Below, piece after piece: positions 1-64,000 of a stretch of 64,000 nt of DNA. Made by a program: the position numbers and the translations under genes. Location: positions 12,057 to 76,056 of the forward strand of contig NZ_JAUMTY010000004.1 of assembly GCF_030530965.1 (NCBI RefSeq), given 5' to 3'. The DNA comes from Corynebacterium sp. (GTDB lineage: Bacteria > Actinomycetota > Actinomycetes > Mycobacteriales > Mycobacteriaceae). Each line of letters opens with the position of its first letter. Positions within the stretch are counted from its first letter, which is position 1. The notes under the pieces are model-generated. The model did no database searches. It was not told where the DNA came from and was given only the letters and a program-made list of their open reading frames with translations.

Positions 1-1363
1 GGTGCTCCATGTCCTTGTGAGGGTAAACGTGGACCACCGCGTTTCCCCTGGTAGCCATCCGGATGCCGTCAATCAGGCTCGCGTGGTTGAGCTCGTCGGA
101 GAAAATGGTCATTCCGGGTGTGTTGGCAGGCGCAGTGCTGGGGGCATCGGGAATATCGGTAGCCAGCGTGGCCAGAACAGCGCCGTTGGCTTGATACCCG
201 GTTCCGAACAGCACCGCGTCGTCGTACCCGGTGAACCCGGCTAGCGTTCGTTCCGTACTGGTGTGGAGCGTGAAGTTTCCCGTGGTCAGACGGCTACCAC
301 CGGTTCCGGCGCCAAAAAGCTTACAAGCCTCGGTCGCGGCCGTGATGACATCGGGATGTTCGCTGAGTCCCAAATAGTTGCTCGACGAGAAGAGCACGGT
401 CTCAGCTCCTGACACGGTCGTGTGTGGCGTGGGTGCCGACGAGAACTCCAGCGGGTAGCGCCGCAATCCCTTGTTTTCCCACGCGGTAAGGGATTGCTCA
501 GCGAACGTTGTGAGATCAGTCGTGAGGTCGGTCGCAGGGGTGGCGTCGGATTCATCGTGGTGCGGCGAGTGGTTGTCCTGCGGCGGCCACGGAATTCCAT
601 GCACAATGACCGCGGTATTCTCAAGGAAATCGATGCAGTCAGCAATCTCCTCGTCCGTTCCCCGCACAAGGAATACGCGCCCGCCCTGGGGACTGCCTGC
701 GGGTTTGATGTTCTCGATCCGCACGTAGTGCCCCGGTGTGCTCACATATCCGGTCGTGTACTCAGGGTCATCAGAAATGCACAGCTCCGCGCATACGGCG
801 GGGTGGTACTGCACTTTCGACGCCAGCGTCAGCGCCTCACAGTAATACGGTTTCGCGGTTGTCGAGGACGACATTTCTTCGGCAGCGTCGGCACCCGTCG
901 GCATGTCATTATCCAACGCCGTCACACGAACTCCCCGGATATCTTTCGTATCCCGACGCTCCCCGGTATCGGCGTCAAGAAGCATCGCGCCGCGCATCCC
1001 CCGGATACGCGTCAGTGCGTCGAGTGCGTGCTTCGCGGTCGGAATTCCCGCGTCGCGAAGGATCTCCGTGACCGCGCGGTGGGCCTCGTCGACAGTCTGT
1101 GTATGACGCGTCTCCCGGGTGAGAGCCGGGATATGGGTGATCTCGTCCTCGTCAACGCGGTGGACACTGACAACAACATCATCGGGTCGCCCATTCGAAT
1201 GCGTCCAGGCCCGATGTTCCAACTCGGCCACAGTGCGCATGATGTCCGACGCCGACACGATGCGCTCCACACCAGAAATGTGCCGATCACATGGTGCACC
1301 GTCGCTGGTTCTGGGCGATGACGAGACCCGCGCGCTCGCCCGCATTTTGATGCTAAACCGCAC
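1..1363 (-). CDS. bioWF: BioW-BioF fusion: 6-carboxyhexanoate-CoA ligase (pimeloyl-CoA synthetase) fused to 8-amino-7-oxononanoate synthase. 3' end truncated by window start
   Basis: Not in the ORF track as one ORF. Manual reverse-strand translation in the frame starting at GTG 1363 (AAGGAG RBS 6 nt upstream) gives MRFSIKMRASARVSS...HISGVERIV...AVCAELCISDDPEYTTGYVS (BioW-like), running without a stop into ...FSSSNYLGLSEHPDVI...TGYQANGAV...IFSDELNHASLIDG (BioF class-II aminotransferase motifs). The frame is open to position 1. Confidence 0.8.
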   Translation of the reverse strand, partial: MRFSIKMRASARVSSSPRTSDGAPCDRHISGVERIVSASDIMRTVAELEHRAWTHSNGRPDDVVVSVHRVDEDEITHIPALTRETRHTQTVDEAHRAVTEILRDAGIPTAKHALDALTRIRGMRGAMLLDADTGERRDTKDIRGVRVTALDNDMPTGADAAEEMSSSTTAKPYYCEALTLASKVQYHPAVCAELCISDDPEYTTGYVSTPGHYVRIENIKPAGSPQGGRVFLVRGTDEEIADCIDFLENTAVIVHGIPWPPQDNHSPHHDESDATPATDLTTDLTTFAEQSLTAWENKGLRRYPLEFSSAPTPHTTVSGAETVLFSSSNYLGLSEHPDVITAATEACKLFGAGTGGSRLTTGNFTLHTSTERTLAGFTGYDDAVLFGTGYQANGAVLATLATDIPDAPSTAPANTPGMTIFSDELNHASLIDGIRMATRGNAVVHVYPHKDMEH

Positions 1364-1460
1364 CGTACACTCCTTTTATGAGGATCTGACGAAGGGGAAT
1401 ACCCGGAGCTATCGTAAGTTGCTGCGACTGTGTCCCAGCCATATGCCAGAATATAGGAAT

Positions 1461-2135
1461 ATGAAGACAAAAATCCTCGTTGTCGACGATGACCCGGCCA
1501 TTGCGGAAATGCTCATGATCGTCCTTCAAGGTGAAGGGTTCGATACGGTCGTAGTGGGTGATGGTGCAGAGGCCGTGACCGCCGCATCCAACGAGGAACC
1601 GGATCTTATTTTGCTCGACGTCATGCTGCCCAGCATGAACGGGGTCGACGTGTGCCGGGCTATCCGGAAGACGTCAGGGGTGCCCATCGTGATGTTGAGC
1701 GCTCGGACCGACACTGTCGATGTTGTCCTGGGCTTGGAGTCCGGCGCGGATGATTACATTAATAAGCCGTTTAAGCCGAAAGAGCTGGTGGCGCGCGTCC
1801 GTGCGCAGTTGCGTCGTCGCGAACAGGCCACGGGGGACACGATCCACGTCGGCGATTTAGTTATCGACGTTCCGGGGCACATCGTGAAGCGCGATGGGAA
1901 GGAAATTCCACTTACCCCTATCGAGTTCGACCTGCTCACCCAGTTAGCTAGCCGGCCGAAGCAAGTGCTCACGCGTGAGGAACTGCTGCGGGAAGTATGG
2001 GGCTACAAGCAGCCCACGGACACCCGTGTGTTGAACGTGCATATCAACCGCTTGCGGATCAAGGTCGAAAAGGATCACAAGAATCCGAAGCTGATCCAGG
2101 CCGTCCGAGGAGTGGGTTACAAGATCGGTGAGTAG
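1461..2135 (+). CDS. mtrA: OmpR-family response regulator MtrA
   Basis: MKTKILVVDDDPAIAEML... receiver domain plus winged-helix C-terminus. Canonical position upstream of mtrB-lpqB. ATG at 1461, not the upstream extension in the track. Confidence 0.9.
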   Translation: MKTKILVVDDDPAIAEMLMIVLQGEGFDTVVVGDGAEAVTAASNEEPDLILLDVMLPSMNGVDVCRAIRKTSGVPIVMLSARTDTVDVVLGLESGADDYINKPFKPKELVARVRAQLRRREQATGDTIHVGDLVIDVPGHIVKRDGKEIPLTPIEFDLLTQLASRPKQVLTREELLREVWGYKQPTDTRVLNVHINRLRIKVEKDHKNPKLIQAVRGVGYKIGE

Positions 2136-4563
2136 CGGAAATCCAGAGTCCCGTCCGGGACGATTACGACATCCCCTCTTTGATCCGAAGAATCAAGAGG
2201 GGCTTAGTGCACTTGTCCGCCCTTCGCTGCGTGATAACGACTCAGATGGCCACAGCCGCTGGCCACTGAGCATCCGGCGTTTGTGGCGTCGAATCATCGA
2301 TAAGTGGCAGACATCCGCCCAGGTGAAGACCGTGGGGCGGATGTTTATTGCGTCGGCGATTGTCCTGTTCGTTCTGGGTTTCACACTCATTTCTTTCATG
2401 ACGACGCGCCTCACCCAAGCGAAGGTAGAGGCCGCCCAAGATGGCATCGATAGGGCCCGGCGCGCTGTGGAGCAGCAGATTGACGCGTCGGACACCTCGA
2501 ACTCGATTCAGGTTCGTATCAACGCGGCCAGGACTGCCTTGACCGAGCGCGGTGGAGGATCCGATGCGTCGGATTCGTCATCAGGCCCGGTCAACTCGGC
2601 CTATGAGCCGGTGCTGATTGCGCCCGATATCAATGGCGAGGACGTCGTCTCTCCCGACAACGCCCAGATCCCAAAAAGCCTCAGGAATTTTATTCACGAC
2701 AATCAGGTGGCGTATCAGTTCGATACGTTGCGACGCCCCGACGGCAGTCGATATAAAGCCCTGATTATTGGTTCGCCGGTGTCCTCTGATGTGCAGGGGC
2801 TGGAACTGTACCTGATCTTGCCGATGGATAACGACGAATCCACCTTGGCGCTGATGCGCGGGCTGATATCCAGCGGCGGGATCATTCTTCTTGTTGTGCT
2901 GGTCGGCATCGTCTGGACATTCGCGCAGCAGGTCACCACCCCTGTTCGCACGGCCAGCCGCACGGCTGAAAGGTTTTCTCAAGGGCACTTGAGTGAGCGC
3001 ATGGCGGTGAATGGCCGCGACGAGATGGCTCGCTTGGCCACGAGTTTTAACTCCATGGCGGACTCGTTATCGAAGCAGATTAAACAGCTCGAAGAGTATG
3101 GTGACCTACAAAAACAGTTCACGTCGGATGTGTCTCACGAATTGAGATCACCCTTGACGACGGTTCGGATGGCTGCGGACATCATCGAAGATAACGCCGA
3201 CAACCTTGACCCCGTGATGCGTCGTGCGTCGTCGTTGATGAATAAAGAATTGGGGCGTTTCGAGGGGCTGCTCAGCGACCTTTTGGATATCTCCCGTCAC
3301 GATTCCGGCGTTGAAGAGTTGTCGCTCGAGCAGGTCGATTTGCTGGGCGCGCTGCATGATGCGTGGCTGTTGAACGTCCAACTGGCGAAGAAACTCAACG
3401 TCCTTGTTCGCTTCCATGTGCCCAGCGAGCCGCTGTTTATGCCCATTGATACTCGACGGATCCAACGCATTTTCCGCAATCTCATTGAGAATGCGCTGGA
3501 CCATGCCGAGGGGAAGCCCCTCGATATCGCTGTTCGACGCAATGATCGGGCGGTGTCGATCATCGTATTAGACCACGGTGTCGGGCTGAAAGAAGGCGAA
3601 GAAGACCTTGTGTTCAACCGCTTTTGGCGTGCCGATCCCTCCCGCGTGCGCCACCGCGGAGGCACCGGGCTGGGCCTGGCTATTGCCCGCGAGAATGCTG
3701 CGTTGCATGGCGGCAAACTCGACGCGATCGGTGAGATTAAGGTCGGCTCCTGTTTCCGCCTGACACTCCCGATTGACCCCGACGTTCCCGTGACGGGGAA
3801 TGACGCTGCCTTGGACCTCGCAGTGGGGGAGAAGGCCGACGCGACCTTAGCGTCCTATCCGGAGTTGGTTGTGAAGACGTATGGTGCTGTGGACCACGCT
3901 GTCAGCGAACCAACCGAAGGCGACGAGGCGAGTGCCGGTGAGGCTCTAGCTGGTGGCGATGCCTACGCTGCCGATGATGGTCGCGCTGGTGGCGAGATGG
4001 GCGATTCAAGCATGCCAGATGCTGGCCCGGCCGACGCTAGCATCACGGATGAACACGGAGTCTCATCGGATGGTCAACAAGCGTTATTCGCTTCGTCGGC
4101 CGAGTCGTCCACGAGTGGTTCTATACAGAGCGCTCATGCAGAAGGCGCGGATGTAGATCAGTCCAATGAAGTCTGCGCGTCGGCAGCTGAATCTGCATTA
4201 CCGACGGCAGCTCCCGATGAAGTCCCAACAGGCGAAGTCACTCCGAGTGAAGAGTGGCCGACGACGCATGCCGGATCTGCCAGCGGTATCAACGTCGAGA
4301 ATAATGCTCCTACCAGTGGGAAACCTGTCGATAATGCTGGCGCTGAAACCCAAGGGAATGATTATTCCGCCGAGAACGATTATTACGGTACGGAGTTAGA
4401 GGAAATCAGTGAAGAAGAACTCCGCGCAACCGCTGAAATGGATGACTTTGACCCCGAACCGTCCGGATCACTGCCGGTCACCACATCCGACGATGCTGGC
4501 ATCGCTACCGATACTGGCAACCCCGCCGAAACCGCTCACACCGATTCTGAGGAGGACCAATGA
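2128..4563 (+). CDS. mtrB: sensor histidine kinase MtrB, with about 260-aa acidic low-complexity C-terminal extension
   Basis: GTG start overlaps mtrA stop by 8 nt. TM segments, HAMP, H-box SHELRSPL, HATPase_c. Tail rich in D/E/S/A/G after residue about 550. Confidence 0.85.
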   Translation: MSSGNPESRPGRLRHPLFDPKNQEGLSALVRPSLRDNDSDGHSRWPLSIRRLWRRIIDKWQTSAQVKTVGRMFIASAIVLFVLGFTLISFMTTRLTQAKVEAAQDGIDRARRAVEQQIDASDTSNSIQVRINAARTALTERGGGSDASDSSSGPVNSAYEPVLIAPDINGEDVVSPDNAQIPKSLRNFIHDNQVAYQFDTLRRPDGSRYKALIIGSPVSSDVQGLELYLILPMDNDESTLALMRGLISSGGIILLVVLVGIVWTFAQQVTTPVRTASRTAERFSQGHLSERMAVNGRDEMARLATSFNSMADSLSKQIKQLEEYGDLQKQFTSDVSHELRSPLTTVRMAADIIEDNADNLDPVMRRASSLMNKELGRFEGLLSDLLDISRHDSGVEELSLEQVDLLGALHDAWLLNVQLAKKLNVLVRFHVPSEPLFMPIDTRRIQRIFRNLIENALDHAEGKPLDIAVRRNDRAVSIIVLDHGVGLKEGEEDLVFNRFWRADPSRVRHRGGTGLGLAIARENAALHGGKLDAIGEIKVGSCFRLTLPIDPDVPVTGNDAALDLAVGEKADATLASYPELVVKTYGAVDHAVSEPTEGDEASAGEALAGGDAYAADDGRAGGEMGDSSMPDAGPADASITDEHGVSSDGQQALFASSAESSTSGSIQSAHAEGADVDQSNEVCASAAESALPTAAPDEVPTGEVTPSEEWPTTHAGSASGINVENNAPTSGKPVDNAGAETQGNDYSAENDYYGTELEEISEEELRATAEMDDFDPEPSGSLPVTTSDDAGIATDTGNPAETAHTDSEEDQ

Positions 4564-6458
4564 TGAACAAACCGTGGCCCTCATCGCGACGCCGACGTGT
4601 CGTCGCCGTCAGCACCGCACTCTGCATCGGGGCGGCATCGTCAGTATCAGGGTGCGCCACTTTGCCCAGCCGTAGCGATCCGAAAGCTATCCATTCCTAC
4701 GCGCCGGGGGAATCGGGCACAACCGTTCCCGGGCCCCAAAAAGGAGACGCCCCCGACGAAGTGCTCCGCGGGTTCTTCTCGGCCTCAGCTCACCCGTCGC
4801 ATAGTCACAAGGCCGCTCGCGCGTTCCTGACCAGCAAGTCGTCGGATTCATGGAAAGACGGTAATGATGCGTTCATCGTCCAGCAGCTCAACATTAATTC
4901 GTCGGGTCAACCGTTGGATGATGAAGCGACCTTCGATGTGTCGGGCTCCACAATTGGCGTTCTGGGCGATGGGGGAACGTTCACCCCACGTAGCGGGTAC
5001 TACCGTTCACAATTCAAACTAAAGAAGGTCAACGGCGAGTGGAGAATTTCGTCGGTGCCCGAGGGCATCATCCTCCAGAGCGTCGACTTCGAACAGACCT
5101 ATCGGGCCTACTCGGTGTACTTCTTGGACCACACCGGCCGGTACTTAGTCTCCGACCGACGGTGGATCTATTCCCAGCAAGACACGATTGAATCAAGCCT
5201 CATGTCGCTCCTAGCCAGTGGGCCGCGCCAGGAACTCGCGCCCGGCATTGGCACCGCTCTGCCTGCGGGAACGTCGATTACTGCGAAGAGCGACAAAGCC
5301 GGCGGGTCTACCGTCGATATCAAAGGGCTGTCCCAAGTCAGTAGCGACGACCGCCAAAAGATCGCCGGGCAGATCGTGTGGACACTCATTCACGCCGATG
5401 TGCGTGGACCGTTCACCCTCATGGCGGATGGAGCGCCCCTGCTTGACCAAGCGCATAAATCGCTGAACGCGTCCGACGTCTCTGACCTCAACCCTGAGCC
5501 GCCAGAGATGAACACCCTTCACGCCGTTGCGGACGGAAGTCTCGTGATGATCTCGGATTCGGGCGCCACTGGTGATCGTGGCCCATTCGGACGTGACGGC
5601 AAGATCCTCTCTGCCGGGATTACGCCGAATGGTGGTCTAGCTGCAGTCGTGGAACGCGACAACACCGGGGATGATGACGAAGGTCGTGGCCAGTCAGACA
5701 GCGGCAATAGTGTTTTGCGCATCGGGCACGTGATGGATACCGACGCCGACACCCGGAATAGCCTGGAGGACGCCGATGGGGCGGCGCAACCCATTGTGCG
5801 CGGTCGAACGCTCACCCGGCCGTCCTGGTCAGAAGACGGCACAGTGGCCTGGACCGTCGCCGATGGCAAAGAAATCCACCGCGTTGAATACCAAACCGGG
5901 ACGGACAGCAAATCCGGGTCCGGGAGCGTCAAGAACGAATACATCGTGGATAACGACGCTCTCCGAGGCCAACTCCGCAGCGACGACGACGGCGACGACG
6001 AGAATAACGACCACAAAATCAGTGAATTCCGCGTCGCCAACGACGGCGTGCGGGCGGCCATGATCATCGGCGGCCGCGTGTTCACGGCGATTATCGCGCC
6101 GGGCGAGGGCGGTAAGAGCCGCATCATGTCTCCTCGCGAGCTGGGCGAGGTTTTTGTGGGCGACACCGCGACGAGCTTGGATTGGCAACCAGATGGTTCG
6201 CTCTTAATTGGCACGCAGTCGCAGGACGCGCCGATATGGAGTGTTCAACCCGACGGCTCCGATGCAACCAGGCTGACCTCGAACAACGTGCAGGCCCCGG
6301 TGTCGGCCGTGGCGTCCACGCGCAACGAGCTCTACATCACCGATTCGCGGTCTGTGCTCCAGTTGGAGCGGAACAACTCGTCGGATACAGCGACGCAGAA
6401 CTGGCGTGAAGTGCCTGGCCTGCAGGGCATTCGCGCGCAGCCGATCGTCTCCCGGTAG
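4560..6458 (+). CDS. lpqB: lipoprotein LpqB (MtrAB accessory)
   Basis: ATGA overlap with mtrB. Signal peptide with lipobox VSGC. Conserved third gene of the mtrAB-lpqB operon. Confidence 0.85.
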   Translation: MMNKPWPSSRRRRVVAVSTALCIGAASSVSGCATLPSRSDPKAIHSYAPGESGTTVPGPQKGDAPDEVLRGFFSASAHPSHSHKAARAFLTSKSSDSWKDGNDAFIVQQLNINSSGQPLDDEATFDVSGSTIGVLGDGGTFTPRSGYYRSQFKLKKVNGEWRISSVPEGIILQSVDFEQTYRAYSVYFLDHTGRYLVSDRRWIYSQQDTIESSLMSLLASGPRQELAPGIGTALPAGTSITAKSDKAGGSTVDIKGLSQVSSDDRQKIAGQIVWTLIHADVRGPFTLMADGAPLLDQAHKSLNASDVSDLNPEPPEMNTLHAVADGSLVMISDSGATGDRGPFGRDGKILSAGITPNGGLAAVVERDNTGDDDEGRGQSDSGNSVLRIGHVMDTDADTRNSLEDADGAAQPIVRGRTLTRPSWSEDGTVAWTVADGKEIHRVEYQTGTDSKSGSGSVKNEYIVDNDALRGQLRSDDDGDDENNDHKISEFRVANDGVRAAMIIGGRVFTAIIAPGEGGKSRIMSPRELGEVFVGDTATSLDWQPDGSLLIGTQSQDAPIWSVQPDGSDATRLTSNNVQAPVSAVASTRNELYITDSRSVLQLERNNSSDTATQNWREVPGLQGIRAQPIVSR

Positions 6459-6473
6459 CACGCGGTCGGGGGG

Positions 6474-7223
6474 ATGATGCCAGTGCGGTGGACTGTTGGC
6501 TCGGTCGCGCGCGCCACCATGGATCTCCTCCTCCCCGCAAATTGTCCGGGATGCGGGCACCCCACGGTGCCGGGAGAACCGTCGGGGTTGTGTGTCCGAT
6601 GCGAGCGCCTGTGCCAGCAGGATCCTCCCTTCTTCACGACGCCACGCCTGGACCCCGGTATTCCTATCGTGGTGAGTGGGTCGTATGGAGGTGTGCACCG
6701 CCAGGTGCTCTTAGGCGCGAAGGAACGCGGCCGACGTGATGCCCGTGACGTGTGCAGCGCGCTGATGGCGGGCACATTCCGGTGGCTGTGGGCTAACGGC
6801 TACCTGCCCGATCCGAGGGTGGTGCCATGGGTGCTTGTCCCTGCGCCAACGACCCGTCGTGCCTCGCGCCAGAGGGGAGGCGATCTCGTGACGCGATGGT
6901 GCCAGGACACCGCCCAGGCAATATGCGGCGATATCACCGTCGCCCCCGTTCTGCGAAGCAGAGGGACTAAGCGAGACCAGGTAGGGCTTTCTGCCACCGC
7001 GCGGAGGAAGAACCTGTCCGGCGCTGTGACCGTCGATAAGCGCGAGTGGGAGCGGTACACCAGGAGCAGACGGGCAAGCACGGCGCGGACCGCCGCTCAC
7101 TCACCACAGGTCATTCTCGTGGACGATGTCGTCACAACCGGATCGACGTGCGCTGAATCGGTACTCGTCCTTCGTGCGCACGGGTGGCATCCGGCGATGG
7201 GGGTAGCGTTGTGTAGCGCTTAG
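6474..7223 (+). CDS. comFC: ComF family phosphoribosyltransferase-domain protein
   Basis: N-terminal CPGCG...CxRC zinc finger. C-terminal PRTase motif ILVDDVVTTGST. Conserved position between lpqB and hpf. Confidence 0.8.
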   Translation: MMPVRWTVGSVARATMDLLLPANCPGCGHPTVPGEPSGLCVRCERLCQQDPPFFTTPRLDPGIPIVVSGSYGGVHRQVLLGAKERGRRDARDVCSALMAGTFRWLWANGYLPDPRVVPWVLVPAPTTRRASRQRGGDLVTRWCQDTAQAICGDITVAPVLRSRGTKRDQVGLSATARRKNLSGAVTVDKREWERYTRSRRASTARTAAHSPQVILVDDVVTTGSTCAESVLVLRAHGWHPAMGVALCSA

Positions 7224-7448
7224 CCCACTAAACCCCCTTGATAATGTCCGTTTAGTAGTCCTCACAGCCGTGATTGTGGGTACCCCCACCCCCGAACCCG
7301 AGCTCGTCCAGGTAGTCTTGAAAGTGTCCTTGAAGGCAACCGCCGGGTTGCCGTGGAACCGGCGCCATACACAGTGCCGCAGGAAAAGAACTGGATAAAA
7401 GCCATATAAGGCTATTGCGATTCAGTCCGTGCGACACTGGCGCCCCTA

Positions 7449-8162
7449 GTGTTGGAGGTAGAGCTCGTGACCACACCTGCTGAGAAAGATGAGGCTGTCA
7501 CACCACAAGCCCAGGTACACCTCACTGGCCGTAACGTTGACATTCCCGATCACTTCGCCGATAGGGTTAACGCGAAATTGGCCAAAATTGAACGCCTGGA
7601 TCCTACGTTGACCTCCTTCCACGTCGAGCTGTTGCATGAACCTAACCCGCGCCGCGCTGACCGTGCTGATCGCATTCAGATCACGGCGTCTGGCAAAGGT
7701 CATATCGCTCGGGCGGAAGCAAAGGAAGATAGCTTCTATGCGGCATTGGAAAGCGCCATCGGCCGCATGGAGCGTAGCCTCCGGAAGGTGAAAGTGCGCC
7801 GGCAGATTAGCCGTTCCGGCCACCGCACACCGATCTCCGTGGGCGAGGCGACGGCCCAACTGGTGCAAGACGCCAAGGATGAGCAGAAGACAGAGCAGCC
7901 TGGCAAGTACGACGTTGACCCCTACGCAGCGGATTTCGAGCCGGGCAAGATTGTTCGTCGTAAAACTCACCCGTCGACACCGATTAGTGTCGACGAAGCA
8001 CTCAGCGAGATGGAATTGGTTGGGCACGACTTCTTCCTCTTCGTGAATAAGGAAAACAACAAGCCGTCGGTTGTGTACCGTCGTCACGCTTTCGACTACG
8101 GTCTGATTACCCTCGGCTCTGAGGAAGAGGCTGCGGCAGAGGCTGCCGACGCAGACAAGTAA
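7449..8162 (+). CDS. hpf: ribosome hibernation promoting factor, long form (HPF/RaiA)
   Basis: HLTGRNVDIPDHF...IQITASGKGHIARAEA... plus C-terminal dimerisation domain. Alternative GTG start at 7467 after GGAGG. Confidence 0.85.
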   Translation: MLEVELVTTPAEKDEAVTPQAQVHLTGRNVDIPDHFADRVNAKLAKIERLDPTLTSFHVELLHEPNPRRADRADRIQITASGKGHIARAEAKEDSFYAALESAIGRMERSLRKVKVRRQISRSGHRTPISVGEATAQLVQDAKDEQKTEQPGKYDVDPYAADFEPGKIVRRKTHPSTPISVDEALSEMELVGHDFFLFVNKENNKPSVVYRRHAFDYGLITLGSEEEAAAEAADADK

Positions 8163-8244
8163 CGTCTCTGCGTAGCACCGATGCTGCACGACGGTAGCAT
8201 TGTTTCCGTACAGCGCGCCGCGCAGCGTTGGCAAAGAGACCAGT

Positions 8245-8272
8245 CCGGCTCCCTTGCGGGGCCGGCTTTCTC
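8245..8272 (+). terminator. candidate intrinsic terminator downstream of hpf
   Basis: ccggc-t-ccc / ttgc loop / ggg-gccgg stem, followed by cTTTCTC. Confidence 0.35.
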
Positions 8273-8460
8273 ATGTCTGGCCCAAGACAAGTTGACAGAT
8301 AAGCAGTCAGATACGTTGGCGTGGTTCACCCGTTAGTGGTCAACACCGTATACTGCCAACCGAGTAGAATGCCCGTGTTATCTATGCTCACCTGGTGGGG
8401 CATACACTCGCTGGTAGCATTATCCATCCATAATCGACAGTTGTTAAAGGACCATTCCCT

Positions 8461-11196
8461 GTGCTTGGACTCTCCTCGATCCTCCGTGTTGGCGAAGGAC
8501 GCGCCGTCAAAAGGCTGAAGAACATCGCAGATCGCGTCATCGCCCTTGAAGATGATTATGCAGCGTTGAGCGACGCGGAATTGGCCGCGAAGACCGATGA
8601 ATTCAAACAGCGCCTGAAGGATGGCGAAACGGTTAACGACCTGCTCTTGGAGGCCTTTGCCACTGCTCGTGAAGCGTCGTGGCGAGTGCTGGGACAAAAG
8701 CACTTCCCCGTGCAGGTGATGGGCGCTGCGGCCTTACACTTCGGTTCCGTCGCCGAGATGAAAACCGGTGAAGGTAAGACCTTGACCTGTGTGCTTCCCG
8801 CATACCTTAATGCCCTGGAGGGCAAAGGCGCGCACGTCGTGACGGTGAATGACTACCTGGCTAAACGTGACTCGGAGTGGATGGGCCGTGTTCACCGTTT
8901 CTTGGGCCTGAAAGTTGATGTCATTCTCTCCGGCATGACCCCGGAAGAACGCCGCCAGGCCTACAACGCGGACATTACTTATGGCACGAACAACGAGTTC
9001 GGCTTCGACTATCTGCGCGACAATATGGCCCACTCTCTGGACGAGTTGGTGCAGCGTGGTCACCATTACGCCATCGTTGACGAGGTTGACTCCATTCTTA
9101 TCGACGAAGCACGTACGCCGCTGATTATTTCCGGCCCCGCCGAGGGAACGTCGGAGTGGTACACGGCCTTCGCGCGGATTGTGCCGCGGATGACCCGCGA
9201 TATTCACTATGAGGTGGATGAGCGGAAGCGAACCGTCGGTATTCGCGAGGAAGGTGTCGAGCTGGTTGAGGATCAGCTGGGTATCGACAACTTGTACGCG
9301 CCGCAGAATTCGCAATTAGTGGGGTACCTGAATAACGCCATTAAGGCGAAGGAACTGTTTGTTCGCGATAAGGACTACATTGTTCGCAATGGTGAGGTCC
9401 TTATTGTCGACGAGTTCACCGGCCGTGTGCTGTCGGGCCGCCGCTATAACGAGGGCATGCACCAGGCTATCGAGGCCAAAGAAGGCGTAGAGATCCAGGC
9501 CGAGAACCAGACCTTGGCGACGATTACGCTGCAGAATTACTTCCGCCTGTACGACAAACTCGCCGGCATGACCGGTACCGCGGAGACTGAGGCGTCTGAG
9601 CTGCACCAGATCTACAAGCTCGACGTGAACCAGATTCCGACCAACCGGCCCAACCAGCGTATCGACAAGAGCGACCTGGTCTACAAGACGCAGGAAGCGA
9701 AATTCCGCGCCGTGGCTGACGACATCGAAGAACGCGTGCAAAAGGGGCAGCCGGTGTTGGTCGGTACGACCTCCGTCGAGCGCTCCGAGTACTTGTCGCA
9801 CCTGCTGCAGTCGAAGGGTGTGCGGCACAGCGTGCTGAACGCGAAGCACCACGAGGAAGAGGCGCAGGTTGTTGCGCAGGCCGGCCGATTGGGTGCGGTC
9901 ACCGTCGCTACGAACATGGCTGGTCGTGGTACGGACATCGTGCTCGGCGGTAACCCGGACATTATCGCGGATATTAACCTGCGTCAGCGCGGGCTCGATC
10001 CGGTGGAGACCCCCGAAGAGTACGAGCAGGCGTGGGATGAGGAGATCGCGCGCGTTCGCGATGCCTCGAAGAAGGAAGCGAAAGAGGTTTGCGAGGCCGG
10101 TGGCCTGTACGTGCTGGGCACGGAACGTCACGAGTCGCGTCGCATTGATAACCAGTTGCGTGGTCGTTGTGCACGTCAGGGCGACCCCGGTGAAACGCGG
10201 TTCTATCTCTCGATGCGCGATGAGCTAATGACGCGCTTCGTCGGGCCGTCCATGGAAGCCATGATGAATCGCCTCAACGTGCCGGACGATGTCCCGATCG
10301 AGGCGAAGATGGTGACCAACGCCATCAAGAGTGCGCAGACGCAGGTCGAAAGCCAGAACTTCGAGATGCGCAAGAACGTCTTGAAGTACGACGAGGTCAT
10401 GAACTCCCAGCGTAAAGTCATCTACGCTGAGCGTCGTCAGATTCTCGAGGGCCTGGATCTGCGCGACCAGGTTCGCGCCATGATCGACGACACCATCTCC
10501 GCGTACGTCTATGCGGAGACCGCTGACGGGTACGTTGAGGACTGGGACCTGGGTGCATTGTGGAACGCCCTGGAGAGCCTCTATGGGCCGACGATGAGTT
10601 GGCAGTCCCTCATCGATTCGTCGGAATATGGTCCGGCCGGGGAGCTTCCTGTCGAAGATCTGCGTCGGGCATTGATTGATGACGCGTTGGCCCAGTACGA
10701 GGACCTTGAGAAGGTCGTTGAGGCCATCGGGGGCGACGAGCAGATGCGTAACCTGGAGCGCTACACCCTGTTGAACGTCGTGGATCAGAAGTGGCGCGAA
10801 CACCTCTACGAGATGGATTACCTCAAAGAAGGTATCGGTTTGCGCGCGATGGCCCAGCGCGATCCCCTAGTTGAGTATCAGCGCGAGGGTGGCGACATGT
10901 TCCGCAAGATGGAGGACGGCATCAAGGAAGAGGCCGTCCGGCAGCTGTTCATGGTTCGCCAGCAGATCGAAGCGAATAAGATGCAGCAAAATGCCGACGT
11001 CAACGGTGACGGCGAAGTCGACGCGACCGACTTCGCGGGCGAGCGCCAGGAAGTGCAGATGAGCTACTCCGGGCCGGATGAGACCGGTTCTGCGTCGGCA
11101 GTGAATGAGGGTGACGCAGAGGCTCAGCCGAAGAACCGTCGTGAACGTCGTGCGGCTGCTCGGGCTCAGCGCAAGAGCGGACGTCACGCTCGGTAA
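8461..11196 (+). CDS. secA: preprotein translocase ATPase SecA
   Basis: GTG start, [14 protein letters not shown]... DEAD-like motor, 911 aa. Confidence 0.95.
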
Positions 11197-11247
11197 CTGA
11201 TTGCCCTCCCGCGTGGAGGGCTCCGTTCATGTGGAGTGCCCGGATGT

Positions 11248-11904
11248 TCACATGAACCGGAGTGTCGCTATCCGGTAGGACGTCCGGGTTTTGGCCGCCT
11301 TACCAGCCAGTATTCGCACCCGACCTGGCTGGTGTGACCGGGGGAGGCGTGCTTGCCACGTTCCGCAGAATTCAACAAAGCGGGGGCGTTCTCCTTCGGC
11401 CTCGTTCGTCGAGCAGTGCACCATGATGAGCCGGCCCGCCACGATGGGGGCATGGGGTCTGGTGCTCAGGCGGGACAGTGTGGTGAGTGATTGACGAACA
11501 ACGGGGGCGAAATCGTCGGGGGATAATTTGGATGGCGGCCGGTGGCCGCTCGCGGTCTCTAGCGCGATGGTGACGAGTCTTCGGATTACGGCATTGGGGG
11601 TTGCCAGAGGAATTGGTGAGTAGCCGGCTTCGGATGGTGCCGGGCTGAGTAGAGAACGTTGCGCTGCAGGATTCTCCTCGTATTCGTTGGTGTCCACGTA
11701 CCCGCTGGTGTCCGCGTGATCATTGGTGTAGTCGGTGGCATCCAGAGCTGCGTGGCTCGTGACGTGATACAACAAGGTGAAACCGGGGATGGGCGCTAGC
11801 CAGTCCGGTTCGGTGAAGCGTCGGACCGGAGAAGGGGCTAGGACATTCGACCTGGTGGCTATCGCTTCTTCCGCTGCTGAGTTCATAGTGGTTGCAGTGT
11901 TCAT
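11248..11904 (-). CDS. Rv3235-family conserved actinobacterial protein (function unknown)
   Basis: Pro/Ala-rich, C-terminal ...RLVTIALETASGHRPPSKLSP...VHCSTNEAEG...FCGTWQARL. Located downstream of secA as in mycobacteria. Start uncertain (ORF runs to 12033). Confidence 0.5.
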   Translation of the reverse strand: MNTATTMNSAAEEAIATRSNVLAPSPVRRFTEPDWLAPIPGFTLLYHVTSHAALDATDYTNDHADTSGYVDTNEYEENPAAQRSLLSPAPSEAGYSPIPLATPNAVIRRLVTIALETASGHRPPSKLSPDDFAPVVRQSLTTLSRLSTRPHAPIVAGRLIMVHCSTNEAEGERPRFVEFCGTWQARLPRSHQPGRVRILAGKAAKTRTSYRIATLRFM

Positions 11905-12031
11905 ACTTGGTTTGACGTAAAAATGCGCTCTTGGTTCCATCCGGCGCGAGATATGCCACTCCATAGTCATATATGCCACGCCCACACTGAGACAGGGCAT
12001 CGAATCCGAAGTTCGATTACGATAGTGCGTC

Positions 12032-12442
12032 ATGAGAGGTTTGATTGTGGATTATTGTGGCGTTTTAGACGTGTCCGAGGAGGACGCGGACCGGTGGCGC
12101 GCCCTGCTCCAAGCAGCGAAAGCAAATGGCGTGGCCACCGCTGTTTTGTCGAATGATCCCGGCGGACCCCAAGCAGATCCCATCCGCGAGTGGGAACGCT
12201 CTGGCACCGTCGATGCCGTCGTCCTTTCCGGTGAGGTCGGGGCGGATAAGCCGTCGGAGGAAGTTTTCCAGGCAGCTGCCGACGCTATCGAACTCCCACT
12301 GAGCGATTGTGTTCTGGTGGATGATTCGATCGAAAACGTCAAGGGTGCTGTGGAATCCGGAATGGTCGGGGTGCTGTACCAGCAGTTTGACCGGACGGTT
12401 GTACAGGTGACGGGCTTGTTCGGTCTGGATGGTGACTTCTAG
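12032..12442 (+). CDS. HAD-superfamily hydrolase (small)
   Basis: Motif I DYCGVL, motif III K in DKPSEEVF, motif IV VDDSIENV. Confidence 0.6.
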   Translation: MRGLIVDYCGVLDVSEEDADRWRALLQAAKANGVATAVLSNDPGGPQADPIREWERSGTVDAVVLSGEVGADKPSEEVFQAAADAIELPLSDCVLVDDSIENVKGAVESGMVGVLYQQFDRTVVQVTGLFGLDGDF

Positions 12443-12959
12443 GTTGGCAACAATGCGGATTTACGTGCCGGCCACGTTCAGTACGTTGCAGGAGCTGGCG
12501 GAGAACAAATCTATGCCGGTACGTAGCGGTGTCGCCTTTGCCGTCACCCCGGCTTTGCGCGAGTACTTCACTTCGGGTGACGACGAAGAGCTGGGCTATC
12601 AGGCGTATTTAGATGCGGGCCGGGCTTCCTTGCGGTTGCTCTCGGTGGGGGACGAAGACCGTTTCCCTCATCGCCGTGTCATCCTCACTTTCGAGGTGGA
12701 TGAGTCCACAGTGACTCCGGACCCGACGTCGGGCGAATCAACGGTCCGGTTGGACCCGCCGACATTATCTGCCGATGATCTTGCGTCCATTCATATCGAC
12801 GTCAAACAGGCTGAAGAGGATACAGCGCAGGCGTTACGCGTCATCGACGAAGCCGACTTGGGCGACGACGATGCGGAGCATCTCCTGGCTAACTGCGAGG
12901 ATCACGACCTCGCGTGGTACGACCCTCAGGAGCTGTCGATGGTGGTTCAGCTTTTGTAG
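12429..12959 (+). CDS. conserved hypothetical protein, acidic
   Basis: Coherent ORF. Likely true start MRIYVPATFSTL at 12453. No family recognised. Confidence 0.5.
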   Translation: MVTSRLATMRIYVPATFSTLQELAENKSMPVRSGVAFAVTPALREYFTSGDDEELGYQAYLDAGRASLRLLSVGDEDRFPHRRVILTFEVDESTVTPDPTSGESTVRLDPPTLSADDLASIHIDVKQAEEDTAQALRVIDEADLGDDDAEHLLANCEDHDLAWYDPQELSMVVQLL

Positions 12960-14586
12960 AACTTGCCGACGCTGACCCTGCCGATGCAGATCCGGCAGGT
13001 GGAGACCCTGCCGACGGAGAGTGCATGCCCTGATCCTGGGCGCTGTCCTCCGCCACCTTTTCAATCCGATGCCAGCCCGGCTCAGTGGTGTGAGTGCTTC
13101 GTGACGGCCGAGCAGCCTTTTGCGACCGCATATCGTCGGCAAACGGACCATGCTGAGCAGTGGCGACGCCGGCCTTATTGGGTGTGACCGTGCGCCGGAA
13201 TAGCCAATTCTGCCCCTTCTGTGTCGCGCGCACAGCGAGCGCTGCAGCAATGACGGCGACGAACATGGCGAGGTAGCCGTCGGCACCCTGATTGGTGAAC
13301 TCGACGGCTGCGACCAGCCCAAATAGCGGTGCGGCCATCGTCGTCGAGAGGAATGCGGCCGCTCCCAACAGTGCGCACGCACGGGGGTCGACGCTGGGGA
13401 ACATCCATTGTCCCACGTAGCCCAACACGCATCCGAGTAACGCGCCTAAGGCGAAGGAGGGCGTCAGGATTCCGCCGACCGCGCCCGCCCAGAAGCTCGC
13501 GCAGGTCACCGCCAGGCGGATGATGAACACTGCGATGGCCCCGCCGAGTGTCACCCGCGCGGTGAGCGCAAGGTTGGCGGAGTACGCACCATTACCGCTG
13601 GATCCCAGGAAAAAGAGCGACAGAACCCCGACGACGGCCATCACGCCGGTCAGGGCCAGCCATTGCCAGCGTGCCGACACCGGCCGCGCGGATGCCCGAT
13701 GAGCCAGGCGCGCGAAATAGTCGCCGGCCAGGCCGGCTATCGAGCCGACGACAACAGCGCAGAGCAAAGTCAGTGCGCTTTCGTTTAATTGCGCCGCGTC
13801 ATAGGTGACTCGTGGTGCGCCCAGGAGGCCCGAGACCGTCGTCGCGACCACCGAGCAGGTCATCGTCGTCACGACTGCTCGTACGGAGGCGGATACCAGG
13901 AGCAGTTCGATGGTGAACAAAGCGCCGGCCAAGGGTAGGTGGAACGACGCTGCCATGCCTGCCCCGGCCGCCGACGCAACGAGGAGCCGGAGGGTTCGTC
14001 GGTCTACCTCCCACAACCGAGAGAACGCGGAGGCAATGAGTGCCCCGATCTGGCGGGGAGCCTGCTCACGACCGATGGGGACGCCCGCAGACACGCTGAT
14101 GATCTGCAGCAATGAGCTAGAGAGCGTGGAGCCGACGGGCATCGTGGTGCCCTGCATGGCCTGGGGGATAGAGACGCGCCGGGTGGATCGCCAGTGCAAC
14201 ACGGCCCACCCGACCCCGGAGATGAATCCCACGGCCACGAGGTGAATGAGCAGATTGATGGTGGGGCCGAGCGAATCGAGGGGAGATATCTCGTGTTGAT
14301 GGTCGGAGCCGTACACTAACCGCTCGGTGAACAAGATCAGTTGGGCCACTCCTGCGATGAACGCGCCCACGATAATCCCGATGATGGTGGCGTAGACGGC
14401 GACGAGCCCGATGGGAGATCGTGACACGCTGGAGGTGGGCACGGGCGGGAATTGCGAAATGTCATCATCGCCGGCCGACGCGATGGAGTACGACCGCAAT
14501 CGGGTACGGAGGGGGTGTTCGCACGACGAATCGGTGGCGCGCGTGTTTCTCTGTTGCCAGTTGTTCACCACCCTGCGCCACCACAT
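12889..14586 (-). CDS. ClC-family chloride/anion channel or antiporter paralog A, with low-complexity S/A/G/P C-terminal tail
   Basis: Multi-TM. GREQAP (GREGP-like, gating Glu present) and GGILTPS (GxFxP-like) motifs. 3' end overlaps convergent gene by about 70 nt. Confidence 0.8.
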   Translation of the reverse strand: MWWRRVVNNWQQRNTRATDSSCEHPLRTRLRSYSIASAGDDDISQFPPVPTSSVSRSPIGLVAVYATIIGIIVGAFIAGVAQLILFTERLVYGSDHQHEISPLDSLGPTINLLIHLVAVGFISGVGWAVLHWRSTRRVSIPQAMQGTTMPVGSTLSSSLLQIISVSAGVPIGREQAPRQIGALIASAFSRLWEVDRRTLRLLVASAAGAGMAASFHLPLAGALFTIELLLVSASVRAVVTTMTCSVVATTVSGLLGAPRVTYDAAQLNESALTLLCAVVVGSIAGLAGDYFARLAHRASARPVSARWQWLALTGVMAVVGVLSLFFLGSSGNGAYSANLALTARVTLGGAIAVFIIRLAVTCASFWAGAVGGILTPSFALGALLGCVLGYVGQWMFPSVDPRACALLGAAAFLSTTMAAPLFGLVAAVEFTNQGADGYLAMFVAVIAAALAVRATQKGQNWLFRRTVTPNKAGVATAQHGPFADDMRSQKAARPSRSTHTTEPGWHRIEKVAEDSAQDQGMHSPSAGSPPAGSASAGSASASSTKAEPPSTAPEGRTTRGRDPRS

Positions 14587-14603
14587 GAAAATAGGTTAAG
14601 GGT

Positions 14604-15917
14604 TCACTGGCGTGTCAAGAAAGAAAAGGTTCCTGCCCCGCGACATTTTTTACTCAATGTGGGGTAGATCAGGGGCAGACTTGCGACGATCACCGCGACG
14701 GCGATGGCAGGAATGCTCGAGAGCCCTTGCCCTGTGAATTCCACGGTGATGAGGAGGGCGAATAGGGGAGCGCGTTGTGCCGTGGCGAGGAAGGCTGCCC
14801 CGCCCAAGACAGCGCAGGCGAGGATCGGTGTTCCGTGGACATGTCCGGCGAGGACGTTGGGCGCGCTTATTGCACTTCCGACGGAGCCCATGACCTCTGC
14901 GAGAGCAACGCCCGCCAAGGCCCCGGCCATCACGCCGATAGAGAAGCTCGGTGTCAGGATCCCGCCGAACGCTCCGCTGGCGAGGCTGATGAGCGTGACG
15001 AGGATGTTCAGCGCACAGAGTACCGCAAGAGCTTTCCACCCTATCGACGCGTCGAACGCGGAGACCGCCGCGTATTTTCCGTTGCCGGCAAGAGCGGGAA
15101 GGCTCATTGCTGCGACGCCGACCAGGGCGAACCCGATGGGCATGCGGTACAGCACGCGGGAGTCGTGGGTGGCCCAGTGTTGGCACCAACGAGCAAGGCG
15201 ACGGAACGCGCTGCCCAAAGGGCCGATGATCACGCCAACCACGATGGCGAACAGCAAGGTTGTCCATGAACAGGTCACTCGCGGCGCGCTGTATTGCAGC
15301 CCGGTGGGCTCGATAAGAGCGGATACGACGGTCGCGATCACGCAGGTCGCACTCACGACGATGACTTTGTGAAGTCGGATGCCCACCCCGCACAATTCGA
15401 TGGCGAACGCGATACCCGCCAAGGGAACGTGATAGGCGGCGGCAAGTCCCGCCCCTGCGGCCGACGCAATAAGCAGTCGCCGGAGTTCGGGAGACATGCG
15501 CGCCCATGCGGCAACGCGGTCGGCCCATAATGCACCAGCGACGCGCGGTGCGTTCTCCCGACCCACGGACGCGCCGGTGCCGACTTGCGCCACCTGGAGG
15601 GCAACATTTGTGCTGGTCTCGGGGACCGGGGATGGTTGTCCGTCGAGCGACTGTGGCACTGATGGTTGCGGACGTCCCCAGCGTTGGAGGGCCCACCACG
15701 CAATACTTCCGACGATGCCCGATGCGATGTACACGGTCAGAATTCGGCCGGGGGAGGTGGCGTCGGTAGGAATTGTCGCGGTGGATTCGTCAGCACCGAA
15801 AGAGAGTTTCTCGACGGCCAGGAAAAGGATGGTCAGGAGTGCTGCGGATACTCCGGTGAGCGCAGCCACCCCGGCAACGCACAGACTGAGGACGGCGAGG
15901 CGGCGACTACGAGTCAT
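14604..15917 (-). CDS. ClC-family channel paralog B
   Basis: GRENAP and GGILTPS motifs. ATG at 15915-15917 overlaps rsgA stop by 11 nt. The 606-aa track ORF extends spuriously into rsgA. Confidence 0.8.
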   Translation of the reverse strand: MTRSRRLAVLSLCVAGVAALTGVSAALLTILFLAVEKLSFGADESTATIPTDATSPGRILTVYIASGIVGSIAWWALQRWGRPQPSVPQSLDGQPSPVPETSTNVALQVAQVGTGASVGRENAPRVAGALWADRVAAWARMSPELRRLLIASAAGAGLAAAYHVPLAGIAFAIELCGVGIRLHKVIVVSATCVIATVVSALIEPTGLQYSAPRVTCSWTTLLFAIVVGVIIGPLGSAFRRLARWCQHWATHDSRVLYRMPIGFALVGVAAMSLPALAGNGKYAAVSAFDASIGWKALAVLCALNILVTLISLASGAFGGILTPSFSIGVMAGALAGVALAEVMGSVGSAISAPNVLAGHVHGTPILACAVLGGAAFLATAQRAPLFALLITVEFTGQGLSSIPAIAVAVIVASLPLIYPTLSKKCRGAGTFSFLTRQ

Positions 15918-17040
15918 CCCGATTGAGGTCCCACTCGTCATTGGATCGCAAGGTTTCCAGGACGGACCGGATCGCGTGGACGCGCCGGGCGGTTGCGCCG
16001 GTGGCGGTGTCGAGCGCGCACTCGGGGTCGGCGGGCGGCCCCATGTGGGTGCATCCCCGCGGGCAGTCGGTGATGAGTTCGGCGAGGTCCTCGAACGCGG
16101 CGATGACCGTATCGGGATCGACATGGGCCAGGCCGAAGGAACGAATTCCTGGGGTGTCGATGATCCACCCGGCGTCGGCTGGTTCGTCTTCCGTGGCGTG
16201 CGCGGTGTCACGCGGTGGTTCGCCGTCCAGGGTATCCGGCGAAGTGTTGTCTTCGAGCAAAGCGCCCGTCGGCAAGCGGAGGGCCACCGATTGCGTGGAC
16301 GTGTGTTTTCCCTTGCCGACGCCGGACACTTCCCCGGTAGCTCGGTCTGCGTCCGGGACGAGGCGGTTGACCAGGGTTGATTTGCCGACGCCCGAGTGCC
16401 CGATGAGCGCCGTGACATGCCCACGCGTCAGGCGTCGGACGTCGGTAATGTCGTCTTCTTGTCCGGCGATGACGATGCGGATGTCGAGATCCTCGAATTC
16501 GTGCGCAAAGGGCGCGGGATCGGTGAGGTCGCTCTTGGTCAGGCACAGGATGGGGGAGATGCCGCCGGCGAAAGCGGCCACGAGGGCACGCTCCACGAAC
16601 CCCGCCCGGGGCGGCGGATCCGCGACGGACGAGACAATGAGCAGCTGATCAGCATTGGCGACGACGATGCGTTCGTAGGGGTCGTTGTCGTCCGCAGTGC
16701 GCCGGAGGATGGAGCGCCGATCCGCCAGCTTCACGATCCGCGCGAGCGTCCCTGGGTTTCCCGACGTGTCGCCGACCACGCCCACACGGTCACCGACAAC
16801 GATGGGGGTTCGGCCGAGTTCGCGGGCGCGCATACACACGATGGCGCGTGCGTCGTCGGAAGCGTCTGGTGTGTCGTCCAGGACAACTCCCCACCGTCCG
16901 CGATCTTTGGTGATGACCATGCCCCACTGCGCATCCTTGTGGGAGGGACGGTCTTTCGTGCGTGGCCGGGAGCCTTTTCCTGGGCGAATGTGGACATCGC
17001 TTTCATCCCAGTCGCGTGAGGGGCGTCGTCGTGCGCTCAT
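15907..17040 (-). CDS. rsgA: ribosome small-subunit-dependent GTPase A
   Basis: [11 protein letters not shown]-loop. C-terminal zinc motif CPRGCTH...C. 4-nt overlap with aroA. Confidence 0.85.
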
Positions 17041-18530
17041 TCATGGCCACCTTCTGCAGAATTCGTGGCTGTCAGCCACGTTCGTGCAAAATCGGGGAAG
17101 GTTTTCGAAGTAGTCCCAATATTTTCGACGCGAACCCCGGGCACGGCCAAACCGATGACGGCGCCGGCTGTGGCCATGCGGTGATCGTCGTAGGTGGGCC
17201 AGGTGTCGCCGTGAAGTGGGGCCGGGGTGATGATGAGGCCGTCGTCGGTTTCCTCGACTTGGCCGCCGAGCGCGTTGATGTTGGTGGCCAGGGCATGCAG
17301 GCGGTCGGTTTCGTGTCCGCGCAGGTGAGCGATCCCGTACAGGTGGGAGGGGGTATCCGCGAGGGCGGCGAGGGCCGCGATAGTGGGGGTAAGCTCGCCG
17401 ACGTCGTGGAGATCCATCGTGATCCCGGTCAGGCCGGTGCCGGATGTGCGACCGTCTGCGGGCGCATCAGGACCAGTGACGACGAGGTCGTGGTCGACGA
17501 GGTCACAATGAGCCCCCATGTTCTCCAGGATGGTGCGGAATTGGTCTCCCGGTTGCGTTGTTTTGGTGGGCCAGTTCGGGATGACGACGCGCCCTCCCGT
17601 GACTGCCGCGGCGGCCATAAATGGGGTGGCGTTGGACAGGTCGGGCTCGATAACCCACCGGTTCGGCTGAATCTCACCAGGCGCAACCTGCCACGTGTGC
17701 GGTTCCGGCATCGTGACATCAATACCCGCATCCCGCAGCATGTCGATAGTCATCTCGATGTGCGGCTGTGAGGGAAGCGTGGCCCCTGTGTGCGTCACCG
17801 TAATCCCATGAGTGAAGCGCGCCGCCGAGAGCAGCAGCCCCGAAATAAATTGCGAGCTCGACGACGCATCAATGCGGATAGCTCCCCCGCGCGGTCCCTC
17901 AGTAGTGCCGACGTGTGACGCGCGCGGATTCTCGGTCGACGAGTGCCCATCCGACGATGCTGACGCCCCCTCAATCCGCAGCGGAAGTGAGTCGCCCTCG
18001 ACGGTGACGCCTAATTGACGCAGCGCGTCGGCCATGGTTTTTAGCGGACGCTTGCGCGCGTGCGGGTCGCCGTCGATAAGAACTGGCCCGTCGGCAAGAG
18101 CCGCGACGGGAGGTAGGAAGCGCATAACCGTCCCGGCGAGTCCGCAGTCGACAGTTGCTCCGTGCAGTTGAGACGTCGGCGTGACGAGGAGGGAAAGCGA
18201 TGCCGGTGGTGTTCGTCGGCAATTATTGTCTGTTGACGACGAGTCGGACGAAGAGTCCGACGACGAATCGCTCTCCTCGATAGTGACCCCCATAGCTCGC
18301 AGTGCAGCGATCATGAGGTCCGTGTCCCGGCTGCGCAGCGCACCTGTAATGGTGGAGGGGCCCGATGCCAGTGCCGCGAGAATGAGCGCCCGGTTTGTCA
18401 TGGATTTGGAACCGGGGATGGTCACGGTGGCGGTGACAGGGCGTTGGGGAGTGGGGGCCTCCCACAGTGGGGTGTCGGGTGACTGCGCTTTCACGGTTGT
18501 CATTGTTGCATTATCGGCGGGGGACTGCAT
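17037..18530 (-). CDS. aroA: 3-phosphoshikimate 1-carboxyvinyltransferase (EPSP synthase) with internal (SDSS)n insertion
   Basis: [19 protein letters not shown]... canonical EPSPS N-terminus. [13 protein letters not shown] insert near residue 90. Confidence 0.85.
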
Positions 18531-18562
18531 AGAAGTGCGTCATGGCGGGGGTTGGCACAAAT

Positions 18563-19126
18563 CTAGTGGCCTTCGAGTATGTCGGCGGTGGTGGCGTCGG
18601 TGAGTGAAATGAGGTCCTGCGGGGATAGCCCGATATCGAGGCCGCGCTTGCCCCCAGAGACGTACATGGTGTCGCAAAGGAGGGCGGTTTCGTCGATAAC
18701 GGTAGGAAGGCGATGCTTCTGGCCGAGCGGAGAGATCCCGCCGGTGATATATCCGCTGCTGCGCTCTGCATCCTTAGGCTTCGCCATGCTGGCTTTTCCG
18801 TGCCCGTATCCGCGTTCCTTCAAAGCGACGGCAGCGTGTTTGAGGGACAGCCTCCCGGTGACGGGGACCACCGCTACCGCCAGGTCGGGCTTGGGTTCTT
18901 TCCCGGCAGCGAGGTCAATGAGCAGGGTTTTGAAAATTTGATCGGCCTCGATTCCTTCGCTCGCCAGCATCTCAGCAGCTTCTTCGCCGTAATTGTTTGT
19001 GTGGTGGTCGAATTCCCGAACCTCGTGATCGACGCCGGCATCTGCGCACACTTGTAGCGCGGGTGTTGCGGCTCGGCCTGTTTTCTTCCCTGACGCTGCT
19101 TTCCCATGACCCTTCTTGCCACTCAT
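18563..19126 (-). CDS. ybaK: Cys-tRNA(Pro)/Cys-tRNA(Cys) deacylase YbaK, with Lys/Gly-rich N-terminal extension
   Basis: YbaK/EbsC fold signature ...GGISPLG...TLLIDL.... MSGKKGHGKAASGKK N-terminus. Confidence 0.75.
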   Translation of the reverse strand: MSGKKGHGKAASGKKTGRAATPALQVCADAGVDHEVREFDHHTNNYGEEAAEMLASEGIEADQIFKTLLIDLAAGKEPKPDLAVAVVPVTGRLSLKHAAVALKERGYGHGKASMAKPKDAERSSGYITGGISPLGQKHRLPTVIDETALLCDTMYVSGGKRGLDIGLSPQDLISLTDATTADILEGH

Positions 19127-19173
19127 GGCTGCTATTTGTACACCGTCACGGAAAGTAAATACACGGTGGGGGC

Positions 19174-19278
19174 ATGTCGATTACGATCATGTCGGTTACG
19201 ATGAAGAACGATGACTGCGAATGTTGCGACTGTTCTGTGTCGATCGATGTCGGGAACTTGGCTGGTGATAGGGAATAA
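19174..19278 (+). CDS. candidate 34-aa poly-Cys small ORF in sigH leader (MSITIMSVTMKNDDCECCDCSVSIDVGNLAGDRE)
   Basis: ATG preceded by GGTGGGGG. Contains the 14-bp tandem repeat atgtcg(a/g)ttacgat. Same strand as sigH, 108 nt upstream. Confidence 0.25.
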   Translation: MSITIMSVTMKNDDCECCDCSVSIDVGNLAGDRE

Positions 19279-19385
19279 CCAATCGCGCCGTCCCGCTGGC
19301 AACCACTATGCGTGCCGACGCGGCTCGTTCGCGAGTCTAAGCACAGAAGAGAGTCTTCAAGGTGCACGTCGTGAGGAGGTTCTCT

Positions 19386-19973
19386 GTGGCTAATCAAGCC
19401 GATTTTGAAGAGCAAGCAATGCCGCTGTTGGACCAGCTCTATGCGGGTGCGCTGCGGATGACACGGAATCCACCGGACGCGGAAGACCTTGTTCAAGAAA
19501 CGTATATGAAGGCGTATCGCAATTTCGGGTCTTTTAAAGAAGGCACGAATTTGAAGGCCTGGATGTATCGCATTATGACGAATGCGTACATCAATGATTA
19601 CCGCAAGGCCCAGCGTCGGCCGACGGAATCGCCGACTGATGAGATCACCGATTGGCAATTGGCCGCCAACGCCGAGCATGACTCGACGGGGCTGGAGTCG
19701 ACCGAGGTTGAAGCACTAAAAAACATTCCCGACGATCGTATTCGTGATGCCCTCATGGATCTTCCCGAGGACAATCGGATGGTTGTTTACTACGCCGACG
19801 TCGAGGGGATGCCGTATAAGGAGATCGCTCATGTGATGGGTACTCCGGTGGGAACGGTGATGAGTCGCCTTCACCGCGGAAGAAAAAAGCTGCGGGAAGC
19901 GTTAAAGGAAGTGGCCTCGGAACGTGGCATAGGCGGCGTCCAAACTGCTGGATCTGCTGAAACACATAAATAA
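19386..19973 (+). CDS. sigH: ECF sigma factor SigH/SigR-like
   Basis: Sigma70 regions 2 and 4 ([14 protein letters not shown]..., ...[26 protein letters not shown]). GTG start after GGAGG. Followed by a ZAS anti-sigma. Confidence 0.85.
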
Positions 19974-20008
19974 ATCCGAAAAGTACCGTCAAGAATAAGT
20001 ACCGTCAC

Positions 20009-20350
20009 ATGTATGAAAGGAACGACCCCATGACTCATCACTGCGGGAATGAACCCAAGGATGAGGAGCCTGGCGCGTCAGACTCCTCAGCATCTGCCGG
20101 CGGGTATGCGCTCGATAGTTGTTGTCACGACATTATCGACGAGTTGAACGATCTTCTGGATGAACCATGCAATCCGGAGCGACGTCAGGCGTTAATGGAG
20201 AGGGTGAATAGCTGCCCGGAGTATTTTGAGGCCTACGGGATTGAGCAAACCGTGCGTAGTCTCCTTCGTCGTAGCTGCTCAGAGCCGGCGTCTCGCGAGT
20301 TGCGTGCCCGGATTCACGTGGCGATTACGGAGCAAATTCGCTACGAGTGA
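20009..20350 (+). CDS. rshA: zinc-binding anti-sigma factor (ZAS) RsrA/RshA-like
   Basis: HxxxCxxC-type motif ...CCHDIIDELNDLLDEPC...SCPEY.... Immediately downstream of sigH. Confidence 0.8.
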   Translation: MYERNDPMTHHCGNEPKDEEPGASDSSASAGGYALDSCCHDIIDELNDLLDEPCNPERRQALMERVNSCPEYFEAYGIEQTVRSLLRRSCSEPASRELRARIHVAITEQIRYE

Positions 20351-20995
20351 GCCGGGTGTGTTGTCTCCGCGCCGTTGTCGTCGGTCTCAGACACGGGGAG
20401 TGTCGACGATATTTAGGGGGTAAGTAGCAGGAGACACCGTGCGCAATGAGCTTGCTCAAGAATCTCTCTACAGGGGGTGCAGCGGGTCCATTCATGTTCT
20501 TCTGGGGAAGAGCGTCAGTCGAGGCTAACGAGGGAAAATACCCAAAATACAATTGCGCGCTGGCTGACCGTAGGCACTAAAAATAAGGACCTCGGCGGCA
20601 ATAATAATGGGTAATATTCACAAGTTCATAGATGGATCGGTTGCTTCAATTTTGGCGGATGGTTGGTGGCAACGCCTCGTAGTCAGCACTCAGAATTGAA
20701 TTTGGACCGATTCTGCCGAAATGCTGAATAATTATATTCGCTATAGTTTTACTCACTCGATCTCGAAAATCGATTGAGCTTTCGTCACCTACGCGGCACT
20801 GCAATATGTATCAAACTTGGACGAGCCCACAGAGTCACTAAAGGCAGTTTGTAGAGTGATGGCCGCTGGGGGAATTGTTGCCGTATGATGGCTGCCCGGG
20901 GGAATTGTTGCTGTGGAGCTGTTCGCCTCCGAGATGTACCACACTCCTGTGTAACCCAGTCTTATGAGCCTGAAGCTGGATGGAAAACCGGTGTC

Positions 20996-21127
20996 ATGAA
21001 AGGATATGTGCTTCCTGCAAATCGTCAAGAAGCAGCCGAAGTTCTTCGGGCAGCAGGGTTTTCATCTGTTGAGATCAAACTCAAAGCCGGGTACCTCCGA
21101 TGTGCAGCCACAAATATGGAACTTTAA
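20996..21127 (+). CDS. candidate 43-aa ORF (MKGYVLPANRQEAAEVLRAAGFSSVEIKLKAGYLRCAATNMEL) in low-GC island
   Basis: Low-GC codon usage unlike flanks. Weak RBS. Could be a gene fragment. Confidence 0.2.
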   Translation: MKGYVLPANRQEAAEVLRAAGFSSVEIKLKAGYLRCAATNMEL

Positions 21128-21166
21128 CCAACAAAACCTAACTCTTAACTACCTGAAAGGACTTTC

Positions 21167-21340
21167 ATGACACGTTATTTCACGGCCCTGATGGTTTACA
21201 TGTATGTGTTCTCGATTGTCGGAATTACGTTCGATGGTTTTGATTCGAAGGAGGGAGCTATCACTACTGCGCTTCTTTCTTCAGCGGCTGCTTTTGTGGT
21301 CTATTTCCTATATCCAATCTTCCGCCGCCGCGATAAGTAG
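21167..21340 (+). CDS. 57-aa two-helix hydrophobic membrane protein (not in ORF track, below length cutoff)
   Basis: AAGGA RBS 6 nt upstream of ATG. MTRYFTALMVYMYVFSIVGITFDGFDSKEGAITTALLSSAAAFVVYFLYPIFRRRDK. Strong terminator follows. Confidence 0.5.
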   Translation: MTRYFTALMVYMYVFSIVGITFDGFDSKEGAITTALLSSAAAFVVYFLYPIFRRRDK

Positions 21341-21354
21341 TCAAATATCTTATG

Positions 21355-21403
21355 GGCGGTGCGGACACAATCATCCAGGATTCTGTCCGCACCGCCTTTT
21401 GTT
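21355..21403 (+). terminator. rho-independent terminator (13-bp perfect stem ggcggtgcggaca/tgtccgcaccgcc plus TTTTGTT)
   Basis: Seen directly. Follows the 57-aa ORF. Confidence 0.7.
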
Positions 21404-21432
21404 GCTTAACCCGATATTTATAGACGAGAAAA

Positions 21433-21465
21433 GGGTGAACCTCATGGTGAGTTCACCCTTTTTGT
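21433..21465. terminator. bidirectional intrinsic terminator (gggtgaactc/gagttcaccc, T-tracts on both strands)
   Basis: 10-bp stem. TTTTTGTT on plus strand, TTTTCTCGTC on minus strand. Serves minus-strand bL37. Confidence 0.65.
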
Positions 21466-21519
21466 TATGAATTGTGTCAGCCATTCGGCAGCTGCACTAG
21501 ATGTTTCACGCGAGGTGTT

Positions 21520-21594
21520 TTATGCGCTGGGCCGCTTGCCGTGGTTAGCCTTCTTCTTGCGGCGGTCCTTGCGCTTGCGTCCACGTTTGCTCAT
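21520..21594 (-). CDS. 50S ribosomal protein bL37 (24 aa, MSKRGRKRKDRRKKKANHGKRPSA)
   Basis: AAGGAGA RBS 6 nt upstream. Near-identity of pattern to mycobacterial bL37 (MAKRGRKKRDRKHSKANHGKRPNA, recalled from memory). Not in ORF track because under 60 aa. Confidence 0.7.
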   Translation of the reverse strand: MSKRGRKRKDRRKKKANHGKRPSA

Positions 21595-21626
21595 CGCGGC
21601 TCTCCTTTACTTGATTGGGGGCAGTG

Positions 21627-21643
21627 GACGTGCAGTGCACGTC
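21627..21643. promoter_or_regulatory. 17-bp palindrome gacgtgca-g-tgcacgtc in the bL37 5' region
   Basis: Perfect 8-bp arms. Lies between a TATAAA-like box and the bL37 RBS on the minus strand. Confidence 0.4.
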
Positions 21644-21817
21644 GTGTCTTTTTATAGGGCCGGGCCACGCGCGGGCGGTCACGACGCCATAGGAAGGTGA
21701 TTTTATCGAATGGTCATTGTGATAGCTAACGCGGTCTGATCCCGGGTTTCAGTTATCTACCACGGATCGCCTGGTGAGCTCACGCGCGCTGTGCCGTCGT
21801 CAGTGAACTAACGAGCC

Positions 21818-22078
21818 TTAGACCGTAGCGCGACGACGGGAGTTGTTGCGGTTGCGGCGGCGCTTCAGAGTGCGTCGTTCGTCTTCGCTCATGCCACCCC
21901 AGACGCCGGCGTCCTGGCCGGTCTCGATGGCCCAAGCGAGGCACTGAGAGGTCACTGGGCAGCGGTTGCAGACGACCTTTGCACGAGCGATCTGTGCCAG
22001 TGCGGGGCCGGAGTTTCCGACGGGGAAGAACAGTTCGGGGTCTTCGTCACGACAAACGGCTTTGTGGCGCCAATCCAT
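21818..22078 (-). CDS. whiB1: WhiB-family Fe-S transcription factor, WhiB1-like
   Basis: MDWRHKAVCRDEDPELFFPVGNSGPALAQIARAKVVCNRCPV...GVWGGMSEDERR four-Cys WhiB signature. Confidence 0.9.
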   Translation of the reverse strand: MDWRHKAVCRDEDPELFFPVGNSGPALAQIARAKVVCNRCPVTSQCLAWAIETGQDAGVWGGMSEDERRTLKRRRNRNNSRRRATV

Positions 22079-22342
22079 GAAATTCTCCTTGTTACGTGCG
22101 GTGGGGGTGGAGAGTGCTGTGTCCGGTTATCGCTAACTCGACCGATGCTCCGGCCGGCAGGCACGCCAAAAGCAGCCATGGCCATGGCGTCGAAAGTGGA
22201 TTAGGTGAGGACGACCGGGGGAAATCCGGAAACTAGTCCTCGAAACAGCACCCTCGTCAGCAGAAACGTTTGTCTCGCTGATGTGCGTACTTGGAAACTA
22301 TGGCACGGCTTGGCCAGCATTTCTAGGGTTCGGGGGTAAAAT

Positions 22343-22358
22343 GTGTTGAACATCACAG
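22343..22358. promoter_or_regulatory. CRP/GlxR-like site TGTGTtgaacaTCACA
   Basis: Matches TGTGA-N6-TCACA with one mismatch. In the 620-bp non-coding stretch upstream of whiB1 (mycobacterial whiB1 is CRP-regulated). Confidence 0.35.
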
Positions 22359-22714
22359 GAACTGTTTTTGACAGCGAGCCGTCAACCTCTAGCATTATTT
22401 GGATTGTTTGCGATAGCTTCCTTAAGCCTAAAAAGCGACAGAGCGTCACCTTAAAAGCGCTGGATATTCGGGTGAATATCACGGAAATTCAAGGTAAACA
22501 CAGGGTAGCTATGGGGGTGGCAGGGCCTCATATGCACATGTTTCAGGCTCGTATTCCGTCCGATGTGCTTGCAGTACGGCAATCAGCCTGGTTGCGGTTT
22601 CATTGCCGACGACTATTGACGACGACGAACCCGCGCGTGGGGCGTCGTCGGTGCCGGGGTTGCTACAGTGAGCGTGTGTCTAGTTCCCGTAAGAAGCGTT
22701 CGGTCAATCGTGGT

Positions 22715-23224
22715 ATGCAGCGGAAGTCTGACCAGCGGCCGTCGTCAGGCCAGCCCCGCGAGGATGTGCAGCCAGCGCACGACCATCAGAACAATGCCCG
22801 AGAGGCAGAATTAACGCTCCCGTCGACCGTGAAGTGGGCGGGCTACGTCGGCATAATTGAAGGTGCTGTGGGGCTGATTGCTGCGATCGTGATGGTCATT
22901 CAAACGGCCCGGGGACACGGCGATGGCGACGCGAAAGTTGAGGGAGTGCTGGCCAGCTGGGGTAGTGGCTACGGAACGGCATTATGGTTTGTCATCATCT
23001 TCGGCGCTGTTGCTGCAGCCGGATGGGCATTGACCCGCGGTAAGCGGTGGGGACGTGCTCCAGTGGCAATGCTGAATATGCTTCTGCTGCCGGTGGCTTG
23101 GTACATGTTCTCATCGTCCCGGCCGGAGCTGGGCATCCCGACGCTTCTTGTGTCCCTGGTCGGCCTCGGGCTGATCTTTAACCCCGCCGCGGTGTCCTGG
23201 GCGGCATCACGATACGGCCAATAG
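22715..23224 (+). CDS. small integral membrane protein (4 predicted TM), function unknown
   Basis: Hydrophobic segments from about residue 170 of the track ORF. N-terminal 120 aa of that ORF look non-coding. Start uncertain (ATG 22715 or GTG 22676). Confidence 0.5.
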   Translation: MQRKSDQRPSSGQPREDVQPAHDHQNNAREAELTLPSTVKWAGYVGIIEGAVGLIAAIVMVIQTARGHGDGDAKVEGVLASWGSGYGTALWFVIIFGAVAAAGWALTRGKRWGRAPVAMLNMLLLPVAWYMFSSSRPELGIPTLLVSLVGLGLIFNPAAVSWAASRYGQ

Positions 23225-23252
23225 ATCGCCACTAGCCTGCATTAATCCGCGC

Positions 23253-24626
23253 CTAGGAACGATATCCCACCAGGTTATTTCCCTGCCGTTCCACGATGGT
23301 TTTGCCCGCAACGCGCAAGCTCACAGCGTCGGCAATGGCTGTGGAATCATCTCCACCGGTAGACACAGCATCACCCCGGGAAGCTCTCTCGACGGGGATC
23401 GTTTTACCCGCCTCGCCCTTCTTAGTATCGACAACGCTAATGCCTCCCTTAACGGGCACCAAGAGGTGATTATCGCCGACGACATCCCCAGTCCCCAGCG
23501 CATCGGCCACAACGAACTGGACGGAAAGGTCCTCGGGGTCGAAGGCATAAAGACGCTCCCCATCCCACCAGAACATGTTGTGTGGGCCGTCGTTAATGGC
23601 GGGCTCGAACGTGTTCTGAGGTTCACCCTTCTCAGCCGCGTCCGCATTTGCACGGGTGTGGGCGTCGATAAGAGGTGACGGTTTCACTCGCTGCGATGAC
23701 GTCACGTGCCCCTTCTTGTCCACGACGTCAATGCGGGGTTCACTCGCAGCCACATACACGGCAACTTTGTTTTCGCTGATGGCAACGATCTGCGCGGTGT
23801 CGGCACCCAAGTTGTACGACTTAATCATCTCTGGTTTGCGGGAATCGTCTGGCACGGCCTTCATGAGCCGAAGCATGGCATGGCCCTCGCTGTCTTTGTC
23901 GTCGGGACAATTTTCGACGACGGCGAGCAAGTCAGATCGGGTCAACGCGGAACGGATCGTGCAGTGGGGGAAGGGCTGCATATCAGGCTCGGCTTGGTCC
24001 TCGACATCGCCGAATTCAACCGTGCGCACGAGATCGTTACGCCACAATTCCATCCGGGTAGGGGTGACGACGCCGACGTTGTCGTTGGAGCGGACCATCG
24101 ACACGGGGCTCGAGTTTGCCGACTCGCGGCTGTGTGAGTATTCGCCGGTCGCGTCGTCGAGAGAGCTGACTTCACCGCAGCCAGCAGGGCCCTTGAAGAC
24201 GGGAATGAACTGGGAGAACGACGCCGTTACTCCGCACAGGTCCTGGTTTCGGGTGTATGACCACCGGGCCTCCCCTGTGGCGGGGTCCAGGCCTTCCACT
24301 TTTTTCTCTCCCGTCGCCAGAACCGTCGGGCCACTGACAACTGGGCCTTCGGGGGCAGGTCCGGAAATCTCGTGAGTCCACGTCTGGTGCAGATTTGCGG
24401 GGACACTCGTGAGCTGATCTTCAGCCTGGGGCGTGCCGTCCGCGGTGGAAAGGTGAGAATGGCGCGCCTCAGATGTCACCCACACGCCGAAAATCCACAC
24501 GACCACAATGAGCGTGATAACAGCTACTGCAATCCGGTCAGTGCGCGTGGAACGTTCCGCAGGAACCCGGGGCCTGAATCTCTTCATACACTGTGACCTT
24601 ACGTGTGTTGTCAGCGCCGCCCTCAT
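23253..24626 (-). CDS. membrane-anchored conserved actinobacterial protein (Rv3212-like, beta-propeller-like)
   Basis: N-terminal TM IAVAVITLIVVVWIFGVWV then a large extracytoplasmic domain. Sits next to a DEAD-box helicase as in mycobacteria. Confidence 0.5.
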   Translation of the reverse strand: MRAALTTHVRSQCMKRFRPRVPAERSTRTDRIAVAVITLIVVVWIFGVWVTSEARHSHLSTADGTPQAEDQLTSVPANLHQTWTHEISGPAPEGPVVSGPTVLATGEKKVEGLDPATGEARWSYTRNQDLCGVTASFSQFIPVFKGPAGCGEVSSLDDATGEYSHSRESANSSPVSMVRSNDNVGVVTPTRMELWRNDLVRTVEFGDVEDQAEPDMQPFPHCTIRSALTRSDLLAVVENCPDDKDSEGHAMLRLMKAVPDDSRKPEMIKSYNLGADTAQIVAISENKVAVYVAASEPRIDVVDKKGHVTSSQRVKPSPLIDAHTRANADAAEKGEPQNTFEPAINDGPHNMFWWDGERLYAFDPEDLSVQFVVADALGTGDVVGDNHLLVPVKGGISVVDTKKGEAGKTIPVERASRGDAVSTGGDDSTAIADAVSLRVAGKTIVERQGNNLVGYRS

Positions 24627-24672
24627 TGGGCTTCACTGTTGCTTACGGCGTTGGGATCCGACGCTGGGATCG

Positions 24673-26322
24673 TTACTTACGACGCTGGGACCGCGAGCGA
24701 GAATGCGAACGCGATCCGGACCGTGAACGGCGCGACCGCGACTCCGACCGTCGGTGGGGATCGCCTTGACGCCGGTCATCGCGACGCGGGCGCGAGGCCC
24801 TCTTCGCGCTCTTCCTCTGCGGGCTGAGCACCTTGGCGCCACCATAGACCGGGCGGGATTCTCCGACACGTTCGTCCACGTCATCGGGGATATTTAGCGC
24901 CTCACGCAACTCAGGTGACGTCGAAAACCACTCATCGAGTTCGCCGATGTTGAGGTCGAGTTCGTCGTCAATGACTTTCCATTTGGTGACCTCATCCCAG
25001 CCGACGAGGGTCACCGCGGTGCCGGTGTGCCCGGCGCGGCCAGTTCTGCCGATGCGGTGCACGTAGGTCATCGCGTCGTCGGGCACTTGATAGTTAATGA
25101 CGTGGGTGACGTCGTCTACGTCGATACCGCGGGCGGCAACATCCGTCGCAACGAGAACTTCGATCTTCTTGCTGCGGAAGGCGTCGAGGGACTTTTCCCG
25201 CGCGGGCTGCGCCATATCCCCATGGACCGCACCGACGAGGAAACCGCGCTGGGCGAGGTCGTCGGCCACGTCGGCGGCGGAGCGCTTGGTGCGCGTGAAA
25301 ATGATGGTTCGGCCGCGATTATGCGCCTGCAAAATGGCGGACAAGGTGGCCAGCTTGTTGAGCTTGTGATTCTTGAACGCCACTTGCTTCGTGGTGGCGT
25401 GCGTCGTCGAATCATCCGTACCCTCAGCGCGGATATGAACGGGTTTGTTCATAAACGTCCTGGCCAAGGCCATAATCGGGGCGGGCATCGTCGCCGAGAA
25501 GAGCATGGTTTGGCGCTTCTCAGGAACCTGCTGGAGGATTTTCTCGATATCGGGGAGGAACCCGAGGTCCAGCATTTCGTCGGCTTCGTCGAGCACCAGA
25601 ACGGCGACGTGGGAGAGGTCGAGCTCACGGTTCTTGCACAAATCCAGCAGCCGGCCGGGAGTGCCGACGATGCAGTCGGTTCCCTCGCGGAGCTGCGCAA
25701 TCTGCTTCTCAAAGGGATGGCCGCCGCAAATCGTCGTCACGCGTAGCGAACGATGCTCATCGTTGAAATTCGCCAGGTATTTCGCGGCCAAGGTGAGGTC
25801 ATCAGAGACCTGGTAGGCCAGCTCGCGGGTGGGGGCGACGACTAATGCCCGGGGCGTTCCGTCGAGCTCGGCGATGGCAGCGTCGTCAAAAATGCGGTCG
25901 AGCAGCGGCACCCCGTATGCCAGCGTCTTCCCCATGCCGGTTCGGGCTTGTCCGATGAGATCTTTACCGTCGAGGGCCAGCGGTAGAGTGAGCTCCTGGA
26001 TGGCGAAGGTGTGCGTGATACCGTTTTCGGCCAGCGCGTCGACGATTTCTGCTGCTACGCCGAGTTCCTCAAACGTCGGGGTTTCGGATTGTGCGGACTC
26101 GGCGGGCTGTGATGCCGTGTCGGAAGCGGTCGCATGATCGTTGGCAGGCGCGTTTGTGGAGGCAGTCGCGTCTTTGGGAGCGAAGGTGGCCTCGGGAGTG
26201 GTATTGTTCGTCCCCTGATTAGGCGATGCCGTCTGAGGCGCTGCCGAGCGTGATGAACGCCGGACAGCTCTCCGCCGTCGCGATGATGTACGTGCTTGCT
26301 GCGAACGCCGCTTGTCCGTCAT
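24673..26322 (-). CDS. rhlE: DEAD-box ATP-dependent RNA helicase (RhlE-like) with RS/RR-rich C-terminal tail
   Basis: Q-motif, ARTGMGKT, LDEADEMLD, SAT, HRIGRTGRAG. Tail SRSRRSRSGSRSHSRSRSQRRK. Start at MTDKRR (ORF extends to 26427). Confidence 0.85.
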   Translation of the reverse strand: MTDKRRSQQARTSSRRRRAVRRSSRSAAPQTASPNQGTNNTTPEATFAPKDATASTNAPANDHATASDTASQPAESAQSETPTFEELGVAAEIVDALAENGITHTFAIQELTLPLALDGKDLIGQARTGMGKTLAYGVPLLDRIFDDAAIAELDGTPRALVVAPTRELAYQVSDDLTLAAKYLANFNDEHRSLRVTTICGGHPFEKQIAQLREGTDCIVGTPGRLLDLCKNRELDLSHVAVLVLDEADEMLDLGFLPDIEKILQQVPEKRQTMLFSATMPAPIMALARTFMNKPVHIRAEGTDDSTTHATTKQVAFKNHKLNKLATLSAILQAHNRGRTIIFTRTKRSAADVADDLAQRGFLVGAVHGDMAQPAREKSLDAFRSKKIEVLVATDVAARGIDVDDVTHVINYQVPDDAMTYVHRIGRTGRAGHTGTAVTLVGWDEVTKWKVIDDELDLNIGELDEWFSTSPELREALNIPDDVDERVGESRPVYGGAKVLSPQRKSAKRASRPRRDDRRQGDPHRRSESRSRRSRSGSRSHSRSRSQRRK

Positions 26323-26481
26323 GGTGGTTATCCTATCGTGGTGCCTACAATGGCCGGTGCTGGGCTGGTGAGGCGTGTTCGCATCTGCCGAAAAATAGCC
26401 GTTATGGTGCCGCCATGTAGCCATCATGGTGAGGCCATAGGCGGCATAGAGACAACCCGACGTTGATGATAAGGATTGATG

Positions 26482-26712
26482 ATGGAAATCAAGATTGGTT
26501 TTACAGATAACCCCCGTGAGCTGGTCATTAATGCCAAGGGGAAGAAAGAAGAAATCACCACCAAAATTAACGACGCCTTGTCCAAGCCGATCGATGCCAG
26601 CGCTGTGCTAAGCATCGACGATGCCAAAGGGCACACCCATTTGATCCGCCGTGCCGCCATTGCCTACGTAGAGATCGGCTCTGAGTCGGCTCGCCCCGTC
26701 GGCTTCGCGTAA
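26482..26712 (+). CDS. DUF3107 family protein (TB9.4-like)
   Basis: MEIKIGFTDNPRELVI...IAYVEIG...RPVGF matches the TB9.4 pattern. Confidence 0.7.
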   Translation: MEIKIGFTDNPRELVINAKGKKEEITTKINDALSKPIDASAVLSIDDAKGHTHLIRRAAIAYVEIGSESARPVGFA

Positions 26713-26834
26713 AACACGCGCCAGCTGCTTTAGCAATCGTGTTTTAGTATTCGTGTTTTAATACCACCCGTTTAGTATCCGCCTGCTGCCTTCGCCTTTC
26801 CGTCTACGAGGTTTCCCCAAAGAGTCATTATCGA

Positions 26835-27881
26835 ATGAGCCACAACAACGACGTGAACCGTGACCGCGCCAATGCCGGCCACGCCAATAACTCTGCTATC
26901 GACCCCGACGGTCCTGCGCCGATGACACGTACCCCGTTGAAGAAAAAACTTCGGCCGGGCGCGGCCACCCCTGCGGAATCCACGCCAGTGGTGCTGGCCC
27001 GTCGATGGGGTTGGGGCGCGTTGGTTATCCCCGTCGTCGCGGTACTTGTCCTGTGGTTGGTTGTTGCCGCGACGACAGGAGTAGGGAATCCGTTTCGGGC
27101 GTCGACAGTGCAAGATTCCCCTTTTAGCCAGGGCGATGGTGATGGGGCACAAGGCGATGGGCCGCACGGCTTGGGTGACAATCCGGTTCCGTCGTCGCCG
27201 GAGTTGGAAAAAGGCCTGCAGAAGGATTTGCCCAAGGGTGGTCCGTACACCGAGGCTGGTGAGGGGACGTATCGCGCGATCGGTAGACCTGGGATGAAGG
27301 TTGGCGAGGGGAAAACCAAGCGTGTGAAATTTGTTATTGAGGCTGAAAATGGGCTCGATACGAATAGCTACGGTGGGGACGATGCGGTCTCGACGATGAT
27401 TGATAGCACTCTTTCTGATCCGCGGAGCTGGACACACGATAAGAACATCGCGTTTGAGCACATCGATATCGATGACCCCACCCAGACTCCTGATTTGCGT
27501 ATCCAGATTTCCAGTCCGGAAACCGCCCGTCAGGCCTGCGGGGACAGCATCAAAATAGAAACCAGCTGTTTTACTGCCGCTGGTAATCGTGTTGTTCTCA
27601 ATGAGGCCCGGTGGGTTCGTGGCTCGGGGGCCTTCAATGGTGATCTGGGGTCGTATCGCGAGTACATGATTAACCACGAGGTCGGGCACGGAATTGGCTA
27701 CGCTCACCACAAAGCATGTGAAGACGATGGCGGATTAGCGCCTATCATGATGCAGCAGACACTGGGGTTGGCCAATAACCCATTGCATAAGCTGGATAAA
27801 GAATCCGCCCAGGTGTACCCCGAGGACAATAAAGTCTGTAAATACAACGCATGGCCGTACCCGCAAGCGTCGAAATCGTAG
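26835..27881 (+). CDS. DUF3152-like secreted/membrane zinc metallopeptidase-like protein
   Basis: N-terminal TM. HEVGHGIGYAHH HExxH motif. Start may be at MTRTPLKKK (26922). Confidence 0.6.
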   Translation: MSHNNDVNRDRANAGHANNSAIDPDGPAPMTRTPLKKKLRPGAATPAESTPVVLARRWGWGALVIPVVAVLVLWLVVAATTGVGNPFRASTVQDSPFSQGDGDGAQGDGPHGLGDNPVPSSPELEKGLQKDLPKGGPYTEAGEGTYRAIGRPGMKVGEGKTKRVKFVIEAENGLDTNSYGGDDAVSTMIDSTLSDPRSWTHDKNIAFEHIDIDDPTQTPDLRIQISSPETARQACGDSIKIETSCFTAAGNRVVLNEARWVRGSGAFNGDLGSYREYMINHEVGHGIGYAHHKACEDDGGLAPIMMQQTLGLANNPLHKLDKESAQVYPEDNKVCKYNAWPYPQASKS

Positions 27882-27908
27882 TGCGTAAGGGACAGAGCGT
27901 ACTTAAGG

Positions 27909-28853
27909 ATGGAACCCATGACTTCAGCGGAGCCGACACCACTTCATGACATGGCCCCACCGTCGGACCCCATCCTGATGGGCTTCCGGGCGGATCGCGG
28001 AACCCCCGAACTCCTGGGGCGCGAATGGGGGTACGGGTGGAAAGTCCAATCCGCCGTTCTTCGGCGCGCGCATCATGCCGATACGGCAATTTGGTCGGCG
28101 AAAATGCGGCACAAGTTGAAGCCATCGGGGATCGGTGTTGTTCGACCACTGAGCTCGTCTGATGGGCGCTACATTCTCGGAGGGTGGCACGCGGACACAT
28201 GGGTACAGGGGCATCCCGCTCCTCGGTTTGATGAAATCGCCGCCGCATCGCTCCTTCTGTCGGAATCGATCGACCAGGCAATGGGGGTAGGCGGAAACGA
28301 CCGTTTCAGCGAGAACCCACTTCCGCAAATTGACCTCGACGAACGGCCGTGGACGACGCAACACCTCTTCGCCGCAGCTGATCAGGCGGCGTTCTCCGAG
28401 GACCCATCGCAGGTGATCGCGCCGGGTCTCGACGTCTCCGCAGTGGCGAGTTCCACCGTTGCTCAAGCATTGGAGTTGGCGTCCTCGGTGGCGGCATTGC
28501 GCGACGAGGTGCGGGCCCCTAACCGTGTGGTGTCCTCGGACATGGTCGGGACGACGGTGTTCGATGGGTCCTCTCCGGCCGTCGTGACCGAGATTCCGCC
28601 TGTGTTCCATCCGCATGCATGGCCCGTCGCGTTGACCGTCGTCGATGGCATGGCCTGGGGAAATGCCGACGACGGTTTGGCGTCGCGGTGGTCACATCTG
28701 CCGGACTTCGACGAAATGATGGTTCGCGCGGTGCTCTATCGATTGTTCGTCCACGCCTTGCATCCCGATGCTAAGGAGAGCTCACTCGTGGGGCTGGGGC
28801 GCATGGTTGAGGTCGTCCGTGCGCGTCGCGGTTCTGGGGCGCGTACGTCGTAG
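27909..28853 (+). CDS. conserved actinobacterial hypothetical protein (Rv3205c-like)
   Basis: Coherent 314-aa ORF in conserved position upstream of adnA. Confidence 0.5.
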   Translation: MEPMTSAEPTPLHDMAPPSDPILMGFRADRGTPELLGREWGYGWKVQSAVLRRAHHADTAIWSAKMRHKLKPSGIGVVRPLSSSDGRYILGGWHADTWVQGHPAPRFDEIAAASLLLSESIDQAMGVGGNDRFSENPLPQIDLDERPWTTQHLFAAADQAAFSEDPSQVIAPGLDVSAVASSTVAQALELASSVAALRDEVRAPNRVVSSDMVGTTVFDGSSPAVVTEIPPVFHPHAWPVALTVVDGMAWGNADDGLASRWSHLPDFDEMMVRAVLYRLFVHALHPDAKESSLVGLGRMVEVVRARRGSGARTS

Positions 28854-28936
28854 GGCAGTGGTTGCGTCGAGCGTTTCTAGGTGACGTGAACAAAAAATGA
28901 TCTAGCGTGTCCTAACCAAGTGCAATAATCAGCACC

Positions 28937-31900
28937 ATGTTGACATCGACGCCTACACGGAGTCCGCTCCACATCCACCCGACTAAAGAAACTGCCGCTC
29001 ACACTGAATTCCAGTGGCAGGGGACAGCATCGGACGTTATCAACTCAGCAGGCTCTTCATCAGGGACTTTTGTGGTAAAAGGCGGACCCGGTGCCGGGCG
29101 TTCGTCGTTTTTACGGGATGCTGCCCGGGCAGAGATTATGGCCGGCACAAATCCGGATTCGATCTTATTTCTCACTGCGTCGAAAGAGGCTGCTGTACGG
29201 ACTAATCGGTGGCTTTTAAGTGCAATCGAACAAGGATTCGATAATGATACTGCGATAGAGAGAGTGTTTTCCGGATCGATCGCCCGGTCGGTGCACTCGT
29301 TTGCTTTTGCTATATTACGCCATCAAGCGGCGCATACACCGGGACTGCTTGCTCCGCGCTTGTTAACAGGTGCAGAGCATGACTCTCTGGTTCGTGACAT
29401 GCTCCGTGAGCACAGCGAAAGAGGGGCGGATATATGGCCAGAGCGGTTGCGACCTGCTCTGACAACTCTTGGTTTTGCCCGTCAGCTCCGGGACTTTTTG
29501 CTGCGTGTGGCTGAGCGGGGGTGTACATCGAAGGAACTTCGGCAGTATGGCCAGGATTGCTCTCGTGATGAATGGAGTGCTGCCGCTGACTTTTACGATG
29601 AGTATCGGGCCACGGCTCGCCTCATGGGGTCGAATGCTCTTAACGCGTCAGAGCTTGTCCGCGCCGCAGTTGATGCCCTTGATAATGATGAAGAATTAGC
29701 AGAGTCGTTAAGCTTCGATGTCATTCTTATCGACGATTCCCAGTTCTTCGATCCCCTGTCGTCAGAGTTGGTGGAACGCTTCCGATCTCGTGCGCGGCTA
29801 ACGCTAGTTGCTAGCGAGCAATCAGAATCAGTGTTTCGATTCCGTGGTGGCAGCACGACGTACGCGGACAAACTGGCGAAAACAGAAAATACTATCGATT
29901 TGCCGGGGAGCAAACGACTGGCTCCTCCAGTAGCCGAACTGGCTGCCCGCGTAGCCGACGCGACCCGCCATCCCGAAAGCTTAAGGTGGGCGAAAGAAAT
30001 CCGTCATCAGGACGCCGAGTGGTTATCCCACCATAGTGCCGAGCCTGGTGACGCCCATGTGCGGGTTCTCGTTTCACCATCGGCCGAGGTTGCTGCGGTG
30101 GTGGATCGCGTTCGGCGCGCCCATATCGTCGATAAGATTCCGTGGAAAGACATTGCCGTTATTGTTCGTTCGAAGGGGCAAGCTGCACCGATGAGGCGGG
30201 GTCTGTTGGCGGCGGGGGTGCCAGTAGCTGATGATCCCACGGAGATTGTCTTGTCTGAGCAACCGATGGTTCGGGCAATTCTTCAAGCTGTCAGGTGCGC
30301 GGTTGGTGAAGACCTTACAAACGACGAGCTTGAACGAATGGTCCTCAGCCCGATCGGTGGCGGAGACCCCATTACCTTCCGCCGTATTTTGCGTGGTCTT
30401 CGGCGTGGGTTCATGAAAGTTGAGTTTGGTAATCCCGTAAGAGCGGCTGAACTGACGGCCATGATTACGACCGACGATGAAGATTACGCCCGCTCGGTTT
30501 TTCGCGCGATTGATGCCCTGCGGTTCATTCTCTTAGGTGGTGAGCTTATTGATCTCACAGAGAACCTCACTGCCCGGGAAAAAGATCTGATCATGCGGGT
30601 GCGCAGTGTCATTCAAGCTGGTCAGAAAGCTTTCCACGACGGTGAGAGTGTTGAGGCAATCTTATGGGCGGTATGGGATGCAGCTGATTTGTCGGAAGCG
30701 TTGGCTAATCAATCGCTACGGGGCGGTGCTGTGGGATCGATGGCCGACCAGCATTTGGACGCTGTCATGTCTTTATTTGACGCCGCTGGGGATTATGTCG
30801 AACGTCATCCACACAGCACGATAACCTCATTTGTTCGATTTATCGTGGAACAAGAATTACCGACGGGGGCCCGTGATAGACGGGGACCTGTTCGAGAAGC
30901 GGTCGACGTGTCTCCGGCCCACGCCACCGTAGGAAAAGAGTGGGATACCGTCGTCGTTGCTGGTTTACAGGAAGATGTATGGCCGTCGCTGTCCGAGACG
31001 GGAACTATTTTTCGACAAGAAGAATTTGTTGATTTCCTAGATCGTGGTGTTGAACCAGGGCGTCCCGAGAATAGGCGTGGCCGCTATGACGATCGTTTGG
31101 CTGAAGAGCGCCGCCTATTCTTGGTAGCAGTGACACGCGCACGTCGATCCTTGTTGGTCACAGCTGTAGGACCTCATGTTTCGGATGATGGAACAGTTGA
31201 TAGCGATGCAGATACCCGCTCTCGTTTCTTGGAGGAGATTTCTGGCGGTCATGGTTTAGTGAGTTCGGACGTTGAGAACGATACTGAGTCCTCAGATAGT
31301 GCTGACTTACGAACTCTTAAAAGCGCTGGTGGAGCGCACACTCAGTCTCCGCTGTCAACGCTCCCAGAATGCGAATTTCCACGAGTTTTATCACCGGATT
31401 CCCTCATTGCTGAGCTTAGGCGCGTAGTTGAGTCCGAGGACGCACCTAGCCATGAGCGGCACCACGCTGCACGGCAACTAGCCCGTCTGGCTTTAGCTGC
31501 AGGTGACGCTCCTTCCCGGGAATCCGTGATCACCGCGGCTAACCCTGATCATTGGTGGGGTGTTCAGGAGTTATCGACAACTGAGAGTCTGCATGACCCT
31601 GAGACTGCGTACTTTATTAGTCCATCTCAGGTGGAAAGGTACCTCGAATGCCCGCTTGAGGCTTTTCTACAGAGCGTCGAAACCTCAGGTCGTGATACTA
31701 GTGCAACCCTGCTAGGCACATTAACCCACATGGCAGCTGAGGCTATGGAGCGCGGGGTTGATGAGGGGGACGTTCGCGATGTCTTTTTAGCGACAGTACC
31801 TCGTCTTTTAGGGGCTCTTACGTGGAAAAAGGGCGATCAAATTGATAAGTGGACGGACATGTTCGACCGTCTGGTGGAAAAGCTACATCTTCGATATGCG

Positions 31901-32464
31901 GCTGTAACCGGTCACGCAGAGGTTGAACAAGTAATTGAGTCCCTCATCGGCCAGACAAACTCAGGCGACGATGTCTATGTCAGAGGGAAGATTGATCGTC
32001 TCGAAATCAGTGACGATGGAAAGTACTACATCATCGATTTCAAAACAGGTAATCAGGTAGCGAGCGATATACCTGAGAATCCACAACTCAAGACTTATCA
32101 GACCGCGGTGGCCAAATCGGTAGATCAGCAGAATACCAGCTCCAGCTCTGTGTCCTCTCCGCCTTCGTCTCATATGCCGGAGAAAAGCTCAGCGGACAAT
32201 TGTTTGGCAGGCGCTGAACTTATTTATCCGCATAAAAAACCGCGGAAGCCTACTGTCCAGGACCCGTTGACTAACGACGACGTTAACGCTTGGGCAAGGC
32301 AGCTCGTTGATCTTGCACTTGTTATGGCGGGCCCGTACTTCGCTGGCAGTGCTGATTCTCAACCCGATCAGAGCTCTCGCTCTCGTTCTCTGAGCCGTGT
32401 GCTAGTCGGAAAATCCGCGTTGGCTCCGAGTTTCACCCCGTCGAATATCGAAGACGCGGATTAG
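28937..32464 (+). CDS. adnA: helicase-nuclease AdnA (UvrD-like motor plus RecB-type nuclease). Walker A lysine replaced by Arg
   Basis: VKGGPGAGRSSF (GxxxxGR(S) instead of GK(T)). C-terminal nuclease motif YIIDFKTG. Confidence 0.8.
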   Translation: MLTSTPTRSPLHIHPTKETAAHTEFQWQGTASDVINSAGSSSGTFVVKGGPGAGRSSFLRDAARAEIMAGTNPDSILFLTASKEAAVRTNRWLLSAIEQGFDNDTAIERVFSGSIARSVHSFAFAILRHQAAHTPGLLAPRLLTGAEHDSLVRDMLREHSERGADIWPERLRPALTTLGFARQLRDFLLRVAERGCTSKELRQYGQDCSRDEWSAAADFYDEYRATARLMGSNALNASELVRAAVDALDNDEELAESLSFDVILIDDSQFFDPLSSELVERFRSRARLTLVASEQSESVFRFRGGSTTYADKLAKTENTIDLPGSKRLAPPVAELAARVADATRHPESLRWAKEIRHQDAEWLSHHSAEPGDAHVRVLVSPSAEVAAVVDRVRRAHIVDKIPWKDIAVIVRSKGQAAPMRRGLLAAGVPVADDPTEIVLSEQPMVRAILQAVRCAVGEDLTNDELERMVLSPIGGGDPITFRRILRGLRRGFMKVEFGNPVRAAELTAMITTDDEDYARSVFRAIDALRFILLGGELIDLTENLTAREKDLIMRVRSVIQAGQKAFHDGESVEAILWAVWDAADLSEALANQSLRGGAVGSMADQHLDAVMSLFDAAGDYVERHPHSTITSFVRFIVEQELPTGARDRRGPVREAVDVSPAHATVGKEWDTVVVAGLQEDVWPSLSETGTIFRQEEFVDFLDRGVEPGRPENRRGRYDDRLAEERRLFLVAVTRARRSLLVTAVGPHVSDDGTVDSDADTRSRFLEEISGGHGLVSSDVENDTESSDSADLRTLKSAGGAHTQSPLSTLPECEFPRVLSPDSLIAELRRVVESEDAPSHERHHAARQLARLALAAGDAPSRESVITAANPDHWWGVQELSTTESLHDPETAYFISPSQVERYLECPLEAFLQSVETSGRDTSATLLGTLTHMAAEAMERGVDEGDVRDVFLATVPRLLGALTWKKGDQIDKWTDMFDRLVEKLHLRYAAVTGHAEVEQVIESLIGQTNSGDDVYVRGKIDRLEISDDGKYYIIDFKTGNQVASDIPENPQLKTYQTAVAKSVDQQNTSSSSVSSPPSSHMPEKSSADNCLAGAELIYPHKKPRKPTVQDPLTNDDVNAWARQLVDLALVMAGPYFAGSADSQPDQSSRSRSLSRVLVGKSALAPSFTPSNIEDAD

Positions 32465-32531
32465 CTCTATTTCGAGGTCTACGTCTTCGATGGTTAGCAC
32501 TATTTTCCATCAAACATACTTGTGAACACCG

Positions 32532-35500
32532 TTGTTAAAAAGATTGGACGATATCACCATGTCCCACATTCTCGATGGGATTGTCTTTCACGCGAAAGAC
32601 ATTGCTGAGGCGTTACACCGCCCTGCACCAACACGCGAGCAAACCGCTGTTATTGAGGCAGATTTAGAGCCACAGCTCATTGTCGCGGGCGCAGGTGCTG
32701 GAAAGACTGAGACCATGGCAGCACGTGCGGTCTTTCTCGTCGCTAATGGATGGGTTTCCACGGACCAAATACTGGGCTTAACATTCACCCGAAAAGCTGC
32801 GGGTGAACTTAATGCTCGTATTCGTCACCGTCTCACTCAACTGGCAGCGAGCGACCTCATCCAGTCACTTCCGCCGAATGACCAACGCCGGAAAAACATG
32901 CAGGATATCCAGCAAACGGTCGTGACCTATGACTCCTTTATGCAGAAGGTCGTTCATGAATTTGGTCTCCTCTTGCCTATCGAACCAGCTGCTCAAGTGG
33001 CTGATGGTCCGGAACAATGGTTAACCGCTAACCGAGTCATCAGCGATATCGGATACAAGGATGAGATTGATGACTGTAGCTTTTCACAGGCACAATCCAC
33101 GGCCAGACAATATATGCTCGAGCTGTCTGAAGCGATGGACAACCACCTGGCGACTCCTCAACAAGTGATTGGCGAATCCCGGGCATTTATTGACAATGTC
33201 GTGAACGCAGAAGGAGTTATCTCTACACGCGGTGCAAACCGCGGCAGGTTGAAAAGCGATGTAAGTAAACTTTGTACACCTCATGAAGATCGCTTGATGC
33301 TTCTGAAGTATCAGCAAGAGTTCTATAAGAGACTCTCTGACAAACTGCTGATGACGTATGGACAAATTACTGCAAAAGCTACGCAGCTAGTCCGAAAGTA
33401 CCCCGAGATAGGACGGGAATTACGCACGCGGTACCGAGCTATTTTCCTTGACGAGTATCAGGACACCAACCACGCGCAGCATGCTTTTTTAAGTAGTCTT
33501 TTTGGTTCTCAGTCTGACTTAGCAGACACGGGTTCAATCGATAAACCTGTTGGGGTGACAGCGGTGGGGGACCCGATGCAAAGTATCTATGGTTTTCGTG
33601 GTGCAAGCCCCGGCAACTTGTATCAATTCCTGGATGATTTTCCCCGGTATCAGGGTGGTGTTCTTGTCCCCTGTGAAAAGAGGGCTCTCTCTCAATCATT
33701 TCGCAACCCGGATGAAGTACTCGAACTAGCCAATGCTGTATCGCACGATGCCTTGTCTGGTGGGGAAGGCTGTGGCTTTGATGCTGTTGAAGCTGACTCT
33801 TCGGCACTTGTACCGACGTTGAGTAGCGGTAAAAAAGGTAGCGCTGGGGTCGTCTCCGTGAAATGGGCTCTAGATGAGCGCGATGAAGTCGAGTGGGTTG
33901 CCGACGTTTTTGAACAGGAATACCGATCTGCGATGCAGAATAAGTCACAAGGTGAGCCAACTAAGCCATTTACAGGCGCGATCCTTGTGCGAAAAAACGA
34001 CCACATAACCCCATTTGCTGAAGCTCTTATGAGGCGGGGCATTCCCGTTGGTATGTCGCCAGACTCACTCTATGACATCCCCGAAGTTAGGGAGGTTTTG
34101 TCTGTACTGCGAGTAGTGGTTGATCCAAGTGATGATGAAGCCACGCTCGAAGTGCTGAGTAGTCCGCGATGGCGGATGGGAACCCGGGATATTAAGGCAC
34201 TCAGTAACCGGGCCAAGGACCTTGCTCGGGGATCCGACAATCAATCCGGGTCGAGGAAATCGAAACACAAAGAAATTGATTCCATCGAAGTATTTGAAGA
34301 AAAAGCTAACGAGCTTGAACTTCCGGGAGATGGAACTGAAGTTAGTCTGGCTGATGCAATTGCAGACCTTGGAATATCATCAGGCCAGGGGAATGAATCG
34401 GCCTTCAGCGATGAAGGGCGCATGCGGGTACAGGCATTATCAGCTGAACTGCGGTGGCTGCGTCGGCAGAGTATGACGGTGCCGCTTCCGGACCTTCTTG
34501 CCCAAATTGAGAGCACCTTAAGCATCAGAACTGAGGTGCTTGCTCGCCAAGATCCGTCCGAGGACGGGGCTGCGGGAACCATTCACCTTGATCGACTACG
34601 TGATGTCGCCGAAGACTTCACAGCACGTGGGGGAAGTACACAGGAATTTCTCGAGTACCTAAGAGCGGCGGATGAGGCACCGGGAACGACTATAGAAGCC
34701 GGAGAAGTCTCTGTTCATTCGGATCAGGTTCAAATTCTCACTGTTCACAGTGCGAAGGGATTGGAATGGGATGTCGTTGCTGTTCCGTTTTGTGATGACT
34801 CCACGTATAACAGTCCAGATCTAAGTTCAGGTTCGAAGCAGAAGAAGGGGAAGAAAAAAGGAAACTGGACCGGGACGTGGCTGCGAAGCTCGAAAATCCT
34901 CCCCTCCGCGCTCCGAGGCGATCCCCGTTCACCCGCTAACCCACTAGGCTTCCCCGTATTCAAGGACACCGAGCTGGCGACATGGAAGGACATTCAGTCG
35001 GCAGAAAAAGAATATAAAAAAGAGATTGAGAGCGTTGACATAAGGGATTCTGATTTCCTCTTTTACGTAGCCATCACTAGGAGCGCGCGCCGACTGCTTG
35101 TTTCCGGGCACAGCGTTAACCCGGCTAGCAAAAACTACCTTCAGAAGTCACACCGCTTCCTTCAGGTCCAGAACATCGTCGCAGGCAAATTGGGCATTGA
35201 CGTCAATGCGCGTTTCGAAGAACTCCAAGCAACTCATGCAGACGAGCCACTCCGCATTACAGCAAATTCCGGCGGAGAGCACCCAACGTGGAGCATCGAC
35301 CTCACGGAACCGCCTTTAGAGACCGCGAGTGATGAACCTCAGAGTGAAGCTCCTATATGGCCATCCGATCCGCTAGGAGAGCGTCGTGAATCCGTCGACA
35401 AAGCAGCTGAGTTAGTACGGGCAGCTATGGAAGATCTCAAGGCTGAGTCTGCTGACCCCGGAAAGGGCTACACGCCACAGGCGGACCCCGGTACTTTGTC

Positions 35501-36239
35501 CGCCACGTGGGAAAATGAGACCACAGCACTGATTGAAGAAGCACGAGCCGCCTACACGAGCCACACCGATGTTCCCCTCGGGTTGGAGTTGACGACCTCG
35601 GAAATGATGCTAGCGTCAGTTGACCCCGAAGCATTTGCGCGTCGTCGTGCTCGGCCGGTGCCCTTCAAACCCAACCCATACGCCAAGAGAGGCACGGCAT
35701 TTCATAACTGGTTGGAGGCAGAGCTGGGCGGTGCATCTGCGCTCATCGACGATGATGAATTGCTAGGAGCAATGGAGGATAGCGACGACGATATTCCTAT
35801 CTCTCAGCCCGAACTCGATCGCCTCAAAAAAGCATTTATGAAGTCACCATGGGCTGGGAAAACAGCGTGGGACGTTGAACGCCCATTCACCCTGAACCTG
35901 GGAGGCTACTTCATTCGTGGCCGCATGGATGCCATCTTCAAGAGCGAGAAGAATGGCACACCAGAATGGTTCATCGTCGACTGGAAGACCGGTAAGAAAC
36001 CTACTGGTCAAGATATGAAAAGAGCAGAGATCCAACTCGCGATGTATAAAGAAGCCCTGCGCCGACAGTTAGCTGACACAGGCATACCGAACGCCACTAT
36101 CAGGGCAGCTTTTCACTACGTCAGGCTCAACGAGACCTACGAACCCACTGACTTACCATCCCCGGACGAACTCGCTCAGAGTGTCCTTTCTACACTGGAC
36201 GACTCAGATAATGAACAATCTGGCGATAGTATGCAGTGA
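32532..36239 (+). CDS. adnB: helicase-nuclease AdnB (UvrD-like motor plus RecB-type nuclease)
   Basis: GAGAGKTETM Walker A. DEYQDTN. C-terminal nuclease FIVDWKTGKKP. Alternative start 32559. Confidence 0.85.
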   Translation: MLKRLDDITMSHILDGIVFHAKDIAEALHRPAPTREQTAVIEADLEPQLIVAGAGAGKTETMAARAVFLVANGWVSTDQILGLTFTRKAAGELNARIRHRLTQLAASDLIQSLPPNDQRRKNMQDIQQTVVTYDSFMQKVVHEFGLLLPIEPAAQVADGPEQWLTANRVISDIGYKDEIDDCSFSQAQSTARQYMLELSEAMDNHLATPQQVIGESRAFIDNVVNAEGVISTRGANRGRLKSDVSKLCTPHEDRLMLLKYQQEFYKRLSDKLLMTYGQITAKATQLVRKYPEIGRELRTRYRAIFLDEYQDTNHAQHAFLSSLFGSQSDLADTGSIDKPVGVTAVGDPMQSIYGFRGASPGNLYQFLDDFPRYQGGVLVPCEKRALSQSFRNPDEVLELANAVSHDALSGGEGCGFDAVEADSSALVPTLSSGKKGSAGVVSVKWALDERDEVEWVADVFEQEYRSAMQNKSQGEPTKPFTGAILVRKNDHITPFAEALMRRGIPVGMSPDSLYDIPEVREVLSVLRVVVDPSDDEATLEVLSSPRWRMGTRDIKALSNRAKDLARGSDNQSGSRKSKHKEIDSIEVFEEKANELELPGDGTEVSLADAIADLGISSGQGNESAFSDEGRMRVQALSAELRWLRRQSMTVPLPDLLAQIESTLSIRTEVLARQDPSEDGAAGTIHLDRLRDVAEDFTARGGSTQEFLEYLRAADEAPGTTIEAGEVSVHSDQVQILTVHSAKGLEWDVVAVPFCDDSTYNSPDLSSGSKQKKGKKKGNWTGTWLRSSKILPSALRGDPRSPANPLGFPVFKDTELATWKDIQSAEKEYKKEIESVDIRDSDFLFYVAITRSARRLLVSGHSVNPASKNYLQKSHRFLQVQNIVAGKLGIDVNARFEELQATHADEPLRITANSGGEHPTWSIDLTEPPLETASDEPQSEAPIWPSDPLGERRESVDKAAELVRAAMEDLKAESADPGKGYTPQADPGTLSATWENETTALIEEARAAYTSHTDVPLGLELTTSEMMLASVDPEAFARRRARPVPFKPNPYAKRGTAFHNWLEAELGGASALIDDDELLGAMEDSDDDIPISQPELDRLKKAFMKSPWAGKTAWDVERPFTLNLGGYFIRGRMDAIFKSEKNGTPEWFIVDWKTGKKPTGQDMKRAEIQLAMYKEALRRQLADTGIPNATIRAAFHYVRLNETYEPTDLPSPDELAQSVLSTLDDSDNEQSGDSMQ

Positions 36240-36369
36240 GTAACCGTGTGAACGTGCGACGTAATGGGGGAGGACAGTTTGCACCTGCCCCTGAAATTAG
36301 CCACGTTCCAAGCCAGCACAACGACCACCAGCGAGTAAGGAGAACGAAACGCCATGCGGGTGATGCATA

Positions 36370-37512
36370 ATGCGTGAGCGCTTCAAAGTGCGCGGGGACC
36401 AGGCACCCCTCAACAATTTGCCCGTGCATGCGCTGGTCAACATCGTCCGAATCCCCTCGCAAGCACCGCTGAGCCCGTGGTGGTTGATCGTCCGCCGATT
36501 CTTCTACGCCCTGGTCCTGCTCCTTGTGGCGTCGGTCATTTGTTGGTTGGACAAAGACGGGTACTCAGAGCACCTGACCTTCATCGATGCGCTGTACTAT
36601 TCCACTGTTTCGTTGACGACAACAGGGTATGGCGACATCACGCCCGTCACAGAAAACGCGCGCATTGTCAACATCCTCGTTATCACACCAATGCGTATCG
36701 TATTCCTGGTCTTATTGGTCGGTACGACGCTGTCCGTCTTGACCGAAGCATCCCGTCGAGCATTACAAATCCAAAGGTGGAGGAGACAATTGCGCAACCA
36801 TACCGTCGTCGTCGGCTACGGCACCAAAGGCCGATCCGCCGTCTCTGCCCTCGTTGAGGACGGGGTCCCCCCGAACCAGATCGTCGTCGTCGATACCGAC
36901 AAAGACTCCTTGGCCGCTGCCGAAAACAGAGGCCTCGTGACGGTCAACGGGTCCGCCACCAAAGCCGACGTCCTCCGCCTGGCGGGTGTGTCGCGGGCCC
37001 GGTCCGTGGTTGTCGCACCCAACATGGACGACACCGCCGTCCTCGTCACGCTATCGGTCCGCGAAATTGCCCCCTCCGCCACCATCGTGGCTAGCGTTCG
37101 AGAATCGGAAAACGTCCACTTGGTGCGGCAATCGGGCGCAGACTCAGTCGTCATTTCCTCCGAAACCGCGGGCCGAATGTTGGGCCTGGCCACCATGACC
37201 CCCTCCGTTGTGGAAATGATGGAAGACCTGCTCAGCCCCGACGAAGGATTCTCCATCGCCGAACGCGTCGTACGAGACGACGAAGTCGGCGGCCATCCCA
37301 GGAACCTCTCCGACATCGTGCTCGGCGTGGTGCGGTCCGGCGAGCTGTACCGCATCGATTCCCCCGAAGCCAACGTCGTCGAACAGGGCGACCGGCTGCT
37401 CTACGTGCGGCGCGTGTACCCCGCCGAAGGCAGCGACGGGCAGGGAAATACCCCGCGCAACCCCAGTGCGAAAAATGTGAAACCGCGCAAGTCCGGGGCG
37501 GAAAAGAAATAA
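36370..37512 (+). CDS. potassium channel (2TM pore, TTGYGD filter) with RCK/TrkA-N domain
   Basis: TVSLTTTGYGDITP selectivity filter. Rossmann VVVGYGTKG. Confidence 0.85.
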   Translation: MRERFKVRGDQAPLNNLPVHALVNIVRIPSQAPLSPWWLIVRRFFYALVLLLVASVICWLDKDGYSEHLTFIDALYYSTVSLTTTGYGDITPVTENARIVNILVITPMRIVFLVLLVGTTLSVLTEASRRALQIQRWRRQLRNHTVVVGYGTKGRSAVSALVEDGVPPNQIVVVDTDKDSLAAAENRGLVTVNGSATKADVLRLAGVSRARSVVVAPNMDDTAVLVTLSVREIAPSATIVASVRESENVHLVRQSGADSVVISSETAGRMLGLATMTPSVVEMMEDLLSPDEGFSIAERVVRDDEVGGHPRNLSDIVLGVVRSGELYRIDSPEANVVEQGDRLLYVRRVYPAEGSDGQGNTPRNPSAKNVKPRKSGAEKK

Positions 37513-37537
37513 CAGGATCCTACGACGATGGCCAACC

Positions 37538-39670
37538 ATGGGAAGGAGAAGGATGGCCTCTTTTCGTGGCCCCCGCGGTGGGGCAGGGAATCGCCTTAAC
37601 CTCTCACTCGAGGAACTCGATTCCGACCAATACGAAGCGGCAACAGCCCCACGAGGCCCCCTCGCCATCATCGCCGGAGCAGGGACGGGCAAAACGCGCA
37701 CGATCACCCATCGCATTGCCTACCTGATCAACCAAGGGTTTGTTACTCCACAACAAGTTCACGCCGTCACCTTCACCACCAAAGCCGCCGAAGAAATGAG
37801 AGAGCGCCTCCGCATCATGGGGGCAGGCGCAGTCCAAGCACGAACATTCCACGCCGCAGCCCGCAAACAGCTCTCCTACTTCTGGCCACGAATAGCCGGC
37901 GACCTGCCGTGGCGAATCCTTGACGACAAATTCCGCATGGTGTCCAGGGCGCTCCGCCACACCGGAATCAAAGCCGGGAAAGACACCATCCGCGACGTCA
38001 TCGGCGAAATCGAATGGTCCAAAGCCAGGCTGATCTCCGCCGCCGACTACGAAAAACGCGTCGAACAACTCCACCGCGAACCCCCCATTTCGGCAGACAA
38101 AGTTGCCGACGCATACCGCGTCTACGAAGACATCAAAGCGACACCCGACGGTGTCTTTCTCGATTTCGACGACCTCCTGCTCTACGTCGCCGGCGCCATG
38201 GAAAACCTGCCGGAAGTCGCAGAAGAATTCCGCGCACGCTACCGAAGCTTCGTGGTCGACGAGTTCCAGGACGTCACGCCCCTGCAACAACGCGTGTTAG
38301 ACGGGTGGTTAGGAGACCGCGACGATATCACCGTCGTCGGAGACGCAAACCAAACGATCTACTCGTTCACTGGTGCGGATCCGTCGTTCCTCCTTCGGTT
38401 CCCTCGACGCTTCGAGAACGCCACCGTCGTCCGGTTGCAGCGCGATTACCGCTCCACGCCGCAAGTCGTCGGGCTGGCTAATAAAGTCATTTCCCAGTCA
38501 CGCGACGAGGTGTCGACGGCTGACTTCACGCTCGAAGGGCAGCGCCCCGCCGGCCCGGAACCAGTATTCGAAGAATTCGACGACGAATCCCTGGAAGCCG
38601 CCGTCGTGGCGCGCAGGATTCGGCGGCTCATCGATTCCGGTGTTCCGCCGTCGGAAATAGCGATACTGTTCCGCCTCAATGCGCAGTCGGAGAAGTTTGA
38701 GCACGCCCTGGACGAGGCCAACATTCCGCACCATGTCCGCGGGGGAAAGAGCTTCTTTGACCGCGCTGAGATCACTGGGTCGTTGGCGGCATTAGAGCGG
38801 CTGGCCAGTGCACAGATGGAGTCGGGGACCATCCACACCGGCGACGAGCTTATTTCTGACATCAAGGCCGTCTTGGCTCGGCAGGGATTGTCCACGCGAG
38901 CCCCGGCGGGCGAACGAGCACGTGAGAGGTGGGAATCGTTATCCTCCCTCTACCACCTGATTGTGGATATCGTTCACGCCTCGCCCGGCGCGGATATGCC
39001 CGCCGTGATGAGCATCCTCCGCGAACGTGCCCAATCGAACCGGCCCCCAGCAGGGGCAGAAGGCGTCACCTTGGCGACGATTCACGCCGCCAAAGGCCTG
39101 GAATGGGACGCCGTCTTTGTCGTTGGCCTCGTGGAGGGAACACTGCCCATTCGACAAGCTATCGCGCTGGGTTCGTCGGCGATCGAAGAAGAACGTCGGC
39201 TGCTGTACGTGGCGGTGACCCGTGCGCGTGAGCATCTGCAACTGAGCTGGTCACTGGCCCGCGAGTCCGGGGGTCGGGCGTCCCGGAAACGCACGCGGTT
39301 CCTCGACGGCATCGCGCCGACGTCGAAGAGTACGGCTGACCGCCCGCGGAAAGGAAAGCGCAGCTCACGGCTGTGTTCGGAGTGTGGGGCCACGTTACAA
39401 ACCCCGGCCGAGAAGGTGATGGGGCATTGCGCCAAATGTGGCGGTGACGTTGATGCCGAGCTGGTTGACGCTCTGCAGCGCTGGAGGTCGCGGCGGGCGC
39501 ACCAGCAGGGAACACCCAGCTACACGGTGTTTAGCAACGCCACCATGATGGCCATTGCTGAGCAGCAACCATCCACCGCGGAAGAACTCCTGGACATCAG
39601 CGGTATTGGCCCCGCGAAACTGGAACTCTACGGGGACGATATTCTCCGCATCGTTGCTGAATCAACGTAA
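37538..39670 (+). CDS. uvrD2: ATP-dependent DNA helicase UvrD2 (UvrD core, tetracysteine module, HRDC)
   Basis: GAGTGKTRT. CSECG...CAKCG. C-terminal HRDC-like. Position after adnAB and K channel as in mycobacteria. Confidence 0.85.
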   Translation: MGRRRMASFRGPRGGAGNRLNLSLEELDSDQYEAATAPRGPLAIIAGAGTGKTRTITHRIAYLINQGFVTPQQVHAVTFTTKAAEEMRERLRIMGAGAVQARTFHAAARKQLSYFWPRIAGDLPWRILDDKFRMVSRALRHTGIKAGKDTIRDVIGEIEWSKARLISAADYEKRVEQLHREPPISADKVADAYRVYEDIKATPDGVFLDFDDLLLYVAGAMENLPEVAEEFRARYRSFVVDEFQDVTPLQQRVLDGWLGDRDDITVVGDANQTIYSFTGADPSFLLRFPRRFENATVVRLQRDYRSTPQVVGLANKVISQSRDEVSTADFTLEGQRPAGPEPVFEEFDDESLEAAVVARRIRRLIDSGVPPSEIAILFRLNAQSEKFEHALDEANIPHHVRGGKSFFDRAEITGSLAALERLASAQMESGTIHTGDELISDIKAVLARQGLSTRAPAGERARERWESLSSLYHLIVDIVHASPGADMPAVMSILRERAQSNRPPAGAEGVTLATIHAAKGLEWDAVFVVGLVEGTLPIRQAIALGSSAIEEERRLLYVAVTRAREHLQLSWSLARESGGRASRKRTRFLDGIAPTSKSTADRPRKGKRSSRLCSECGATLQTPAEKVMGHCAKCGGDVDAELVDALQRWRSRRAHQQGTPSYTVFSNATMMAIAEQQPSTAEELLDISGIGPAKLELYGDDILRIVAEST

Positions 39671-39722
39671 GGCGGAGGATCGGCGTAACCAGCCGGTCGC
39701 AATGTCAGTTTCACTGCGCTTG

Positions 39723-40670
39723 TTATTGCCACCGCGGACCGATAATGCCACACACAGGGCAATGAGGGTCCCTGGCAATCGGCGACCTCACGACCTCCAT
39801 TGTCCGAGGATTCATACTTACCGACGCGCCCACCGTCGGCGGGGCCGGGAGAGACGGAACAGCAAGCCAGTCGTTAAACGCCGACCATTGCGCCGCGATG
39901 ATCCCGCGGGCGACAGTGACCATCTCATGCGTGAGCGTCAGTGTGTCAGTACGGCGGCCAGAGATCGCCTCGTCGACCAGGTCAGGAGATACCGTCACCA
40001 TATGCATGCACAGTGGGCACCCGGTGACATCACCCGCTGGATGCGCAGGCGACCCGGTCATAGCAGGGCCGATCCTGAGCGCACCATCGCGAACGGTTAC
40101 GAATAAATACGGCTCATTGACGGCGGCGAGCAGGCCAGGGGAGGGCGTTGCCACCGCAACGATGCTCGCCCAAGGGGCACTGCGTTCCGAGTTCCCTGGC
40201 TCGGACGGCTCATCCGGCTTAGGCAAGCCGGGCGAGCCCATGTGGGACGCCAGAATCCCGTCGGAAGTTTCAACAATAATGGGCGAAAGCACGGACTGAC
40301 CAGGAAATATATCGCCAAGAACATGAGACAATGGCTCCACGGCAATGATCCTGTGCGGGGGAGTGAGGCTCGTTCTGCTTTGCCCGGGCCGGACACTCCC
40401 GGCGACAAGCAAAGGAGTGCGCAAAAGTTCGTCGATAAGTGTGAGCGCGAAAGATCGGGATACCGCCTGCTCGATTCTGCTGATTATTGCTGAGGTTGGC
40501 TGTGGGGATGAACAAGTGAGGAGTGCTCGGGCGACGCGCTGGGCGGTGGGTCGGTCGGCCATAGGAATCACGACCGAGGTGGAGGTGTCCGCACCGATGC
40601 GCAGCCACCCGTCAGGGCGAACAAACACGCGGGTTCCGGATGATAAACAGATAGTGTGTGGCCACCTCAC
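39723..40670 (-). CDS. hypothetical protein with two CxxC motifs (CPLC, CPVCG), no family recognised
   Basis: Coherent 315-aa ORF. Plus-strand ORFs over it are Arg-rich junk. Confidence 0.5.
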   Translation of the reverse strand: MRWPHTICLSSGTRVFVRPDGWLRIGADTSTSVVIPMADRPTAQRVARALLTCSSPQPTSAIISRIEQAVSRSFALTLIDELLRTPLLVAGSVRPGQSRTSLTPPHRIIAVEPLSHVLGDIFPGQSVLSPIIVETSDGILASHMGSPGLPKPDEPSEPGNSERSAPWASIVAVATPSPGLLAAVNEPYLFVTVRDGALRIGPAMTGSPAHPAGDVTGCPLCMHMVTVSPDLVDEAISGRRTDTLTLTHEMVTVARGIIAAQWSAFNDWLAVPSLPAPPTVGASVSMNPRTMEVVRSPIARDPHCPVCGIIGPRWQ

Positions 40671-40786
40671 GGTGCTCCCCCTCGGCTTGTGAACTATTCA
40701 TTCGTGTGAATTCCCCCGGCTGCGCTCCAGCACAGCGCTATGTGTAGTGTACCGGCAGCCCTCCGACCACACTGTAGAGTGAAACT

Positions 40787-41341
40787 ATGCCCCACAGAGT
40801 CAAGCGAGACGTCGCTGCGGTCGTGGAGGACTTTGCGCCAGAGGTGGAAATTCGCCTGTCGTCGCGGAGGAAGAAAACATTGTCCGCCCGCCGTGAGTCC
40901 GGCCGGATCGTCGTCATGGCACCGGCGCGGATGTCGGCTGCATCGTTGCGTGATTCTGTGGAGTCGCTCGTCCGCCGGGTGGAGAAGAAGTCCTCCGTCG
41001 CGGATAAGTCGGATGAGGATCTGTACCGCCGGGCCCGTCGTTTGAATGCGAAGTATTTGGAGAACCGCGCGGAGTGGACGGATATCCGGTGGGTGACCAA
41101 TATGGAGCGCCGCTGGGCGTCATGTTCCACGGATACGGGGCGGATTCGGATTAGTCATTATCTGAAGGACGTTCCCGATTACGTCCTTGACCAGGTTATT
41201 GTTCACGAGCTGGTGCACACGTTCATTCCGAACCATTCGGCGGAGTTCTGGGCGTGGGCGCATCGCGTGGATTATTGGGAGCGTGCCGACGGCTACTTGG
41301 AGGCTTACCAGCGGTGGGGCCGTGGAGCCGGTCAGTCTTAG
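40787..41341 (+). CDS. YgjP/DUF45 (M48-like) metal-dependent hydrolase
   Basis: HELVHTFIPNHSAEFW motif near C-terminus. Confidence 0.65.
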   Translation: MPHRVKRDVAAVVEDFAPEVEIRLSSRRKKTLSARRESGRIVVMAPARMSAASLRDSVESLVRRVEKKSSVADKSDEDLYRRARRLNAKYLENRAEWTDIRWVTNMERRWASCSTDTGRIRISHYLKDVPDYVLDQVIVHELVHTFIPNHSAEFWAWAHRVDYWERADGYLEAYQRWGRGAGQS

Positions 41342-41432
41342 TACCAGCCCTAGTATTACCGACGACGGTCCGCGCCGTTTTATTACCGACGACGTCCCAC
41401 GCCTAGTTATCCGCGCCCGGTTGAACGTCGAC

Positions 41433-43238
41433 CTAAGCTGTGCGTCCGGTGTGGCGTCGGGCACTAAGCCCCGTCATGATCATTTGTGTGGCCAGAATAG
41501 CGCCGACACCTTCACCGCATCGGAACCGAAGAGCGAGCAGAGGCTCCAACCCCAAGTGCGTAATGACGGTGCGATGCGCGATCTCGCGGCTCACATGGCC
41601 CGCGACCAGGTGTGATTGAACCGCGGGATTAATCTGCACCGCAGCCAACGCGGCCACAGAAATGGCGAGTCCATCGAGGACGACGACATGGTGATTATCC
41701 AATGCACCCAAGCACAGCCCGGTCGTGACCGCGAACTCGGGCCCACCGAACTCGGCAAGAGCATCAATGGGAGAGGATGGGTGAACGCGTGACAGGGCCT
41801 GCCGGGCCACCTCACGTTTCCGATCCATCATGGCGGTATCGGAGTGGGCACCAATACCGACGGCATCCTCCACATCAAGCCCGGTGAAATGCGCTGCCAA
41901 AATGGAGGCGGGAGTGGTGTTGCCGATCCCAACCTCGCCGACCGCAAACAACGTCGGTTCAGTGAATTCGCCGGCGAGTTTCCATCCATAGTCAATCAAC
42001 GCGCGGGTATCCGCGAGGGATAAGGCCGGAGTCGTAGCGATATCCCCGCGATCATCATGAGCGTGGACATAACGAATAGCGTGGGCAGAATCGTCGCGGT
42101 CCTCGCGAGCCTTACGGTCACTTTGGCCCTCACGCCCCGAATCACCGTCAGCCCCCGCGTCGATAAGAAGTGACGGTATTCCCGCCCCCGCGGCCGTCGT
42201 CACACCGAGGCTCTCACCGACCACTGACGCATCCATAATTTCCCGCGTGACGGACGGCGAAAACGACGAGACCCCATGTTCTGTCACGGGATGGTCAGCC
42301 CCAATAAGAATGTGCTGAGCCGTGTGAATATCACCAACCGCGGCGACTTTATCCATAGTTGTATCCAGGATCCCCAGCGAACCGGGCGGAGTCAGCAGCT
42401 GGTCGGAAGAATCGTGAGCTGCGACAACATGAGCCTGGTCCGGCATGTGACCATCACCGGGAGTCGCGATCGCGTTCGCCGGCGACGCAGCCCCCTCACG
42501 CCAGCCATTCCGCATAATGAGGTTCTCAACGGGAAGTTTCTTGGACCACGCACGCCGCTCGAGCCCAGGCGAAGGCGGGCGCTCGTCGGGCCACCCCAAG
42601 CACATCCACCCCAGCGTTTCAACGCCCTCGGGCAGATGCAGCAGTTCGGCCAGGTCATCGGGGCGGAATAACGTCACCCACCCCATACCGAGCCCGTAGG
42701 CCCGCGCCGTCAGCCACATGTTCTCGATGGCCGTCGCACAACTCCACAGGTCGGTATCAATAAAAGTGTTACGCCCCAAAACCCCGGAGGCAGGGGTCCG
42801 TCGATCACAGGCCACCACAATTCCCAGCGGTGCTTCCTTAATCCCGTCGAGTTGCAGGTCAAGCAGCCGCTGTTTTCTATCGGGTGTCAGCAGTTCGGCT
42901 TGTTTGAGCTTTTCGACGTCAGCCAGCATGGCTGCTTTATCCCGCAGAGCTGGATCATCGACGATGATGAACCGCCACGGCTGGCTATGCCCAACGCTAG
43001 GTGCAGCGTGACCAGCGTCGATGATAGTTCGCACAAGATGCTCAGGCACCCGTTCAGGGCGGTAGCGACGTATATCGCGCCGGGCCCCGATCACGCGATC
43101 CAATGCAGCACGCACGTCGTCTGGCAACGCCCATCCGTCGGGCTTTTCAGCGCGCTCGGCGGCTGAGGTTGTATCGCCTATGACGGGTGTTGGGCGTTCC
43201 CATCGACGGTCCGTATTCATGTGCTGCGTGTCTTCCAC
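41433..43238 (-). CDS. bluB/cobT2: BluB/CobT fusion: 5,6-dimethylbenzimidazole synthase fused to nicotinate-nucleotide-DMB phosphoribosyltransferase
   Basis: N-terminal nitroreductase-like BluB region (RRDIRRYRPERVP...SQPWRFIIV). C-terminal CobT region (GEVGIGNTT, RFRCGEGVGA). Confidence 0.8.
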   Translation of the reverse strand: MEDTQHMNTDRRWERPTPVIGDTTSAAERAEKPDGWALPDDVRAALDRVIGARRDIRRYRPERVPEHLVRTIIDAGHAAPSVGHSQPWRFIIVDDPALRDKAAMLADVEKLKQAELLTPDRKQRLLDLQLDGIKEAPLGIVVACDRRTPASGVLGRNTFIDTDLWSCATAIENMWLTARAYGLGMGWVTLFRPDDLAELLHLPEGVETLGWMCLGWPDERPPSPGLERRAWSKKLPVENLIMRNGWREGAASPANAIATPGDGHMPDQAHVVAAHDSSDQLLTPPGSLGILDTTMDKVAAVGDIHTAQHILIGADHPVTEHGVSSFSPSVTREIMDASVVGESLGVTTAAGAGIPSLLIDAGADGDSGREGQSDRKAREDRDDSAHAIRYVHAHDDRGDIATTPALSLADTRALIDYGWKLAGEFTEPTLFAVGEVGIGNTTPASILAAHFTGLDVEDAVGIGAHSDTAMMDRKREVARQALSRVHPSSPIDALAEFGGPEFAVTTGLCLGALDNHHVVVLDGLAISVAALAAVQINPAVQSHLVAGHVSREIAHRTVITHLGLEPLLALRFRCGEGVGAILATQMIMTGLSARRHTGRTA

Positions 43239-43286
43239 TGTGAATGTCTAGTGCGAATAATCAGTGCGTATATCTAGTGCGAGTGA

Positions 43287-44957
43287 CTATTTCTCGTCGC
43301 CGGAGCCATCCTTGCCGGACCCATCGTCACTGGCCCCGTCGGCGTCGGCCCCGTGATCGCCCGCGTCGTTACTAGACCCGCTGCCGGACCCATCTCCGCG
43401 TGCATCACTACCAGCCGCATTACCGGACTGCTCATTGAGCTCGCGCTCGAGCTTCTCAATTTCGCTAATGGGGTTGAACTCGTCGTCGTCCGATTCGCCC
43501 AGGATACCGTCGATAAACTCGGCCGGGTGAGCGATATCGTCAGCCGTCGGAAGGAAGTCGGGGTGGTCCCACACGTGGTCACGTCGATCCATACCCACCG
43601 CAACAGTGAGCCGCCGCCACAGTTCGGCCGCTTCGTCGGCGTGGCTAGCAGAGAAGTCCAGCCCAGTGTTCCCCGCCATGTTCTCCAGCCCCGGCTTCAT
43701 CGCGCGTCGCGCTGACCAGGACTTTTGGATCGACTCCATCACCGGAATGCGGTCGAAGAGCGCGTCGGCAAGAACATTGTCCACCCAGCCCTCGACGAGG
43801 GACAACATGGTGTCCAACTGGATACCCGCGTGCTCGTTCGACGCAACAATCTGCGGCGAAAGATCCATATTCTGAATCTGCTGGAACATGTCCTGCATCC
43901 GCGCCGGGTCCGAAAGCGCCTCGGGGTCAATGGACCGTGAGGCTTCTTCCATTGCCGACGTATCCAGCGACAGTCCACGCGAATACGTTTCGACGGCCAG
44001 AAGCAGCCGCTCCTCGAGCCACGGAACGTACGCGAAGAGTCGCTGGTGGGCTAGTTCGCGGGCGCAGAGGTAAATAAGAACCTCACGCTTGGGCTTGTTA
44101 AATTCCTCGGCAAGAGTGTCCAGCTGGCCGGTGAGTAGAGCACTGCCATGTTTTTCGTCCAGGGAGAATCCCCACTCGGACACGCTCGTGACAGAGGTGG
44201 CGATATCGCCCAGGATGCGCCCCAGCTGCATCCCCATATTCATGCCGCCGACCTGGGCTAACATGCCAAGCAGCGAACCAGCCATCTGCTTCGCCTCTTC
44301 GGGGAGAGCGTCCTTCTGCGCCTCATTCAGGCTCTCTGCTACCGGACTAATAAAGCGTTTCCACGTGGGAAGCGTCCGGGATAACCATTCCGACGGATCC
44401 CACACTTCAGGGACCTTCCCGTTGCTCGGCAAAATCGTCGCATTGCTCAGCCACAATTCGACCAGGCTGGTGGAGTCCTCGACAGCTTTCTGATCAGACT
44501 GCCGGACAGGCGTCGGGTTGGATTGCTTAATGGTCTGGCGAGCAATCTTATCGGCCATCGCGAAATTGATGGGGCCCTTGGCATCGGGAGAGTTCATCGA
44601 CGAACCCATCCCCGACAGCATCGTCCCGAACTGGCTAAGAATGTCACCTAAACCGCCCTGACCAGAGGATCCGCTCACGGCGAAACCACCGGGGAAGGCG
44701 CTAAAACCGGGTATATCGCCACCCGATCCGCCGCCCATATTGAAGAAAGCCTCAAAGGGGTTACCGCTGCCGCCAGGGGAGCCACCGTCATTGCCACTAT
44801 CGCCGCGGTTGCTATCCCCGCGGCCATTGTTTCCGCTAGGGGAATTACCCTGGCCGCTATCGCCGTTCTGGCTATTGTTGTTCTGGTCGTCGTTTCTGTC
44901 GTTACGGTCGTTATTGTCGTCGTTGTTCGAAGAAAAACCGAAGCCGTGGTTACTCAT
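43287..44957 (-). CDS. zincin-like (DUF2342-like) putative hydrolase with Asn/Asp/Gly-rich N-terminal low-complexity region
   Basis: Family call is from overall resemblance only. Motif region reads CARELAHQ rather than clean HExxH. Start uncertain (ORF open to 45143). Confidence 0.45.
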   Translation of the reverse strand: MSNHGFGFSSNNDDNNDRNDRNDDQNNNSQNGDSGQGNSPSGNNGRGDSNRGDSGNDGGSPGGSGNPFEAFFNMGGGSGGDIPGFSAFPGGFAVSGSSGQGGLGDILSQFGTMLSGMGSSMNSPDAKGPINFAMADKIARQTIKQSNPTPVRQSDQKAVEDSTSLVELWLSNATILPSNGKVPEVWDPSEWLSRTLPTWKRFISPVAESLNEAQKDALPEEAKQMAGSLLGMLAQVGGMNMGMQLGRILGDIATSVTSVSEWGFSLDEKHGSALLTGQLDTLAEEFNKPKREVLIYLCARELAHQRLFAYVPWLEERLLLAVETYSRGLSLDTSAMEEASRSIDPEALSDPARMQDMFQQIQNMDLSPQIVASNEHAGIQLDTMLSLVEGWVDNVLADALFDRIPVMESIQKSWSARRAMKPGLENMAGNTGLDFSASHADEAAELWRRLTVAVGMDRRDHVWDHPDFLPTADDIAHPAEFIDGILGESDDDEFNPISEIEKLERELNEQSGNAAGSDARGDGSGSGSSNDAGDHGADADGASDDGSGKDGSGDEK

Positions 44958-45021
44958 ACCCTCTACGGTACCGGCTCTGGAAAGCATCTCTCCACATGCT
45001 ATTAGCGAACGGCCCTCGTCG

Positions 45022-46095
45022 GTGCTGGTGCGGCATCCGGTACGCTTGATCGCTGTGAGTCTGCGCAACAAGACAATTATTCTCGGTGCAATTCCCGTGG
45101 TTGCGTCTGCTGTTGCACTGAGTTTGACGGAAATTCCCGGCACCTCGGTTGACCTTTCTGTGCCCTATGCTGCAGAAGGTCCCGGCCCGACGTTTAACAC
45201 GCTGGGCACAACGGGCGGCAAGAATGTCGTCGACATTTCGGGAACAAAGACCTATCCGACGTCGGGCCACTTGAATATGACCACGGTGTCGGTTCGTCAT
45301 GGGATGTCGCTGCCCCAGGCGATCACGCGATGGGCGACGACGAATGACACATTGGTTCCGATTGAGCAGATTTTCCCCGCCAATCAGTCGCCGGAGGAAG
45401 TGAATAAGGAGAATCAGGCCGCGTTTGCGTCGTCGGAAAATAATGCGACGTCCGCGGCGATGAAGTACCTTCATCGGCCGATGGCGGTCACGGTGATGTC
45501 TCAGCCCGAGGGGTCCGACGAGATCCGCAAAGGCGACATCATTGAGGGGATCGACGGTCAGAAGATTGCGCAGCCGCAGGACCTGGTCAAGGCCGTGCGC
45601 AGCCACAAGGTGGGGGATCGGGTCACTCTTCAGGTGCAGCGCGATGGCAAATCTCAGGATGTCTCCGTTCCCGTGCGGCAAGGGGAGTCCGATGACGCTC
45701 CGATTCTGGGGATCACCATCAAACAAGAGCCTGCCGACGGGACGACGATCGACTATCACCTCGACGACATTGGTGGCCCGTCAGCGGGACTGATGTTTAC
45801 GTTGGCCGTCGTCGACAAGTTGACTCCCGAGGACCTCACCGACGGGAAATTCATCGCGGGAACGGGAACCATCGACGCTGATGGGGACGTCGGACCGATT
45901 GGTGGAGTCTCCCACAAGATCGACGCCGCGAAGAAGGCGGGGGCGACGATGTTCATGACTCCGTCCGACAACTGTGCGGAGGCAATGTCGGGCGACCATG
46001 ATGGCGTTGTTCTGGCGAAGGTCAATAACCTTTCCGACGCAGTGACCGCGTTGAAAGAGGTCAAAGCCGGCAAGAAGCCGACGACCTGTTCCTAA
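45022..46095 (+). CDS. PDZ-containing Lon-like S16 serine protease (YlbL/Rv3194c-like)
   Basis: N-terminal TM, PDZ, C-terminal GPSAGLMFTLAVVDKLT...KIDAAKKAGATMF Ser-Lys dyad. GTG start. Track ORF upstream part is antisense to neighbour. Confidence 0.75.
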   Translation: MLVRHPVRLIAVSLRNKTIILGAIPVVASAVALSLTEIPGTSVDLSVPYAAEGPGPTFNTLGTTGGKNVVDISGTKTYPTSGHLNMTTVSVRHGMSLPQAITRWATTNDTLVPIEQIFPANQSPEEVNKENQAAFASSENNATSAAMKYLHRPMAVTVMSQPEGSDEIRKGDIIEGIDGQKIAQPQDLVKAVRSHKVGDRVTLQVQRDGKSQDVSVPVRQGESDDAPILGITIKQEPADGTTIDYHLDDIGGPSAGLMFTLAVVDKLTPEDLTDGKFIAGTGTIDADGDVGPIGGVSHKIDAAKKAGATMFMTPSDNCAEAMSGDHDGVVLAKVNNLSDAVTALKEVKAGKKPTTCS

Positions 46096-46226
46096 AAAGA
46101 TCTGTTCTTGAGTGGGGTAGTGGACGTAGCATCATGGTCATATAAGTCGAGGATCATGGTGGACGTCATGCGTGTTCGTCTTTGACTCCTCAATGAGTAC
46201 ACTTATATCGCCATAACTAAATCGGT

Positions 46227-46299
46227 CTAGTCCGACGTGTGTCGGGACCCGTGGTGGAACCCGCGCAGAACCCGTGCAGGAACCCGCGTGTCGGACTAG
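46227..46299. promoter_or_regulatory. 10-bp inverted repeat CTAGTCCGAC...GTCGGACTAG enclosing three to four tandem 11-12-bp repeats GGAACCCG(C/T)G(C/T)(A/G)
   Basis: Seen directly, 36-108 nt upstream of the GTG start of the ABC-like gene. Confidence 0.45.
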
Positions 46300-46334
46300 G
46301 CCGGGGTGCTCGGCGAACCACCAAAGGAGTCAAC

Positions 46335-47300
46335 GTGCGAGAACATCCATCTGACGGAAGCCAACCTATTAAAGGCGCCGGTAAGTCAGCCGCTACGGTG
46401 GCTCGAACACAGCGAACATCTCATAGCGACAACGACGTCGCCCCCGCTGTCATTGCCGACGATATCGCCCTGTCCGCCGCGGAGGGCCGCGTCTTCGGCC
46501 ACCTGAGTTTTACCGTTCCCGGTAGCGGATTGACTATTTTGTCCGGGCGAGGTGGCTCGGGCCGGACGTCCTTGGCCCTGAGCATCTCTGGCCGGATGAA
46601 ATTGGACGCTGGCTCCTTGACAGTGTTGGGTGAAACCAACCCCAACAAGATCAACAAGATGGTTGCCATTGCGGGGGTCGAGCAAATCGATGGTCTCGAC
46701 GGCGATGTCCGGCTCAAAACTGTGTTGACGGAGCATAAGAGCTGGTCAAACCCGTGGATCAAATGGACCAAGCGCTCCGATCAGAGTTACTACGAATCCT
46801 TGTGTGGCGAAGTCTTCGGCGACCGTGAGCTCCCGCCACTCGATTCCTATGTCGCCGAGCTGAACAGCTTGGATAACATCCTGATCCGCATTTCTCTCGC
46901 GCTGGCTCCGGCCAATTCGCACGAGATCAAGATGTTGGTGATGGATGATCTTGAGCAGGTTCGTGAGTACGATCTTCGCCTCATTCTTATCGACGTTCTC
47001 TCGCGCCTGGCTCAGCGTATGCCGGTCATTGTGAACACGGTGAACCCGATTCCCGACGAGCTCATGCCCGATTACACGCTCATTGAGCTGTTTAACACGG
47101 TTAACGACGATCCCGGCCCGATCGCTGAGGGGCTGCCTCCCGGAACTCGGAGCGCGGCGGAGTATCGCGCTGCCGGTGGGTCCACGGGGAATTCGTCGCA
47201 CGCCAGCGATAAAACACAACCAATGACGAAAATTGAAACAACAGATAACGAGATAACCACCAGCGCGTCAACCGCCGGATCCAATGAGGAGACAAAGTAA
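46335..47300 (+). CDS. ABC-ATPase-like protein with degenerate Walker A (GRGGSGRTS) and Walker B
   Basis: GTG at 46335 after AAGGAG. ABC fold order but K to R in P-loop and no clean hhhhDE. Confidence 0.6.
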   Translation: MREHPSDGSQPIKGAGKSAATVARTQRTSHSDNDVAPAVIADDIALSAAEGRVFGHLSFTVPGSGLTILSGRGGSGRTSLALSISGRMKLDAGSLTVLGETNPNKINKMVAIAGVEQIDGLDGDVRLKTVLTEHKSWSNPWIKWTKRSDQSYYESLCGEVFGDRELPPLDSYVAELNSLDNILIRISLALAPANSHEIKMLVMDDLEQVREYDLRLILIDVLSRLAQRMPVIVNTVNPIPDELMPDYTLIELFNTVNDDPGPIAEGLPPGTRSAAEYRAAGGSTGNSSHASDKTQPMTKIETTDNEITTSASTAGSNEETK

Positions 47301-49741
47301 TGATTTCTGGCTTAAACCTGGGTTCGGAACTCCGTCGTTTCCGGCGCTCTACATTAGGGCGGCTGGCGGTTGCTGCCATCATCTTCATCCCGTTGCTCTA
47401 TTCGTGCCTGTACTTGTGGGCATTTTGGAACCCATTTGGGCACGTAGAAAAGCTCCCCGTCGCTTTTGTGAACGACGATAAAGGCACCACGGTGGAAGGC
47501 AAACCACTCCGGGCGGGCGATCAGATCGTCGACAAAATTAAAGATAATAAAGAGGTTGACTTCGACTTCGTCAGTAATGACAAAGCCACCAAGGGCGTCG
47601 AAGATGGCGAATACTATTTCATGGTTCGCCTGACACCTGACTTTTCAAAGGCGGTTGCTTCCCCGAGCGGGACTAAAGCCGAGCAAGCCGTTATTCAAAC
47701 AAATTACAATTCGACGAATGGCTATTTAGCCACGTTAATTGGTCAGAATGCGATGCGTGAGATGGTTCCCGTCATCTCATCGACGTTGGGTGATCAAGTC
47801 ATCGGAAAAGTCCTCGTCAGTATGCAGGAAGCCGGGGCGGGGATTGCCCAAGCCGCGGACGCATCTGACAAGTTGCAGGCCGGGTCCAACGAGATCGGCC
47901 AGAAGCTAGGGGACCTCAAAAACGGTGCTGACCAGCTAGATTCTGGTCTGGGCACCGCGCACAATGGTGCGACGCAATTAGCAGCGGGAGCAACGAAGCT
48001 TAACAAGGGGGCCACCGACCTCTCCCAAGGCGCGACGACGTTGCACGACAAGTTGGCCGAGGCGAACACCGGTGTCAACACTCTCTCCGAGAAAATGGGT
48101 GAGGCGAAAGCCGGCTCGGACAAAATCCACGATGGCATTGGGCAGGTCGATAGCAAGCTCGGCGAGGTGTCCGCTGGGTCCGCCAAGTTAGCTGCCGGCG
48201 CCAACCAGATGAAGGAGCAAGTGGAGCAGAGTACCGCACCCCTTGCAGATATCGATTCAAAAATGGGCCAGTTGACGGGCGGGCTCGATCAGCTCGGCAC
48301 GGTCGCGGCGCAGGTCAATGGCGGTATTCAGCAGATTAACGGGATCGCGCAGCAGGCGTCGAAAGCACAAACGGGGCAGTCGGATAAGGTTCGTGCGATT
48401 GCCGGCCAGCTGCGAGGCCTGTCAGATCCGACGGCCCAAAACGTCGCCAACCAGCTGGATGGACTTGCCGCTCAAATCGATTCGCAGGGGCTGGGGAAGA
48501 ATTCCGACGGCCTGGCCAAGGTGAATCAGTTGTCGCAGGGGACATCGGCGCTGGCTTACCAGCTCAATGATCCGTCGTCAGAGTTCCGTGGCGGAATCAA
48601 CCAACTGGCGCAGGGTGCTGGGCCGATCCAGAGCAAAATCAATGAGCTGACTAACGGCCTAGACCAATTGAGCAATGGTGCGAATACGGTTGCATCGGGT
48701 TCGCAGCAATTGCGTCAACAGGGGACAACACCGCTCGTTGCCGCGTCGGGCCAGTTGAGTTCGGGTTTGGGGCAGCTGGACGACGGTGCCCAGAAGCTCA
48801 AAGCGGGGATGCCGCAGGCAGTCCAAGGTTCTGCCAAGCTTGCCGATGGTGGGAAGCAGCTAGCCTCCGGCACAAATCAGCTGAAGAGCGGAGCTACCCA
48901 ATTATCGAGCGGCACGACGAGGCTGCAGAATGGTGCCCAACAACTATCCGACGGTGCAGGGAAACTGAAGGAAGGTTCGGGCAAAGTCTCCGCCGGACTT
49001 GGTGAGTTGAAAGACAAGCTCGGTGATGGAGCAAAGAAGGTTCCGTCATGGACAACTCCGCAACGCGAAGCCTCTGCCCGCGTGATGTCGGATCCTGCGA
49101 AGCTCTCGGCCAAGGACCTCTCCGGTAACCAGGTCTTCGGTTCGGGTCTCGCGCCGTTCTTCTTCTCTCTCGCCATGTTTATCGGTGGTCTGGTTACGTT
49201 CCTCTTGCTGCGGCCGATCCAGAACCGTGCCGTTGCCTCGGGCGTTGCCCCACTTCGTGCAGCCCTCGACGGGTTATGGCCGGCGACGCTCATCGCCATG
49301 CTGCAGGCCACCGCGATCATCGTGGTCACGCTCACCCTCATCGGCATGAACGTTGCCCACCCGTGGGCATTGTGGATCTTCTCCATGGGCGTATCCATTG
49401 TCTTCGCGGCGATTAACCAGATGTTGAACGTTGCGCTGGGGCCTGGGCCAGGCAAGGTTGCCGCGATGGCGCTGCTCATGCTGCAGATTCTCGCGTCGAA
49501 TGGCCTGTATCCCGTGGAGACCGAGCCAAAGATCTTCCAATGGCTCCATCCCGTGAACCCGTGGACCTACACAGTTAATGGGTTCCGACAATTGATGTAC
49601 GGCAATATCGACGAGCGGCTCCCACAAGCAATCCTGGCACTGGTCCTCGTTGGAGTGATTTGCGTCAGCATCACGGCACTGTGCGCCTACAGGGACCGCA
49701 AGTGGACGGTGGAGCGGCTTCACCCCGCGATCGACATCTAG
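47300..49741 (+). CDS. YhgE/Pip-domain membrane protein with about 380-aa Gln/Gly/Ala/Leu-rich repeat region
   Basis: N- and C-terminal TM clusters flanking long degenerate heptad/11-mer-like repeats (LxxGxxQLxxG). Confidence 0.75.
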   Translation: MISGLNLGSELRRFRRSTLGRLAVAAIIFIPLLYSCLYLWAFWNPFGHVEKLPVAFVNDDKGTTVEGKPLRAGDQIVDKIKDNKEVDFDFVSNDKATKGVEDGEYYFMVRLTPDFSKAVASPSGTKAEQAVIQTNYNSTNGYLATLIGQNAMREMVPVISSTLGDQVIGKVLVSMQEAGAGIAQAADASDKLQAGSNEIGQKLGDLKNGADQLDSGLGTAHNGATQLAAGATKLNKGATDLSQGATTLHDKLAEANTGVNTLSEKMGEAKAGSDKIHDGIGQVDSKLGEVSAGSAKLAAGANQMKEQVEQSTAPLADIDSKMGQLTGGLDQLGTVAAQVNGGIQQINGIAQQASKAQTGQSDKVRAIAGQLRGLSDPTAQNVANQLDGLAAQIDSQGLGKNSDGLAKVNQLSQGTSALAYQLNDPSSEFRGGINQLAQGAGPIQSKINELTNGLDQLSNGANTVASGSQQLRQQGTTPLVAASGQLSSGLGQLDDGAQKLKAGMPQAVQGSAKLADGGKQLASGTNQLKSGATQLSSGTTRLQNGAQQLSDGAGKLKEGSGKVSAGLGELKDKLGDGAKKVPSWTTPQREASARVMSDPAKLSAKDLSGNQVFGSGLAPFFFSLAMFIGGLVTFLLLRPIQNRAVASGVAPLRAALDGLWPATLIAMLQATAIIVVTLTLIGMNVAHPWALWIFSMGVSIVFAAINQMLNVALGPGPGKVAAMALLMLQILASNGLYPVETEPKIFQWLHPVNPWTYTVNGFRQLMYGNIDERLPQAILALVLVGVICVSITALCAYRDRKWTVERLHPAIDI

Positions 49742-49793
49742 TACTCGGCCGACGGGGCCAGCCCTCGTCGGCTCGACGGCTCGGTCCGACGAC

Positions 49794-50405
49794 TCAGCCC
49801 CACGGATCCCCGTCGTAGGGATCCTCAGCATCCTGCACCGCTTCAAATGTGGAGCGCAGGAGTGCGATCACGCCGGGCGCGACGTCGGGCCCGCCGAGGA
49901 GTTCGATATTGTCCTGGCCGAACGCGCCAGCTGCCGAGAGCTCTTCCTCCGTAGGACGCAGTTGAAGCAGCGTCAGATCCGGACCATCGTCAATGATTCC
50001 GCTGAACAACCGCGCTTTGCGGGGGTCGGAGCCCGGCTCCGCAGAATTCTGGAACATGATTTCTTGGGCCAGGATCGCCCCGGACACAGTTCGCGGCCAC
50101 GCGGTTCGCGCGATGTAATCCTGGAGCTCATCGCCGGAACCCATGTCCGGCAGGTCCTGAACGACGAGCGTCAGATTGTCCTGCTCATCGTCGACAATGG
50201 ACCCCGTTTCCCGCGCAATGACCGACGCGGGAACCAACCCGAACAGTGTCGGGGGCTGATCCCATCCCTCGGCGTGAATGAAGTCGACGGCTTCGCGCAT
50301 CGCCCGCTCGAGGAGTTGGCGGTCGGTGGGCGCGTCGGGCGTCGGCAATGAGTCGTGTGCTGAAGACGAGCCTGTTGAAGAGGTAGAAGAACCGTGTTCG
50401 GACAT
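49794..50405 (-). CDS. conserved actinobacterial hypothetical protein (possibly the PPA1309 family, from uncertain recall)
   Basis: Coherent acidic ORF. Start likely MSEHGSS. Confidence 0.5.
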   Translation of the reverse strand: MSEHGSSTSSTGSSSAHDSLPTPDAPTDRQLLERAMREAVDFIHAEGWDQPPTLFGLVPASVIARETGSIVDDEQDNLTLVVQDLPDMGSGDELQDYIARTAWPRTVSGAILAQEIMFQNSAEPGSDPRKARLFSGIIDDGPDLTLLQLRPTEEELSAAGAFGQDNIELLGGPDVAPGVIALLRSTFEAVQDAEDPYDGDPWG

Positions 50406-50512
50406 ACAGAAAGTATTCATGCCGCGCTGGTGGGCTCGCAAGAAACACGCCCGCGGGGCTCGGTTGCACGCGGAGCTCCTAGGTTATCGACGCCGGCCCA
50501 GGTTCAAGTACA

Positions 50513-53500
50513 GTGAACAGCAATGACCCTCTGATTAGGAGAAGCGAAAAGGTGCCCAAGTCGGTTAAGCGAAAGGCTCCCCGCCGGTGGGCCGTTGTTG
50601 CGGTGATACTGGCCATTATCGTCATGCTGTTGCCTGTCGCAGTAGCTGTTTTTACTGATGTTGCATGGTTTAATTCCATGAACTTTGGCCGGGTGTATGT
50701 CACCGAACTCGTCACTCGGATCGTGCTGTTCGTCGTGGTTGGGCTGCTTGCCGCCGCGTCGATATGGGCAGCCGCGTGGGTAGCCATTAAGTATCGCCCT
50801 CTTGTCCCCGAAGACGCAGACCCCCACAGTCCGCTCGAGGCCTATCGGCAGGTTATTGTTCGATCCTCTCGGGCTGTTTTGCTGGGGTTGCCGCTGCTGG
50901 TGGGGCTTTTTGCGGGATTAGCTGCACAGTCCGAGTGGCGCATGATCTTGATGTTTATGCACCGCGAGAGCTTCGGCGAATCGGATCCGCAGTTCCACCA
51001 CGACTATGGTTTTTACGCATTTAGCGTGCCGTTCTGGTCCTGGCTGCTCTCAGTCTTGTTGACGCTGACGGTCGTGGCGTTCGTCGTTAACCTCGTCATG
51101 AACTGGCTCTTGGGTGGCATCCGGACGGGGGATCCCCGCGCCGGGAAGCGGGCGACGGTGATGAGCCAAGCTCGCGTCCAGATGGCGTCGATCGCCGGAA
51201 TTTTCATGGTCGTGAAGGCCGTCGATTACTGGTTCGACCGCTACCGCCTGCTGTCCAAGGACCATTCGACGTTCACCGGTGGTTCCTTTACCGACATCAA
51301 CGCTGTGTTGCCCGCGAAGATTGTGTTGCTCGTCGTCTCTATTGTGGTGGCAGCGGCGTTCTTCGCGGCGATTTTCCTCCGGGATCTCAGGATTCCCGCG
51401 ATGGCTGCGGTGCTGATGGTCGCGTCGGCAGGAATTATTGGTGTCGCGTGGCCCCTGGTGGTGGAGCAGTTCAATGTCTCCCCGAACCGTGCCGCGAAAG
51501 AACGCGACTACATTGAGCGGAACATCAAGTCGACGCGGTACAACTATGGCCTCACCGACGAGCACGTCACCTATGACCGCAATTGGGGTGCCGACGAGAA
51601 GTCGAAGTCGGATCAGAACGAGTCGGTCGCGAATGATTCGGCGACCATTTCGAACATCCGCTTGCTGGACCCCGAAGCGATCTCGGCGACATTTACCCAG
51701 CAGCAGCAGTTGAAGAACTTCTACGGGTTCCCGAGTGACCTGAGCATTGATCGTTATGAGCACAACGGTGAGATGCAGGATTATGTGGTCGCGGCCCGCG
51801 AGCTTGATCCCAAATCGCTGTCCGGTAACCAGCAGGACTGGATTAACAAGCACACGGTGTACACGCACGGTAATGGGTTCATAGCCGCGCCGGCGAACAA
51901 AGTCGACGAGGTCGCCCGCGATGTCGGATCCTCCCGCGGTGGATACCCGATCTATACCGTGGCTGACCTGCAGTCGAAGGACCGCACCAAGTCCGACGAT
52001 CCGGATACGCTGAAGATCAAGGTAGACCAGCCGCGTATTTACTATGGCCCCGTGGTGGCTGATACCGATCAGGATTACGCCATCGTCGGCGGTGATGGGT
52101 CCGGCAAACCGCGCGAGTACGACACTGATGGGTCGAACTACACCTACAAGGGCAAAGGTGGCGTCGGAATCGGAAATATCGTGTCCCGCGCCATGTATTC
52201 CCTGAAGTATCAGTCGATGAACCTGTTGCTCTCGGACGCGGTGGGCAAAGATTCCAAGATCGTGTATGACCGCGACCCTCGCGACCGCGTGCATAAGGTT
52301 GCCCCCTGGTTGACGACGGACTCACAGACGTACCCGGCTGTTATCGATGGCCGCATCAAGTGGATTGTCGACGGCTACACGTCCGTGAATAACTTGCCGT
52401 ACTCGGAACACACTCAGATTTCGGGCGCGACGGAGGACTCTCTTAACCCTGACGGAACCGAGCAGAACACCGTCGGCAATAGTGTGAGCTACATCCGTAA
52501 CTCCGTGAAGGCGACGGTGGATGCCTACGACGGGACCGTTGACCTTTACGCCTTTGATGAATCTGACCCGATTTTGAAGTCGTGGCGGCGGAGTTTCCCG
52601 GGGACGGTGAAGCCGAAGTCGGATATTTCTGACGAGCTGATGAAGCACCTGCGCTACCCGGAGGACCTGTTTAAGATTCAGCGTGAGTTGTTGACGCGGT
52701 ACCACGTGTCGGACCCGGGCGTGTTCTTCACGAACGACTCGTTCTGGTCTGTTCCTCTGGACCCGACCGCCTCTGAGCAGGGGTTGAGGGACAAGAACCA
52801 GCCGCCGTACTACGTCGTCGCGTCGGATCCGAAGACCGGGGATCCCAGTTTCCAGCTGATTACGCCGTTGCGCGGGTTGAAGCGCGAGTTCCTCTCTGCT
52901 CACATGGCGGTGTCGTCGGACCCGAAGACATACGGGAAGATCACGGTTCGTGTCTTGCCGACGGATACCCAGACGCAGGGACCGAAGCAGGCTCAGGACA
53001 CGATGATGTCGTCGGACCAGATTTCGCGCGAGCGCACCTTGCTCGAGGGGTCCAGTACGTTGATCAACGGCAACCTGCTGACCTTGCCTGTGGGCGATGG
53101 CGGGATCCTTTATGTTGAGCCGGTGTATTCGAAGCGTAAGGAGCAGGAATCCGCGTTCCCGAAGCTGCTGCGTGTGCTCGTGTTCTACAACGGGCAAGTT
53201 GGATACGCGCCGACGATCGGTGAGGCGTTGAGCCAGGTCGGTATCGACCCGAAGGAAACAACGACGACGAAGGAAGTGGACGGATCCGATAAGGATAAGT
53301 CCGACCAGAATGATTCGGATTCCGGATCCGGATCCAACTCCGATGACAACTCTGGTGACAATAAGGACGACTCTGACAAGAACGACTCGGGTTCCACCGC
53401 CGTCAGCCCGTCGAGCGACGATGTGAAGGAACTTGACGACGCTGTTCAGAAGGTCCGCGACGCGAAGAATAGTGGATCGTTTGAGGACTACGGTAAGGCC

Positions 53501-53611
53501 TTGGATGAGCTGCAGAAGGCCTTGGAGAAATACCAGAGTGACACTGGCTCTAGTGGGTCGACGCAGCTGACGGATACCGAGGGGCCGAAGCCATCGGCCA
53601 GTGGTTCATAG
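50513..53611 (+). CDS. UPF0182 family large transmembrane protein (Rv3193c-like)
   Basis: About 1030 aa. N-terminal multi-TM region. Long extracytoplasmic domain. Acidic S/D-rich tail. Confidence 0.8.
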   Translation: MNSNDPLIRRSEKVPKSVKRKAPRRWAVVAVILAIIVMLLPVAVAVFTDVAWFNSMNFGRVYVTELVTRIVLFVVVGLLAAASIWAAAWVAIKYRPLVPEDADPHSPLEAYRQVIVRSSRAVLLGLPLLVGLFAGLAAQSEWRMILMFMHRESFGESDPQFHHDYGFYAFSVPFWSWLLSVLLTLTVVAFVVNLVMNWLLGGIRTGDPRAGKRATVMSQARVQMASIAGIFMVVKAVDYWFDRYRLLSKDHSTFTGGSFTDINAVLPAKIVLLVVSIVVAAAFFAAIFLRDLRIPAMAAVLMVASAGIIGVAWPLVVEQFNVSPNRAAKERDYIERNIKSTRYNYGLTDEHVTYDRNWGADEKSKSDQNESVANDSATISNIRLLDPEAISATFTQQQQLKNFYGFPSDLSIDRYEHNGEMQDYVVAARELDPKSLSGNQQDWINKHTVYTHGNGFIAAPANKVDEVARDVGSSRGGYPIYTVADLQSKDRTKSDDPDTLKIKVDQPRIYYGPVVADTDQDYAIVGGDGSGKPREYDTDGSNYTYKGKGGVGIGNIVSRAMYSLKYQSMNLLLSDAVGKDSKIVYDRDPRDRVHKVAPWLTTDSQTYPAVIDGRIKWIVDGYTSVNNLPYSEHTQISGATEDSLNPDGTEQNTVGNSVSYIRNSVKATVDAYDGTVDLYAFDESDPILKSWRRSFPGTVKPKSDISDELMKHLRYPEDLFKIQRELLTRYHVSDPGVFFTNDSFWSVPLDPTASEQGLRDKNQPPYYVVASDPKTGDPSFQLITPLRGLKREFLSAHMAVSSDPKTYGKITVRVLPTDTQTQGPKQAQDTMMSSDQISRERTLLEGSSTLINGNLLTLPVGDGGILYVEPVYSKRKEQESAFPKLLRVLVFYNGQVGYAPTIGEALSQVGIDPKETTTTKEVDGSDKDKSDQNDSDSGSGSNSDDNSGDNKDDSDKNDSGSTAVSPSSDDVKELDDAVQKVRDAKNSGSFEDYGKALDELQKALEKYQSDTGSSGSTQLTDTEGPKPSASGS

Positions 53612-53697
53612 CCAGTGCGCAGGCGATTTCACATTTGTTCCTCGATGCGTTAAGTTATCTCTTGTCGCTGACGGAGACACGGTCTCCATGCGACTGT

Positions 53698-53771
53698 CGC
53701 GGGGTGGAGCAGCTCGGTAGCTCGCTGGGCTCATAACCCAGAGGTCGATGGTTCGAATCCGTCCCCCGCTA
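53698..53771 (+). tRNA. tRNA-Met (CAT), initiator type
   Basis: CGCGGGG acceptor. GGG/CCC at base of anticodon stem. CTCATAA loop. GGTTCGAATCC T-arm. Position 1:72 is C:U mismatch. CCA not encoded. Confidence 0.85.
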
Positions 53772-53779
53772 CAAAACAA

Positions 53780-53814
53780 CCCCCTATCGGCAGGTGATGC
53801 CGGTAGGGGGTTTC
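53780..53814 (+). terminator. intrinsic terminator after tRNA (ccccctatcggca / ggtga / tgccggtaggggg plus TTT)
   Basis: 13-bp stem with one mismatch, followed by a T run. Confidence 0.6.
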
Positions 53815-53866
53815 GGCGTTTGAACCGCCGTCGTTACCCGCTGTGGGTTTTACGACAAAAATGTGT

Positions 53867-54039
53867 CCGCGTGCGGGAAAACTGCGGGGCAATATCAGGG
53901 TCGGTTGTGAAAACTGCAGGTGAATATGGGCGAAAAATGGCCGAAAATTGGCCATATAGCCCCGCACTTTTATTTTGGGGCGCGTATTCCCCCGCACTTT
54001 TGGGCTCTAGGTGTAGCTTTCCCGCAGTTTTCCGCGTGC
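53867..54039. repeat. MITE-like element: 8-bp direct repeat ccgcgtgc flanking inverted termini gggAAAACTGCGGG / CCCGCAGTTTTcc, with internal copies of the same motif
   Basis: Seen directly. Internal related copies GAAAACTGCAGG, CCCCGCACTTTT (x2), and tandem GAAAAATGGCC GAAAATTGGCC. Confidence 0.45.
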
Positions 54040-55824
54040 CGGCTCTTTCTTCCGCGCGTCGGTGCGTTGCGCAAGGCTCTCGATATAGATCTGCCGGTCA
54101 CAGCAGGCGCGAAGAAGCTCGGGGCTATGGCTGATGATCAGAATTCCAGTTCCGCCGTCGCGCGCCCAGGACGTCAGCATGGTCATGGTGTGCGCAGCTG
54201 TTCCCGGATCCAGCATTGCAGTGACCTCGTCGCAGACGACGAAGTCCGGTTCGCTCGCCAACACACGCGCCAGTATCGCCCGCTGCAGCTGCCCGTCTGA
54301 AACCTGGGAGGGGCGACGATCCAGCAGATCCGGTGTGAGCTGGACTTCCATCGCTGCTTCTTCGGCCGTCATTCCGTGGCTGGTTTCCTCAATAATGCGG
54401 CGCAGGTTAAACCGTGGATTGCACGCCTTCCGCGGCGACTGAAAGAGCATGTTGATCTTTCCACGCGCCTGTCTCCGGCCCCCGATAACGGATGTAATAT
54501 TCCGAATTTCCTCCCCGCCGCATGTCACGGTTCCCTCGTCAGCATCAAGCAGCCCGCACATGATCCTGGCTAGCGTCGTCTTACCGGATCCCGACGGCCC
54601 GGCGAGCCCCACCATCTCTCCCGAGTGGATAGAAATATCCAGTTGGTCTAGAACGGGGATCGACGTCTTCTTGTCGTTAAAGCTCTTCGTAATCTTCGAG
54701 CCCTCCCACACCTGCGGACGGACTTTGATTTCCGACGCTAACTCCGCGGGTGAGTTCTCGTGTGAACCCCGCGAGTCATCATGCGAGGTACAGGAGCCGT
54801 CATGCGCAGCAGTGGAGAGTTCCTCGGCTTCCTTCAGACGTGATTCAAAGGTGACAGAGTCGTCCAGGTTAACCAGCGAGGGAGGGAAGCCTGGGATCGG
54901 AACCATGCCGCCGGAGGGAAGAGCGGCAAGTAGAGCCCGAGTGTACGGGTCATGAGGGTGTTCCAGAACCGTCGACGCTGCACCTTGTTCCACAAAACGG
55001 GAGGCGTACATCACGCTTAACCGGTCGGCGATGGCAGCGTCCCGCAGTTCCGTCACATCGTGCGTGATCAAAAGGACCGCGCGATCAGCGTCGGCAATAT
55101 CTCGCAACAGAGAGAACAGGGAGGATTTCAATTCGGGGTCCAAGGAGGCCGTGGGCTCGTCGGCAATCACGACCTCGGGATCGCCAGCAAGGGCGAAGGC
55201 AACGGCTACTCGTTGGGCCATTCCGCCAGACAGCTCGTGGGGGTAAAGGTTCGCCACTCGGGTCGGGAGGTGCACCTGGTCCAGCAGCATCTCGATTTTC
55301 TGGGGCGCGTCGGCAGATGGGGTGAGCTCGGTGATCGTCTCGAGAAGCTGGCTGCCGACGGTTCGGACCGGGGTGAGAAAAGTAGCCGCGGACTGCGGGA
55401 TCAGGCCGACGTGGTGGCCGGCGAGAGGGCTCGGCTTGTCCCGCCAATCGCCGTGCTTGTCGCGGTGGTAGGCAACCATGTCTTGGGACCAGCCCGGCGA
55501 CGGCGACGATTCTTGAACGGTGACCGTGCCTTCCACGTGGGCAGATGACGGCACCGTGCCGACGACGGTGTTCGCGATGATGGACTTACCGCACCCGGAT
55601 TCGCCGATCACCGCATGGACTTCACCTGGGCATACGGTGAGGGAAATGTCTGTGTTTGCGTGAACCCAGCCACGGTCCGCATGGCCGCGACTGCGGAACC
55701 GCCCACGGTGGCCGGGTGCGGGGATTCTCACGCTCAGATTCTGGATGTCGATGGAGGGAATACGCACTTCATCAGGGGCAAGACTTTCACCAGAGTTGAG
55801 GCTTTCGTCAGCGGTGAGCGGCAT
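54007..55824 (-). CDS. ABC transporter ATP-binding protein, two fused ABC domains (Dpp/Opp-type D+F)
   Basis: Two Walker A sites (GESGCGKS, GPSGSGKTT), two signature/Walker B sets. Confidence 0.85.
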   Translation of the reverse strand: MPLTADESLNSGESLAPDEVRIPSIDIQNLSVRIPAPGHRGRFRSRGHADRGWVHANTDISLTVCPGEVHAVIGESGCGKSIIANTVVGTVPSSAHVEGTVTVQESSPSPGWSQDMVAYHRDKHGDWRDKPSPLAGHHVGLIPQSAATFLTPVRTVGSQLLETITELTPSADAPQKIEMLLDQVHLPTRVANLYPHELSGGMAQRVAVAFALAGDPEVVIADEPTASLDPELKSSLFSLLRDIADADRAVLLITHDVTELRDAAIADRLSVMYASRFVEQGAASTVLEHPHDPYTRALLAALPSGGMVPIPGFPPSLVNLDDSVTFESRLKEAEELSTAAHDGSCTSHDDSRGSHENSPAELASEIKVRPQVWEGSKITKSFNDKKTSIPVLDQLDISIHSGEMVGLAGPSGSGKTTLARIMCGLLDADEGTVTCGGEEIRNITSVIGGRRQARGKINMLFQSPRKACNPRFNLRRIIEETSHGMTAEEAAMEVQLTPDLLDRRPSQVSDGQLQRAILARVLASEPDFVVCDEVTAMLDPGTAAHTMTMLTSWARDGGTGILIISHSPELLRACCDRQIYIESLAQRTDARKKEPARGKLRESYT

Positions 55825-55827
55825 CGG

Positions 55828-56679
55828 CTAGCCCCTCCCTTCGCCATAGTCATTAACAACGGAAACCAAAGAGTGCCCGACGTGCGACACTGCCAAGCAA
55901 AACACGACAAGGAACAATGCCGGGAACACCAGGATCCACCAACTGCCCAGGAGAACCCCGCCCTGCGCATCGCGGAGAAGAGTACCCAGCGCTGCTCTGT
56001 GTGCGGGAAGCCCGACACCCAGGAATGACAAGGTCGATTCGTGCCAAATAGCGTGCGGGACCAGCAAAACAAGGCCGACGACGGACTGGCTCAGTGCGCC
56101 GGGAACCAGATGGTGTCCGATCACCCACAGGTGGCCACGTCCGCCGAGGTAGGCGGCCTGAATGTAATCCGAGTGCCTCATGGTGAGCACCTGCGCTCGG
56201 GTGATACGGGCGATGGGAATCCAGTGGGTGGCAACGAGGGCCAGCACGATGGCGGTGGCCGACCCTTTGAAAAGGGAGACCACGACGAGGACGAGGATGA
56301 GGTGGGGGAGCGCGTTCATTCCATCAACAAAACGCATGGTCAGGCGGTCAAGAAATCCGCCGGCGAGGGCAGCGGTCACTCCGATGAGGGTTCCGATAAT
56401 CGCTGAGAATATGGCCGTGATCACCGCGATGATCAGCGAAATCCTCAGCGCCTGTGCAGTGCGGACAAATAGATCATGCCCGCCGGAATCGGTACCAAAC
56501 CAGTAGTCCGAGCTCGGGGGACTGTACGCATTCGCGAAGTTAACCGTCGTTTGATCCTCTGGCAGGGCAATGGGCACAATGATCGCATAGGCAACAATCA
56601 CCGCAATCGTGAGCACTGAAATCCAGGCAAGCGATAACCCCGACGTTCGACGCTTAAATAGGTGCTTAAACATTGGCAT
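55828..56679 (-). CDS. ABC transporter permease (DppC/OppC-like)
   Basis: Multi-TM with EAA-type loop. Start uncertain (track 56718). Confidence 0.75.
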   Translation of the reverse strand: MPMFKHLFKRRTSGLSLAWISVLTIAVIVAYAIIVPIALPEDQTTVNFANAYSPPSSDYWFGTDSGGHDLFVRTAQALRISLIIAVITAIFSAIIGTLIGVTAALAGGFLDRLTMRFVDGMNALPHLILVLVVVSLFKGSATAIVLALVATHWIPIARITRAQVLTMRHSDYIQAAYLGGRGHLWVIGHHLVPGALSQSVVGLVLLVPHAIWHESTLSFLGVGLPAHRAALGTLLRDAQGGVLLGSWWILVFPALFLVVFCLAVSHVGHSLVSVVNDYGEGRG

Positions 56680-57614
56680 CGACCCTCGGATCTGTGAGGA
56701 CGACGCAGGCGTCGGCAAGCATGTTTCCGATCAGCACTGCGATGGTGATGAGGAGGGTGAGCGTCGATAACAACATGAAATCGAGGGATTTTGCGGAATC
56801 GACCATCGCTTGCCCGAGGCCCGGCCAGCCGAAGATCGATTCGATAATGGTTGAGCCGACGATGAGTTCGGGGAGTCGGGATCCGATGAGCGCAAAATAC
56901 GAGGGTAATGACAGCGGAACGATGTGGTGCAGCATCACCGTGCGGTGGCTCAGCCCGCGGACCCGCGTACCAGTGATTGCTTCCGACTGAATTGCCTCGC
57001 GGACTGAGGCTCGGAGGCTCAGAAGGAACCAGGGGAGCTGGCTAATCCCCAGGATGAGTGCGGGGAGGGCGACATGGCGGAGGGTGCTCGCCACGGTCAC
57101 CGGTTGCCCGGGGTCTGTGAGCCCGCCGGCGGGGGCTATGGGGATCCACAGAGAGAAGAACAGCAGAGCGATAAGTGCAAGCACAAAGGGCGGGAGGGAC
57201 TGCAGCAGCGTGGCGATAAAACCGACAAAGCGGTCGACGATGCCATCTTCACGAAGGCCCGCCACGATGCCGAGCACGAATGAGACGACCAAGGTTAGGA
57301 CCAGGGCCAGCGACCCCAGCAGGATTGACCACCCCAGACGCTGTGCGAGGACGTCGGCTACCGGCATGCGGTAGAATCGTGAAGTTCCCAGGTCACCGGT
57401 GCAGACGCTGGTCACCCATGACCACCAGGAGGCGTACCAGGGGCCTCCAATGTGGAGGGTCCGGACCAGATCCTCACGTTGTTCGTCGGTTAAAGCACCG
57501 GCGTTGCCGTGGGTATAGGCTTCGAGCGGGTCGAAGGGACTGAGCGACGCCAAGAAGAACATCGCGGCTGTGACTGCCAACGCGAGAAGCGGCAGGGAAC
57601 AGAGCCGGCGGAGC
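56666..57614 (-). CDS. ABC transporter permease (DppB/OppB-like)
   Basis: Multi-TM. Start at MLRRLCSLPLLALAV (track ORF extends to 57742). Confidence 0.75.
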
Positions 57615-57745
57615 ATAAGGATTCCGATGTCACGCCGGCGGCTGTGGCTAGACGCCGAGATCGATCGTCGGCGATGGCGATCGATTGGGTTATCGGCAGG
57701 CTTGTGACCTGGGGAAATTCGGCGCAGTCTCAGTGTAGACACGGT

Positions 57746-59425
57746 TTAGTTGTGCCATTCCTCAATGTTGTACCAAGGCCCGAATAAGGAGCCGTGGGAA
57801 TGCGGTTCGACAATCTGGTCGCCAGTTTTCATGCCGTGGTTATTGAGCACGTAGGAGTGAGCACCGTACGTGAGCGCGAGCATGGCAGGCTTCTTCCGAT
57901 ACTCCTGCTGGACTTTCTTGTATAGCCTGTTGCGCTTGTCCTTGTCGGATTCGGCTCGCGCCTGGTCTAGCAGCTTGTCGATTTCTGGATTGACGTAGTC
58001 CGACGCGTTATCCCACTTCGCTCCGACGCCGTCGGCCGCATACTTCGAATGCAAAATGTGATAGATCTGTCCGTCGATGGTGTAAGGCTCACCGCCACCG
58101 CCCAGCATGACCGGCGTGGAGTTGTACACCTCTTGGGTCACCGCGCTGGAGTCTTTGGCCACCGGGTTGATCTGAATGCCAATAGCCTTCAGGTCCGAGG
58201 CTGCGGCGAGGGTTAAATCCTTTCGGGCGGCATCGCGGTTAGGGAAGTAGATAACATCCATTTCCGCTCGCTGGCCGTCCTTGGCTCTGATGCCGTCGGA
58301 TCCTTTAACCCAACCGGCGTCGTCGAGAATTTTTTCCGCCTTCTTTGTGTCGTGGGGGATCTCCGCGTCTTTGTCGTAGGCATCGCCATAAGCGTCGGTG
58401 ATGAAGGTACTGGTTGGGGTTCCGTGGCCTGCATAAATGTCGTCAATCATCTTTTGCCGATCGACGCCGAGGTTCACGGCCATGCGGATCGCGTCATCAC
58501 CGGCGACGGGGTGAGCGGCGGGCAGGGAGATACCTCGCCAATCCAGGGATTCGATGTGCTCCGCGGAGATGTCTTTTGCCTTGGCGACGGTGTCGGCCAG
58601 CTTGGCTTCGAGCATGGTGCCGTCGCCCTCGCCGACGCGCATCTGCTGCGCCCGGGTGTTGTCGTCGGTGTTGTGCCGGATGACGATCTTCTTGGTCTCG
58701 GGGGCGTCGCTCCAGTAGCCGTCGCGCGCCTCGAGGATCGCTTCATCTGGACGGAGAGATGTGACCTTGTATGGCCCCGTGCCAATGGGATCTGAGTTAA
58801 TCTTCATGTCCTCTGCCTTCACCGGGTTGGTGAAGTCGAAGGCTTCGGAAGGAGCAATAGCTCGGTAGATGCGACGGTCGAACTCGGAATCAGGGTGCTT
58901 GAGGTGGAACTTCACTGCGTGGTCGCCGTCCGGTGTGACGTCGTCGATTGATTCAACTGCCGTAGCTTCTGTGGAGGCGAAGCGCGGATCAATGATCGCT
59001 TTATAAGTGGCGACGACATCCTCCGGCCCGAATGACGATCCGTCGGAGAAGGAAATATCTTTCTTTAACGGGACGGTCCATTCGGTCAGATCATCGTTGG
59101 ATGTGGCTTCACCATCGGCGAGCACTGCCTTCGGCTTGGAGTTTTTGCCTGGTGAAACACGGTAGAGCGAGTCATAGATGTGGGACTCTCCGTTTCGCCC
59201 GTGCCCAAGGAGCGGGTTGTAGTTGCCCAGCTCCATATTTTCGAGGACGACGAACTGCTTGGTGGCGTTGTCTGAGTTTCCGCCGTCTCCGCCGGTGGAC
59301 GGTGTTGAGCATGCTGAAAGGGCCAGGGAAATGGATGCCACCGCGGTGAACGCGGTGGTTAGGCGACGGCTTCGTGACTTCTTCAGGGGAGAGCGGAAGC
59401 TGGGTGAGGAGTGAGTTCGGGACAC
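57746..59425 (-). CDS. ABC transporter substrate-binding lipoprotein, family 5 (peptide/nickel)
   Basis: Lipobox LALSAC. SBP_bac_5-like length and composition. First gene of the minus-strand operon. Confidence 0.8.
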   Translation of the reverse strand: MSRTHSSPSFRSPLKKSRSRRLTTAFTAVASISLALSACSTPSTGGDGGNSDNATKQFVVLENMELGNYNPLLGHGRNGESHIYDSLYRVSPGKNSKPKAVLADGEATSNDDLTEWTVPLKKDISFSDGSSFGPEDVVATYKAIIDPRFASTEATAVESIDDVTPDGDHAVKFHLKHPDSEFDRRIYRAIAPSEAFDFTNPVKAEDMKINSDPIGTGPYKVTSLRPDEAILEARDGYWSDAPETKKIVIRHNTDDNTRAQQMRVGEGDGTMLEAKLADTVAKAKDISAEHIESLDWRGISLPAAHPVAGDDAIRMAVNLGVDRQKMIDDIYAGHGTPTSTFITDAYGDAYDKDAEIPHDTKKAEKILDDAGWVKGSDGIRAKDGQRAEMDVIYFPNRDAARKDLTLAAASDLKAIGIQINPVAKDSSAVTQEVYNSTPVMLGGGGEPYTIDGQIYHILHSKYAADGVGAKWDNASDYVNPEIDKLLDQARAESDKDKRNRLYKKVQQEYRKKPAMLALTYGAHSYVLNNHGMKTGDQIVEPHSHGSLFGPWYNIEEWHN

Positions 59426-59755
59426 GGCAGGTCTTTCGCAAGGGAGAAAATGGAAATGAAAAGTGATGTGAGTTAGAGCATGCTAAGGAACTCTCGCCTG
59501 GTCAAACGACGCTCACCGCATACGGGGGTGAAAACCGAGTTCGTTAAAAGATTGGTTTAGGAAGGAAAGTCCGAATGGGGATCTTTGCAGGTTAGTGTGG
59601 ACGGCCAATCGCGCAGTATGGAAACGTTATTGACTAGCTCTTTACACATGGCAAAGGGCGGCTCATGACCTGCGGAGCACAGTGCTTTTTTAATCCGCAC
59701 TCCGCGTAGATCGTGGCCGCCCTGAACGAAGAATCCTGCGCTATTTACCCGCGAT

Positions 59756-60526
59756 CTATTGATCGTCGCGCAAGTTGTTTCCAGCGGTCTCTCCACCGTC
59801 CAAGACGAAGGATCCGCCTGAGGCGAACGTGGATTCGTCGGAAGCTAAGTACACGATGAGCTGGGAAATTTCGGTCGGTTCGGCGGCTCTGTCTAGCGGG
59901 ATCTGGCCGAAGCCCCGCTTGAGGTTCGCAGTCAATGGGGTGTTCACGCTGCCGGGGTGGACGGAATTGACTCGGATTCCGTACTTGCCCAGATCCAGGG
60001 CCGAGGTCTTGGTCAGCCCTTGAACACCCCACTTGGCGGCGGCATAGGCCGCACGGTGCTTAAAGCCGACGAGCCCCGCGATGGAAGAAATGTTGATGAT
60101 CGAGGACGTCTCCCTCTTCTTAAGTTCCGGAACCGCAGCCTTCATGCCGTAGAACGTTCCGGTGAGGTCAATGGCCAGGGTTAGATCCCAGTCCTTCAGC
60201 GAAGCCTCTTCCACATCACCCGCGGTGAAAACTCCGGCGTTATTGACCAAAACATCCAGGTGTCCGAAGGCCTCTACGGTTTTCTCCACTGCCTCGGTCC
60301 AGTTATCGAAATCGGTGACATCGAGGTGGACGAAAACGGCTGTGCCCTCGCCGTACTTTTCGTTGAGGTCCTTGGCCAGCTCGGTGCCCTTGTCATCTGC
60401 GATATCTGCCAGAGCTACCTTGGCTCCCTGCGAAGCTAGTACCCGGGCGTGGGATTCACCCATGCCCGATGCAGCTCCGGTGATCAGTGTGACTTTGTCG
60501 TGAACGCGTCCTTGTTGGGTATCCAT
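59756..60526 (-). CDS. SDR-family NAD(P)-dependent oxidoreductase
   Basis: TGAASGMG cofactor motif, NNAG, YxxxK. Confidence 0.85.
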   Translation of the reverse strand: MDTQQGRVHDKVTLITGAASGMGESHARVLASQGAKVALADIADDKGTELAKDLNEKYGEGTAVFVHLDVTDFDNWTEAVEKTVEAFGHLDVLVNNAGVFTAGDVEEASLKDWDLTLAIDLTGTFYGMKAAVPELKKRETSSIINISSIAGLVGFKHRAAYAAAKWGVQGLTKTSALDLGKYGIRVNSVHPGSVNTPLTANLKRGFGQIPLDRAAEPTEISQLIVYLASDESTFASGGSFVLDGGETAGNNLRDDQ

Positions 60527-60616
60527 ACCCTTACCGTAGGCTCAATCCCACATGATGGACATAGCAACTTTCCGTTTACCGCCCCCGAAAGTAGTGGACT
60601 TTGGGGGTCGATTTCT

Positions 60617-63600
60617 TTACGCTGCTGGCGGGCAGACCGGTGGTACATCTTTCTTTCCGCTTGCCCATTGCTTGAGCGCTGCAACGAAGGCGTTGGTATA
60701 ACCCACGGTGGCGTTCCCGCGCGGGTGAATCTCATCGCTCGCGAGTTCACTCACGTGGTCGTCGGCGTACGCACACCAGTCAGCTGCGTAAACGTTCGGG
60801 TACTTCTTGGCAGCGTCGACAACTTGTTGTTGAGCGTCTTGCATGTACCAACGGTCGCCATAGGGCATCGCGATAACGATGGTGTGTTTCGGGCCGATCG
60901 ACTTGATGATCTCGTCCAGCTGGCCGGGGAATGCTTGCCCATTCGTACCGAACCCCAGGAAGACGAATTGCCGCAGCGCGTCCTGGGCTTTGAGGTCGGC
61001 GATGATCGCGGGAGCGGCCTGGTAGTGGCGGGAAACCTCGGCGTTGATGTCGATACCGGGGAAGCGCTTTTGCAGCTCGGCCTGGGAGGCGAGCATGACA
61101 GAATCCCCAATCGCGTTGATATTCGACCCGTCTTTAGGCATGTCATGTGTCACGACTTTGGGAGCCGGTTTGACGGCGCCTCGCTCGGAGCGGTTTTCCG
61201 CTTGTAAGCGCTCCAACTCGGATTCCAGCGCGGTTCCGTGGCTGGTGTTGTGAATAGCCAGGCCCGCGAAGACGCAGCACAGGATCATGGTTGCGGGCAC
61301 CATCGCACCGCCGAACCGTTGCCGGCTGGTGGAACGCTCTCCGAAAATCGCGTAGCTCAGTTTCCGTGTACTTTCGATGAACCCGTATCGGCGGATCGGT
61401 GTCTCAATGAAGCGGAAGCTCAGCTCAGCCGCGACTAACGAAATGACGATCGCGATGAGCCCCGTGATCCATTTCTTCCGCCCCCACTCGTAATCCTGGA
61501 ACAGCGTCACGACGAACAGATTGGCGGGCACGTGCCACAAATACAGTGAGAACGAAACGAACCCGAGGTGCCGCAACACCTTGTTCCGGAAAATCGCCGC
61601 GACCGGGCCGGTGTTCCGCACGACGGACGCAATGATGATGGCGACGATCAACGAACTGCTGATGAGCCCACCGCGGTACGTGAAGGTGTCCTGGTCGCCC
61701 AGCCAGAAGAAGTAGAAGATCTGCACCGCGAGCGCGGGGATAGCCAAGAGGCTTAGAATCCGCCCATGTTGCAGGAGTCCCTCGCGGTATCCCCAGGTGT
61801 CGCCACGTTTTTCCGTTGACGACGAGATAGTGATCGACGCCAAAGCCGCGCCGATGAGTAGTCCGAATGCGTGGGTGTCGGTGCCGTAGTAGACGCGGGT
61901 TGCGTCGTGCCCGGGGTTGACGATGATGGCCATCGCTCCTGCAGAGATGACGGCGCCAGCGAGCGCTAGCTTCCCTACCAGCCGCGGTGTTTTGCGGAGA
62001 ATCACGAGCAGCAGCGAAACGATGAGCGGCCAAATGATGTAGAACTGTTCCTCAACCGAGAGGGACCAGTAGTGAGCGAAAATTGGCAGCTCAGACTGTG
62101 CGAAATAGCTCTGCGAGTGAGCAATCTGAACCCAGTTATTCACAAACAGTGCCGACGACCAGAACTGTCTGCCCAGGTTCACATTGACGTCGCCGCCGAT
62201 TACTCCCGCAATAGCTGCGCAAATGACAAGCGTGCTGATGGCTGCGGGGGCAATACGTCTCACACGGCGTATCCAGAAGTTCTTCAGGCTAATCGTGCGG
62301 GAATAAACGAATTCCCGAAGCAGCAGGGAAGTGATGAGGAACCCACTGAGCACGAAGAACACGTCGACGCCCAGATAACCGCCGGGCAGTACGTTGCCGA
62401 AGAGGTGGTATATCACCACCGAAATGACGGCGAGCCCACGGAGCCCATCGATCCCGGGGACATGTCTAATCCCTGTCGGAGTGCCCTTCGCCGACGTCTT
62501 TCCTGCGGTGGAGGCTTTGCCTTTGGCCGGGCTGGGTTGTGGTGCGACCTGGGTTTGAGTTCTTGCCGACGGTGTTCCCGTGGAAGATCTAACGCCTTGC
62601 GATCCATCTCTCGATGGGGAGGCGGACACGCCCGCCCGCGATGACTCTGCGCGCGATGATTTCTTTCGGCGTCCCTTGCCTGTTTTGCGCTCCGACCGCG
62701 GTTCGATTCGCTGTGGAAGCGCGGTGCCCTGTGTAAAGCGCGATATCCCGGTGGAGTGTGGGACCTCGACGGGGACGTAGTCGGCTTTAGACGGTCTTGG
62801 GGGAGCAGGCGTCTTTCGGCCTTCCTCGGGAGTAGTTCCCTCAGACACCTTCTCTGATTCTGAAGCCTTTGCAGTTTCTTGTGGAGCCGCAGCAGTTTCT
62901 CGCGAAGCCCTCGCGTCGTCATCGGCAGGGTGCGTTTGTGTTGCGTCCGCTTTGTCTTGTGCGGCGTCCGTTTGTCTCTTTACCGGCGCTCTGCCGGCCT
63001 TCTTGGCACGGTTCGTCTGTGCCGATTTTTTATCTGACGAACCCTTCGGCCGGGTACTCCGTTGCTCAGCGGAGACTGATGCGTCTGGTCTGGACCCCGA
63101 GACCTGCGGTTTCGGACGTCGCAATGAAGGCCGCGGAGCACCACTAACCTCAGACGATCTGTGTGATCGTGACAGGGACGATCCCGTAGCACGGCTACGC
63201 CCGGCACTTTTCTTCCCGACGGAACCTGCGCCCGTGATCCCGGACGTTCCCGAAGGAGTAGTCCGCGCGTCAGCTAAACGACGAGCACCGGCCGGAGCAC
63301 GGCCGACGTGCCGAAAAGACGGTGTGTCACTCTCACGGGTTGAACTCTGCGACGCCGATGTACGACGCCGCGCACTCACGGGCGTTGACGTGCGGGAAAC
63401 AGGAAAATGCGTGTCTGCAATGGCGTGATCATCGCTTCGACTCTCACGTCGTCGAACCTCACCACGGTTGCGCCGCTCGTCGCTGCTGCCTGCGCGTCTG
63501 GTTTCGTCAGCAGCCCCGTCGTCAGCCGTCGTCGATTGTTGTGATGTGGCCGATGAACCGCTGTCTGCTGAGCCGGTCGAGCGTGTCGTCGGAGAGCTGG

Positions 63601-63874
63601 CCGTAGAGGAGCCGTTCGCGGACGATCCAGCCTCGGACGATTCCGCTGCAGGGGCACCGAAAGACGCGCTCGCGGATGAAGTGGAAGAACCGGACTGACC
63701 TGGCTCAGGATCGGATTGCTGAGCCGTTGCAGACTGGCTAGGTCTCGGTGAATTACCGATAGTGGAGGCAGACCTCAACAAGGATCCTCCCTGTTGAGCA
63801 GCGGATTGCACCGCTTGTGCCGCTCGGCGGGTGGCTTTGCCCAAACCTGCAGGTGAGAGTTTTGGAAGACGCAT
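60617..63874 (-). CDS. acyltransferase-3 plus SGNH hydrolase (OatA-like O-acetyltransferase) with about 470-aa Ser/Thr/Arg/Ala-rich N-terminal region
   Basis: AT3 membrane domain starts IPGIDGLRGLAVISVV. C-terminal SGNH-like domain. No internal ATG across the N-terminal region, so real start may be an internal GTG/TTG. Confidence 0.7.
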   Translation of the reverse strand: MRLPKLSPAGLGKATRRAAQAVQSAAQQGGSLLRSASTIGNSPRPSQSATAQQSDPEPGQSGSSTSSASASFGAPAAESSEAGSSANGSSTASSPTTRSTGSADSGSSATSQQSTTADDGAADETRRAGSSDERRNRGEVRRRESRSDDHAIADTHFPVSRTSTPVSARRRTSASQSSTRESDTPSFRHVGRAPAGARRLADARTTPSGTSGITGAGSVGKKSAGRSRATGSSLSRSHRSSEVSGAPRPSLRRPKPQVSGSRPDASVSAEQRSTRPKGSSDKKSAQTNRAKKAGRAPVKRQTDAAQDKADATQTHPADDDARASRETAAAPQETAKASESEKVSEGTTPEEGRKTPAPPRPSKADYVPVEVPHSTGISRFTQGTALPQRIEPRSERKTGKGRRKKSSRAESSRAGVSASPSRDGSQGVRSSTGTPSARTQTQVAPQPSPAKGKASTAGKTSAKGTPTGIRHVPGIDGLRGLAVISVVIYHLFGNVLPGGYLGVDVFFVLSGFLITSLLLREFVYSRTISLKNFWIRRVRRIAPAAISTLVICAAIAGVIGGDVNVNLGRQFWSSALFVNNWVQIAHSQSYFAQSELPIFAHYWSLSVEEQFYIIWPLIVSLLLVILRKTPRLVGKLALAGAVISAGAMAIIVNPGHDATRVYYGTDTHAFGLLIGAALASITISSSTEKRGDTWGYREGLLQHGRILSLLAIPALAVQIFYFFWLGDQDTFTYRGGLISSSLIVAIIIASVVRNTGPVAAIFRNKVLRHLGFVSFSLYLWHVPANLFVVTLFQDYEWGRKKWITGLIAIVISLVAAELSFRFIETPIRRYGFIESTRKLSYAIFGERSTSRQRFGGAMVPATMILCCVFAGLAIHNTSHGTALESELERLQAENRSERGAVKPAPKVVTHDMPKDGSNINAIGDSVMLASQAELQKRFPGIDINAEVSRHYQAAPAIIADLKAQDALRQFVFLGFGTNGQAFPGQLDEIIKSIGPKHTIVIAMPYGDRWYMQDAQQQVVDAAKKYPNVYAADWCAYADDHVSELASDEIHPRGNATVGYTNAFVAALKQWASGKKDVPPVCPPAA

Positions 63875-64000
63875 TCTAGGTTTCGTTTAGCTCGTGAGTG
63901 AGATGGCAGAGTGCAAAGTCTAACGCACTTTGGCCGCTGACCACATACGCGCCGATAGGGCCAATGTTGCCGCATATGACCCCGTCGGAACGGGAGACGG

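Follow-up and report, generated by a model that had tools for sequence, protein, structure and literature searches.

Two diverged CLC-family genes beside aroA and rsgA in a Corynebacterium related to C. kroppenstedtii

Genes at the locus

In the window, by which we mean the whole 64,000-nt stretch of Corynebacterium DNA analyzed here, the ORF list and a read of the sequence place four minus-strand genes in tight series: aroA, rsgA and two CLC-family genes, ClC-B and ClC-A (Table 1). The aroA stop and the rsgA start overlap by 4 nt (ATGA); the ClC-B ATG at 15917 falls within the rsgA 3′ end, an 11-nt overlap; and a 17-nt gap, in which the sequence read reveals no Shine–Dalgarno-like purine run, separates ClC-B from ClC-A. 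These junctions are the ones that the first-pass annotation had reported. A second ATG in the ClC-B frame is present at 15941; from the 15917 start the protein begins MTRSR, as does its C. kroppenstedtii ortholog, and the gene calls of related contigs agree on that start. The 606-aa ORF across this region is the ClC-B frame continued back through rsgA in another frame and is therefore spurious, as had been supposed, with strong family matches residing in rsgA itself.

Table 1 Features of the aroA–rsgA–CLC locus, with positions in the window
Feature	Position	Strand	Basis
ybaK-type Cys-tRNA(Pro) deacylase gene	18563-19126	-	Pfam tRNA_edit and NCBIfam TIGR00011; same place in L001
aroA (EPSP synthase), 497 aa	17037-18530	-	PF00275 E 2e-111; TIGR01356 377 bits, cutoff 287
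rsgA (small-subunit biogenesis GTPase), 377 aa	15907-17040	-	PF03193 E 5e-42; TIGR00157 134 bits, cutoff 100
Spurious 606-aa ORF	14604-16424	-	ORF list; different frame from rsgA, which has strong family matches
ClC-B, 437 aa, CLC family, C. kroppenstedtii-group 'B' type	14604-15917	-	PF00654 E 2e-59; orthologs 437 aa
ClC-B helix-F motif GRENAPR, gating glutamate E121	15543-15563	-	Translation; E121 N-caps helix F in model
ClC-B helix-N motif GGILTPS, GxFxP counterpart, Leu for Phe357	14946-14966	-	Translation, alignment, model
Spacer ACCCTTAACCTATTTTC, 17 nt, ClC-B stop (14604) to ClC-A ATG (14586)	14587-14603	-	Sequence read
ClC-A, 565 aa, CLC family, common Corynebacterium 'A' type	12889-14586	-	PF00654 E 3e-58; phylogeny
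ClC-A helix-F motif GREQAPR, gating glutamate E174	14053-14073	-	Translation; E174 N-caps helix F in model
ClC-A helix-N motif GGILTPS	13456-13476	-	Translation, model
15-nt tandem repeat, 3.8 copies, in ClC-A tail	12964-13020		
DUF6912 gene, convergent	12429-12959	+	PF21853 E 2e-52

Only 32 nt separate aroA from the upstream ybaK gene, which has the same orientation; the co-directional cluster may therefore comprise five genes, with ybaK possibly the first. At the other end, the last 71 nt of the DUF6912 gene overlap the ClC-A 3′ end, and the identical 71-nt overlap is present on three related contigs (L001–L003). The aroA product carries a low-complexity SDSSS insertion, and a composition scan detected no GC anomaly over the CLC genes. 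The tandem repeat in the ClC-A tail coincides with a 15-aa difference in length between ClC-A and its nearest relative, P0001.

ClC-A and ClC-B match the Pfam Voltage_CLC family (PF00654) over the transmembrane domain with 198 and 202 bits, respectively (cutoff 24.8), and are 37% identical to each other, which bears out the first-pass description of two divergent tandem paralogs. A CLC fold is predicted with high confidence for each of them. The AlphaFold2 model of ClC-B has a pLDDT of 92.4 and a pTM of 0.92 and, in a Foldseek comparison confined to this model, matches CLC-ec1 with probability 1.00 and a TM score of 0.76. In the AlphaFold2 model of ClC-A, a core with pLDDT >90 (about residues 60–460) is flanked by a poorly predicted N-terminal extension of ~58 aa (pLDDT about 43–54) and a disordered C-terminal tail of ~100 aa (pLDDT <50).

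Gene order across the genus and the two CLC types

Protein similarities identify the window organism as a relative of C. kroppenstedtii within the genus Corynebacterium. The nearest named relatives of ClC-B are found in Corynebacterium sp. SFY-M4 (87%) and C. kroppenstedtii (59%), and the rsgA products of the window and of C. kroppenstedtii share 81% identity. The same four genes recur with the same spacings on the three independent contigs L001–L003, at ~95% identity, and rsgA–CLC–CLC also occurs in the much more distant lineage L027; given this repetition, the arrangement is not due to chance. Nor is the linkage of aroA and rsgA to CLC genes unusual in this genus, as the first-pass annotation had held. 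Adjacency of aroA, rsgA and a CLC gene is seen in 9 of the 11 Corynebacterium contexts examined (window lineage L001–L003, L027, C. kroppenstedtii L022/23, C. hansenii L004, L025/26, C. aquilae L024, C. hindlerae L029, C. halotolerans L030, C. choanae L031) and is missing in the other two, C. deserti (L028) and C. alimapuense (L015). We propose that (ybaK)–aroA–rsgA–CLC represents a conserved Corynebacterium gene-order block, located between sigH and the DUF6912/HAD/secA genes. In five species (C. aquilae, C. hindlerae, C. halotolerans, C. hansenii and C. kroppenstedtii), the CLC downstream of rsgA belongs to the same clade and has the same motifs as the window CLCs, and the slot aroA-rsgA-CLC ... 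DUF6912-HAD-secA is shared with the window lineage. Their slot holds a single CLC, whereas the slot in the window lineage and in L027 holds two diverged types.

In phylogenetic analysis, ClC-A groups with the A type, which is the single copy in most corynebacteria, and ClC-B with the B group, a type found only in the C. kroppenstedtii group, each in 200 of 200 bootstraps; A and B were exclusive sisters in 0 of 200. The CLC slot in the window lineage would thus hold a pair that arose by an old duplication inside the genus. Both genes are intact and, judged by dN/dS values against a 95% relative (ClC-A 0.05, ClC-B 0.13; for comparison, rsgA 0.08 and aroA 0.14), under purifying selection.

The layout is that expected of an operon, with all genes on the same strand and junctions of −4, −11 and +17 nt. 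Because stops and starts overlap or nearly abut, co-transcription with translational coupling is likeliest, and the CLC genes would then ride on a housekeeping transcript, leading to constitutive low-level production. The single transcript envisaged in the first pass fits these short junctions: no terminator-like hairpin was found at the aroA/rsgA/ClC-B/ClC-A junctions and no sigma-70-like promoter in positions 12000–20000, using an E. coli-type consensus that would miss typical Corynebacterium promoters. Alternatively, the CLC genes could be read from their own promoter inside rsgA, with adjacency reflecting compact gene order and no functional coupling. The rsgA/CLC spacing ranges from −14 to +247 nt across contexts, with 237–247 nt between the two genes in C. 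aquilae and C. choanae; a distance of ~240 nt leaves room for a promoter, so coupling to rsgA does not hold throughout. Moreover, in the C. glutamicum group the A-type gene is located elsewhere in the genome, away from rsgA, which implies a function independent of that gene. By contrast, rsgA and CLC genes overlap by 4 to 14 nt in six lineages, and the window junction has no promoter-like or terminator-like site by the E. coli-type consensus, making a separate promoter unlikely here. A different possibility concerns assembly, as the first-pass annotation had suggested that the tandem paralogs could form heterodimers. That ClC-A and ClC-B are obligate partners in a heterodimeric CLC would agree with their close spacing (17 nt in the window, 9 nt in L027) and shared B-then-A order in two lineages with only 63% identity between their rsgA proteins, with purifying selection on both copies, and with the lack of a visible Shine–Dalgarno sequence before ClC-A, which suggests coupled translation. 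Nevertheless, C. kroppenstedtii has the B ortholog alone and most other corynebacteria the A type alone, and because each type also occurs by itself, an obligate heterodimer is unlikely. Both copies also retain the gating glutamate and other clade-invariant residues, and a literature search found no heterodimeric CLC from bacteria, leaving obligate pairing very improbable. Each paralog would probably pair with itself as a homodimer; mixed dimers are possible without being required.

Pore motifs of the G-R-E-x-A-P-R clade

Translation and alignment confirm the non-canonical motifs listed in the first pass, GRE(N/Q)AP and GGILTPS, and the GSGIP motif was not found in ClC-A or ClC-B. These features are not special to the two genes, as had been implied. 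By sequence, ClC-A and ClC-B belong to a large, experimentally uncharacterized CLC clade of at least 134 sequences from Actinobacteria and some Proteobacteria. Its signature is G-R-E-x-A-P-R in helix F together with GGxL(T/I)P in helix N; GRE(N/Q)AP and GGxLTP thus mark the whole clade and are not peculiar to the window locus. The clade as a whole likewise lacks GSGIP and has no recognizable helix R or central tyrosine. The gating glutamate (Glu_ex, E148 in CLC-ec1) occupies an invariant column across the 134 clade and 9 canonical sequences. After Glu-x, the clade has Ala in 133, Pro in all 134 and Arg in 124 sequences, and the near invariance of this A-P-R triplet indicates constraint, not drift. 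Among the same 134 sequences, the Glu_in column (E203 in CLC-ec1) contains Val (55), Ile (44) or Leu (29) and never Glu, with Leu in both ClC-A and ClC-B; the Phe357 column contains Leu (110), Phe (16) or Ile (8); and E202 (ec1 numbering) is kept in 126.

Alignment of the inner part of the pore is less straightforward. An hhalign comparison with CLC-ec1 gives a 5-residue deletion over AGGSG, and by profile alignment the counterpart of the central serine S107 is R82 in ClC-B and T135 in ClC-A or falls in the deletion. In the models, a conserved serine (S86 in ClC-B, S139 in ClC-A) caps the N-terminus of helix D, which is shortened. The last membrane helix is unbroken in both AlphaFold2 models (residues 399–421 of ClC-B and 435–466 of ClC-A), and neither contains a helix R, as judged from predicted secondary structure and a weak alignment. 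Y418 is paired with Y445 by hhalign at a posterior of ≤0.2, in a column that is a gap in 127 of 134 clade members, and the central tyrosine (Y445, helix R N-terminus) does not appear recognizable in ClC-A or ClC-B.

Probable transport function

The likeliest function of ClC-A and ClC-B would be the movement of anions, probably chloride, across the membrane, with the external glutamate as the gate. Judged by the missing residues, the internal glutamate and the tyrosine inner gate, transport that is channel-like, or that has weak or different proton coupling, is more likely than the strict 2Cl−/1H+ exchange seen in ClcA. CLC-ec1 (E. coli ClcA, a 2Cl−/1H+ exchanger; PDB 1KPK/1OTS) resembles the window CLCs in its fold, PF00654 membership, E202, a gating glutamate at the helix F N-terminus and a GG-x-x-x-P turn at the helix N N-terminus. 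By contrast, identity is only 20–23%, and the window CLCs lack GSGIP, have GRE(N/Q)AP in place of GREGP and Leu in place of both Phe357 and E203, and contain no recognizable helix R or Tyr445. In the eukaryotic channels ClC-0, -1, -2 and -K, Glu_in is Val (PMC5362633), and the window CLCs are aliphatic there too, a resemblance of one residue. These channels keep GSGIP, the helix-R Tyr_cen and cytoplasmic CBS domains, none of which the window CLCs have.

Both proteins could instead be ordinary ClcA-like 2Cl−/1H+ exchangers for acid or salt tolerance whose motif changes are neutral drift. The CLC fold, the gating glutamate, the near-invariance of E202 in the clade and the rank of CLC-ec1 as top solved-structure match accord with this explanation. 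CLC-F proteins are proton-coupled without the canonical internal glutamate. CmCLC, which has Thr at Glu_in, is also still proton-coupled (PMC5362633). Nevertheless, Glu_in is Glu in no clade member, GSGIP is missing, helix R and Tyr_cen are undetectable in the models, and the A-P-R constraint is not what drift would leave. The best scores against the NCBIfam equivalogs (ClcA NF003640, ClcB NF002437, ClcB-like NF002505) were 134 and 107 bits, below cutoffs of 350–482, with ClcA itself at 114 and 94 bits against 350. Ordinary exchange is therefore improbable, and the first-pass separation of these proteins from ordinary Cl−/H+ antiporters stands, given that no NCBIfam cutoff was reached and neither protein has the internal proton glutamate. 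Its further suggestion, a fluoride-type subclade, fares worse. The CLC-F clade was discovered through the fluoride riboswitch, and control by this riboswitch is common, not universal. CLC-F proteins (CLC-eca, PDB 6D0J; Brammer et al. 2014, PMC4113899) and the window CLCs are all small and prokaryotic, keep the gating glutamate, lack the canonical helix-D central serine motif and have an altered helix-F motif. However, the helix-D serine position is Asn or Met in CLC-F, paired with a helix-F Thr or Val close to the gating glutamate (PMC4113899); in the window CLCs, the modeled helix-D N-cap is Ser and the helix-F position, taken as the residue after GREG, is Ala (133 of 134 in the clade). No fluoride riboswitch (RF01734) was found at E ≤1 in positions 10000–22000 or at the gathering score in the whole window. 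In the PDB, ClC-A is closer to CLC-ec1 (1e-20) than to CLC-F (5e-10), and ClC-B had no match to CLC-F structures at E ≤0.001. A constitutive housekeeping cluster is, in addition, ill-suited to an inducible resistance gene. That ClC-A and ClC-B are fluoride exporters of the CLC-F type is thus extremely improbable.

Taken together, we consider it reasonably probable that ClC-A and ClC-B are homodimeric members of an uncharacterized CLC clade, the products of an old duplication within a conserved gene-order block, which would be co-transcribed with aroA and rsgA and would mediate channel-like or weakly proton-coupled anion transport.

Age and maintenance of the ClC-A/ClC-B pair

The tandem genes ClC-B and ClC-A are an old, maintained duplication within a large CLC clade that carries a distinctive pore signature. 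The two proteins share 37% identity. In a neighbour-joining tree (411 trimmed columns, 200 bootstraps), ClC-A joins the A type, the single-copy CLC of most corynebacteria, in 200/200 bootstraps; within it, ClC-A plus the relative P0005 is the sister of the remaining A type in 194/200. ClC-B clusters with its counterparts from C. kroppenstedtii and SFY-M4 (B type), likewise in 200/200, and all Corynebacterium copies form a single group in 173/200. Exclusive sisterhood of ClC-A and ClC-B appears in 0/200, which rules out a recent tandem duplication. The first-pass annotation's description of two divergent tandem paralogues is upheld. A second lineage, L027, also has a B-then-A tandem, with 9 nt between the genes; its rsgA fragment is 63% identical to rsgA of the window, farther off than that of C. 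kroppenstedtii, which has the B copy only. The simplest reading is an old duplication, with both copies kept in some lineages and one lost elsewhere. Horizontal acquisition of ClC-A is not supported, as the gene shows no GC anomaly and falls inside the Corynebacterium A type; its transfer within the genus is possible.

Both genes are under purifying selection. Measured against a relative at 95% identity, ClC-A has a dN/dS of 0.05 and ClC-B one of 0.13, compared with 0.08 for rsgA and 0.14 for aroA; within ClC-A it is 0.02 in the core and 0.32 in the disordered tail. A tandem repeat in this tail falls at the site of a 15-aa insertion (GSPPAGSASAGSASA-like), seen by comparison with the nearest relative, P0001, in a fragment alignment using the rows P0001, P0002 and P0005, so tail length differs between close strains. 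The tail is also encoded by the segment that overlaps the end of a convergent DUF6912 gene, and L001-L003, the relatives at 95%, share this 71-nt overlap.

The closest proteins come from uncultured corynebacteria (93-95% identity). ClC-B is 87% identical to its counterpart in Corynebacterium sp. SFY-M4 and 59% to that of C. kroppenstedtii, and rsgA is 81% identical to C. kroppenstedtii rsgA. These protein identities place the window in a Corynebacterium that lies outside the C. kroppenstedtii group, though related to it.

Gene order around the pair

Five minus-strand genes lie head to tail in the window: ybaK, aroA, rsgA, ClC-B and ClC-A. The aroA-rsgA-ClC-B-ClC-A cluster observed earlier is confirmed, and reading of the sequence reproduces its junctions: an ATGA common to the aroA end and the rsgA start, a ClC-B ATG at 15917 that lies 11 nt within rsgA, and a 17-nt gap (ACCCTTAACCTATTTTC) from the ClC-B stop to the ClC-A ATG. 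A second in-frame ATG of ClC-B occurs at 15941; the 15917 start is backed by gene calls of related contigs and by the orthologue of C. kroppenstedtii, whose first residues are MTRSR. The 606-aa frame is spurious, as first described.

Features of the locus and its surroundings (window positions)
Feature	Position	Strand	Remarks
ybaK	18563-19126	minus	
aroA	17037-18530	minus	EPSP synthase match E 2e-111; TIGR01356 above its cut-off
rsgA	15907-17040	minus	RsgA GTPase family match; TIGR00157 above its cut-off
ClC-B	14604-15917	minus	Voltage_CLC E 2e-59
ClC-A	12889-14586	minus	Voltage_CLC E 3e-58
Spurious 606-aa ORF	14604-16424	minus	ClC-B frame extended upstream through rsgA
DUF6912 gene end	12889-12959	plus	overlaps last 71 nt of ClC-A
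ClC-A tail repeat	12964-13020		15-nt tandem repeat, 3.8 copies
aroA repeat	18235-18263		12-nt tandem repeat giving an SDSSS low-complexity run
Low-GC region	20500-21500		GC 0.46-0.48 vs ~0.6 in flanks; between a sigH/anti-sigma pair and (by synteny) a whiB gene
STnc320 Rfam match	21421-21480	minus	below threshold: 36.8 bits vs gathering score 50

Scans found no terminator-like hairpins at the gene junctions and no sigma-70-like promoters, the promoter scan being tuned to E. coli-like rather than Corynebacterium-specific sequences; no Shine-Dalgarno-like sequence was seen ahead of ClC-A. Together, the junction geometry and the lack of junction hairpins and sigma-70-like promoters argue for co-transcription and translational coupling of the cluster genes, and an operon is thus plausible. 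What did not survive is the idea that joining aroA and rsgA to CLC genes is unusual. Among 11 distinct Corynebacterium backgrounds, sampled by context look-up of single CLC relatives, aroA-rsgA-CLC occurs in the same order and orientation in nine: the window lineage (L001-L003), the L027 lineage, C. kroppenstedtii (L022/L023), C. hansenii (L004), a metagenomic species (L025/L026), C. aquilae (L024), C. hindlerae (L029), C. halotolerans (L030) and C. choanae (L031). Only in C. deserti (C. glutamicum group, L028) and C. alimapuense (L015) does the CLC gene lie elsewhere. The end of rsgA and the start of the CLC gene share 4-14 nt in 6/9 backgrounds; a gap of 5 nt lies between them in 1/9, and one of ~240 nt in 2/9. 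The conserved neighbourhood runs sigH, ybaK, aroA, rsgA, CLC, then DUF6912, a HAD hydrolase and secA.

A scan of the genome collection with the clade alignment, whose back-translated patterns were too general, gave at least 17 loci, mostly outside Corynebacterium. These loci provided a negative control, both for the neighbourhood of rsgA and for copies in tandem. Among the matches listed, rsgA lies near a clade-member CLC at 0/16 loci outside Corynebacterium. Given 9/11 backgrounds within the genus and 0/16 listed loci in other genera, the linkage is a genus-level gene order, and nothing calls for a functional link between chloride transport and ribosome assembly or the shikimate pathway.

Several variations accompany this order. 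In L004, L024, L029 and L030, the space from the CLC gene to DUF6912 holds a fatty-acid desaturase and its ferredoxin-reductase partner; ClC-A occupies this slot in the window lineage. The window aroA encodes 497 aa, whereas most of the corynebacteria examined have an aroA of about 430-440 aa. In the C. kroppenstedtii-like metagenome contig L022 (4809-6962), aroA is called at 717 aa and tblastn resolves two overlapping aroA segments, which could reflect either a duplication within the gene or an artefact of assembly; the isolate genome L023, by contrast, has a normal 502-aa aroA. In Pseudomonas spelaei (L016; 6001-7110, 9348-10529), a same-clade CLC and an aroA homologue share a strand, with the CLC 2.2 kb upstream, probably by coincidence.

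Pore signature and predicted structure

The first-pass annotation had also singled out the pore motifs of the two proteins as non-canonical. They are, but as features of a clade, tabulated here in 134 aligned sequences (Corynebacterium, Mycobacterium, Frankineae, Actinomyces and metagenomic proteins), rather than as peculiarities of two genes. Helix F reads G-R-E-x-A-P-R in this set, where canonical relatives in the same alignment have GREGP: the Glu is invariant, x is N in 72, G in 37, V in 14, A in 5 and Q in 3, and the following residues are Ala (133/134), Pro (134/134) and Arg (124/134). Helix N reads GG-x-L-(T/I)-P, with Leu (110), Phe (16) or Ile (8) at the Phe357 position. The position of the internal proton glutamate, Glu_in (E203 of CLC-ec1, the E. 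coli ClcA; the reference sequence used agrees with PDB 1KPK at all of 473 residues), holds V, I or L, and Glu in 0/134. The genome scan adds loci outside these 134, in Leifsonia, Microbacterium, Legionella, Caballeronia and Pseudomonas among the matches listed. Those from Legionella, Caballeronia and Pseudomonas (L005, L008, L016), relatives via the clade alignment, are 32-34% identical to ClC-B; should they share the signature, the clade would extend beyond Actinobacteria. In literature on Corynebacterium CLCs, the mycobacterial homologue Rv0143c and bacterial CLC heterodimers, we found no description of the clade.

AlphaFold2 models are confident for ClC-B (pLDDT 92.4, pTM 0.92) and for the ClC-A core (pLDDT >90), with ClC-A termini poorly predicted or disordered; Foldseek matches the ClC-B model to CLC-ec1 in the PDB (probability 1.00, TM 0.76). 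As in CLC-ec1, the gating glutamate is predicted to N-cap helix F and a GG turn to precede helix N in both models. Unlike CLC-ec1, modelled helix D spans just five residues (ClC-B 87-91, ClC-A 140-144), and the last membrane helix appears continuous (ClC-B 399-421, ClC-A 435-466), with no separate helix R and only low-confidence sequence after it. The GSGIP motif, of which the first reading of the sequence had seen no clear example, is missing from both proteins. Its central serine has no agreed counterpart, since sequence, profile and model readings conflict: the models N-cap helix D with S86 (ClC-B) or S139 (ClC-A), a position that is Ser or Thr in 100/134 clade members; a pairwise HMMER alignment to the Synechocystis CLC sets R82 of ClC-B against the serine; and profile-profile alignment places a five-residue deletion over the CLC-ec1 AGGSG, the residues after it having a moderate to high posterior. 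For the central tyrosine, Y445, hhalign pairs Y418 of ClC-B at a posterior of at most 0.2, and the column is a gap in 127/134 members; from these predictions we conclude that no central tyrosine is recognisable.

Transport mode and what the clade may offer

CLC-Fs are proton-coupled without a canonical Glu_in. A review describes CmCLC in the same way, and has Glu_in conserved in exchangers only, with Val in channels, and the central serine and tyrosine forming a constriction that blocks uncoupled chloride leak (PMC5362633). With the gating glutamate kept and both Glu_in and the tyrosine gate missing, channel-like or weakly coupled transport by ClC-A and ClC-B is easier to imagine; the proton coupling of CmCLC and the CLC-Fs speaks against it, however, and we hold it to be a hypothesis that is perhaps evenly balanced. 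An ordinary ClcA is disfavoured by NCBIfam scores, the best being 134 and 107 bits, which do not approach the equivalog cut-offs of 350-482 bits. The fluoride-exporter reading is rejected. CLC-Fs keep the gating glutamate, carry Thr or Val close to it in helix F, and replace the serine of helix D by Asn or Met (PMC4113899); here the helix-F position taken as marker is Ala and the modelled helix-D cap is Ser. In comparison with solved structures, ClC-A reaches 1e-20 for CLC-ec1 but 5e-10 for CLC-F, and for ClC-B no hit to CLC-F appears at E<=0.001; marker residues and this weaker similarity rule out CLC-F membership. Moreover, Rfam searches returned no fluoride riboswitch, either at positions 10000-22000 at E<=1, where only a sub-threshold sRNA match appeared elsewhere, or across the whole window at gathering score, where a single tRNA was the only match.

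More speculatively, without a tyrosine inner gate or Glu_in the G-R-E-x-A-P-R clade could work by a distinct CLC mechanism, as a gated anion channel or uniporter or as a carrier of an anion other than chloride, with A/B dimers in addition; we consider this combination improbable. In C. kroppenstedtii-related lineages, A and B come from adjacent cistrons and may also assemble into mixed dimers, and an A/B dimer, if real, would be the first heteromeric prokaryotic CLC. The suggested heterodimer stands as a possible mixed form; an obligate one is unlikely, because A and B types each occur alone in other species.

For this genome, an odd-looking operon becomes an ordinary, conserved gene order of the genus, and the fluoride reading falls away. 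The one feature of the locus that is specific to its lineage is that two old CLC paralogues are kept side by side. The locus itself is ordinary, and the modest interest sits with the clade, which is widespread in Actinobacteria, Mycobacterium and Corynebacterium included. The CLC fold is the textbook case of one fold serving both channels and proton-coupled exchangers, and the residues that set the mode are still debated. Keeping the gating glutamate while apparently lacking Glu_in, the GSGIP serine and the helix-R tyrosine, the clade is a natural experiment on channel versus exchanger mode.

Follow-up and report, generated by a model that had tools for sequence, protein, structure and literature searches.

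A 24-codon gene, almost certainly for ribosomal protein bL37, downstream of whiB in a Corynebacterium of the kroppenstedtii group

Described bL37 proteins and the peptide encoded in the window

The ribosomal protein bL37 is conserved throughout Actinobacteria, being encoded by MSMEG_1916 in M. smegmatis and left unannotated in M. tuberculosis H37Rv (PMC10081302). In the large subunit it is enclosed by H39, H40, the H41/H42 junction, H72 and H89 of 23S rRNA, and makes contact, at the peptidyl-transferase centre, with the buried face of H89 (PMC5876184); the C. acnes protein also contacts the tip of 5S rRNA (PMC10085706). M. smegmatis deleted for the gene was normal in growth, antibiotic sensitivity and global translation (PMC10081302), and a synthetic version of the C. 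acnes peptide was active against S. epidermidis and S. aureus in disk assays (PMC10085706).

The window analysed here, i.e. the whole stretch of 64,000 nucleotides of Corynebacterium DNA, carries on the minus strand at 21520-21594 a coding sequence of 24 codons plus TAA (ATG AGC AAA CGT ... GCA TAA), the translation of which is MSKRGRKRKDRRKKKANHGKRPSA. An earlier inspection of the letters and of an ORF list (the sequence-only reading) had proposed this 24-residue ORF as a bL37 gene missing from the list. Sequence and translation confirm the ORF, and it is indeed absent from that ORF track, though public annotation has the gene. The AAGGAGA ribosome-binding site that had been placed 6 nt upstream was found at 21601-21607 on the minus strand, where it is followed by GCCGCG and then by the bL37 ATG. 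An in-frame TAA lies five codons 5' of this ATG and none of the four codons between (AGG AGA GCC GCG) is a start, so that the ATG at 21594 is the sole possible start of bL37. The predicted product (24 aa, 2.9 kDa, pI 12.0) contains 13 Lys or Arg residues.

An ORF of this kind could be a chance or compositional artefact, i.e. a short Lys/Arg-rich intergenic frame that happens to resemble bL37: it has just 24 codons, residues 3-15 are low in complexity, and the HMMER bias terms are sizeable (16.2 in the bias column). Nevertheless, MSKRGRKRKDRRKKKANHGKRPSA scores 47.3 bits against the NCBIfam equivalog model NF047428.1 (ribo_Myco_bL37), for which the curated cut-off is 30, with residues 1-24 aligned to profile positions 1-24 of 24. 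A search of PDB chain sequences gave meaningful E-values for bL37 chains only (5o60_3, E 1.8e-6; 7kgb_v, E 2.2e-6; 8crx_V, E 7.2e-6), with gapless, full-length alignments; the bL37 chains among these matches come from M. smegmatis, M. tuberculosis and C. acnes only, none being from Corynebacterium. As a control for chance similarity, an HMM built from the three PDB bL37 sequences alone was run against every stop-to-stop segment of 15 aa or more that the window contains, 2,005 in all. The bL37 ORF was the sole segment to score (43.8 bits, E 3e-12); the runner-up reached 10.5 bits.

The peptide matched no family in the local copy of Pfam-A at E up to 10, yet in five NCBI assemblies a precomputed table assigns PF26427 (HR_L37) to a 24-aa product of identical sequence; possibly the PF26427 model postdates the local copy, or filters removed the match. 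Membership of the planctomycete family NF047429.1 (ribo_Plancto_bL37) was considered and rejected: residues 10-23 are weakly similar to this model, which is 32 positions long, and the score of 16.5 bits is far under the cut-off of 40.

The M. smegmatis protein (MSMEG_1916, UniProt A0QTP4; PDB 5O60/5O61/5XYM and others) likewise has 24 residues, aligns ungapped over 1-24 with 17/24 identities, and has the C-terminal ANHGKRP in common with the window peptide, which differs from it at residues 2, 8, 9, 12-14 and 23 (S2, R8, K9, R12, K13, K14 and S23 in the window). Association with the ribosome is shown for M. smegmatis bL37 and predicted for the window protein. The mycobacterial bL37 that the sequence-only reading had quoted, MAKRGRKKRDRKHSKANHGKRPNA, is exactly that of PDB chain 5o60_3. 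M. tuberculosis bL37 (PDB 7KGB, 7MSC and others) belongs to the same family, also with 17/24 identities; it is reported to be unannotated in H37Rv, at 3,597,967-3,598,041, whereas public records for the window species annotate the gene. The C. acnes protein (FB41_0958; PDB 8CRX) again has 24 residues, with 18/24 identities and an RRKK-type middle segment as in the window. C. acnes is, like the window host, a human skin-associated actinobacterium, but of a different order, Propionibacteriales, and antimicrobial activity has been reported for its bL37 peptide.

Upstream of bL37 on the same strand, at 21818-22078, lies a WhiB1-like gene of the whiB family, which served as a synteny anchor and for whose product PF02467 (Whib) is recorded under an identical protein. 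Many assemblies have an identical WhiB, and that of a C. kroppenstedtii genome is 99% identical; the flanking DNA of the window is 93-96% identical to that of loci L001-L007 and L009, in which WhiB is identical or 99% identical. We assign the DNA of the window to C. kroppenstedtii or a close relative. The bL37 gene is not new, given that the protein, its family model and the exact sequence are already public: MSKRGRKRKDRRKKKANHGKRPSA is ckrop_1488 (ACR18217.1) in the record of C. kroppenstedtii DSM 44385, and RefSeq names the exact peptide "MULTISPECIES: 50S ribosomal protein bL37 [Corynebacterium]". The assertion that such genes are routinely left unannotated proved to depend on the pipeline. 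Among eight loci with an identical WhiB, the 24-aa gene is called in none of the three ENA metagenome assemblies, in keeping with the assertion, but in all five NCBI assemblies, and the RefSeq name also speaks against it.

Two further observations concern the neighbourhood. Divergent from whiB is a plus-strand ORF at 22343-23224, of up to 293 aa and called at 182-293 aa in related assemblies, which has a hydrophobic C-terminal half and no Pfam or NCBIfam family. Exact-protein look-ups of the 457/444-aa neighbour in the window returned no record.

Conservation of the reading frame and of its neighbours

Conservation was assessed in 80 species-representative loci (L009-L088) that were fetched via the neighbouring whiB, which makes the comparison independent of bL37 itself. 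By record title these actinobacterial loci belong mostly to genera of the Mycobacteriales and Pseudonocardiales, including Corynebacterium, Mycobacterium, Mycolicibacterium, Rhodococcus, Nocardia, Gordonia, Williamsia, Tsukamurella, Saccharopolyspora, Lentzea, Kutzneria and others, and their WhiB proteins are 77-99% identical. Six loci end too soon downstream, leaving 74 that are informative for bL37. All 74 have the bL37 ORF downstream of whiB and in the same orientation, the variant peptides of L010, L013, L065, L075 and L076 being found with looser patterns or with the HMM; the frame conservation whose absence would, according to the sequence-only reading, have told against the proposal is present throughout.

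The C-terminal ANHGKRP, which is not repetitive, is invariant or nearly so in these relatives, and this speaks against an artefact of composition. A16, N17, G19, R21 and P22 are identical in 74/74 sequences, the regular expression used for 73 of them having fixed exactly these residues, whilst H18 is kept in 72/74 and K20 in 69/74. Residue 23 (codon 21526-21528) is Ser in the window and in loci of the kroppenstedtii group; it is Asn in 71 of the 74 bL37 sequences tallied, with the other two being Ser (L009, kroppenstedtii group) and Leu.

Within the 24-codon core, for which the comparison comprised 73 distinct nucleotide sequences and 40 distinct peptides, variation falls mainly in third codon positions: mean entropy is 0.37, 0.38 and 0.98 at positions 1, 2 and 3, respectively, i.e. 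2.6 times as high at the third position as at the first two. The pN/pS ratio of the bL37 sense frame is 0.32, the lowest of the six frames, the other five giving 0.50-1.98. Against six other Corynebacterium species there are 3-14 differences per 75 nt, overwhelmingly in third positions, and in the DNA alignment the bL37 coding sequence forms a block of identity with spacers on either side that are unalignable between species. An SD-like core is present at -4 to -18 of bL37 in 73/73 related loci. The pN/pS ratio and the third-position entropy show that the bL37 reading frame is under purifying selection, and conservation and pN/pS together refute, for practical purposes, the view that the ORF is an artefact of chance or composition, to which we attach a negligible probability. 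The identification of the peptide as bL37, as first proposed from the letters, stands on its score against NF047428.1, on the end-to-end alignment with PDB chains and on its conservation in relatives.

In 14 of 73 loci (L012, L014, L016, L017, L019, L020, L022, L029, L030, L033, L034 and others) we also observed that the bL37 ORF extends beyond residue 24. The longer forms in Mycobacterium and Mycolicibacterium loci have 2-11 additional residues (e.g. ...RPNAGSKSVR), giving lengths of 26-35 aa, and two forms of 25 aa are found, both in Saccharopolyspora loci. The longer form occurs in no solved structure among the PDB matches.

Opposite the gene, two plus-strand ORFs are present in the ORF list, at 21467-21700 (77 aa) and 21472-21657 (61 aa). 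Both are longer than bL37, and it might be argued that one of them is the real gene and that the bL37 frame is its antisense shadow, the more so as the 77-aa frame has a pN/pS of 0.50 over the bL37 core. This value is, however, expected because the wobble positions of the 77-aa frame coincide with those of bL37, and the frame is broken inside the bL37 core in 25/74 loci, including most other Corynebacterium species. The 61-aa ORF is the direct reverse-complement frame and is open in 73/74 loci, but only because the Lys/Arg-rich bL37 lacks TTA, CTA and TCA codons, and its pN/pS is 1.74. Furthermore, the lengths of the plus-strand ORFs vary from 6 to 672 aa in relatives, both ORFs would have to extend into the spacers that cannot be aligned between species, and neither ORF has a Pfam match. 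The probability that either is the real gene is in our estimate vanishingly small; the frame interruptions, the high pN/pS of the 61-aa frame and the lack of a Pfam match bear out the original description of both as antisense artefacts of bL37.

The order of the surrounding genes is also kept. In the window bL37 is convergent with two plus-strand genes, sigH (19362-19973; TIGR02947 SigH_actino, 304.8 bits, cut-off 251.55) and an rshA-like anti-sigma factor gene (20009-20350; TIGR03988 antisig_RsrA, 59.5 bits, just below the cut-off of 62.5). Across the fetched loci whiB1 is followed by bL37, which in turn faces rshA-sigH, with sigH convergent downstream in 70/73. The neighbourhood in M. smegmatis is the same as that in the window, with bL37 downstream of whiB1 and convergent with rshA-sigH, presumably MSMEG_1915 and MSMEG_1914, respectively; the position of the window gene, between whiB1 and the convergent rshA-sigH operon, is orthologous to that of MSMEG_1916. 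The distance between whiB and bL37 is about 150-230 nt in the window and in other Corynebacterium, whereas in mycobacterial loci, and in the other genera, it is about 2 kb, with one extra gene between the two.

Transcription signals and an insert beside the terminator

Downstream of bL37, an intrinsic terminator is predicted at 21421-21466, comprising a hairpin at 21429-21462 with an A-tract and a T-tract on its two sides, such that it would be usable on either strand. An inverted-repeat search gave the arms as AAAAGGGTGAAC and GTTCACCCTTTT, which are perfect over 12 nt. The hairpin folds with -18.3 kcal/mol on the minus strand, where it is followed by UUUUCUCG, and with -19.4 kcal/mol on the plus strand, where it is followed by UUUUUGUUAUG; none of 200 shuffles of the 111 nt downstream of bL37 folds as well as the native sequence (z = -3.3). 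A simple terminator scan did not list this hairpin, because its stem has a one-base bulge. In close relatives the end of rshA abuts the terminator region, the terminator being common to the convergent bL37 and rshA, and we infer that the hairpin acts as a terminator. The sequence-only reading had reported a bidirectional terminator 55 nt downstream of the gene: its bidirectional character agrees with a hairpin that has a U-run on either strand, but the distance needs correcting, since the first paired base lies 57 nt past the bL37 stop.

A permissive Rfam scan raised two candidates here, STnc320 at 21421-21480 (36.8 bits, compared with a gathering threshold of 50) and MicX; both were rejected, as each matches the terminator hairpin. 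The sole Rfam match at gathering level in the 64-kb window is a tRNA gene at 53698-53771 on the plus strand (59.2 bits).

On the upstream side, whiB and bL37 are separated in the window by a spacer of 223 nt that contains no terminator. A consensus promoter scan of the minus strand upstream of bL37 gave no site, with only a weak TATAAA at 21651-21656; several Corynebacterium species have a −10-like TAnnnT hexamer about 35-45 nt before the ATG, of which the window version is only TATAAA. The spacer also contains a perfect 8-1-8 palindrome of 17 nt, GACGTGCACTGCACGTC, at 21627-21643 (minus strand), 33-49 nt upstream of the bL37 start, which could be an operator, a leader hairpin or nothing functional. 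It is kept in L008, an 87%-identical locus of the kroppenstedtii group, and is absent in other Corynebacterium species. A structured leader RNA upstream of bL37 was rejected: the fold has a z of -0.26 relative to shuffles, and the palindrome, of which the window has a single copy, is conserved only within the kroppenstedtii group.

An insert of 996 nt (20416-21411), which nine close relatives lack, separates the end of rshA from the terminator in the window. Copies of a perfect 9-nt direct repeat, CGATATTTA, flank it at 20407-20415 and 21412-21420, and its GC content is 48%, compared with 57-58% in the DNA on either side. Neither a transposase nor clear terminal inverted repeats are present, and the window has no second copy; searches of Pfam, PHROGs, PADLOC, plasmid, phage and Rfam resources gave no matches, and exact-string scans of metagenome and viral contigs found nothing.

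Within the insert, a 57-aa ORF at 21167-21340 (plus strand) has a ribosome-binding site, two hydrophobic segments and its own terminator hairpin at 21355-21396. Only two relatives of this ORF were found among 5.8 billion proteins, one identical (Corynebacterium sp.) and one 70% identical; an exact-protein look-up in a separate index gave no record. The 70%-identical relative is encoded at 5001-5174 of Logan contig L089, in a cluster with two Ala/Gly-rich peptides of 59-65 aa, an HTTM-domain protein, a hydrolase, a 438-aa methyltransferase-like protein and ABC transporters. Possibly the cluster serves for the synthesis and export of a peptide, and the 57-aa product may confer immunity or act as an accessory membrane protein. 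Four pieces of the L089 cluster are patched together in the insert, which consists of an internally deleted methyltransferase-like pseudogene and the intact 57-aa gene. The former, at 20427-20988, is what remains, after decay and internal deletion, of a copy of the gene for the 438-aa protein, in four blocks of 74-88% nucleotide identity, and includes a tandem duplication of about 30 nt at 20857-20914; an 80-aa ORF at 20885-21127 (plus strand) is merely the C-terminal remnant of this gene.

Predicted role of the window bL37 and its significance

We consider it almost certain that 21520-21594 on the minus strand is the gene for the large-subunit protein bL37 of a Corynebacterium of the kroppenstedtii group. 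The ORF and its signals, its family membership, conservation, purifying selection and synteny are drawn from the window and its relatives, and the fold, binding pocket and structural role of the product would be those seen in published structures of its orthologues. On this model a short mRNA would begin inside the whiB-bL37 spacer, or arise by read-through from whiB, and would end at the intrinsic terminator; translation would proceed from the one ATG available, behind a canonical Shine-Dalgarno sequence. The peptide would then lie buried in 23S rRNA, in a pocket that H39, H40, the H41/H42 junction, H72 and H89 form beside the peptidyl-transferase centre and beneath the tip of 5S rRNA, and would there neutralise backbone charge and tie the helices of the pocket together, i.e. 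act as an rRNA staple near the catalytic centre.

The main role of bL37 might instead lie outside the ribosome, e.g. as a released cationic antimicrobial peptide of the type proposed for C. acnes, since the host is a skin- and breast-associated Corynebacterium, the synthetic C. acnes peptide is active against S. epidermidis and S. aureus (PMC10085706), and the M. smegmatis deletion is without detectable ribosomal phenotype (PMC10081302). Disk-assay activity of a polycationic synthetic peptide is, however, non-specific evidence; the window peptide has no signal peptide and its gene no adjoining export gene; and bL37 is also conserved in soil and environmental Actinobacteria that lack such a niche, and is buried in rRNA in every solved structure. 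We see only a very faint probability for such an extra-ribosomal role, and retain the assignment to the large subunit.

The tail-to-tail arrangement with sigH-rshA, which are associated with redox and heat stress, suggests one regulatory scenario, although we regard it as highly improbable. Read-through from sigH-rshA under stress would give antisense RNA over bL37 and hence less bL37, coupling thiol-oxidative stress to ribosome composition near the peptidyl-transferase centre; in the window, the 996-nt insert would uncouple the two.

With respect to gene finding, this locus demonstrates that a sequence-only reader can catch a 24-codon gene that is missed by length-filtered ORF tracks and by Prodigal-type metagenome calls. 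The window bL37 may accordingly serve as a positive control for small-ORF detection, and otherwise adds little beyond bookkeeping. With respect to the ribosome, bL37 lies near the peptidyl-transferase centre and near the oxazolidinone and orthosomycin binding sites, so that its presence is relevant when structures of mycobacterial ribosomes with drugs are extrapolated to Corynebacterium.
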